From a virus (Duplodnaviria; Heunggongvirae; Uroviricota; Caudoviricetes): a DNA stretch of 36,398 bases. Location of the stretch: IMG/VR virus record IMGVR_UViG_2869965101_000006; one strand, written 5' to 3'. Below, piece by piece: positions 1 through 36,398 of the stretch; positions within the stretch are counted from its first letter, which is position 1, and the number at the start of each line of letters is the position of its first letter. A program made the translations under genes and the position numbers. The notes beneath the pieces are model-generated. The model saw only the letters and a list, made by a program, of their open reading frames with translations. It was not told the DNA's origin and did no database searches.

Positions 1-61
1 GGTATCCGTTCTGCTGAAGTGTCATGGCGTTGATTTTACGGTGACTCTTCGACAGTGAAAA

Positions 62-83
62 GAAAAAAGGCCGCAGAGCGGCC
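62..83 (-). terminator. putative rho-independent terminator ending the int-orf120-orf146 unit
   Basis: GC stem ggccgc/gcggcc (69..83) preceded on the plus strand by an A-run (62..68), i.e. a U-tract after the stem on the minus strand; lies downstream of the 209..649 ORF. Confidence 0.45.
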
Positions 84-208
84 ATAAACACAAGTAAAAA
101 TCAACAAGTTAGATAATTATCAAAGACTTACAGACACACAAAAACACAGCCAACCACAACAAATAACAGGGATGTGGTCACTTTGTGGATCATATCGCCG
201 CCATAAAT

Positions 209-649
209 TTACTTAATAACAGTAACCACAGCCACAAGCACGGCCATCGCAGACAGGACAATACCTGTGAGTAACCAAGTCTGATTTGCAAATGATTTCT
301 GAAGTTCAGTACGATGCTCAGCCATCTCAACTTTCAGAGACTGGCGTAAATCAGCCATCTCAGACTTCAGGGATTGGCGCGATTCTGCCATCTCAAGCCT
401 CAACCCTTCGCGAATCTCCAGTACATCAGATTTGGTAGCAAAGGATTCGCTTCTTGTAGTGAGAGTAATCAGGTTGTTTTTGATTTCAGTCACATCACTT
501 TCCAGGCAACTGACCCGCCGTTCAAGGTCGTCATTCATGCCATCACCTCCATCATTACCACTTCCTGTTACTTGGTTGTTGGATACATTATAGGCATTCT
601 CTTTCTTTTTTCTGAACCGCGAAATATGTGCAACATTCTCTGCCATCAC
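209..649 (-). CDS. hypothetical membrane-anchored coiled-coil protein (146 aa)
   Basis: ORF start overlaps the stop of the upstream ORF; polar Gly/Asp-rich N-terminus, three 11-residue repeats (SLKSEMADLRQ-like) and a C-terminal hydrophobic helix (LLTGIVLSAMAVLVAVVTVI). Confidence 0.5.
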   Translation of the reverse strand: MMAENVAHISRFRKKKENAYNVSNNQVTGSGNDGGDGMNDDLERRVSCLESDVTEIKNNLITLTTRSESFATKSDVLEIREGLRLEMAESRQSLKSEMADLRQSLKVEMAEHRTELQKSFANQTWLLTGIVLSAMAVLVAVVTVIK

Positions 650-1008
650 TTCTCATCACCCTGCTTGCCTACCCAGTTCATAAAGGCCCGGGCCGAGTAA
701 CGATGAACAAACCCACATCTGTTACAGGTAAGTCGGAATTCATAGTTATGGATATTTTCCCGATCATGTCCCTCATATCCCGGATACCCAGTAAATGGAC
801 CGATGTAATCAAGCATAACAAAAGTGCCTAAATCACACTCCTCAGCAGTTTTCGGCTCAGGCCCCACCTCAACAATATTCGTCAAATACATGTACATATC
901 CGTATCGCCACACGACAAACATTTTTCATTCGTAGACGACTCATTGAGAAAACGCGCAAAATTATCGAGCGTTGCCATTCTTTTAAGTTCATCTAAATGA
1001 AACTTCAC
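646..1008 (-). CDS. hypothetical protein with two Cys pairs (CLSCG...CNRCG), possible zinc ribbon (120 aa)
   Basis: ORF with GTG start 2 nt after the int stop and stop overlapping the next ORF start; no family recognised. Confidence 0.45.
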   Translation of the reverse strand: MKFHLDELKRMATLDNFARFLNESSTNEKCLSCGDTDMYMYLTNIVEVGPEPKTAEECDLGTFVMLDYIGPFTGYPGYEGHDRENIHNYEFRLTCNRCGFVHRYSARAFMNWVGKQGDEK

Positions 1009-1010
1009 TC

Positions 1011-1988
1011 TTAAGCACCTCCTAGTGGATTAAACCTCACCGCATCCTGCAGGTAATCCGGCGCAAGATGGGCATAAATCATCGTTGTCTGAATCTTTGC
1101 GTGCCCCAGAATTTTCTGGAGCGTCAGAATATTGCCGCCGTTCATCATGAAATGACTGGCGAAGGTGTGGTGCAGCGCATGAACAGCCTGGCCGTCAGGA
1201 ACATCAGGTGCGACCGTTTTGATGACATCGCGAACCAATGAATAATCCAGCGTCGGAAACACCAGTTTCCCGCCCCGTTTTTTGATCTTTTCAAACAGGC
1301 TTTCAGAAATAGGAACGGTACGGTTTTTGCTGTTCTTCGTTTTTGAAAAAGTGATTCGACAATGAAGAACACGGCGCTGCTCCAGTGCCGCTACCTCGCC
1401 CCATCGCGCCCCGGTCGACAGAAGGATTTCGACAGCCAGTCGTTCATCGGGATTTTCAGCCAGTGCATCCAGCAACTGAACACATTCAGACTTACTCAGA
1501 TATCCCATTTCGCGCTCCTTAACCTTCATTCCTTTAAGGCCTTGAACGGGGTTATCGTTAAGAAAATGGCCGGATGAGATGAGTGCGGTAAACATCGCGC
1601 TTAACGCCCCAATCTCTCGATTTATGGTGCTGGGCTGTATCCCCTGCTCTATCCTGGACACACGTAGCTCGGTGAGCATCGTTGTATTAAGTTTATGCAC
1701 GCACGGGTCATCCATTGCTTCACTCAAGCGCAGCAATTTAAGGCGCGTGTTATGCCCTGACTTCATTAGCTGGCCGTGGTATTTCCACCACAAGTCAATA
1801 AGCACTGACAGAGGACGGCGATCAATAGAGTTTCCTTTCCACTCATTGTTATGCTGTTGCGCCAGCACCCACCGCTCATATAAAACTGCATCCGATTTCG
1901 TTTTAAATTTTTTGCGAATGCGTTTGCCTTTACGCCCCTCAGGGCACATGTCAAGAAGATACCCTCCCAGAATTGATTTTATGCTCAT
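1011..1988 (-). CDS. int: P2-type tyrosine integrase
   Basis: Start taken at internal Met (MSIKSILGG...) so as not to overlap the repressor; recalled similarity to P2 Int along the whole length, including the C-terminal HALHHTFAS...GHAKIQTTMIYAHL catalytic region. Confidence 0.9.
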   Translation of the reverse strand: MSIKSILGGYLLDMCPEGRKGKRIRKKFKTKSDAVLYERWVLAQQHNNEWKGNSIDRRPLSVLIDLWWKYHGQLMKSGHNTRLKLLRLSEAMDDPCVHKLNTTMLTELRVSRIEQGIQPSTINREIGALSAMFTALISSGHFLNDNPVQGLKGMKVKEREMGYLSKSECVQLLDALAENPDERLAVEILLSTGARWGEVAALEQRRVLHCRITFSKTKNSKNRTVPISESLFEKIKKRGGKLVFPTLDYSLVRDVIKTVAPDVPDGQAVHALHHTFASHFMMNGGNILTLQKILGHAKIQTTMIYAHLAPDYLQDAVRFNPLGGA

Positions 1989-2037
1989 TCGTGAAACCCC
2001 AGCGTTACAAGACCACCATGCCCCCAGCGTTCTATGA

Positions 2038-2346
2038 TTAGCCGGGCTGTGTACCAGTCTTGCGGGATTTTTGAGAAGACGATGTGTTTTCTGGCCCATC
2101 AGGGGAGAGAGAGGGACTGATCTGCCCAGCAGCCTCATTTGTTTTTCCCGTCATAAGCCAATTCATGTACTTAAAAAAGCGAGGGTGATTAACAATCTTG
2201 ATAAGCACTTCGCCCCCTATGTTTTCAATCCGCCCCGTTTCATAACGACGCAAAGTGCCGATAGGCACATCAATCAGGCCGCAAAATTCTTCGCGCGTTA
2301 AATCCTCTGATTCACGAATCACTCTAATTTTTTCACCGATAAGCAT
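2038..2346 (-). CDS. C: P2 C-type immunity repressor
   Basis: About 100 aa, divergent from cox; HTH-like N-terminus and a C-terminus (SSSQKSRKTG) resembling P2 C; start chosen at internal Met. Confidence 0.7.
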   Translation of the reverse strand: MLIGEKIRVIRESEDLTREEFCGLIDVPIGTLRRYETGRIENIGGEVLIKIVNHPRFFKYMNWLMTGKTNEAAGQISPSLSPDGPENTSSSQKSRKTGTQPG

Positions 2347-2442
2347 TGACAGTGTCCCTATAAGTACACTAAGCTTGCGCACAAGGTGTACTTATAAGCA
2401 CACCAAGTCACAAACAACCACAGATAGCGCAGGTTATCACAC
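2347..2442. promoter_or_regulatory. immunity switch region (divergent early/repressor promoters with operator repeats)
   Basis: Intergenic between divergent C and cox; direct repeats ctataagtacac (2358..2369) and cttataagcacac (2391..2403); TTGACA at 2346..2351. Confidence 0.5.
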
Positions 2443-2721
2443 ATGGCAAAAGTCCTGAACACACACGAACAGGCAGACTTTGAGCGTTTAGCAGCGTTCT
2501 ATCCCTACCGCGATGAGCATGGGTTACCAGTACTTGAAGAAAGCCTGAAAGATTACGCAAAGCGTACCAACCAAGCTGTTAACACAGTGAAAAGACAGGC
2601 TGACAGAGGTTCAATTCCCATCAACCAAGATGAAAAGAACTCAAGACGCACAGTAAATCTCTTCGCTCTTTTCCTGAAAACAATCAGGAGCGCAGAAAAA
2701 TACGTGCAGATGACAAAATAA
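2443..2721 (+). CDS. cox: Cox-like small early protein (92 aa)
   Basis: Position immediately rightward of the C/Pe switch and size match P2 cox; sequence identity not verified. Confidence 0.55.
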   Translation: MAKVLNTHEQADFERLAAFYPYRDEHGLPVLEESLKDYAKRTNQAVNTVKRQADRGSIPINQDEKNSRRTVNLFALFLKTIRSAEKYVQMTK

Positions 2722-2735
2722 CGAGGTGTCATTTT

Positions 2736-3074
2736 ATGCTGAAGCAACGCCGTAATTTTCGTACCGGAACAGAACGCCACGCTAACCGTTTCACTACCAG
2801 TGCATCACGCAGCAACATCCGCTACAGCCTGAGTGATACACACGCAACGCAGGATGGCTACCCAGTAAAACAAATCGGCGAGCACACCTGGCTGATTGAG
2901 AAAGCTGGAATCGTGATCCACAAATGCCCACGCAATCCGTTTACCGGAAACCGCATTTTTGCATTGAGCTGTGGCGACAATCAGTTCGGGCAGGATTTCA
3001 CATTATACGAAGCACTTCGCACGATTGATCGTCTGCTTCGCGGGCAAAGTTTTATTAAACAGACTGATTTATAA
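2736..3074 (+). CDS. hypothetical early-region protein (112 aa)
   Basis: ORF with upstream GAGG-like RBS, in the early operon. Confidence 0.45.
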   Translation: MLKQRRNFRTGTERHANRFTTSASRSNIRYSLSDTHATQDGYPVKQIGEHTWLIEKAGIVIHKCPRNPFTGNRIFALSCGDNQFGQDFTLYEALRTIDRLLRGQSFIKQTDL

Positions 3075-3084
3075 CAGGTGCTTT

Positions 3085-3372
3085 ATGACCAAAGACCATG
3101 CACAAGGTGTATTTATCCGTTTTATTGATTTTCGCGGTGAACTGTTATTACGTGCATCCGCTATTGACGGAGTGACTCCGGCGGGTAAAAACGGAGCCGA
3201 CGAAGCCACTTACGTTTATCTGAACGGCACGCGACTGCTTGTGGAACTTCCGTACCAGACCGTACGAGAAATCATTAGCGAAGCTGAAAAGGCACGCCAG
3301 GTTAATGGCGATGAACCCTATATCGAAATTATTTGTATGGATTCAGAAGCTGAAATACAGAAAGCAGATTAA
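3085..3372 (+). CDS. hypothetical early-region protein (95 aa)
   Basis: ATG at 3085 inside a longer six-frame ORF; co-directional with the early operon. Confidence 0.45.
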   Translation: MTKDHAQGVFIRFIDFRGELLLRASAIDGVTPAGKNGADEATYVYLNGTRLLVELPYQTVREIISEAEKARQVNGDEPYIEIICMDSEAEIQKAD

Positions 3373-3383
3373 AGGGCGTTGTG

Positions 3384-3620
3384 ATGGGCAAAGAATATAA
3401 AACTCTCATTAACAAAGCACTTGAGCGTTTTTATTTTCGCTTAAGTGCATCAGGCGCTCATGCTGAACGTGCGGCCCGTGACTCATTGACCAGAGCAATC
3501 CGAAGTCTGTATGACGTGGCTTTTTACGCTGATGATCTGGATGCACTTAACGAACTTTCCGAGCTGATCTGTGCCGCAGTGGATTTGCCCCTATATTTCC
3601 AGACATCTGTTATCACTTAA
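3384..3620 (+). pseudogene. early-region ORF truncated by IS2; C-terminus now encoded by IS2 end sequence
   Basis: ORF runs into the IS2 terminal sequence at 3580; its last residues ([11 protein letters not shown]) are identical to the IS2-derived tail that also replaces the ogr C-terminus. Confidence 0.5.
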
Positions 3621-3844
3621 CCCATTACAAGCCCGCTGCCGCAGATATTCCCGTGGCGAGCGATAACCCAGCGCACTATGCGGATGCCATTCGTTATAAT
3701 GCTCGAACGCCTCTGCAAGGTTCTTTGCTGCCGTTAACCCGTCTGGTTTGGGCATGATACTGATGTAGTCACGCTTTATCGTTTTCACGAAGCTCTCTGC
3801 TATTCCGTTACTCTCCGGACTCCGCACCGCCGTGTTCTTCGGTT
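3580..3844 (-). mobile_element. IS2 remnant (one terminus plus 3' end of insD), about 265 bp
   Basis: 3580..3844 is identical to 33056..33320 of the full IS2 copy; the element is cut off by IS911 at 3845. Confidence 0.8.
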
Positions 3845-3916
3845 TGAAGTGGCACACTGAATTTGGCCACCTGAACAGAGGTGATATGCTCACCTCAGAA
3901 CAACACAGGTGCTCCA

Positions 3917-4338
<422 letters not shown>

Positions 4339-4609
4339 TTACGCAGTCAGGTACTTGAGCTACATGGCATCAGCCATGGTTCGGCCGGAGCAAGAAGCAT
4401 CGCCACAATGGCAACCCGGAGAGGCTACCAGATGGGACGCTGGCTTGCTGGCAGGCTCATGAAAGAGCTGGGGCTGGTCAGCTGTCAGCAGCCGACTCAC
4501 CGGTATAAACGTGGTGGTCATGAACATGTTGCTATCCCTAACTACCTTGAAAGGCTGAACCGCCCCGGGAATCCTGGAGACTAAACTCCCTGAGAAAGAG
4601 GTAAACAGG

Positions 4610-4932
4610 ATGACTAAAAATACTCGTTTTTCCCCCGAAGTCCGTCAGAGGGCGATTCGTATGGTTCTGGAAAGTCAGGGCGAATATGACTCACAGTGGG
4701 CGGCAATTTGTTCCATTGCCCCAAAGATTGGCTGTACACCGGAGACTCTGCGTGTCTGGGTACGCCAGCATGAGCGGGATACCGGAGGCGGTGATGGCGG
4801 GCTCACCACCGCTGAACGTCAGCGTCTGAAAGAGCTGGAACGTGAAAATCGTGAACTGCGCCGCAGTAACGATATCCTTCGCCAGGCTTCCGCTTATTTT
4901 GCGAAGGCGGAGTTCGACCGCCTCTGGAAAAA

Positions 4933-4936
<4 letters not shown>
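4610..4936 (+). CDS. IS629 OrfA
   Basis: 108-aa [24 protein letters not shown]..., IS3-family OrfA. Confidence 0.9.
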
Positions 4937-6395
<1,459 letters not shown>

Positions 6396-6406
6396 TGACC
6401 ACTTCA

Positions 6407-7012
6407 AACCGCAAAAAAGCGAACGTCATGCGCCCGGTGGAGTACCAGAACGGCGAAGCATTCACTATCCGTAACGTACGGGTTATGCCTGAATCCATTC
6501 CGGCTGGCTTTAAGGCACTGGCTGACATGAGTCCGTTTGAATCCCTGCTGATTGTGGATTTGGGCGGAACCACGCTGGATGTGGCAAAGGTTCAGGGGCA
6601 ACTGGCAGGTATCAGCCAGGTGTTTTGCGATCCACACGTGGGCGTTTCTCTGATGGCCGATGCCGTACTGTCGGTGATGGCCACTAACGGTATGCGCACC
6701 AGTCACCACATCGCCAATACCATTATCGAACATCGCCATGATGAAGCCTGGCTGCGCCAGCACATCCACAATGACGCGCATTACGCCAGCCTGATGGCGG
6801 TAATTCGTGAAAAGGAAGAAACACTGAAACAACGCGTGATCCGCGCGCTGGCGGGTTTTTCGGGTTACGGGCGGGTGATGGTTGTCGGTGGAGGGGCGGA
6901 GATTGTGGCACCCGCTATCCGCGAAGCCTGCGGAGTTAATGCGACTTTCATCGCGGACGGGGTGCCACAGTTTGCTCTGGTTAATGGGCTGTACGCAATG
7001 GACAAGGAGTAA
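6407..7012 (+). pseudogene. parM/stbA-like actin-type segregation ATPase, 5'-truncated by the IS911 boundary
   Basis: Reading frame begins exactly at the IS911 end; translation (…TFTIRNVRVMPESIPAGF…LLIVDLGGTTLDV…) matches the C-terminal ~200 aa of plasmid R1 ParM as recalled. Confidence 0.7.
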
Positions 7013-7016
7013 ACCA

Positions 7017-7328
7017 ATGACGACTCCAACCAGACGGATAAGTTTCTATCTGAAGCCCACCGCCGTCAAGAACGAAGGAGAAGCATGCGCCTGGCTGGAC
7101 AGCCTTACACCAGAAGCCCGCAAAAGCGGCCAACGCGTGGCTTTTCTGGCCGGGCTGGCACTTCTGAAAATGAATCCGGCAGAGGCTTATCGACTGGCTG
7201 CATGGGCTGGTGATGAAGCGTTATCAGTGACACAAACCAGGACAGAACGCCCCACATCACAGCCAGTATCAACCGCACAGATAACCAGTCAGATGGCCGG
7301 AAATATCCGGGCGTTATTTCCTGAATAA
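7017..7328 (+). CDS. parR/stbB-like centromere-binding protein
   Basis: ATG at 7017 just after the parM stop; N-terminus (RISFYLKP…AWLDSLTPEARKSGQRVAFLAGLALL) resembles R1 ParR. Confidence 0.65.
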   Translation: MTTPTRRISFYLKPTAVKNEGEACAWLDSLTPEARKSGQRVAFLAGLALLKMNPAEAYRLAAWAGDEALSVTQTRTERPTSQPVSTAQITSQMAGNIRALFPE

Positions 7329-7391
7329 CACAACATCAGGGCGAGTTCGCCCTGCTCTCCACCTCAGAACATAAACAAGGAGAACGACTTA

Positions 7392-7982
7392 ATGAGCGAA
7401 ATCAACTATCAGGCATTACGTGAACGTTATTCACCTGTGCCAGTACCGAAATGCCCTATTTGCGGCGAGGAAATGTCAATTCAGCGAATATCTGGAGCAC
7501 AGGTTGTTTATGCCTGCTCCGGTTATGGTGATGATGGAGATTTCAAAATTGGCCGAACTCTTGCTGACGAACATTATGAAAAATCACGCGTAACAGTGTT
7601 GGATGTCGGGGATCCTGAAGTATTGGCGCTACTTGATTGGCTGGAAACCAAAGACAACCGAATCGCTGAACTGGAAAAAATCGCCACTGACTATGCACTT
7701 AAATTCCAGAAAGCACAGGACGCATTAAAGCATGCCGCTTTGCTGCATAGCAGGACGGCGCAACAAACAAATAATTTTGCAGTATCGCTTCCGGACATAA
7801 GCGAATATTTCATTAATGACGTATTTCAGCCCTTGCGATACGAGCGGGATGTTGAAAGAGCCATCATAAAGGCTGGCGGAAAAGCATTGTGGCAGGAGAA
7901 ACACGAGGACAGAACGCATCAGTCATGCGATGTAAATTGTGGATGGTTTAGCCCACTGACGACAGATAAAAATAACACCTGA
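7392..7982 (+). CDS. Ea22/Ead-like prophage protein with Cys-pair motif (196 aa)
   Basis: N-terminus MSEINYQALRE… recalls the lambda Ea22 family; CPICGEE and CDVNCGW motifs; AAGGAG RBS. Confidence 0.45.
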   Translation: MSEINYQALRERYSPVPVPKCPICGEEMSIQRISGAQVVYACSGYGDDGDFKIGRTLADEHYEKSRVTVLDVGDPEVLALLDWLETKDNRIAELEKIATDYALKFQKAQDALKHAALLHSRTAQQTNNFAVSLPDISEYFINDVFQPLRYERDVERAIIKAGGKALWQEKHEDRTHQSCDVNCGWFSPLTTDKNNT

Positions 7983-8472
7983 TCCCCCTCAAACTAGGGC
8001 GATAATCGCACATCGCCCTGCTGCACAATAGTGCACAAATTTGCACAATTTTTTTGAACGAATTTTTGCCCTTCCAGCCCGCGTGGCGGCTGGATCCGTC
8101 AAGGATCCGTGCGTGCACAAAAAAACGCGCTTTTTCTGCGCGCAGGTGACGGGGGAACAGCCCGCGTTTCAGGGGGTAAATAGCGTTCCCTTAACGATGT
8201 CGCAGCGACACGACAGAATGGCCGTATTTCTCACGCTGAGCGTGAAAAATACGTGAGGGATTCTGATTTGATGGGGTGAAAGGTAAGGCCGTCAAAATCG
8301 CACTGAGGCGGCGAGAACATGCAGTCAACGCGGTGGGATTGCGTAAGAGTCTGACCGTCGATGGTGGCGATAAACTGGAAGGCGTCGTGAAATTATCTGA
8401 CTGATACAGGAGCTGGAGAGTCGGGGCATAAATTTTTTATGCCCCGGCGAAGCAGCAGACAAGCGAAGCGCG

Positions 8473-9525
8473 TCAGGATGTGGGCTGGATGTCTAACAGT
8501 GCGTAAGGGTTAAAGCGGATCACCTCTTCGCCAAGCCAGTCATTGATGTGCTTCATGGCCTCCATGACGGGCATCAGCTCGTTAATTGCGTAAACCCGCG
8601 CGGCCTTCTCCACATCACCAAACGCACTTTTTTCACCCGGCATCGCCCCCATCAGTTGCGGCGGAACGCGGTGCGCAGCCAGCACATCATCACGGGATGC
8701 CGCCTTAACATTCATGAACTCATCCTTTGCGGTGATCTGCTGGAACGGCAAAATTTGCACCCCCTCTTTGCCCCCGTTGGGCGCATGAATGAGCACGTTT
8801 TTAAACGCACCACCACCACGCGCACCCTGTAGCGTTTCTTTCAGGGAGTCCATGCTTTCGCGGTTTACCTGCGCGGCACCGATGTAGATGATGCACCCGG
8901 CGTGGGATCCGTTGTCGTAATACAGTTTTCTGAACATGTCCGCCGAATGAGACAGGCTGGCCGAGAGTAATGCGCCGAGATATTCCGGCATGCCGTAGAT
9001 TTCCTGGTTAATGTCAGGATTCATCAGGTGACACACTTTGCCTGGGCGAAACTGAAACGCATCCTTGCCATCCTGCACATACCACCATGATTCAAGATCG
9101 CTTCCGCGTCGCATGTATTTCGCCAGGGCGTGCCGTAATTTAAGCGGTTCGCCGAGCATATTGCTTCGAAGCTCAAGGAATGCGTTACCGAACACAAACC
9201 AGTCCAGCGCCAGCGCCAGCGCCGAGAAATCCTACCGGGAAAGCAGCGGGTGCGGGATGTAGCAACCGAGCAATACATTGCGCTTAAAGTAAAGCGCAGA
9301 CTGATGCCAAGACGTTTGCCGGGCAGCTCTTGCCAGACCGTACCAGTCCACCGGGGGTTCATACCACCGCCCGTTATCAGCACAGTACATATTGTCCAGC
9401 AGGTCATGCCCGGTCAGGCGATAAGGACCATCAAATGTGAATGCACTGAGCGATGATTCTTTCCTGAGCGCATCAGCGAGATCAATGCGTGAACTCATGC
9501 GCACTTTTTTATTTTTTCTGCTCAT
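8473..9525 (-). pseudogene. portal protein (P2 Q-like) with in-frame TAG
   Basis: Two six-frame ORFs (9232..9525 and 8473..9195) are in the same frame, separated by a TAG at 9232..9234 on the minus strand. Confidence 0.8.
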
Positions 9526-11275
9526 CAGAACTCCATAACCGTGAAACGCTCGTTTTCTCCTTCGCCGCCAATCGGTTCGTTAATGACAGCAAGCATGGTT
9601 ACCCACGCAAGGTCGCCGTGGCTGATCCCCCTCGCTCGGTCCGTTTCGTAAGTGATAAAGCCGCCCGGTGTTTTCACCTTACGCACGGCGTTAAAGGCCG
9701 CGACCAGCTCGCGTTCGGCGCGATCGTATTCCCACCGCCCGGCACGCATTATTTGCAGCATTTTCAGTACCAGCGACCGTTTTGATGACAGCGTGAAGGT
9801 GTACGGAATAGCGGCAGGGAAAAACCGTTTCACTATCTGATAAACAGCCTCCCCGTTCCCGCCCGTCACATCAATGCCGATGTGTTCCACGTTGTAGCGA
9901 CACGTGAACTCTTCAATGACTCTGGCCTGTTCTTCAAACTCCAGCCCCTGAACGCGTCGCGTCTCCACCGTTCGAAAACGGCCACCAGGAACAGACGGAG
10001 GAACCACCACGGACACAGCGCCGCTGTCGCCGTTGCCACTGCTGCCGTTTGCGTCATACCCAATCCATACCGGACGATTCCCCATCGGGCGGGGAGCAAA
10101 AGGTTTCCAGTCTTTCCAGTCGTCGTATCCGTCAACGCCGCAGCCAATCAGGATATTCAGGTTAAATGCCGATTCCCCTTCGCGGACAAACTCGCACATA
10201 TAGAGATTGAGGAACTCGTCTTCGGTGTTTTCATCACGAATTTCGTCGATATCGGTGTGTTTCCAGCCGTGATTAACCACATCTTCCAGCGTGACAATTT
10301 GCCGCCACGTCCGGTCAGGGCAGATAAGCCCGTTATGCAGCGTTTTCCAGTCCACAGAAAAACGCTGGCGTTTATGCGAGGCCTTTTTCTCGTTCCAGCG
10401 GTCGCCGTTCCAGTAGGCGTATGCCTCGTGCGTTTCGGTGGATGGCGTGGAGAAGTAGGTGCGCCGCAGTCCGCTGAGGGTTGCCATAGCGCCAGCCACC
10501 TTGCGCAGTTCAGCAAAGCGACTGACCCAGAAAAATTCATCAAAATAAAAATTGCCCGTATAGGACTGTGCCGACGCAGCAGAAGTGCCGAGAAAATGCA
10601 GCTCTGCGCCGTTGGAGAGGATGATTTTATCGCCCCCTTTCAGCTCCACATCAACTTCAGCCGCGCCTTCTGAATAATGCTTTTAAACTGGAACGCCTGA
10701 CGACGCGACGCAGACAAAAAAATCTGGTTACGCTGGTAAGGTTGCGCCACATCGTCACGCAGCGCCATCAGCAGTGCTTCCTGTGCAAAATACCAGGTCG
10801 CCCCAATCTGTCGGGATTTCAGGATCATCCTGTTACGTATCCCGGCTTCCCTGCAAAGGGTCAGGGAGTCAAACCAGCCCCGCTGATGCCACTCCAGCCT
10901 GCTGATGATTTTTTCCCGCAGTGCGGCAATCTGTTCCGGCGTGAAATGATTTTTGAGTTTTTTCGCCCGGCCTTTCTTTCCTGCGGCCATCACATCCGGC
11001 TGGCCATCATGCAGCTTTTTAAGCTGCCGGGTCAGCAGGTCTATTTCCTTAAAGTCACCGCCTGTTTTATTCTGTTTTTCAGTAAGCTGGATGAGGCGCG
11101 CATCGATGGACTGCGTGACACGCTGCCCGGGTGGCGTTTCATCCCACTGGTCACGTTTTTTCCACGCATAAATCGTGTTCGGGTTTATTCCCATCAGACG
11201 TGATATTTCTGCGGGCGGATAACCCTGCCAGTAAAGTTGCCGCGCACGCTGGCGCACAAAAGCGTCCTGAATCAT
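9525..11275 (-). pseudogene. terminase large subunit (P2 P-like), frameshifted
   Basis: N-terminal ORF (10640..11275) and C-terminal ORF (9525..10649) are in different frames. Confidence 0.8.
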
Positions 11276-11429
11276 TGCTCCCCCTGAGTAATTACAGGAA
11301 GATTACCCGCGCGCGAAACTGTTCTCCTTAACCCTCTGTTCTGGCCGTTTTCTTACAACAAAAGCCCTTTGTATCAGCCTGTTACGCTTTGCCATCATGA
11401 CTGAAGAACCAGTCAGAGGGGCAAAAACT

Positions 11430-11885
11430 ATGGCTAATGAAAAAAAGACATCCCGCAAAAAGTTTCGCGTGGCTGTCTCCGGATCAACTGTTGATGGCCG
11501 TGAAATCAGTCCGGTGCATCTGCGTGAAGCCGCCGAGAACTTCAACCCGGATGTTTACGCTGCCCGCGTGAACGTTGAGCACTATCTCTCGCCATGCCCG
11601 TCAAGCGAATTTTCCGCAATGGGCGATGTCACCGCACTGAGTACGGAAGACATTACGGAAGGTCCGCTGGCCGGACGTACTGCGCTGTATGCAGAAATCG
11701 AACCGACCGAGCGCATGAAGCAGCTTGTTGCGGACGGCAAGAAAATCTATTCCAGTATCGAACTGCACCCGCAGTTCTCCGTTAACGGGCGCGCCTATCT
11801 GGTCGGGCTGGCGATGACCGACACCCCGGCAAGCCTGGGCACTGAGCGCCTGAAATTCACGGCACAGCAACGTCAGGCGGTGATG
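11430..11885 (+). pseudogene. capsid scaffold (P2 O-like) N-terminal fragment
   Basis: KKFRVAVSGSTVDGREISPVHLREAAENFNPDVY… resembles the P2 gpO N-terminus; similarity ends near LGTERLKF and the frame runs on into the endolysin. Confidence 0.7.
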
Positions 11886-11921
11886 ACGTTTAACAGTATC
11901 CAGGGTGAAGGAGAAGGACGA

Positions 11922-12314
11922 ATGAGCAACACATTTAAATTCAGCAGCCGGAGCGAAAAGAATTTGCAGGGTGTAAATCCTGATCTGGTGAAAGTGACCC
12001 GACGGGCACTGGAAATCTCGGAAGTGGATTTTGGTATCACCGAAGGGTTGCGCAGCCGTTACCGCCAGAAGCAACTGGTGGCCACGGGTAAGAGCCAGAC
12101 CATGAACAGCCGCCACCTTACGGGGCATGCCGTGGATGTTGTGGCTTATATCGGCAGCCAGGTGTCATGGGAATGGCCGCTGTACGAAAAAATCGCAGCA
12201 GCATTCAGACAGGCCAGCCGGGAACTGAATATTCCGGTGGAATGGGGCGGCGACTGGAAGACCCTGAAAGACGGACCGCATTTTCAGTTACCACACGGAG
12301 CCTATCCGGCATGA
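11922..12314 (+). CDS. endolysin, peptidase M15-like
   Basis: Internal ATG with AGGAGAAGG RBS; 130-aa product with M15-type motifs (HLTGHAVDV…WGGDW). Confidence 0.65.
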   Translation: MSNTFKFSSRSEKNLQGVNPDLVKVTRRALEISEVDFGITEGLRSRYRQKQLVATGKSQTMNSRHLTGHAVDVVAYIGSQVSWEWPLYEKIAAAFRQASRELNIPVEWGGDWKTLKDGPHFQLPHGAYPA

Positions 12315-12718
12315 AGCTCTGGCCCACGCTTGGCGTCGCTTTCCTTCTGACTGCCGGATGGGGAACATCCATGCGTCTGTCGTGGTCGCTGGGCCGGGAG
12401 AACGCCAGAAACGAAGCGCAGGCCAGCACCCTGAAAAGTACCGCCGACACCCTGAATATCATCAGCGCCGGGGTACAGGATATGCAGCAGGTGCTGGCGC
12501 AACTCCGCGTGGAAAATCAGCAACGCAATCAGGACGGAGAGGTAAGACGTGAACAGCTACGCAACGATATTGCAAAAGATGAATGCGCCCACGCTTTGCC
12601 TGACGCTCGTTTTACTGACAGGCTGCGCAGGCACGCAGAACGCGCCACTGCCAGCGCCGTCAGTCCGGCTTATACCGCAGACGCTGACCATACCGGTAAC
12701 GCCTCCCCCCTTCCCTGA
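12311..12718 (+). CDS. LysB/Rz-like inner-membrane spanin
   Basis: ATG overlaps the endolysin stop; N-terminal transmembrane helix then coiled-coil region. Confidence 0.6.
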   Translation: MKLWPTLGVAFLLTAGWGTSMRLSWSLGRENARNEAQASTLKSTADTLNIISAGVQDMQQVLAQLRVENQQRNQDGEVRREQLRNDIAKDECAHALPDARFTDRLRRHAERATASAVSPAYTADADHTGNASPLP

Positions 12719-12869
12719 CACTCCCACATGGGGAAATCTCGGTATATGGGGCGACCGCCTTCTGGATGCACTGGAAACCTGTAACGCGGATAAACGGGCC
12801 ATTGAATTACTGGAACAGCGCAGGCTGCAACGACTGAACAACGAGGATAACAACCATGCTGAAAACTGA
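12579..12869 (+). CDS. LysC/Rz1-like outer-membrane lipoprotein spanin
   Basis: Starts in the +1 frame inside lysB; lipobox LLTGC; proline-rich. Confidence 0.6.
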   Translation: MNAPTLCLTLVLLTGCAGTQNAPLPAPSVRLIPQTLTIPVTPPPFPDTPTWGNLGIWGDRLLDALETCNADKRAIELLEQRRLQRLNNEDNNHAEN

Positions 12870-13323
12870 TTCCCTGCGTGAAGCCATGACCCGTTCATGC
12901 CGATGGTGTCAGGCTAACCCGGAAAAATTCACCATTTTCGTGGAGAGCGGCAACATTGAAACGACCGGAGAAACCCCATCGTTTGTTTACCGCTATCAGA
13001 TGGTGATGTTTGTCATGGATTACGCCGGGGAGCTGGACGACCTCACGCTGCCGCTGCTGGCGTGGTTATCCGAAAATCAGCCACAGTTGTTGCTCAACCC
13101 TGAGCGTAATCAGGACATCAAATTCTCCGCCGTTATCAATGACGATGACAGCGCCGATCTCCTGTTTACGCTCCCCCTGCGGGAACGCGTTCGCATCACG
13201 CGCAGCAGTCAGGGCACACCGCAGGCAGAACACCTGCTGGAGCCAAAACCCCGCCTGCCATCTTCCGAAGGCGACTGGTCGCATGTATTCCAGGATGTGA
13301 CGTGGGGTGAAAGCGATGGATAA
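12856..13323 (+). CDS. tail completion protein (P2 R-like)
   Basis: 155-aa ORF at the conserved position after the lysis genes. Confidence 0.65.
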   Translation: MLKTDSLREAMTRSCRWCQANPEKFTIFVESGNIETTGETPSFVYRYQMVMFVMDYAGELDDLTLPLLAWLSENQPQLLLNPERNQDIKFSAVINDDDSADLLFTLPLRERVRITRSSQGTPQAEHLLEPKPRLPSSEGDWSHVFQDVTWGESDG

Positions 13324-13951
13324 GGCATTCACTCGCGTGGATGAAACCTTTGAAGCCATCCGCGACAGCCTGAATCAGCAGGCCATCAATAACATCGCCA
13401 GAAAGCTGGCACAGGATTTACGCCGCGCCCAGCAGGCACGTATCCGGTCACAGAAAGCGCCGGACGGGACCGCATGGACACCACGCAGACGCCACGTAAC
13501 CCGGATACAGGAGCGCATTCGCTTTATCTGGAATAACGAAGCACGCACGCTGAAAAACTGGCATCACGACACGGGGAAATACGGGCGAACCATCACCGGG
13601 TGGGATGAGGATAAAAACAGCATCCGCACGTTTTACCGGGATGACATCGACCGCTTTCTGGAAATACGCACCCGGCGCATCAACCAGGACAGCACAAAGC
13701 GCGTCCCCATGTTCGTAAAACTGCGCACCGCCCGCTACCTGAAAGCCCGTGCAGATGCTTCCGGTGTGACGGTGGGTTACAGCGGCGTGGCCGCACGTAT
13801 TGCACGCGTTCATCAGTTCGGTGAGCGCGATCAGGTTGCGCCGGGCATTTTCACCGATTACCCGGTACGTGAGCTGCTGGGTATCAGCCAGGCAGATGAG
13901 CGCCCGATTTATAACACGGTGCTGGGCCGGATTGCAGAGGCTGTACGGTGA
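13316..13951 (+). CDS. virion morphogenesis/tail completion protein (P2 S-like)
   Basis: Overlaps R stop and V start; position in the conserved R-S-V-W-J-I order. Confidence 0.55.
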   Translation: MDKAFTRVDETFEAIRDSLNQQAINNIARKLAQDLRRAQQARIRSQKAPDGTAWTPRRRHVTRIQERIRFIWNNEARTLKNWHHDTGKYGRTITGWDEDKNSIRTFYRDDIDRFLEIRTRRINQDSTKRVPMFVKLRTARYLKARADASGVTVGYSGVAARIARVHQFGERDQVAPGIFTDYPVRELLGISQADERPIYNTVLGRIAEAVR

Positions 13952-14529
13952 GCGCAGAACTCATGCGGCTACTGAGCAATATCATCCGCACCGGGATCAT
14001 CTCTGAAGTTGATGAGAAGTCCTGGCGCGTGCGCGTTCGCAGCGGCGAACTGGAAACAGGTTGGCTGCGCTGGAACACCACTCGCGCGGGAGCCTTCAAT
14101 GTGTGGCTGCCGCCATCACCAGGCGAACAGGTGGTAATTGCCTGCATTGGCGGCAACCCGGAAACCGCCATGATAATTGGCAGCCTGTGGAGTGATGCCA
14201 TTCCGGCCCCCGGCAAAAGCCTGAAAGAAATCGTGGTCAGCGCGCCGGATGGCGCGGTGTTCCGCTACGACGCGGACGCAGGCGCACTGAGCGCCAGCGG
14301 CATGAAAACAGCCACCCTGCAGGCATCCGTCAGCGTGACACTGGATACGCCCGTCGTGGAATGCACAGACCTTCTGAGAACGGCGACGCTTGACGTCACA
14401 AAAGGGGGAAAGATGAGCGGCAATATCACGCACAGCGGCGGCAATTTCACCTCAAACGGCATCACAGTGCATACGCATAAACACGGTGGCGTTAAAGGTG
14501 GCAGCGATTCGACAGGAGGCCCGCAGTGA
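13948..14529 (+). CDS. baseplate spike/assembly protein (P2 V-like)
   Basis: 193-aa ORF, translationally coupled, in the conserved order. Confidence 0.75.
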   Translation: MSAELMRLLSNIIRTGIISEVDEKSWRVRVRSGELETGWLRWNTTRAGAFNVWLPPSPGEQVVIACIGGNPETAMIIGSLWSDAIPAPGKSLKEIVVSAPDGAVFRYDADAGALSASGMKTATLQASVSVTLDTPVVECTDLLRTATLDVTKGGKMSGNITHSGGNFTSNGITVHTHKHGGVKGGSDSTGGPQ

Positions 14530-14876
14530 CAACCCGCTACACAGGAATGAACCCGGACGGAACGGGAAACCTGAACGATATGGAGCACCTGAAACAGTCA
14601 GTCAGGGACATCCTGACCACCCCGCTGGCAAGCCGGGTTATGCGACGGGAATATGGCAGCCTTGTGCCTGATTTGATTGACGAACCCATGAATAACACCA
14701 CGCGTCTGCAATGCATGAGTGCTGCCGTGATTGCGCTGACACGATGGGAACCCCGCATTGCCCTGGACGCTATCGACGTTGTCTGGAAGGCAGGAGGCCG
14801 CGCCGGGGTGACGCTGTCGGGCACTGTCATGCAGACCATGCAGAATGTTGAATTAACCATCACGCTGAGGGAGTAA
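14526..14876 (+). CDS. baseplate protein (P2 W-like)
   Basis: 116-aa ORF coupled to V, in the conserved order. Confidence 0.75.
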   Translation: MTTRYTGMNPDGTGNLNDMEHLKQSVRDILTTPLASRVMRREYGSLVPDLIDEPMNNTTRLQCMSAAVIALTRWEPRIALDAIDVVWKAGGRAGVTLSGTVMQTMQNVELTITLRE

Positions 14877-14879
14877 ATC

Positions 14880-15776
14880 ATGCCTGCCGTTGACCTTTCA
14901 CAGTTACCGGAACCCGCCATCATCGCGGAGCCTGACTTTGAGGCAATTCTGGCTGACACAAAGGCCATGATGATTGCGTCCTATCCCGCCGAACAGCGTG
15001 AAGCCGTTTCCGCCGCGCTGGAGCTGGAATCGGAACCCCTTAACGTTATCGCTCAAACCATGTCGTTTCGTGAAATGCTGTTACGCCAGCGGGTCAATGA
15101 GGGTGCACGCGCCTGCATGCTAAGCCACAGCGCCGGGACAGACCTGGACAACCTCGCGGGCAATATGAACACAAAGCGCCTGGTTATCACTCCGGCAACG
15201 GATACCACCGATGCAGTGATGGAAAGTGACACCTCGCTGAGACTACGGGCGCAACGGGCATATGACGGTCTGAGTGTTGCTGGCCCGTCAGGTGCATACG
15301 AGTATTTTGCACGCAGCGCCAGCGGTCTGGTACGCGATGCGCGGGCCATCAGCCCGTCTCCGGCCAACGTGACGGTTTCCATCCTGTCCACTGAGGGCGA
15401 CGGCACAGCAACGGAGGCGTTGCTTAATACCGTTCGCGCCGTTCTGAATGCAGAGGATACCCGCCCGGTGGCCGACCGCCTGACCGTACAGAGTGCCAGA
15501 ATCGTGACATGGCGGCTGAATGCAAAACTGTACTTTTACCCCGGCCCGGAATCCGAACCTATTCTGGCCGCGGCTGAATCGTCGTTCAGGAAGTGGCTGG
15601 CTGAGCAGGGGCTTATCGGTCAGGACGTGGCGTTGTCCGCCATTGCTGCCGCACTGCATGTGCACGGTGTGCAACGCGTGGAGATAATCGAACCCACACA
15701 GAATATGGCCATCAGCGACATACAGGCGGCGCGCTGTGAGTCATTCACCATCAGCGAAGGTGGACGCAATGAGTAA
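14880..15776 (+). CDS. baseplate protein (P2 J-like)
   Basis: 298-aa ORF in the conserved order. Confidence 0.8.
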   Translation: MPAVDLSQLPEPAIIAEPDFEAILADTKAMMIASYPAEQREAVSAALELESEPLNVIAQTMSFREMLLRQRVNEGARACMLSHSAGTDLDNLAGNMNTKRLVITPATDTTDAVMESDTSLRLRAQRAYDGLSVAGPSGAYEYFARSASGLVRDARAISPSPANVTVSILSTEGDGTATEALLNTVRAVLNAEDTRPVADRLTVQSARIVTWRLNAKLYFYPGPESEPILAAAESSFRKWLAEQGLIGQDVALSAIAAALHVHGVQRVEIIEPTQNMAISDIQAARCESFTISEGGRNE

Positions 15777-16299
15777 TTCGTTGTTACCACCATCAGCCAG
15801 CAATTTCATGCGTTGTGCCGAAGCCGTCGGAACACGCATTACAGACATTCCGGTAGACCTCAACACGCTGTGGTCGCCGGACACCTGCCCGGTGCATCTG
15901 CTGCCTTATCTCGCCTGGGCGTTTTCCGTTGACCGCTGGGATCGCAACTGGCCGGAAGAGACAAAGCGACAGGTTATTCGTGATGCATGGCTGATACACC
16001 GACACAAAGGGACCATCAGCGCACTGCGCCGGGCCATTGAGCCGCTGGGATACCTCATTCGCGTGTCTGAGTGGTGGGAGTTCGGCGGAGAACCGGGAAC
16101 ATTTACCGTTGAAGTCGGCACGCTGGACAGTGGCGTGACGGAGGAAATGTATCTGGAAATGGAGCGGTTGATTGCTGATGCCCGCCCGGTCAGCCGCCAC
16201 ATGACAGGGCTGAATATCATTCAGGAAATTCCGGGGGATATTTTCGCAGCGGCGGCAACTTATGACGGTGAAGTTATTACCATTTATCCAGGCGATTAA
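15769..16299 (+). CDS. baseplate/tail protein (P2 I-like)
   Basis: ATG at 15769 overlapping the J stop. Confidence 0.75.
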   Translation: MSNSLLPPSASNFMRCAEAVGTRITDIPVDLNTLWSPDTCPVHLLPYLAWAFSVDRWDRNWPEETKRQVIRDAWLIHRHKGTISALRRAIEPLGYLIRVSEWWEFGGEPGTFTVEVGTLDSGVTEEMYLEMERLIADARPVSRHMTGLNIIQEIPGDIFAAAATYDGEVITIYPGD

Positions 16300-16832
16300 G
16301 CATGAGTACCACAACACGAAAATTTAAAACCATTATCACCAATACGGGTGCAAAAAAATTAGCTCAGGTAGCCGCGCCAGATGGTAAGCCTGTCCGCCTG
16401 ACTCATATGGCCGTGGGCGACGGTGGCGGCACGTTGCCCACACCAGACAGTAAGCAGACCCGTCTGGTGCATGAGGTGTGGCGACATACTGTTAATCGCG
16501 TCATCCTGGACGCAACACATCAGAACCGCATTATTGCGGAGCTGGTTATTCCTCCTGAAACGGGCGGATTCTGGATCCGGGAAATTGGTGTATTTGATGA
16601 GCACGGCGATTTAATCGCGGTGGGAAATACTGCCGAAAGTTACAAGCCAGCCGTTGCCGAAGGGTCCGGTCGTGCACAAACATTTCGCACCATTCTGACC
16701 GTATCCAGCACTGCCACCGTGGCGCTTACCGTGGACAACACCATGGTGATGGCCACAGTGGATTACGTGGATGACAAACTGAAAGAGCATGAACAGTCAC
16801 GACGTCACCCGGACGCCTCGCTGACCGCAAAA

Positions 16833-17228
16833 GGCTTTGTTCAACTCAGTAGCGCCACTAACAGCGTGTCTGAAACGCAGGCTGCAACGCCGAAAGCAGT
16901 AAAGGCCGCGTATGATCTTGCTAACGGTAAATATACTGCGCAGGATGCCAGCACGACGCGAAAAGGCCTTGTCCAGCTCAGTAGCGCCACCAACAGCACG
17001 TCTGAAACGCAGGCTGCAACGCCGAAAGCAGTAAAGGCCGCGTATGACCTTGCTAACGCAAAATATACCGCTCAGGACGCCACGACGGCACAAAAAGGGA
17101 TAGTCCAGCTCAGTAGTGCCACCAACAGCACGTCTGAAACACTGGCCGCGACATCGAAAGCGGTTAAGGCGGTAATGGATGAAACGAACAAGAAAGCGCC
17201 CTTAAACAGTCCTGCGCTGACCGGAACG
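16833..17228 (+). repeat. about three tandem 132-bp coding repeats in the tail fibre gene
   Basis: Near-identical DNA units starting near 16833, 16965 and 17097, encoding …VQLSSATNS.SET.AATPKAVKAAYDLAN.KYTAQDA…. Confidence 0.8.
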
Positions 17229-17565
17229 CCAACAACGCCAACTGCGCGACAGGGAACGAATAATACCCAAATCGCAAGCACGGCTTTCGTTATGGCTGCG
17301 ATTGCCGCCCTTGTAGATTCGTCACCTGACGCACTGAATACGCTGAACGAGTTAGCGGCGGCGCTGGGAAACGACCCGAATTTTGCGACCACCATGACTA
17401 ACGCGCTTGCGGGTAAGCAACCGAAAGATGCCACCCTGACGGCGCTGGCCGGGCTTGCTACTGCGGCAGACAGGTTTCCGTATTTTACGGGGAATGATGT
17501 CGCCAGCCTGGCAACCCTGACAAAAGTCGGGCGGGATATTCTTGCGAAATCGACCGTTGCTGCCG

Positions 17566-17591
17566 TTATCGAATACCTCGGTTTACGAGAA
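17566..17591. other. gix/hix-type inversion crossover site, left copy inside the fibre gene
   Basis: TTATCGAATACCTCGGTTTACGAGAA matches the reverse complement of 21021..21046 at 21 of 26 positions, with an identical ACCTCGGTTTAC core. Confidence 0.6.
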
Positions 17592-18009
17592 CTCGGCACA
17601 AGCGGGGAGAAAATACCGTTACTCAGTACAGCGAATACCTGGACCAATCGACAAACATTCAGCGGTGGCCTTTCTGGGGAACTGTCCGGCAATGCCGCTA
17701 CTGCAACAAAGCTGAAAACAGCACGAAAAATTGCTGGAGTTGGTTTTGATGGTTCTAGCGATATTTCAATTAGTGCCAAAAATGTCAATGCATTTGCACT
17801 CCGACAAACAGGTAATACTGTTAATGGTGATACATCCATTGGATGGAATTGGGATAGTAGTGCATATAACGCCCTGATTGGTGGTGCATCTGCATTAATT
17901 CTTCACTTTAATATAAATGCTGGTAGCTGTCCTGCCGTACAATTCCGTGTGAATTATAAAAATGGTGGCATTTCCTACAGGTCGGCTCGTGATGGTTATG
18001 GGGTTGAAT

Positions 18010-18777
18010 GGTGATGCTGCCAACTTACTGATTTAGTGTATGATGGTGTTTTTGAGGTGCTCCAGTGGCTTCTGTTTCTATCAGCTGTCCCTCCTGTTCA
18101 GCTACTGACGGGGTGGTGCGTAACGGCAAAAGCACTGCCGGACATCAGCGCTATCTCTGCTCTCACTGCCGTAAAACATGGCAACTGCAGTTCACTTACA
18201 CCGCTTCTCAACCCGGTACGCACCAGAAAATTATTGATATGGCCATGAATGGCGTTGGATGCCGGGCAACTGCACGCATTATGGGCGTTAGCCTCAACAC
18301 GATTTTACGTCACTTAAAAAACTCAGGCCGCAGTCGGTAACCTCGCGCATACAGCCGGGCAGTGACGTCATCGTCTGCGCGGAAATGGACGAACAGTGGG
18401 GATACGTCGGGGCTAAATCGCGCCAGCGCTGGCTGTTTTACGCGTATGACAGGCTCCGGAAGACGGTTGTTGCGCACGTATTCGGTGAACGCACTATGGC
18501 GACGCTGGGGCGTCTTATGAGCTTGCTGTCACCCTTTGACGTGGTGATATGGATGACGGATGGCTGGCCACTGTATGAATCCCGCCTGAAGGGAAAGCTG
18601 CACGTAATCAGCAAGCGATATACGCAGCGAATTGAGCGGCATAACCTGAATCTGAGGCAGCACCTGGCACGGCTGGGACGGAAGTCGCTGTCGTTCTCAA
18701 AATCGGTGGAGCTGCATGACAAAGTCATCGGGCATTATCTGAACATAAAACACTATCAATAAGTTGGAGTCATTACC
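18010..18777 (+). mobile_element. IS1, 768 bp, with 9-bp target duplication GGGTTGAAT
   Basis: Ends GGTGATGCTGCCAACTTACTGAT… and …ATCAATAAGTTGGAGTCATTACC; insA 18065..18340 and insB frame 18385..18762; duplication at 18001..18009 and 18778..18786. Confidence 0.9.
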
Positions 18778-19066
18778 GGGTTGAATTAGGTTGGTCAGAT
18801 TTCTATACCACGACACGAAAACCTTCAGCGGGAGATGTTGGTGCATATACGCGGGCAGAATGTAACTCAAGGTTTATTACAGGTATTCGCCTTGGCGGTC
18901 TGTCATCTGTTCAGACATGGAATGGTCCCGGCTGGTCTGACAGGTCAGGTTATGTCGTTACGGGTTCAGTTAACGGAAACCGTGATGAATTAATTGATAC
19001 AACACAGGCAAGGCCAATTCAGTATTGCATTAATGGGACGTGGTATAACGCGGGGAGTATTTAACG

Positions 19067-19600
19067 ATGATGCACTTAAAAAACATTACTGCTGGCAACC
19101 CTAAAACAAAAGAGCAATACCAGCTAACAAAGCAATTTAACATCAAATGGCTTTATTCAGATGATGGAAAAAACTGGTATGAGGAGCAAAAGAATTTCCA
19201 GCCAGACACTTTGAAAATGGTCTATGACCATAACGGCGTTATTATTTGTATTGAAAAGGATGTTTCAGCAATTAATCCGGAAGGCGCAAGCGTCGTTGAA
19301 TTACCTGATATTACAGCAAATCGCCGGGCTGATATTTCGGGGAAATGGTTGTTCAAAGATGGCGTAGTGATAAAGCGAACTTATACCGAGGAAGAGCAGA
19401 GGCAACAAGCGGAAAATGAAAAGCAAAGCCTGTTGCAACTTGTCAGGGATAAAACCCAGCTATGGGACTCACAGCTACGGCTGGGCATCATTTCCGACGA
19501 GAATAAACAAAAATTAACCGAGTGGATGCTCTATGCGCAGAAAGTCGAATCTACAGACACCTCCAGCCTGCCAGTAACGTTTCCCGAACAACCAGAATGA
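19067..19600 (+). CDS. tail fibre assembly protein (P2 G-like)
   Basis: 177-aa ORF directly after the fibre gene; paralogue of the inverted copy at 19629..20156. Confidence 0.75.
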   Translation: MMHLKNITAGNPKTKEQYQLTKQFNIKWLYSDDGKNWYEEQKNFQPDTLKMVYDHNGVIICIEKDVSAINPEGASVVELPDITANRRADISGKWLFKDGVVIKRTYTEEEQRQQAENEKQSLLQLVRDKTQLWDSQLRLGIISDENKQKLTEWMLYAQKVESTDTSSLPVTFPEQPE

Positions 19601-19628
19601 GAGAAGGCCCGATATTGGGCCTTAATTT

Positions 19629-20156
19629 TTACTCAGGCTTTTGTGGCCATTCGGGATTTGCTGTATCCACACGGCTGACCAGAACGCTGTAGCGTTCCCA
19701 TGACTCCAGTCGTGTGCGTTCCTCATCCATCGCCATATTCAGCCTGACAGCGCGTTCCAGTGGCTGAATAACGCTTTCAGCTTCAGAAAGCAACGCGACC
19801 TTTTGTGATTCGGCCTGTTGTTGCTGTTCGTCTGCTGTATAAATCCGCTTAACCACAGTTCCGTCCTTAAACATCCACTTCCCTGAATCATCGGCGCGAC
19901 GATTGGCTGTTATATCTGGAATCTCAACGACACTAAAGCCTTCGGGATTAAGCGTTGAGGCATCTTTGGTTATGGCAACAATAATATTATTTTCGTCGTA
20001 TACAATCTTTATGGTGTCGTCCTGAAAGTTATTTACTTCCTCATACCAGTTTTTACCGTCTTCGGACCATAACCAGATAACATCAAAATTCTTTGTTAGC
20101 TGATATTGTTCTTTTGTTTTTGGATTTCCGGACTTAATATTTTTTAAATGCTGCAT
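19629..20156 (-). CDS. alternative tail fibre assembly protein of the invertible segment
   Basis: 175-aa ORF; N-terminal ~45 residues nearly identical to the 19067..19600 product, then divergent. Confidence 0.75.
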
Positions 20157-20159
20157 AAT

Positions 20160-21020
20160 TTACACCTGTGCGACGTTATACCATGTGCCATTGATGTATT
20201 TTTGTATTGGTCTGAAGATGGCTTCATCATCGCCATCTACTTCACCAATGATTCTTAATCCGGTAATTGCGTGTCCGGCTTTTTCATAACGACCACCACG
20301 CGCCATCAATTGAACAACACGCGTACCCAGGCGAACATCTTTTACATAGCGTGAATCAAAATTCCCCCAGTTGCTGGGCTGTATCTGACCGTTAACAGAA
20401 AATATTACCGAGTTATCTGTATTTCGCTGGCTATAGAAATGCCATCCTGCCTCATCGCCTAACTCTGCAACTACTGGACGGGTTGAAGCACCCCATAAAT
20501 TAAACGTTGCATTCTTTGTGAAGTTGTTGGAGCTGGATAGCGTGAATTTTTTACCATCCCCGGCCTGAATATTTTTAAAAGCAATAGCCACTCCATTCTG
20601 AAAGCGGAATACACGCTGACTATTAGCATAAACATCCAGAATACCGTCTCCATTCTGTTTAAATCCGGTGTCATTATCACCAAGAACAATAGAGCTACCA
20701 CCTAACGCATTCGTCGAACCAACTCCAAGACTGCCATTAATGACAGCATTAACAAGAATATTTAGTGCATCCCATTTCAGCGTCATCAGGTCTTTTGTTG
20801 TGGTGCTCTGGCGGCTTCTCCATTTGAAATATTCATTGCCGTTGTCGCCTGTTTCAAACCACATGTATGAATCAGTGTCACCATCGGCATCATTTTTAAA
20901 TCCAATCTTCGCCCAGTCAGTATTTCGAATCCAGGCAAGGATTGAGTCATTTTCAAAAGTAAGCCCACCGGACAAGGTATCGCCATTTTTTTGCACGGCG
21001 TTACCAGCCCTGTTTACCGT
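20160..21020 (-). CDS. alternative tail fibre C-terminal segment, promoterless and start-less; expressed only after inversion
   Basis: Frame stays open on the minus strand from 20160 up to the gix site at 21021..21046; no ATG of its own. Confidence 0.65.
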   Translation of the reverse strand, partial: TVNRAGNAVQKNGDTLSGGLTFENDSILAWIRNTDWAKIGFKNDADGDTDSYMWFETGDNGNEYFKWRSRQSTTTKDLMTLKWDALNILVNAVINGSLGVGSTNALGGSSIVLGDNDTGFKQNGDGILDVYANSQRVFRFQNGVAIAFKNIQAGDGKKFTLSSSNNFTKNATFNLWGASTRPVVAELGDEAGWHFYSQRNTDNSVIFSVNGQIQPSNWGNFDSRYVKDVRLGTRVVQLMARGGRYEKAGHAITGLRIIGEVDGDDEAIFRPIQKYINGTWYNVAQV

Positions 21021-21046
21021 TTCCTGTAAACCGAGGTTTTAAATAA
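21021..21046. other. gix/hix-type inversion crossover site, right copy
   Basis: TTCCTGTAAACCGAGGTTTTAAATAA, closely resembling the Mu gix sequence as recalled; inverted partner at 17566..17591. Confidence 0.6.
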
Positions 21047-21100
21047 TGGCCGTTTCTGGCCTGCATGGCATGATTTGCGCTTTTGGACGGGAGATTCAGT

Positions 21101-21700
21101 GTGCTGATTGGCTATGTAAGGGTATCAACAAATGACCAGAATACAGACCTGCAACGAAACGCTCTTGTTTGTGCAGGATGTGAACAAATATTTGAAGATA
21201 AATTAAGCGGGACAAAGACAGACCGACCGGGATTAAAACGCGCTTTAAAGCGCCTTCAAAAAGGTGACACGCTGGTTGTCTGGAAACTGGATCGCCTCGG
21301 GCGAAGCATGAAACATCTGATTTCTCTCGTCGGGGAACTACGGGAGCGAGGGATTAATTTTCGCAGTCTGACCGACAGCATAGACACATCTTCTCCAATG
21401 GGGCGTTTTTTCTTCCACGTGATGGGTGCCCTGGCTGAAATGGAACGTGAATTAATTGTTGAACGTACACTGGCCGGGCTGGCGGCAGCGCGCGCAAGGG
21501 GGCGCACAGGCGGACGTCGACCGAAGCTGACAAAAGAACAGCATGAGCAAATAGCAAGGCTAATCAAAAACGGGCACGACAGAAAACAACTGGCAATAAT
21601 TTACGGCATTGGCACATCGACGATTTATCGTTATCACCCTGTAGGCGATATACAGACTGAAGAAACAACCGGGCAGACTCAGGAAAATGAAAACCGCTAA
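21101..21700 (+). CDS. Gin/Pin/Cin/Hin-family serine DNA invertase
   Basis: GTG start giving MLIGYVRVSTNDQ… with catalytic-serine motif and C-terminal HTH; near-identical to Mu Gin as recalled. Confidence 0.85.
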   Translation: MLIGYVRVSTNDQNTDLQRNALVCAGCEQIFEDKLSGTKTDRPGLKRALKRLQKGDTLVVWKLDRLGRSMKHLISLVGELRERGINFRSLTDSIDTSSPMGRFFFHVMGALAEMERELIVERTLAGLAAARARGRTGGRRPKLTKEQHEQIARLIKNGHDRKQLAIIYGIGTSTIYRYHPVGDIQTEETTGQTQENENR

Positions 21701-21718
21701 TCTGACCATTAGCGGTTT
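21689..21718. terminator. bidirectional stem-loop terminator between the convergent invertase and U genes
   Basis: AAAACCGCTAAT-ctgacc-ATTAGCGGTTTT with a T-run on the plus strand and an A-run on the other side. Confidence 0.6.
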
Positions 21719-21728
21719 TTGTGTTAAA

Positions 21729-22223
21729 TCAGAACAGCCCTTTAACTGAACTGGCCGCGCTGTTAAGAGATGATGTCACCTTATCTTTGAAGCCGGACAG
21801 CATATCACTGAACGATGAGGATTGCAGGCGCTCCCGCAAATCCTCATCACAGCGTTCAAGAGTCAGTGAAAATTCTATCTTTTTCGCCTTACCGTAGCGA
21901 TCAAACTCGGAGCGGGTCGTATTCGTTTCAGTCAGGACATACATGCCGTAAATCTGCCCGACGCCATCAATCAAAGGCCAGGGTCGTCCTGTATACGCCT
22001 GCGTGGTCAGCAGCGACAGCGACACTTCGCCACCTGTAATTTCAGGATAAAGCACACCAGAAAGAACGATGCGATCATCACCTGCACCGATATACTGCCA
22101 GCTTGCTGAACGGTTAACGCGTTCATTTTTCACATGCCGCCAGCTTTTGTTTTGCTGTAACTGCTGATGCGGCAGCGTGCGCAGCTCAAAAACAAACATG
22201 CCGTAGATCATCATCATGGCCAT
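21729..22223 (-). CDS. tail protein (P2 U-like)
   Basis: 164-aa ORF with recalled similarity to P2 gpU (…GMFVFELRTLPHQ…). Confidence 0.75.
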   Translation of the reverse strand: MAMMMIYGMFVFELRTLPHQQLQQNKSWRHVKNERVNRSASWQYIGAGDDRIVLSGVLYPEITGGEVSLSLLTTQAYTGRPWPLIDGVGQIYGMYVLTETNTTRSEFDRYGKAKKIEFSLTLERCDEDLRERLQSSSFSDMLSGFKDKVTSSLNSAASSVKGLF

Positions 22224-22229
22224 GACTCC

Positions 22230-25046
22230 TCAATCTTTATCGTAAAAACAGCCACGCCCGGCACGGGCGCGCCGTTCCATTTCTGCCCTGACCATTTCAC
22301 CGACCAGTTTCGCCAGTTCGCGGGGATTCTGCGTAACAACGTTATGCAGATGAACATGAATTTCACCACCAAATCCGGAGGCAACAGGCTCCCGGTTACG
22401 GGAAGTTACAGGAACTGATGCCACTGGAGATCGTATAGCCTCCGCCACCGGGCGGGAGCTGGCCGCAACAACAGGGACCAGCGCCGGAGGCAGCGGAGCC
22501 GGAACCACGGGTGTGATATTAATTGCGGGGGCAGGCTTACTGACCTGCGCAATCTTCCGCTCCTGCCACTCCCCACGAACAGCAAGTGCTCGGGGCAGGT
22601 TTTTAAAGACAATATCGCCGGGGCCAATGCGTTTTTTCGTCTCCTCAACCAGCTTACCTGTGTTATCAGCAATTTTGCTGAGTCTGCGCAGCGTACCGGT
22701 ATTGCTGTCTGTGAGCGGTTTATTGTCTTTGGGGTTATCACCTCCGGTGCCATTGCCATTTTCCACAGGCTTCGGCGGATTGATTTTCGCCAGGTCCCCC
22801 TGAAGCAAGGCAACCTTGTCCTGAAGAATGGCCGCACGCTGTGCGTCTTCGATTTTCTTGCGCGCCCTTTCCGCTTCATCCGGAAGCACACCAAGCTTTT
22901 CAAGTATCCACGCCAGCGTATCCAGCAACATTTTTGCAGGTGTCAGAACAAGTTGTAACGCACCGCCAAGAACGTTACCGAATATCTCGCCAGCACTGGT
23001 ACATTTATCCAGAGTTTCCTTGCTGGACTCCATCGGTGACAGCAGCGATTTAAACCAGTTAAACACCTGGCTGATCCCACTCCCGATTGCGTCAAAAACA
23101 GGACCAAACCGTTCAAATGTTTCGCGCAACGGGGTCAGCCTTTCCATAATCCCGCTGAACACCCCGGCAAAAAATGCCCTGATGGGATCCCAGTATTTCC
23201 AGATAAGAACGGCAGCTCCGGCAAGCGCAGCCACGATAAGACCAACCGGACTGAACAACGCCCCGATAGCGCCTCCCAGTAAAGAAACGGAACCCGTCAC
23301 CATTCCCCATAGTGCTGGCAGAACCCTGACAGCATTCATTGATCCGGTCAGGAGGGAAAAACCAAGACGCAGTTTTGCCAGCGGGCCAGCAAGCACACCA
23401 ATAGCCAGCGACAACGAGCCAACCGTTGCAGTCATTGCCAGCAATGCACCGCCTGCAATCAGTAGCTGGCGCGTCAGTGCGGGATGGGCCTGCGCCAGCG
23501 CCGTCACCTTTGATACCACACGCGTGAGCCACTGCGTGACAGAACGCAGCGGACCGTCAATCAGATCTGCAATGCGGATGCGCAACCCTTCCCATGCACT
23601 GCTGAGTGATTTCAGATCGCCGTCAAGGTTGTTGGCCATAACCTTTGCCGTGCGTTCAGCCTCACCGCGCGCGCCTTCAAGTTCTTTTCTCAGTTTGGGT
23701 AAGGAGCCGTCACCTGCCGCATCAACGAGGGCCATAAATGATGTGAAAGCCTCTTCTCCGGCAATGTCCTTAAAGAACGATACCCGGTCAACTTCCCCGT
23801 ATTTGCGGGTAGCTTTATAAAGGTCAGCCAGCACATCCTCCATCGGGCGCATTTTGCCCCCGGCATCCGAGACAGACACGCCAAGCTCTTTCAGCGCCTC
23901 TGCTGCCGCCTTTGGCGGTGATGCCAGACGAGCCAGGCTGGCACGCATTGCCGTACCAGCATCACTCCCCCTGATACCCATATTCGCCAGCACGCCCGCC
24001 ATCGCTGCGGCCTGCTCCAGAGATATTCCCAGCTTACCCGCCACCGGACCTGCATATTTCATGGTTTCACCCAGTGCGCGAAGGTCAGTGTTGGTACGGG
24101 TAAACGCTGCGGTGAGTGTGTCGCCGACCCGGTCCATCTGGTCAGCAGAAAGACCGAACTGCGTCAGAATATTTGAGCCAATATCCGCCGTCTCACCGAG
24201 GTCCATACCGCCAGCCGTTGCCATGCTCAGTACGCCAGGGAGCGCAGCCTGAATGGCCTGTGGTGTAAAGCCAGCCATTGCAAGAAATGCCTGTCCACTG
24301 GCGGCATCGCCTGCGGTGAACTGCGTTTCAGAGCAAAGTTTTAACGCCTGCTCACGCAGCGCCTTAAACTGCGGGCTGTTCTGGTCGATTCGCGTCAGTG
24401 CCTGAACGCGGAACATCTCTTTGCCGAACCCGATCGCAGGCTGCAAAAAACGCCCGGCAGCATAGCCGCCCGCCGCTGCCGCACCAATTGCCAGCGCACC
24501 ACCTGTTTTCAGTTTTCCCGCTGTTTCCTGCGCGCGCGAATACCGCTCACGCGCCCGTGTTACACGCGCAAGCGCCTGCCGTTCGCGTTCAAGCTGGTTG
24601 TTGTACTGTTCGGTGCGTCTGATGGCCTGCTGGATGGTGTTATCGCTGCCTGTCAGGGAAATGCCGTGGCGTTTCAGCTCTCCGCCAAGCTCCCGCATTT
24701 TCTGAATTTCCCGTGTGCGCGATTCATTCAGGCGTTCAAGCCGGGTGCTTAACTGCTGCATCAGCTTTTGTTGTTTTTCGCTGAGCACTGTACCCGTGCG
24801 TTGTAACTGATTAAGGGCGTTAAGCTGGCGTCGTGCTTTCACGATGCCCGCATCCGCTTTACTGACAGCGTCACGGGCGCGCTCAAATGATCGCGCCTGA
24901 CGCTCGAGATTTTTGATCGCCCCCTGCGTTCGCTGGATGGAGTCACCAAACTGCCCCATCAGGCGGCGGGCGTTTTCGGCAGGCCGGGTCAGCCTGTCAA
25001 CGGCGCTGAAAGCGACCCGGATATCAAGAGTCTTCATTGTCTGCAT
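22230..25046 (-). CDS. tail tape measure protein (P2 T-like)
   Basis: About 940 aa, Ala/Gly-rich with coiled-coil and hydrophobic stretches; intact ORF; start approximate. Confidence 0.85.
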   Translation of the reverse strand: MQTMKTLDIRVAFSAVDRLTRPAENARRLMGQFGDSIQRTQGAIKNLERQARSFERARDAVSKADAGIVKARRQLNALNQLQRTGTVLSEKQQKLMQQLSTRLERLNESRTREIQKMRELGGELKRHGISLTGSDNTIQQAIRRTEQYNNQLERERQALARVTRARERYSRAQETAGKLKTGGALAIGAAAAGGYAAGRFLQPAIGFGKEMFRVQALTRIDQNSPQFKALREQALKLCSETQFTAGDAASGQAFLAMAGFTPQAIQAALPGVLSMATAGGMDLGETADIGSNILTQFGLSADQMDRVGDTLTAAFTRTNTDLRALGETMKYAGPVAGKLGISLEQAAAMAGVLANMGIRGSDAGTAMRASLARLASPPKAAAEALKELGVSVSDAGGKMRPMEDVLADLYKATRKYGEVDRVSFFKDIAGEEAFTSFMALVDAAGDGSLPKLRKELEGARGEAERTAKVMANNLDGDLKSLSSAWEGLRIRIADLIDGPLRSVTQWLTRVVSKVTALAQAHPALTRQLLIAGGALLAMTATVGSLSLAIGVLAGPLAKLRLGFSLLTGSMNAVRVLPALWGMVTGSVSLLGGAIGALFSPVGLIVAALAGAAVLIWKYWDPIRAFFAGVFSGIMERLTPLRETFERFGPVFDAIGSGISQVFNWFKSLLSPMESSKETLDKCTSAGEIFGNVLGGALQLVLTPAKMLLDTLAWILEKLGVLPDEAERARKKIEDAQRAAILQDKVALLQGDLAKINPPKPVENGNGTGGDNPKDNKPLTDSNTGTLRRLSKIADNTGKLVEETKKRIGPGDIVFKNLPRALAVRGEWQERKIAQVSKPAPAINITPVVPAPLPPALVPVVAASSRPVAEAIRSPVASVPVTSRNREPVASGFGGEIHVHLHNVVTQNPRELAKLVGEMVRAEMERRARAGRGCFYDKD

Positions 25047-25187
25047 TCCCGCTACGAAGTGCCGCTCGCTCACGCCAGCTAACCACTTCGCAGGGCGTCA
25101 TCATGAAGATTTCGGCGGGCGACCAGTTAAAAATGGCGGCAATATCCGCCACCAGATCTTCGATGTGCTCAAAGCACACCAGGGTGA

Positions 25188-25562
25188 TTACGCTGCCGTC
25201 TCCTGCACGCTCTTCGCGCCAGAGTCTGGCTCGCTCATAAAATTTACAGCCACAGCGCACAACTGAATAAAATCGCGTGACGACATTTTTTTAATCATCA
25301 CTTCATCCAGTCGTGGCGAGGTCACGCGAGGCAACAGCGTGAACATGGTATCCGCTTTCAGATTCAGCACATCAGACAGCGACAGACCACGCAGGGATCC
25401 AGCCTGCTCAATAGCCCCGGTGATCTCCACATACGTGATTTTTTCGCCACCACGCTCAATTGGTCGGGTCAGTTTTACGCCACGTTCGACAGCCATATCC
25501 TCAACTGCCGTCACATTATCCGCCACGGTGTTATTCCGGGTTTCAGTATCGATGTCTTTCAT
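25188..25562 (-). CDS. tail assembly chaperone E, with a -1 frame extension (E') to 25024
   Basis: Overlapping ORFs 25188..25562 and 25024..25260 in 0 and -1 frames directly upstream of T; slippery candidates at 25239..25245 and 25286..25292. Confidence 0.65.
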   Translation of the reverse strand: MKDIDTETRNNTVADNVTAVEDMAVERGVKLTRPIERGGEKITYVEITGAIEQAGSLRGLSLSDVLNLKADTMFTLLPRVTSPRLDEVMIKKMSSRDFIQLCAVAVNFMSEPDSGAKSVQETAA

Positions 25563-25620
25563 CTGTTGTCTCCTTTTCAGTCAGAGGCGACGCACTGCGC
25601 CGCCAGCATATTACTTATCA

Positions 25621-26905
25621 GCCAAGCCCAAGCGCGGAACGGATGCGATCGGGCACAATGTCCTTGCCGTCCTTCGGTGATGCTGCCAACTTACTGATTT
25701 AGTGTATGATGGTGTTTTTGAGGTGCTCCAGTGGCTTCTGTTTCTATCAGCTGTCCCTCCTGTTCAGCTACTGACGGGGTGGTGCGTAACGGCAAAAGCA
25801 CTGCCGGACATCAGCGCTATCTCTGCTCTCACTGCCGTAAAACATGGCAACTGCAGTTCACTTACACCGCTTCTCAACCCGGTACGCACCAGAAAATTAT
25901 TGATATGGCCATGAATGGCGTTGGATGCCGGGCAACTGCACGCATTATGGGCGTTAGCCTCAACACGATTTTACGTCACTTAAAAAACTCAGGCCGCAGT
26001 CGGTAACCTCGCGCATACAGCCGGGCAGTGACGTCATCGTCTGCGCGGAAATGGACGAACAGTGGGGATACGTCGGGGCTAAATCGCGCCAGCGCTGGCT
26101 GTTTTACGCGTATGACAGGCTCCGGAAGACGGTTGTTGCGCACGTATTCGGTGAACGCACTATGGCGACGCTGGGGCGTCTTATGAGCTTGCTGTCACCC
26201 TTTGACGTGGTGATATGGATGACGGATGGCTGGCCACTGTATGAATCCCGCCTGAAGGGAAAGCTGCACGTAATCAGCAAGCGATATACGCAGCGAATTG
26301 AGCGGCATAACCTGAATCTGAGGCAGCACCTGGCACGGCTGGGACGGAAGTCGCTGTCGTTCTCAAAATCGGTGGAGCTGCATGACAAAGTCATCGGGCA
26401 TTATCTGAACATAAAACACTATCAATAAGTTGGAGTCATTACCCCGTCCTTCCGGTAAATGAAGTTCAGCAGGTCAATCTCCCACAACGGGCGATCGTTA
26501 ACACTCAGCTTGTAGTAGGTGTTTTAATGGCGTAAGTGTGTGATGTGGCTTCGCCCTGTTTGGCTTCCCCCATATCAATTTCCGTCACACGTCCGCGCAT
26601 TTCGACTTCATACAGGTCGCTTTCTGCATCGGTGTAGTATTCACCCGCAAAACGCAGCAGCGTGCCGTCAATCGTGCCGCCATACTTAAGGAACAGCTCA
26701 CGAACTGCGCCCCCATGACAAAGCTCGCATCAAGCGCGGAGTCGTCCAGACCGAGATCAATACTTACCGCACCCATCATGCCACCACCCCGGTAGCTGTC
26801 GGTTTTGCGCGTCAGCTTAGGCAGAGTGACGGACGTCACATTACCCACTTCGTTTTCACCATCCACAAACAGCGTAAAAAAGCGAAGATGTTTTGGCACA
26901 GCCAT
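25621..26905 (-). pseudogene. tail tube (P2 FII-like) destroyed by IS1 and frameshifts
   Basis: N-terminus (…SVTLPKLTRK…DLGLDD…) matches FII; homology then changes frame at least twice (around 26500 and 26700) and is split by IS1. Confidence 0.75.
25676..26443 (+). mobile_element. IS1, second copy, 768 bp, with 9-bp target duplication CCGTCCTTC
   Basis: Identical to the copy at 18010..18777, same orientation; duplication at 25667..25675 and 26444..26452. Confidence 0.9.
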
Positions 26906-28089
26906 CAGGCACCTCCCAGCACCGCAAATGCGGGTTCAAAGTATTCATCAGTAAACGTCTGGTAAAGCTCCATGTCTTCCAGTGGCGGAACGGGCGTATA
27001 TTTGTAGCGAATACGCACACGTCCCTGACGTAAATCCGTGGTGCTGTTATCCACCACGTCATACCAGCACTCCGCGCCAATCAGTTTCCCGGCAGTCACC
27101 AGTGAATCCAGTTTTGCCCTGATGGCACTGATAACATCCTTCACATTCGCAGGCGTCAGTGGACTGTCGATGGTTTCAAACTGCGCTTCCGCAATTGAAT
27201 CAGCCAGCACCTGTGCGGTTCGGGTATACACCTCAAAGATGTAGGCGTTCGTTTCCGGTGTGCGGTTACCCCAGAAGCGGACCCCGTTGCGACGAATAAT
27301 GGTCGTGATTTCTTTGTTGTTGAGGCTGTTGGCATCGCTGTCTTCGGCCTGCAACGACCAGAACACATGCCTCGACATCCCCAGCACATTTTTAACCGGA
27401 ACGTTGGACAGCGATTTGTGCCATCCCTGTTCATGGTCAATGTACGCACGAAGGCCGCACGCATAGGCAGGCGCGGGGAACGTTTCGTTTTTGCCATTTT
27501 TCGGGTTGTAGGCGATGAAGTCCGGCCATAAGAGCATCACCTCACGTTCGTTGAATTTCTGGCGGTAGGTAATTGCCTCGGCCATCGTGTTACAGCCATG
27601 ACATGAGGCATACACAAACGCGCGCAGTTTATCTGCAATCACGCACAGGGATTTTGTTACCGCCTCCGTGTCCAGCTCCGGCGCGGCCAGAATACGCGGA
27701 CGGTATCCGATGCTTTCATCCTGCTCTGCAACAAGCAGCGCATACATCCCCGTATAGCTGCCGTCATCCTCAGAACCACCGATAACCAGTTGATCCTGCG
27801 TCTTTCCGTCTTCTTCTTTGTGTTCAGCCACGCGAACGACGATCACCTTTGTGCTCACCTGGTCTGCGATGGCCTTAAGCGCACGATAAAGCGTCCCCGT
27901 TGTCCCGCATTTTCCCAGCACGTCATTGACGCGGGTCAGCAGTGTGGGCTTGTTCAGCGGGAACAGCTTCGCGTCCGCATCATCCGCCGTTGCCACGATA
28001 CCGATAACGCTGGAATCAACATCGTTAATCGCTGTTACCAGGTCGGTATTCTCCGTAACACGGGCACCATGAAAACGAGTTTCACTCAT
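26905..28089 (-). CDS. tail sheath protein (P2 FI-like)
   Basis: 394-aa intact ORF with sheath-like sequence. Confidence 0.85.
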   Translation of the reverse strand: MSETRFHGARVTENTDLVTAINDVDSSVIGIVATADDADAKLFPLNKPTLLTRVNDVLGKCGTTGTLYRALKAIADQVSTKVIVVRVAEHKEEDGKTQDQLVIGGSEDDGSYTGMYALLVAEQDESIGYRPRILAAPELDTEAVTKSLCVIADKLRAFVYASCHGCNTMAEAITYRQKFNEREVMLLWPDFIAYNPKNGKNETFPAPAYACGLRAYIDHEQGWHKSLSNVPVKNVLGMSRHVFWSLQAEDSDANSLNNKEITTIIRRNGVRFWGNRTPETNAYIFEVYTRTAQVLADSIAEAQFETIDSPLTPANVKDVISAIRAKLDSLVTAGKLIGAECWYDVVDNSTTDLRQGRVRIRYKYTPVPPLEDMELYQTFTDEYFEPAFAVLGGA

Positions 28090-28246
28090 AGCTTCAGCCC
28101 CTTGTATCCGTTAAATGATTCAGCAACAATCATCACCCACCACGCGCGTAATCTCACCCCTGCGCCGTTCTCCCGCCACGGCGACAACAAAAAGCAGTAA
28201 CCCCCTCCGCACGCACATGCGACCATGCCGCACAGGGAGGGAGTAG

Positions 28247-29356
28247 ATGACCGACACCACCATGCAATTGCTCAGTCAGGGCACGGCCCCCGTGAAAATG
28301 CCGGATTTTGATATTCTCTCGGAGGGTAAAACGCTGTCAGGCGTGGCGGAGCGCCTGATGAGCCTGTAACTGACCGACAACCGGGGATTTGAGGCGGACC
28401 AGCTCACCATCACGCTGGATGATGCGGATGGTCAGTTGCAGCTACCGCCACGGGGCGCGCGTCTGACGGTTCTCATTGGCTGGAAAGGGGAACCGCTGAC
28501 AGAAAAAGGCACTTACATTGTTGATGAAATCGCTCACGAAGGACCGCCGGACAGGCTGACTGTTTCAGCCAGAAGCGCAGATTTTCGGGATGAATTTAAC
28601 GTTAAACGTGAGGTGTCCTGGCATGATGTGACCGTTGAGCGTGTGGTATCCGCCATCGCTCATCGATACGGTCTGAAACCGCAAATCAGCGAAATGCTGA
28701 TGGATATCGAAATCGACCACGCCGACCAGACCGAAGAAAGCGACATGTCCTTTCTTACGCGCATGGCGGAAATGCTGGGAGCAATCGCCACGGTAAAAAG
28801 CGGCAATCTGTTATTCATCATGCCAGGTGGTGGCGTGAACGCACAGGGGCAGCCGTTGCCCTCGTTCGCCATTACACGCAGCAGCGGCGATCGCCATCAG
28901 TTCCGCATTGCTGACCGCGAGGCGTATACGGGGGTACGCGCCTACTGGCTTGATCTTAATTACGGGAAAAAGAAAAAAGTCAGCGTGAAACGCCGCAAAC
29001 CGCCAAAACCCAAAAAGGAGAAAAGCAGCAGTCGGGAAGGCGACTATATGGAAGGTGCGGAAGGCAACGTGTTTGTGTTACGCAAGACTTATCAGAACGA
29101 GCAGGCAGCAAGACGCGCAGCGGCGGCAAAGTGGCAGCAGCTACAACGCGGAGCCGCATCATTCTCCATCACGCTGGCGCGTGGTCGTGCAGAACTCTAT
29201 CCCGAAATGCATGGCACAGTGACAGGCTTTAAAAGCGAGATTGATTATCAGGACTGGATTATTGCAAAAGCCGAGCACACCATTGATAACAGCGGCTTTA
29301 CCACGCAGCTTGAACTTGAAGCAAAAATCCCGGAATGGATAGCAGAAACAGAATAA
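28247..29356 (+). pseudogene. tail protein D (P2 D-like) with in-frame TAA
   Basis: ATG at 28247 after a GGGAGGGAG RBS; in-frame TAA at 28367..28369 inside the conserved …LTDNRGFEADQL… motif; the rest (28436..29356) is open. Confidence 0.75.
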
Positions 29357-29508
29357 ATCTCTTAAAAATATTATTTTTGAGATGTGCTTCTACACTGACA
29401 GTAAGAACAAAAGATAATGTATCAGCCCACTAGATGTCAGAGGTTGGGGCATCAACCAGATGCTAACAATAATACGGATGTTTTTCCCACATGACAGAGG
29501 AAGTCAAG

Positions 29509-29514
29509 TATAAT
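29509..29514 (+). promoter_or_regulatory. candidate -10 element (TATAAT) for the cargo ORF
   Basis: Perfect TATAAT about 90 nt upstream of the 29605 start in an AT-rich intergenic region; no convincing -35. Confidence 0.3.
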
Positions 29515-29604
29515 CTTCACAGTCCATCCCGTCCAAGGGAATATGACTCAATAGTAAAAGTTCCAGTTTAGTTAGTAGACCCACACTTTATAGAAGAGTA
29601 ATTC

Positions 29605-32600
29605 ATGATTGGACAATTTTTAAGTGCAACAGAGATTTTAGCAAAGAACTATGTTCGTAATAAAATGGTTAAAAATCCATTTTATTCGAATTTAAAATGG
29701 AATTTTATTGAAAAAAACATCATAAGATTAACATCCTCACCGGTTAAATCAGTACTTTGCATATCAGCTTTTTCATTTGTACTACTTTATGTTGGATATT
29801 TAAACGAATTATTTATAAAAAATAATCTTTTACATTATTTCCCGTTTAGGCATTCATTAACCGAATGGCAAACAACCATTTTAAGTGGCCAATTGACAAT
29901 TATTGGTATTGTATACCCCCTTGTTATAGGTTTAGTAAGTATCTTATTCCAAAAAAAGGCAGATAGAAAAATAGCCCAAACTGCTTATCAGCGTTACTCA
30001 GGATTCATGCTTGCTGGACTCAGCGGGCTTTTCTTATCAGGATTTATACTTCTCAGTGTACTAATTAAAACTGTCTTTGGAAGTTATCTTTATGGTATAG
30101 CTTGTCTAATCAGCATATTATGGCTTTTGATAAACATAGTTCTTTCTATTTGGTTCTTTATCGTGAGTCTTGAAATTCTTGATGATGTAAAACGGCAAAT
30201 AATTATAAAGCGATACATTGCCTTCGAAATAGTAATGCCCCATATTTGTAACAAAATCTCAGCCAAGCTTAGGTTATACCCTATCTATCAAAAACATAAC
30301 TATTCAAATTTAGAAATCAAGCAAGCCGATTACAAAGGAGAATACATATCTGTGGCTAGCAGTTATTCTAAGGAAGATGAGTTAAGTTTATATCACCGTC
30401 CTTTTCAACTTACTCTTAATCTTATTAATTACCAACTAAAAAAGAAGAATCATTTTGCGTCATTTGTCATTGGTGATAATCGTACAAAAGAAACAGAATC
30501 CACGGGTAAGATACTTTTTAGCGTTAAAAATATCAAACCAGACAGCTTATTAATAAAAATACTTAAGCAATGTTTTTATAGGGCTCCGATTAAAGGAGGA
30601 GATTTTTCCGTAAGTCTTACAATGCAGGCTATAACAGCAGATACGTATATGTATCTGCGGGATTCTGATCTCATTAGTTTTGACAATGCTATCTCTGCAT
30701 TAATTAATAACTTTAATAATCTCTGCGATTTGTATTTTTTTCAAGATGATAATACCAACAATAACTTCTTACTGATCACTACAGAATTATTTGAACGGAG
30801 TTTTCAATATGAGTTTTCAGATGAAGTTTATAAAATATCAAATAATTCCATGGATAAAATTAATCTTTCTGAAAGATTTTTTGAATTATGTCTTTGGAGC
30901 GGAGTGCGTATTATCAATAATAGAAAACATCTTATCAGCAATGAACTTTGTATCTATATGGGAATTACTCGTTCACAATGGTCAATATTAACAGAATGGT
31001 TCCGAAACAACCAATCACTCTTAAATGCCTCGCTTCGTTCACGTTATAATCGTATATTAAGAACCTATACCACTGTTTGGGAGCAATATCAAGAAAGCAT
31101 AAACTTTCGTTTCTGCAATACAGAGAATTCAGATTTATTTGAATTATTTTGCAAAACGCAACTACAAGAACTTCCATCGATGATTATTGATGCAACACAG
31201 ACTCGCGATCCTTCTACTATTGATACAGCCGTCGATCTTATTAACCGATGGCAGCACTCAATGAATATTGACAGCCATTCGGTAGAAAAATACAGTTACA
31301 AAGGCCAGCTTTTTAACCCGGGTTTTTTCATATCCAAAAAACTAAACTTCAATTCAGACAGAGAGTGGTTCAATATTGCCATCATAAATGCGTTGACTGA
31401 CATGCGTATATGCACATGTCTTTATCTGACATCAAGAATCAATACTTCTGACAAACTAATGACACATTACATTAAACTTATTTTAGAGGGTAAACTTATT
31501 GACCAAACCGGTGGATATGAAACTCCCACTGAAGAAATTGATAATGCAAGCCAACTAATCAAGATATTAATTAGAATCTGCCTGTGGACATGGTCTGAAA
31601 ATATGGAACACAATGGGTGGATGAATAGTTTAGCAAGGCGTTTACGTGACTATGATAAAACAGACATGGTGATGGGCAGAGTTTACAGTAATGTTTTTGA
31701 CTGTGGATTTATTGATATGGAACAATCATGGGTTCAGCTATTATTAATTTTTTCTAACAAGAACGATAGCGTATCAAAAGAAATAAAAGAAGCAATAGAA
31801 AACAACTATATAACATATCGTGAGAAGCAACGACTCATTGGAGTATTATCAAAAATTTGTAACTCCATCGAATACACTAAAATCAAGCTGACTTTAACAT
31901 TGGACGATCTCCAAACAAAAAAAGAAAACTTAAGAAAGTTGCTTCAAGAGCATATTAACATGCTAAAGAAAGATCTTGATATGAGACTTCAGGATGCTGC
32001 CATAGATGTACATCGACTAGATAGCACTGCACGTAAAACATCAGAACATCTTCGTAAACGCATCAAGAAAACGCTCCCTCTTTCACTTTTTAAATCTATT
32101 GATTTTAAGCAGGCTAGCGATTGTTTCACAAAACATAAGATATCTATTAAGATAGATAAAGAACCGTATGCCGAAGGAATAGAATCCATCCCTTATATCA
32201 ATGAAGGTGATATTCAAGCAGACTTAATTCTCAAGGACATCCAGAGAATAATACTTTCAAATTTATTTAGCACTGGCTGTTCGCAACATACCGTAATAGA
32301 AGATTTCAATATGTTGATTGATCACATAAAATCATCTGCTGACTTGGCTGGCAAACTGGTTCTTGTGATGAGTAAAGAGATCTTTCAGCAATATAATCGT
32401 ATGCTTTTCGATAATCCCAACCTCAGAGAACTAATGAGAAAAAATGATGATGGCTCTATGAACATAACTACTGAATCCGGTACCCGTAAGGTTTACTTCT
32501 TACCATTTGTTAATCAACCATTTTCTCTTGTGGTAAAGGATAACTACTTCACTAAATTAATTATTAGAGAATATGATAATAATAAGTTAGTAAATGTCAC

Positions 32601-32724
32601 TTCAGAGAATATCAAAAGTGACTCAGATAAATTCAAGCTAACTCTTAACTATGAGTTGAATGTAGTATTTGAAGGAAACGCTGATTTAAAAATAGCTCAC
32701 TCGCAAAGAGTGACATCAGAATAA
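29605..32724 (+). CDS. large hypothetical membrane-anchored protein (1039 aa), AT-rich cargo gene
   Basis: Uninterrupted ORF; four hydrophobic helices in the first ~190 aa then ~850 aa of Asn/Lys/Ile-rich soluble sequence; no Walker A, HxH or other obvious catalytic motif by eye. Confidence 0.75.
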   Translation: MIGQFLSATEILAKNYVRNKMVKNPFYSNLKWNFIEKNIIRLTSSPVKSVLCISAFSFVLLYVGYLNELFIKNNLLHYFPFRHSLTEWQTTILSGQLTIIGIVYPLVIGLVSILFQKKADRKIAQTAYQRYSGFMLAGLSGLFLSGFILLSVLIKTVFGSYLYGIACLISILWLLINIVLSIWFFIVSLEILDDVKRQIIIKRYIAFEIVMPHICNKISAKLRLYPIYQKHNYSNLEIKQADYKGEYISVASSYSKEDELSLYHRPFQLTLNLINYQLKKKNHFASFVIGDNRTKETESTGKILFSVKNIKPDSLLIKILKQCFYRAPIKGGDFSVSLTMQAITADTYMYLRDSDLISFDNAISALINNFNNLCDLYFFQDDNTNNNFLLITTELFERSFQYEFSDEVYKISNNSMDKINLSERFFELCLWSGVRIINNRKHLISNELCIYMGITRSQWSILTEWFRNNQSLLNASLRSRYNRILRTYTTVWEQYQESINFRFCNTENSDLFELFCKTQLQELPSMIIDATQTRDPSTIDTAVDLINRWQHSMNIDSHSVEKYSYKGQLFNPGFFISKKLNFNSDREWFNIAIINALTDMRICTCLYLTSRINTSDKLMTHYIKLILEGKLIDQTGGYETPTEEIDNASQLIKILIRICLWTWSENMEHNGWMNSLARRLRDYDKTDMVMGRVYSNVFDCGFIDMEQSWVQLLLIFSNKNDSVSKEIKEAIENNYITYREKQRLIGVLSKICNSIEYTKIKLTLTLDDLQTKKENLRKLLQEHINMLKKDLDMRLQDAAIDVHRLDSTARKTSEHLRKRIKKTLPLSLFKSIDFKQASDCFTKHKISIKIDKEPYAEGIESIPYINEGDIQADLILKDIQRIILSNLFSTGCSQHTVIEDFNMLIDHIKSSADLAGKLVLVMSKEIFQQYNRMLFDNPNLRELMRKNDDGSMNITTESGTRKVYFLPFVNQPFSLVVKDNYFTKLIIREYDNNKLVNVTSENIKSDSDKFKLTLNYELNVVFEGNADLKIAHSQRVTSE

Positions 32725-32732
32725 TATCTTTG

Positions 32733-32763
32733 ACGGCGCTCCTTAGAGTGCCGTTCGTTTATT
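32733..32763 (+). terminator. rho-independent terminator after the cargo ORF
   Basis: Stem ACGGCGCTC / GAGTGCCGT (one G-U pair), 4-nt loop, then TCGTTTATT. Confidence 0.5.
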
Positions 32764-32859
32764 AACTAATGCTAAAAATCATTATATAGAGAAAGTCATG
32801 TTTAAATCTTAGAGAATACAACCTAGAATAGTGCAAGCACTACAATAAGAGAGGTCGCT

Positions 32860-33096
32860 ATGTTCCGTTGTCCGCTTTGTGGCGCATCTGCCCGTATCCG
32901 CACCAGTCGTCCGGAAAATGATTCAAACACCGTGAGACAAAAGTATTATCAGTGTAACAATCTAGAATGCGGCGTATGTTTCTCAACACTGGAAGCCTTC
33001 CACAAATTCACTTCAAAGCACGCCTCCCCCATTCACTCATCAGAGGGCATCCCGTTGGATTTGCCCCTATATTTCCAGACATCTGTTATCACTTAA
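32860..33096 (+). pseudogene. ogr: late-gene activator ogr, 3' end replaced by the IS2 insertion
   Basis: MFRCPLCGASARIRTSR…YYQCNNLECGVCFS zinc-finger N-terminus like P2 Ogr; from codon 66 the frame is IS2 sequence; original 3' end at 34388..34452. Confidence 0.8.
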
Positions 33097-33972
33097 CCCA
33101 TTACAAGCCCGCTGCCGCAGATATTCCCGTGGCGAGCGATAACCCAGCGCACTATGCGGATGCCATTCGTTATAATGCTCGAACGCCTCTGCAAGGTTCT
33201 TTGCTGCCGTTAACCCGTCTGGTTTGGGCATGATACTGATGTAGTCACGCTTTATCGTTTTCACGAAGCTCTCTGCTATTCCGTTACTCTCCGGACTCCG
33301 CACCGCCGTGTTCTTCGGTTCAAGTCCCAACATCCGGGCGAACTGGCGTGTTTCATTAGCCCGGTAGCATGAACCATTATCCGTCAGCCACTCCACTGGA
33401 GACGACGGAAGATCGTTGCCGAAGCGGCGTTCCACCGCTCCCAGCATGACGTCCTGTACTGTTTCACTGTTGAAGCCGCCGGTAGTCACCGCCCAGTGCA
33501 GTGCCTCACGATCACAGCAGTCCAGCGCGAACGTGACACGCAGTCTCTCTCCGTTATCACAGCAGAACTCGAACCCGTCAGAGCACCATCGCTGATTGCT
33601 TTCTTTCACGGCCACTCTGCCTGTATGTGCCCGTTTCGATGGCGGTACAGCAGGTTTTCGCTCAAGCAACAGGGCATTCTGGCGCATGATCCGGTAAACA
33701 CGTTTGGCATTGATCGCAGGCATACCATCAAGTTCTGCCTGTCTGCGAAGCAGCGCCCATACCCGACGATAACCATACGTGGGCAGCTCTCCGATAACAT
33801 GGTGTATACGGAGAAGCACATCCGTATCATCAGTGTGACGACTGCGGCGGCCATCCATCCAGTCATCGGTTCGTCTGAGAATGACGTGCAACTGCGCACG
33901 CGACACCCGGAGACAACGGCTGACTAAGCTTACTCCCCATCCCCGGGCAATAAGGGCGCGTGCGCTATCCAC
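33067..33972 (-). CDS. insD: IS2 InsD (OrfB, DDE transposase)
   Basis: 301-aa ORF; its 3' end is the sequence duplicated in the remnant at 3580..3844. Confidence 0.85.
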
Positions 33973-34336
33973 TTTTTTGCCCGTCCATATTCAACGGCTT
34001 CTTTGAGGAGTTCATTTTCCATCGTTTTCTTGCCGAGCAGGCGCTGGAGTTCTTTAATCTGCTTCATGGCGGCAGCAAGTTCAGAGGCAGGAACAACCTG
34101 TTCTCCGGCGGCCACAGCAGTAAGACTTCCTTCCTGGTATTGCTTACGCCAGAGAAATAACTGGCTGCTACACCATGTTGCCGGGCAACGAGGGAGACCG
34201 TCATCCCCGGTTCAAAGCTCTGCTGAACAATTGCGATCTTTTCCTGTGTGGTACGCCGTCTGCGTTTCTCCGGCCCTAAGACATCAATCATCTGTACTCC
34301 AATGACTAGTCTAAAAACTAGTATTAAGACTATCAC
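33930..34336 (-). pseudogene. insC: IS2 insC (orfA) with internal frameshift
   Basis: orfA is split into two overlapping ORFs (34064..34336 and 33930..34115) in different frames. Confidence 0.6.
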
Positions 34337-34642
34337 TTATTTAAGTGATACTGGTTGTCTGGAGATTCAGGGGGCCAGTCTACCCGTGGCATGAACTGCC
34401 AACTTCACACAGAGGAAACAATCAGATGAGTTTGCCCTTACCTCAGAATTAACGAGCAGAATTGCCGGAGTAACAAAAAAGCGATAGATTACGCGCGGGT
34501 GCCTTTCGGCTGATGGTCGGAGGGAATACCTGAAGGCCAGATGTGGAAAGGCCCCGGAAAACATTTTTGTTTAACCGAGGCCCTAACCGTCTACCCTAAG
34601 CAAGTGATAGGTTAGCGCCTCCCCGAAAAAGGAGCAAGCGCT

Positions 34643-34783
34643 ATGTCGCAAAAATCGCTTACGGCCATCACGTTCTGCGTGACGGCAATCCTCATCATCT
34701 GGATGCTGCACGGTTCGCTGTGCGAAATACGGATGAGCTTCTGGGGAGCGGAGTTTGCGGCGTTCTTACAGTGTAAGCAGTAA
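34643..34783 (+). CDS. Hok/Gef-family type I toxin (46 aa)
   Basis: AAAAAGGAG RBS; small hydrophobic peptide with the family signature …SLCEIR…EFAAFLQCK. Confidence 0.6.
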   Translation: MSQKSLTAITFCVTAILIIWMLHGSLCEIRMSFWGAEFAAFLQCKQ

Positions 34784-34870
34784 GGAAACCGCGACGGGGG
34801 AGCAATCCCCCGTCAATCGGTTGCCAGGGTAAGGTCGATAAGGCACCCTATCTCACAGACATGAACAACA

Positions 34871-34905
34871 AACCCGCAGCGTAAAAACTGCGGGGTTTCT
34901 TTTTG
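34871..34905 (+). terminator. rho-independent terminator downstream of the hok-like gene
   Basis: Stem CCCGCAG / CTGCGGG with 8-nt loop, followed by GTTTCTTTTT. Confidence 0.6.
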
Positions 34906-35201
34906 GTGTCCTCACCGACTTGAAACAGTGATCAGACTATAAGACAAAGCCCACAATGTAGCGGGCTTACTCCCGTTACTTTATTCGTACCCCTTATAAT
35001 GGGGTGTTAGCCAGCCAGACCCGGCATGATTACTGCCCCCAGTCGTCCATGATCCGGGGGGTGATGTCACCGGGTCTGGTGGGGCGCTGGTAACCGCTAA
35101 TAGGGGTCAGGTCAGGCATTTTTGCCGGGACCGTCTGTAACGTGGATGCCGGTACCTGCTCCCCGTGGTTATCTGGTTAACCCATATACAAGGGAGACAG
35201 A
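34906..35201 (+). ncRNA. candidate left-end non-coding region of an IS110-family element (possible bridge/guide RNA)
   Basis: About 300 bp without an ORF immediately upstream of an IS110-family recombinase gene; boundaries not determined. Confidence 0.3.
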
Positions 35202-36398
35202 ATGACCGAATCCAGCGATTACGAATCCGTCCAGGTCTTTATCGGCGTTGATGTCGGTAAAGATACGCATCACGCTGTTGCCATTAATCGTTCAGGTAAA
35301 CGCCTGTTCGATAAAGCATTACCCAACGACGAAAACAAACTCAGGTCGCTAATATCTGACCTGAAACAACATGGTCAGATACTGCTGGTTGTTGATCAGC
35401 CAGCTACCATCGGTGCGTTACCTGTCGCCGTTGCCCGCTCAGAAGGAGTCCTTGTCGGATACCTCCCTGGACTGGCCATGCGCCGCATAGCCGACTTACA
35501 CGCCGGTGAAGCTAAAACTGATGCTCGTGACGCTGCCATCATTGCCGAAGCTGCCCGTACCCTGCCTCACGCGCTACGCACGCTGAAACTGGCTGACGAG
35601 CAAATCGCCGAACTCTCCATGCTCTGCGGCTTCGATGATGATCTTGCCGCACAGACAACGCAGGCCAGCAACCGTATCCGCGGCCTTCTGACCCAGATAC
35701 ATCCGGCACTGGAGCGCGTTCTCGGTCCGAGACTTGAGCACCCGGCGGTACTCGATCTTCTCCAGCGATATCCCTCACCAGAAAAACTCGCTTCGCTGGG
35801 TGAGAAGAAGCTGGCAGCCCAGCTCTGCAAACTTGCGCCTCGTCTGGGTAAACGCCTTGCAGCAGACATAGCTCAGGCACTGGCCGAACAAACCGTCGTC
35901 GTTCCCGGCACGAATGCCGCTGCCGTAGTACTGCCACGTCTGGCACTCCAGCTCATCACGCTGCGTAAGCAAAGAGACGAGGTGGCGCTTGAGGTAGAAC
36001 AGCGAGTTCTTGCTCACCCTCTTTACCCGGTCCTGACCAGTATGCCCGGAGTCGGTGTCAGGACCGCAGCCAGACTCCTCACCGAGGTCGCCTGCCGCGC
36101 CTTCGCCTCTGCCGCACATCTCGCTGCTTATGCTGGCCTTGCGCCGGTAACTCGGCGATCCGGCTCGTCAATACGCGGTGAGCATCCCTCGCGACGGGGT
36201 AATAAAGCTCTCAAACGGGCGTTGTTCCTGTCGGCCTTCGCCGCGCTCAGGGATCCGCTCTCCAGGGCTTACTACACCCGCAAAATGAGTCAGGGAAAAC
36301 GACACAATCAGGCGCTTATCGCCCTGGCGAGACGACGCTGCGACGTTCTGTTCGCCATGATGCGCGACGGGACTTTTTATACCCCGCAGGGGTCATAA
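35202..36398 (+). CDS. IS110-family (DEDD) transposase/recombinase
   Basis: 398-aa ORF; N-terminal FIGVDVGKDTHH RuvC-like motif and C-terminal …SMPGVGVRTAARLL… region; GGAGACAG RBS; stop coincides with the window end. Confidence 0.8.
   Translation: MTESSDYESVQVFIGVDVGKDTHHAVAINRSGKRLFDKALPNDENKLRSLISDLKQHGQILLVVDQPATIGALPVAVARSEGVLVGYLPGLAMRRIADLHAGEAKTDARDAAIIAEAARTLPHALRTLKLADEQIAELSMLCGFDDDLAAQTTQASNRIRGLLTQIHPALERVLGPRLEHPAVLDLLQRYPSPEKLASLGEKKLAAQLCKLAPRLGKRLAADIAQALAEQTVVVPGTNAAAVVLPRLALQLITLRKQRDEVALEVEQRVLAHPLYPVLTSMPGVGVRTAARLLTEVACRAFASAAHLAAYAGLAPVTRRSGSSIRGEHPSRRGNKALKRALFLSAFAALRDPLSRAYYTRKMSQGKRHNQALIALARRRCDVLFAMMRDGTFYTPQGS

Follow-up and report, generated by a model that had tools for sequence, protein, structure and literature searches.

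The window analysed here, a stretch of 36,398 nucleotides from the virus record IMGVR_UViG_2869965101_000006, carries an insertion sequence that is lodged in a phage regulatory gene and is missing four bases from one of its own reading frames. Was the element already broken on arrival, having been moved by a transposase from elsewhere, or did it arrive intact and become broken in place, and if so by what route? What does the interruption do to the phage gene, and is that gene really the late activator ogr of phage P2? The account set out below can be held with good confidence as a whole: an intact IS2 entered an ogr-like gene, the deletion came later, most likely by gene conversion, and the resident copy is now defective.

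The earlier note on this DNA had named the element as IS2, and had given it a length of 1327 bp against 1331 bp for IS2, a 4-bp deletion in insC, an orfA split into two frames at about 34157..34167, and a perfect 5-bp CCCGT duplication. All of this agrees with comparison to a reference copy, IS2A of Escherichia coli K-12 MG1655 (NC_000913, 381260..382590), which is annotated as 1331 bp long. Pairwise alignment over 1331 columns gives 99.25% identity, with six substitutions and one 4-bp gap as the only differences. The gap lies at IS2A positions 216-219, inside the tandem CAGCCAGCCAG; the window reads CAGCCAG there, within the range proposed for the frame split, and the exact place of the loss within the CAGC repeat is ambiguous. 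The 1327 bp run from the IRR end, TGGATTTGCC, at 33056 to the IRL end, ...GGCCAGTCTA, at 34382, and CCCGT is present on both flanks, with a single CCCGT in the uninterrupted allele (Table 1).

Table 1. The IS2 insertion and the gene that it interrupts, with positions numbered along the window.
Feature	Position	Strand	Basis or remark
Truncated Ogr/Delta-like gene, 78-aa product	32860..33096	+	65 native and 13 IS2-encoded codons
CCCGT, left copy of target-site duplication	33051..33055		Sequence; one CCCGT in empty site, E. coli VG38-53E1
IS2, 1327 bp, with 4-bp internal deletion	33056..34382	-	Alignment to IS2A
Right inverted repeat (IRR), 41 bp	33056..33096	-	No differences from K-12 IS2A; length from PMC3299598
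orfB (insD), intact 301-aa frame	33067..33972	-	ORF list; Pfam HTH_21, rve, rve_3
C-terminal remainder of orfA, leucine-zipper-like region, other frame	33930..34115	-	61-aa ORF from GTG
A6G programmed -1 frameshift site (AAAAAAG), intact	33972..33978	-	Role described in PMC3219604
Broken orfA (insC), 75-aa product	34064..34291	-	44 native and 31 out-of-frame residues, then stop
Residual CAGCCAG (+ strand CTGGCTG)	34161..34167	-	One CAGC unit of CAGCCAGCCAG gone
Left inverted repeat (IRL), 42 bp	34341..34382	-	One substitution, A32G; length from PMC3299598
CCCGT, right copy of target-site duplication	34383..34387		Sequence; perfect match to left copy
Displaced 3' end of ogr-like gene	34387..34452	+	Codons 66-86 (34387..34449) and stop; compared with intact allele in E. 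coli VG38-53E1

In most of its anatomy the window copy resembles K-12 IS2A: it has the imperfect terminal repeats of 41 and 42 bp, the orfA/orfB overlap at A6G, the catalytic core and the 5-bp duplication. It differs in lacking one CAGC unit in orfA, with the frame shifted after codon 44, and in its six substitutions, five of which mark the IS2 lineage of Shigella and EIEC (G32, T87, G274, C606 and G900 relative to IS2A); the sixth is G714C. The change at position 32, within IRL, is common to all Shigella-lineage IS2 copies examined. The orfB product contains the integrase-type DDE catalytic core (Pfam rve at 67.8 bits, together with rve_3 and HTH_21) and is identical to the common InsD, that exact protein occurring in 23,327 blocks of the public collection. 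IS2 is characterised by two frames, orfA and orfB, joined by a -1 frameshift; in the window orfA is itself frameshifted, while orfB and the A6G site are intact. Because this two-frame architecture is recognisable though broken, the element is a defective member of IS2 and not a representative of another family.

How much does the loss of one repeat unit cost the element? The OrfAB transposase of IS2 is produced by -1 frameshifting at A6G (PMC3219604), and OrfA is a repressor at the left-end promoter (PMC3219604, PMC3299598). The domain that binds DNA extends over residues 13-58, of which 43-58 form the recognition helix (helix 3), and binding or transposition is impaired by each of the single substitutions S44N, R50H, S57G and L58I (PMC3219604). 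In the window, orfA begins with the ATG at 34291 and keeps 44 native residues (MIDVL...HGVAAS) before running out of frame to a stop at 34064; Pfam HTH_Tnp_1 matches only residues 8-44 of the product. The shift after S44 falls inside the DNA-binding domain, where the recognition helix begins, and takes away DNA binding together with the zipper-like region and the connection to orfB, so that neither OrfA nor OrfAB should be made by the normal route from this copy, much as had been supposed from the first reading, which held that the element probably cannot make its own transposase.

That reading had also made the element dependent on other IS2 copies, which is plausible. Movement in trans by OrfAB from intact copies would be possible, since the element has kept both ends and the annotation of the plasmid of Shigella boydii NCTC 9850, the probable source strain (see below), includes intact IS2 copies; intact ends together with the predicted lack of a functional transposase of its own are the marks of a non-autonomous insertion sequence. 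A more speculative possibility is that translation restarts at a GTG codon, position 34115, that follows AGGAAGGAAG, giving the zipper and catalytic regions without the DNA-binding domain. If so, the product could poison transposase multimers.

The earlier note had the element sitting in ogr and replacing the last ~20 codons of the late activator. The insertion does truncate the gene, but the target is an Ogr/Delta-family homologue and not P2 ogr itself. Its intact form is an 86-aa protein in E. coli VG38-53E1 (WP_000488109.1), and IS2 lies after codon 65, so that 21 codons (66-86) are displaced and 13 IS-encoded codons are gained. Residues 3-49 match Ogr_Delta (PF04606) at 52.3 bits against a cut-off of 26.3, and the four cysteines C4, C7, C32 and C37 are invariant (alignment A1). 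The gene also has the location expected of Ogr/Delta activators: it follows the tail genes of a P2-like prophage, at the right end and adjoining the attachment site. With these features it resembles P2 Ogr; it differs in a C-terminal extension, the P2 protein having 72 residues, and in being only ~38% identical to it, as against 89-97% identical to homologues of P88-like/Xuanwuvirus phages. By these comparisons the target is the ogr equivalent of a P2-like phage and not P2 ogr, and by homology the protein may activate late promoters via the RNA polymerase alpha subunit.

What was lost from this protein matters for how the insertion is scored. The 72-aa P2 Ogr ends at about the position of the cut (alignment A1), and the homologue after insertion keeps the zinc-finger domain and all of the sequence that can be aligned to P2 Ogr. 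Since the 21 lost residues are an extension absent from P2 Ogr, it would be unsafe to assume that activator function is lost, and the same alignment suggests that the truncated activator may still work. C-terminal truncation of P2 Ogr is reportedly the subject of work by Gebhardt et al. (J Bacteriol, 1993). Public databases list the 78-aa product under the name of a Shigella ogr/Delta-like zinc finger protein, and the present case is a caution against scoring such a truncated Ogr as inactivated where the part lost is a non-conserved tail.

Whatever the state of Ogr, the prophage cannot be a working phage. It is a P88/P2-like element between btuC and ihfA, ending in a hok/sok module; the ogr-like gene lies downstream of a D-like gene and a cargo ORF, and is followed by hok/sok and ihfA, a layout that matches an intact relative in E. 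coli VG38-53E1. Relative to that prophage, ~4.4 kb of the early region has gone to an IS cluster, and most of the replication gene with it. Other insertion sequences include two IS1 copies in the tail region and ISEc20 after hok, and these, together with the loss of most of the replication gene, mean that the prophage is crippled in any case. The ATG-start, 78-aa product of an early-gene::IS2 fusion is on record, and the GTG-start, 79-aa version is not. The 1039-aa cargo ORF has no match in Pfam, NCBIfam or PADLOC. An apparent inversion of a block of tail genes relative to P2 was dropped from consideration, the same layout being found in the intact relative and in related phages.

The order of insertion and deletion can be approached through other genomes with the same junction. 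Window positions 384..6620 are 100% identical to CP026762.1, a record reached through the 78-aa early-gene::IS2 product. The accession next to it, CP026763.1, belongs to a plasmid from S. boydii NCTC 9850; by this adjacency NCTC 9850 is most likely the source of the window. (Adjacent accession numbers are the basis of the strain assignments of CP026762.1 (NCTC 9850) and of CP026814.1, L014 (83-578).) The ogr::IS2 junction of the window is absent from the complete E. coli genomes searched, so the window does not come from that collection. The exact patterns of that junction and of the deletion junction had no match in the contig collection, probably because one species representative stands there for E. 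coli and Shigella together. The Ogr::IS2 fusion product of 78 aa nonetheless has exact matches in 171 blocks of the public collection, and eight complete genomes with the identical junction were retrieved, among them CP000036.1 (S. boydii Sb227) and CP026811.1 (S. flexneri serotype 6 strain 64-5500).

The orthologous copies (Sb227, 64-5500 and six others) share with the window the left junction, the orientation and the fusion product, and all eight have G32, T87, G274, C606 and G900. They differ from it in that none carries the 4-bp deletion and none carries G714C. Five are 1331 bp long, two are 1330 bp, and the Sb227 copy is 1319 bp, with a 12-bp loss upstream of orfA; the right-hand repeat is one C shorter in four of the eight. 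The closest by its flank (L014) shows 3 mismatches and the 4-bp gap against the window over 8.1 kb. Because eight orthologous copies at the same junction are without the deletion, the IS2 that entered ogr was intact. Comparison of these genomes thus shows the insertion to be old and shared, with the deletion placed as a later change in the window's lineage, and trans-mobilisation is not needed to explain the entry into ogr of an element that was intact when inserted.

The opposite order, in which a non-autonomous and already deleted element was mobilised in trans into ogr and the intact copies in other strains were later repaired by conversion, is highly improbable. It would fit the intact ends of the window copy, and also the occurrence at many sites of deleted copies with perfect 5-bp duplications of their own (seven of the nine full deleted copies examined), as copies would have if they had transposed in the deleted state or had been converted after insertion; on the plasmid pBS512_211, duplications flank two of the four deleted copies, one of them with an extra base. 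It runs up against the undeleted state of all eight other genomes with the identical junction, Sb227, 64-5500 and the closest relative by flank included. Parsimony puts the intact state at the origin, and repair of the other strains would need conversion anyway, and more of it.

A second IS2 insertion in the same kind of gene should not be confused with this one. In E. coli STEC384 and STEC379, the 3' end of an ogr homologue with 93% identity is interrupted by an IS2 that has the orientation of the window's copy and supplies the IS-encoded tail also seen in the window's Ogr::IS2 product; the gene occupies the same place in the chromosome, next to hok and ihfA. It differs in being an independent insertion 9 bp further downstream, with the duplication TGAAC; the IS2 itself is full-length (1331 bp) and belongs to another sub-lineage, and the prophage differs in its cargo (hxsABCD).

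Arrival of an intact element at ogr leaves the origin of the deletion to be explained, and here other copies of IS2 are informative. Across the public assemblies compared, the deletion is a recurrent allele of many Shigella IS2 copies and not a private lesion of the window. The exact 75-aa frameshift product occurs in 163 blocks and on 119 contigs, and is named from S. flexneri 2457T and other Shigella. Other 1327-bp copies with the same 4-bp deletion and the same 75-aa product are found in pBS512_211, a plasmid of S. boydii 83-578, the chromosomes CP026871.1 and PTES01000002.1, and S. flexneri ATCC 29903; they differ from the window copy in lying at other loci, most with their own 5-bp duplications. 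At least six are in the single chromosome CP026871.1. The deleted copies fall into two sequence backgrounds, one with A42, A43 and A697 as in the window and one with T42, T43 and C697, and are mosaic at position 87. In pBS512_211, the virulence plasmid of S. boydii CDC 3083-94, all four full IS2 copies are deleted and none is intact. A literature search found no description of the 1327-bp, 4-bp-deleted form of IS2.

The breadth of this distribution bears on whether the deletion at ogr is real. IS2 is a multicopy repeat of 1.3 kb, so it is conceivable that in polishing the allele of another copy was assigned to the wrong place; the probable source is a long-read assembly, from a series with 1-bp indels in this same element (the two 1330-bp copies, L015 and L017). 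Such an artefact of assembly or polishing is nevertheless very unlikely. The allele itself is real, being present in assemblies from several independent projects and depositors (pBS512_211 and the annotated orfA of S. flexneri 2457T among them), the loss of 4 bp outside a homopolymer would be an unusual long-read error, and elsewhere 6.2 kb of the window match the public record without a difference.

If the deletion at ogr is real and later than the insertion, is it acquired from another copy or made on the spot? Many deleted copies elsewhere have duplications of their own, yet S. boydii strains differ in the presence of the deletion at three orthologous sites: ogr, a pINV site next to phoN2, and another pINV site next to ospI. 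At the pINV site by phoN2 and IS1, 83-578 and CDC 3083-94 have the deletion and five other strains, NCTC 9850 among them, do not; at that by ospI, CDC 3083-94 has it and NCTC 9850 does not. Two strains show reciprocal states: in 83-578 the ogr copy is undeleted and the plasmid copy deleted, and in NCTC 9850 the ogr copy is deleted and the plasmid copy undeleted. Polymorphism at these three sites indicates that IS2 copies can become deleted after insertion.

The only other difference between the window copy and its orthologues, G714C, has a distribution of its own. In the whole plasmid collection it is found at 5 places in 3 plasmids, three of the five on the NCTC 9850 plasmid, and it also varies at an orthologous site. 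Both the deletion and G714C are alleles borne by other S. boydii IS2 copies. Among the copies found, none combines the deletion, C714 and the other bases of the window; the sole copy with the deletion and C714, in pBS512_211, differs at positions 744, 874, 948 and 1331. The NCTC 9850 plasmid yielded no deleted IS2 copy, so that a donor would have to be chromosomal.

Gene conversion is the preferred explanation and the most likely one, because an old, fixed copy with a strain-specific internal allele is a copy that has exchanged sequence with others. The main competitor is local loss of the four bases through slipped replication of the CAGC tandem, from CAGCCAGCCAG to CAGCCAG, independently of other copies and with G714C as a separate event. 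The change is exactly what slippage would produce, the removal of one unit of a short tandem repeat, and it has recurred in E. coli in IS2 elements of clearly different sequence: one of 97.4% identity in EC17CM13, copies on plasmids, and a relic of ~89% identity present in SMS-3-5 and in many other genomes. Its presence on such different backgrounds argues for independent origin at a low rate in that species. A local slip also stays live because no perfect donor has been found and the NCTC 9850 plasmid is without a deleted copy.

The rate is where slippage fits poorly. A 41-mer able to seed only on the deleted form finds it at 12 places in 11 of 5,426 complete E. coli genomes, in which ~12,856 places hold that segment of IS2, or ~0.1% deleted. 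(Bands of 80-bp identity were rejected as a count of deleted copies, gapped and ungapped matches sharing a band.) A uniform rate of slippage would not yield both this figure and the several loci per replicon and three polymorphic sites of S. boydii; moreover, G714C, a rare allele of the same strain's other IS2 copies, points to exchange between copies at the ogr locus itself. Slippage alone is accordingly a possible but unlikely source of the deletion at ogr. A mixed history, with a de novo slip on a copy separately converted to C714, is possible.

The history proposed here would then run as follows. A full-length IS2 of the Shigella/EIEC lineage would have entered the 3' end of the ogr homologue by ordinary copy-out/paste-in transposition, in an ancestor of the group comprising S. 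boydii and S. flexneri serotype 6, creating the CCCGT duplication. Later, in the lineage of the window (most likely NCTC 9850), the resident copy would have gained the loss of a CAGC unit and G714C, probably when gene conversion, by homologous recombination between IS2 copies, overwrote its interior and spared the ends and the duplication. The resulting copy would produce neither the OrfA regulator nor OrfAB, and might still be moved by OrfAB from intact copies.

A broader idea, which is rather unlikely, is that the 1327-bp form is a self-propagating defective allele of IS2 in S. boydii and its relatives, spreading by both gene conversion and trans-mobilisation. On some replicons, such as pBS512_211 with its four deleted copies out of four, it would have taken the place of the active form. 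If this were so, it would amount to a progressive silencing of IS2 after its expansion.

Taken singly the finding is an ordinary one and carries little weight. IS2 belongs to the best-studied insertion sequences; frameshifted IS copies are familiar, as is exchange between IS copies. Both broken products, the 75-aa OrfA and the 78-aa Ogr fusion, are already in public protein databases, and the expansion of insertion sequences together with prophage decay is a known state of Shigella genomes (PMC7373316). What the locus offers is a clean, datable case of an IS copy that is fixed at one site while its interior changes state between close strains. It indicates that sequence is exchanged among the IS2 copies of S. 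boydii and that transposition is not required for a disabling allele to reach another locus, which is relevant wherever IS activity or the order of insertions is inferred from the sequences of individual copies.

The second IS2 piece in the window, in the early region, truncates an early phage gene to give a 78-aa DUF4754 fusion whose C-terminal tail (12 residues) is the same as that of the Ogr::IS2 product. This fusion protein is found in 107 blocks on record, and the early-gene IS2 insertion is therefore another old event common to relatives. At 3845 the piece is truncated by an IS911-like element, whose left end lies there and opens a cluster of insertion sequences (3845..6406). The cluster stands in place of about 4.4 kb of early prophage sequence, and most of the gene for the replication endonuclease has been lost with it. 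Within this cluster, the IS911-like orfA and orfB piece are separated by a complete IS3-family element, with orfA and orfB sizes typical of IS629/IS1203, a putative name.

Insertion sequences and neighboring features in the window
Feature	Position	Description
Partial IS2	3580..3844	terminal 265 bp including the IRR end; 100% identical to IS2A (K-12 reference) 1067-1331
IS911-like orfA	3881..4219	in IS cluster
IS911-like orfB, partial	4246..4584	in IS cluster
Complete IS3-family element	4610..5823	108-aa orfA, 296-aa orfB
IS1 copy 1	about 18010..18780	tail-fibre region; insA 91 aa, insB' 125 aa
IS1 copy 2	about 25679..26443	between tail genes; insA 91 aa, insB' 125 aa
gpD-like tail gene	28436..29356	Pfam Phage_GPD, profile positions 64-304 of 305
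1039-aa low-GC ORF	29605..32724	between D-like tail gene fragment and ogr
sok-like RNA	34497..34656	RF01794, 46 bits (gathering score 59), E = 1.7e-8
hok/gef toxin gene	34643..34783	Pfam HOK_GEF; prophage right end
ISEc20 (IS110 family)	34975..36398	between hok and ihfA; continues past window end

The second IS1 copy is missing from the E. coli VG38-53E1 relative, and this ISEc20 is absent from all eight of the other complete genomes examined that share the ogr::IS2 junction. The window's ISEc20 junction is also matched in one genome, that of E. coli strain 300709, a hint that this element may favour a particular target. The sok-like match next to hok scores below the gathering threshold of its family; of 5,426 E. 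coli genomes, about 1,180 have the ogr-hok block as a whole without interruption.

The gpD-like gene appears to be shortened at its N-terminus. It and the sheath-tube-tape-measure block lie on opposite strands, and its transcription runs away from that block. The E. coli relative has the same arrangement, so this layout may be normal for the phage group rather than a rearrangement. The 1039-aa ORF, with many predicted hydrophobic segments in its N-terminal part, has no match in Pfam, NCBIfam or PADLOC, and the “MFS transporter” label attached to it in the E. coli relative looks doubtful; in two Shigella genomes (comparison loci L010 and L013) it is broken by IS1. Because other prophages carry different genes at this position (hxsABCD in STEC384, a YecA-family gene in CFIAFB20180511), the site may serve as a slot for variable cargo, which could include defence genes.

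The missing CAGC unit of the ogr IS2 has a parallel in a degraded IS2-like relic widespread in E. coli chromosomes (SMS-3-5, L007, 4880323..4881098, and many others): about 89% identical to IS2 and carrying an internal deletion, it is also 4 bp shorter in this repeat (80-bp ungapped match, 3 mismatches). Among the eight orthologous ogr::IS2 loci, four have a right-hand duplication shorter by one C (CCGT), and the copy in S. boydii Sb227 (CP000036.1; L012, 6197..7515) measures 1319 bp, with several private substitutions and 12 bp missing between the left repeat and orfA (IS2 positions 59-70). A separate full-length IS2 lies in an ogr homologue, 93% identical to that of the window, in E. coli STEC384 (L004, 3249..4579) and STEC379. 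It is in the same orientation, with a different duplication (TGAAC), at the equivalent of window 33064/33065, 9 bp downstream of the window insertion. Two independent IS2 insertions within 9 bp suggest either that this part of ogr is a local IS2 hot spot, or that insertions sparing the first 65-68 codons are tolerated.

Follow-up and report, generated by a model that had tools for sequence, protein, structure and literature searches.

The right-hand end of the window, i.e., the whole 36,398-nucleotide stretch of viral DNA analyzed here (IMG/VR record IMGVR_UViG_2869965101_000006), raises the question of whether a short open reading frame located there belongs to an intact toxin-antitoxin system and whether this system is part of the prophage or of the DNA beyond it. 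An earlier note, made from the sequence alone, described a Hok-family type I toxin locus just outside the prophage end, expected an overlapping mok frame and an antisense Sok RNA within the ~200 bp upstream of the toxin gene, and suggested that flanking insertion sequences might perturb its regulation. The analysis presented here indicates, at a probability of roughly 0.85, that the locus is an intact hok/sok type I toxin-antitoxin cassette, carried as an att-proximal accessory gene (or 'moron') by a P88-like, P2-family prophage located in the ihfA terminator.

The toxin gene and its product

The 46-aa frame is present exactly where the earlier note had placed it:

34643..34783, plus strand: hok toxin gene, 46 aa (Pfam PF01848; protein WP_000078916.1)

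Its product, MSQKSLTAITFCVTAILIIWMLHGSLCEIRMSFWGAEFAAFLQCKQ, fits the family pattern of ~50 residues with an N-terminal hydrophobic helix, an LCE[IV]R Cys-Glu motif and an E-x-AAF tail. The Hok/Gef signature that had been read by eye was borne out by a profile search, in which Pfam HOK_GEF (PF01848) matched residues 7-44 with 29.9 bits (E 4e-7; curated gathering score 22 bits), and PHROG 251 ('MokW-like host killing') matched with an E value of 1e-22. The ribosome site (GGAG at 34631..34634, with the ATG 8 nt further on) and the downstream terminator (stem 34873..34894, T-tract to ~34903) were likewise found as described. The peptide is identical to WP_000078916.1, which is found across E. coli under the RefSeq name 'Hok/Gef family protein', and this allele is recorded on at least 1000 contigs. 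Fourteen residues, including C27, E28, A39, A40 and C44, are invariant in 20 subfamily members, and dN/dS values of 0.10-0.37 against divergent alleles point to purifying selection. Judged by its sequence, the 46-residue peptide is a member of the Hok/Gef family, the gene of which is already annotated in RefSeq and in phage records.

Some sources call WP_000078916.1 'HokA'. The NCBIfam HokA equivalog NF007290 is the best NCBIfam model for the peptide, yet its score of 34 bits falls under the cut-off of 89, and the peptide is therefore placed, on these profile scores, in a Hok branch separate from HokA. The NCBIfam Hok model is also under its own cut-off, and PADLOC returned no model match for the peptide.

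Alleles and limits of the cassette

Matches to the 581-bp hok locus were found in 1547 of 5426 complete E. coli genomes. Alignment-based searches retrieved six loci from the genome collection and 80 loci from the viral collection, all 80 of which encode the identical Hok protein; allele diversity was obtained by looking up divergent proteins one at a time. The resulting set comprises 47 distinct cassette alleles, 70-100% identical, from E. coli and Salmonella P2-like prophages at several att sites, a lambdoid prophage end, a plasmid and Salmonella tandem arrays. Across these alleles homology begins at the -10 element of the hok promoter (TAGATT/TAGAAT) and stops at the fold-back box or the terminator, the sequences further upstream being unrelated between contexts, and these shared limits define a self-contained, autonomous cassette of ~440 bp (34462..34903).

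The tandem arrays, on Salmonella enterica contigs L102..L105 (e.g., L104 2501..3987), consist of two to three head-to-tail hok cassettes located ~500-700 bp apart, each copy of which has its own leader and terminator. A copy with 82% identity to the cassette is found in Stx2a phages, and in the Stx-type phage Lyz12581Vzw (Sepvirinae) it adjoins lom (L004, 2521..2929). The identity of this Stx-phage relative with the characterized hokW was considered and ruled out, since the peptide differs: HokW is 51 aa long and the primer used for its cloning encodes MKQQKAM (PMC8621323). The 82% copy appears to be separate from the characterized hokW-sokW locus, and Stx2-converting phages may thus hold two different hok systems.

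The hok mRNA and its alternative folds

The following elements were assigned to the toxin mRNA, column numbers being those of the allele alignment:

34462..34490, plus strand: predicted hok promoter, -35 TTGCCG (34462..34467), 17-nt spacer, -10 TAGATT (34485..34490) (sequence reading and allele conservation)
34497..34903, plus strand: hok mRNA, 407 nt, with a putative 5' end at GGGUGCC and running to the T-tract (allele homology limits; RF01794 position 1 = 34497)
34497..34511, plus strand: tac-like 5' element GGGUGCCUUUCGGCU (partner 34833..34848 in the full-length RNA, 34545..34555 once the 3' end is trimmed in silico)
34545..34555, plus strand: ucb-like box GGAAAGGCCCC, alternative partner of the 5' end (columns 1-14/49-61)
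34613..34642, plus strand: hairpin sequestering the hok Shine-Dalgarno sequence (UAGCGCCUCC...GGAGCAAGCGCUA; columns 127-132/153-158)
34792..34815, plus strand: stable 3'-UTR hairpin just past the stop codon (columns 314-322/329-338, five compensatory pairs)
34833..34848, plus strand: fbi-like 3' element GGUCGAUAAGGCACCC, partner of the 5' end (columns 1-7/369-375 and 10-14/360-365)
34873..34903, plus strand: intrinsic terminator, stem 34873..34894 and T-tract to ~34903 (compensatory changes in the stem, helix 16)

The predicted hok promoter agrees with the consensus at 8 of 12 positions, and almost every allele retains its -10 element (TAGATT/TAGAAT), at 6-7 nt from the GGGTGCC that follows. 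A promoter scanner with a threshold of 9 of 12 consensus positions reported no promoter on either strand, the proposed hok and Sok promoters (for the latter, see below) both being under this threshold; both are predicted from homology and conservation, their match to the consensus being weak.

The 407-nt RNA of the window is predicted to fold with an MFE of -174.5 kcal/mol (z = -6.6), in a structure that contains the helix between the 5' and 3' ends and a closed ribosome site. When the consensus structure of the 47 alleles was derived by RNAalifold and its pairs were counted, 97.8% of alignment cells were found to be paired, as opposed to 35-44% when the partners were slid, and 22 consensus pairs were changed on both sides; such compensatory base changes maintain three RNA helices. 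The fold-back helices that join the 5' and 3' ends are paired in 97-98% of cells. In columns 1-7/369-375 (the GGGUGCC/GGCACCC core) the substitutions of the 3' element are wobble-compatible transitions, and broken pairs come only from alleles with a different 5' end, while in columns 10-14/360-365 all five pairs are changed on both sides. The helix between the 5' end and the internal box (columns 1-14/49-61) is paired in 95.1% of cells, compared with 35-61% when slid, with compensatory changes at columns 10/53 and 11/52 in 13 alleles each. Columns 10 and 11 consequently covary with both partners, i.e., the 3' box and the internal box; coupled covariation of this sort has reportedly been described for hok mRNAs by Gultyaev and colleagues.

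Deletion of the 3' box in silico caused the 5' end to re-pair with 34545..34555 and the leader to open, although the hok ribosome site was still closed. The hairpin that hides this site is paired in 99.6% of cells, where changes are one-sided only and pairing is kept, and the unpaired probability of the ribosome site is predicted to be 0.02-0.04 in full-length and trimmed RNA alike. These comparisons show for the hok mRNA the R1-type architecture, with alternative 5' pairings of which both helices covary.

A predicted Sok-like antisense RNA

Two elements were assigned to the opposite strand of the leader:

34545..34601, minus strand: predicted Sok-like antisense RNA, ~57 nt (inferred ends, from ~34601 to ~34545)
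34609..34637, minus strand: predicted Sok promoter, -35 TTGCTC (34637..34632), 17-nt spacer, -10 TAACCT (34614..34609) (allele conservation)

The predicted RNA consists of a 5' single-stranded tail (the complement of 34584..34601), a hairpin (the complement of 34550..34583) and a UUU tail. Its promoter elements read TTGCTC/TTTACT-17-TAACCT/TATCCT across the alleles, with the 17-nt spacing conserved, and the -35 element overlaps the hok ribosome site. The window promoter and the variant TATCCT resemble the R1 Sok promoter (TTGCGC-17-TATCCT), and the reverse complement of these hexamers is contained in the sequence of the R1-type locus. Alignment with hokC, hokB and the R1-type locus places the predicted Sok at the same position relative to the hok ATG as the annotated sokC and sokB.

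The antisense strand of this region folds more stably than the sense strand, both in the window (-25.6 versus -19.9 kcal/mol) and in all 17 distinct alleles (means of -20.6 versus -13.4 kcal/mol), because G-U pairs on the former correspond to C-A mismatches on the latter. The stem of the hairpin has undergone a compensatory G-C to A-U change (columns 56/94). The most variable part of the cassette among the 47 alleles is the complement of the Sok 5' tail (34584..34601; columns 96-118 of alignment A2); this hypervariable stretch opens exactly at the predicted Sok 5' end, and the promoter and hairpin on either side of it are conserved. This is the pattern expected if recognition specificity diverges, avoiding cross-talk between copies. 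The promoter, the strand asymmetry, the compensatory change and the homology of position together lead us to infer a cis-encoded Sok-like RNA of ~57 nt, although conservation of its -10 element could alternatively be explained by mRNA helices that use the same bases.

The Rfam model RF01794 ('sok') matches 34497..34656 on the plus strand over its full length, with 46 bits (E 1e-8), which falls short of the gathering score of 59 bits. Subfamily relatives score 38-42 bits, as compared with 87-118 for K-12 hokC, hokB and the R1-type locus (87 for the latter). At the K-12 and R1-type loci the match lies on the hok strand and extends from the 5' end of the mRNA as far as the ATG of hok, with sokC and sokB inside it on the opposite strand. 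By this comparison RF01794 is a marker of the hok leader, and the window branch is a divergent relative below threshold, which is probably why RefSeq annotates no ncRNA at the hok locus.

Leader reading frames and the missing mok

Of the elements that the earlier note had expected in the upstream ~200 bp, the hok-leader elements and a Sok-like antisense gene were recovered (RF01794 at 34497..34656, below the gathering score), and alignment with known hok loci located the Sok promoter and the fold-back elements. The overlapping mok frame was not: no frame that crosses the hok start begins with ATG, GTG or TTG in the window, and neither a mok frame nor a leader ORF is conserved across the alleles compared. 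Frames that initiate upstream and reach hok are present in some alleles and absent in others, the latter including the P88, Stx-phage and most Salmonella-type alleles. A 3-codon GTG mini-ORF at 34604 was considered as a conserved leader frame and rejected, as it is also not conserved.

The window allele does possess one candidate for an allele-specific mok substitute:

34541..34615, plus strand: leader ORF of 24 codons in the hok frame, stop TAG at 34613..34615

This ORF lies almost entirely within the Sok-complementary stretch without overlapping hok, and its stop codon supplies the first three nucleotides of the hairpin in which the hok ribosome site is hidden. Removal of the 3' fold-back raises the predicted unpaired probability of its AUG from 0.08 to 0.55-0.66. 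The leader ORF could replace mok via a termination-coupled opening of the ribosome-site hairpin; its ATG is missing in Salmonella-type alleles, and its frame and end differ among E. coli alleles, so that this coupling role is held as a hypothesis only.

Against the proposed mechanism stands the fact that, without mok, Sok would have to block hok translation by pairing 30-100 nt upstream. It is possible, though in our view rather doubtful, that the 46-aa branch works without mok altogether, with Sok repressing at a distance (either because RNase III triggers decay, or because a ribosome standby or leader-ORF site is blocked), and that divergence of the Sok 5' tail insulates co-resident or tandem copies from one another.

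Location of the cassette within the prophage

The position of the cassette relative to the prophage ends was derived from the following elements:

58..83, no strand assigned: attL core, i.e., ihfA terminator sequence, GAAA(A)GAAAAAAGGCCGCAGAGCGGCC (window 1..83 = K-12 btuC-ihfA intergenic sequence)
32860..33055, plus strand: ogr codons 1-65, interrupted by IS2 (remaining codons at 34388..34452)
33056..34382, minus strand: IS2 in ogr, 5-bp target duplication CCCGT (terminal inverted repeat read in the sequence)
34975..36398, plus strand: IS110-family element, transposase gene from 35202, which runs off the window (alignment to an IS-free copy)

Positions 1..83 of the window represent K-12 btuC-proximal intergenic sequence as far as the ihfA terminator (GAAAAGAAAAAAGGCCGCAGAGCGGCC), and K-12 has no prophage between btuC and ihfA. 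An IS-free copy of the prophage, in E. coli VG38-53E1, is collinear with window 27051..33055 (99.4% identity) and 34383..34974 (100%), the two alignment blocks overlapping by the 5 bp of the IS2 target duplication. In this IS-free copy the att core recurs ~260 bp 3' of the hok stop codon, and the prophage thus spans from attL at 58..83 to an attR beyond hok. The gene order tail sheath, gpD-like, variable cargo, ogr, hok, ihfA and pheT is found in both VG38-53E1 and O26:H11 11368, and the order gpD-ogr-hok-ihfA is common to E. coli and Salmonella. Deposited records of the P2-like phages P88, Chuche and P884B11 (genus Xuanwuvirus) contain the same cassette. The hok cassette therefore lies between ogr and attR as the last gene of a P88-like (P2-family) prophage, and the earlier placement of the locus just outside the prophage end has to be abandoned. 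A search of the literature returned nothing specific on hok in P2-like phages.

The presence of insertion sequences on both sides had been described correctly. IS2 ends at 34382, i.e., 260 bp before the hok ATG and 80 bp upstream of the hok -35 element, and the IS110-family element starts at 34975, which is 192 bp after the hok stop codon, 72 bp after the terminator T-tract and ~70 bp short of the attR position in IS-free copies. Both insertions fall outside the conserved promoter-to-terminator cassette, and at this locus IS-free prophages agree with window 34383..34974 at 100% identity; for this reason the cassette is, as judged by sequence, left intact by both elements, and the suggestion that they perturb its regulation is not upheld. 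Among the complete E. coli genomes of the collection, none has the same arrangement of IS2 and IS110. The interruption of ogr after codon 65 means that the prophage is probably without full-length Ogr, its late-gene activator.

In the IS2 copy, which measures 1327 bp, the first gene (IS2 TnpA/InsC) is split: the ORF at 34064..34336 covers only positions 1-45 of a 121-position profile, and the rest is apparently in another frame at 33930..34115, so the element is probably frameshifted. The IS110-family (RNA-guided) transposase element is inserted just past a hairpin at 34947..34968 in the right end of the prophage. IS110-family elements encode a guide ('bridge') RNA in the non-coding stretch that precedes the transposase gene; here this stretch comprises ~227 nt, in which Rfam returned no significant match.

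Other cargo was observed at both ends of the prophage. Between the gpD-like tail gene (28436..29356) and ogr lies an ORF of 1039 aa (29605..32724, plus strand), which had zero matches in Pfam, NCBIfam and PADLOC, and which carries the RefSeq label 'MFS transporter' at its position in the 99.4%-identical copy. In O26:H11 11368 the same slot contains hxsDBCA, and these different contents identify the gpD-ogr interval as a variable cargo slot, occupied here by an uncharacterized large protein; its identity with the published P2 defense hotspot was ruled out, as the latter is located between gpA and gpQ. At the opposite prophage end, two ORFs of 146 and 120 aa without a Pfam match (209..1008, minus strand) lie between attL and the integrase gene (1011..2138) and represent a second att-proximal cargo position.

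The Rfam sRNA STnc540 (171.6 bits; L093, 2795..2992, minus strand) is located in Salmonella on the ihfA 3' region, where it directly adjoins the end of a P2-like prophage that carries the hok cassette. As the sRNA abuts the prophage end, the phage att site may be located at or within the 3' end of STnc540, which is also the ihfA terminator.

Proposed mode of action and alternative explanations

Allele comparison indicates that the weak promoter of the cassette would yield a 407-nt hok mRNA, that this mRNA would be locked by pairing of its 5' end with the box near the 3' end, and that a local hairpin would conceal the hok ribosome-binding site. By extension from the hok/sok paradigm and the predicted folds, slow 3' trimming would strip away the fold-back partner, upon which the freed 5' end would pair with the internal box and the leader would open. 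The short and unstable Sok-like RNA would then bind the opened leader, leading to inactivation and decay of the message. Should the supply of Sok stop, possibly because the prophage is lost or because an infecting lytic phage shuts off transcription, the stable mRNA pool would be translated and the 46-aa membrane peptide would depolarize and kill the cell; in the window allele, the 24-codon leader ORF may supply translational coupling.

The most likely role of such a cassette would be prophage addiction and/or abortive infection to the advantage of the prophage. This role is favored because plasmids carry the cassette, as do unrelated prophages at their att-proximal end, and because R1 hok/sok has been reported to exclude T4; no anti-phage or addiction phenotype is known for the 46-aa Hok subfamily. 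The main functional rival, which we regard as unlikely without dismissing it, is that the cassette chiefly aids lysis of the prophage, with Sok falling and Hok rising in lytic development so that lysis is faster and more phages are released. A precedent exists in hokW-sokW of the Stx2 prophage Sp5, which raises phage release ~two-fold after mitomycin C (PMC8621323), and the 82%-identical cassette copy occurs in Stx2a phages, although HokW belongs to a different Hok branch (51 aa, MKQQKAM...). Furthermore, no terminator-like site was found between hok and ogr, the late-gene activator in P2, and ogr transcription may thus read into hok. Against this stands the presence of the cassette on plasmids and in tandem chromosomal arrays, which have no lysis programme. 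Moreover, P2-like prophages are essentially non-inducible by DNA damage.

It is a good deal less probable that hok is neither expressed nor toxic and is a mere passive passenger of the prophage, as has been proposed for most chromosomal hok loci of K-12. The host prophage is indeed damaged (IS2 in ogr and an IS110-family element near attR), the promoters are weak, and K-12 hokA and hokC are inactivated by insertion sequences; yet the cassette itself is untouched by either element, and the signals of selection, i.e., the dN/dS of 0.1-0.37, the 14 invariant residues and the compensatory changes that keep three RNA helices, make a silent relic unlikely, as does the recovery of the peptide allele on at least 1000 contigs and of the locus in 1547 of the 5426 genomes. 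Marginally more improbable again is control of hok by mRNA folding only, or by a trans-acting RNA from elsewhere, with no cis-encoded Sok. The absence of an ncRNA from RefSeq, the RF01794 score under the gathering threshold and the constraint that mRNA helices and the hok ribosome site place on the putative Sok promoter bases are compatible with such control; it is opposed by the antisense-strand hairpin being the stronger in 17 of 17 alleles, by the conserved 17-nt spacing of -35 and -10, by the start of the hypervariable stretch exactly at the predicted Sok 5' end, and by the position shared with sokB and sokC.

Comparison with known systems and significance

The hok/sok cassette proposed here is of a kind already known, i.e., textbook hok/sok. 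With hok/sok (parB) of plasmid R1, to which flm, srnB and pnd are related, it shares a peptide with SLCEIR and E-x-AAF motifs (31 aligned residues, 39% identity), an mRNA of ~400 nt whose 5' element alternates between a 3' box and an internal box, an antisense gene at the same leader position with a promoter resembling that of R1 Sok, and a hairpin past the stop codon followed by a terminator. It differs from R1 in that the peptide is 46 rather than 52 aa long, with C44 as a second invariant cysteine in the window branch, and in that this branch has no conserved mok frame overlapping hok, a Sok target closer to the hok ribosome site and a lower score with the Rfam leader model (46 bits in the window versus 87 at the R1-type locus); in addition, the window cassette is prophage-borne whereas that of R1 is plasmid-borne. 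The closest K-12 paralogue, within the hokA-E set of Pedersen and Gerdes, is hokA (43% identity, including the AAFL-x-CK tail), which, in contrast to the window cassette with its insertion sequences outside, is disrupted by IS150 abutting mokA; IS186 similarly abuts K-12 hokC. The hokW-sokW system (Takada et al. 2021, PMC8621323) resembles that of the window in being a prophage-borne type I system of the same PHROG, but the window peptide of 46 aa starts with MSQKSL and HokW has 51 aa. The antitoxins of the type I systems tisB/istR-1 and zorO/orzO pair at a long distance upstream of the ribosome site (reviewed in PMC4147584), and if no leader ORF is used the window Sok would similarly act at a distance, 30-100 nt upstream of a closed site; this is a mechanistic analogy only, as these systems have no sequence relationship to the window locus.

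The only mildly new features are that no mok frame is conserved, that C44 is a second invariant cysteine and that the antisense gene has no annotation; beyond its correct annotation, the locus is of slight significance. Since the locus is part of the prophage, the right boundary of the latter belongs beyond hok, at the att core in the ihfA terminator. Because they fall below the Rfam threshold, the antisense RNA and the mRNA elements of the branch lack annotation in no fewer than 1500 of the complete E. coli genomes that were searched. Finally, as a branch without a conserved mok, the 46-aa Hok subfamily would provide a handy natural case for studying how Sok represses hok without the textbook coupling.
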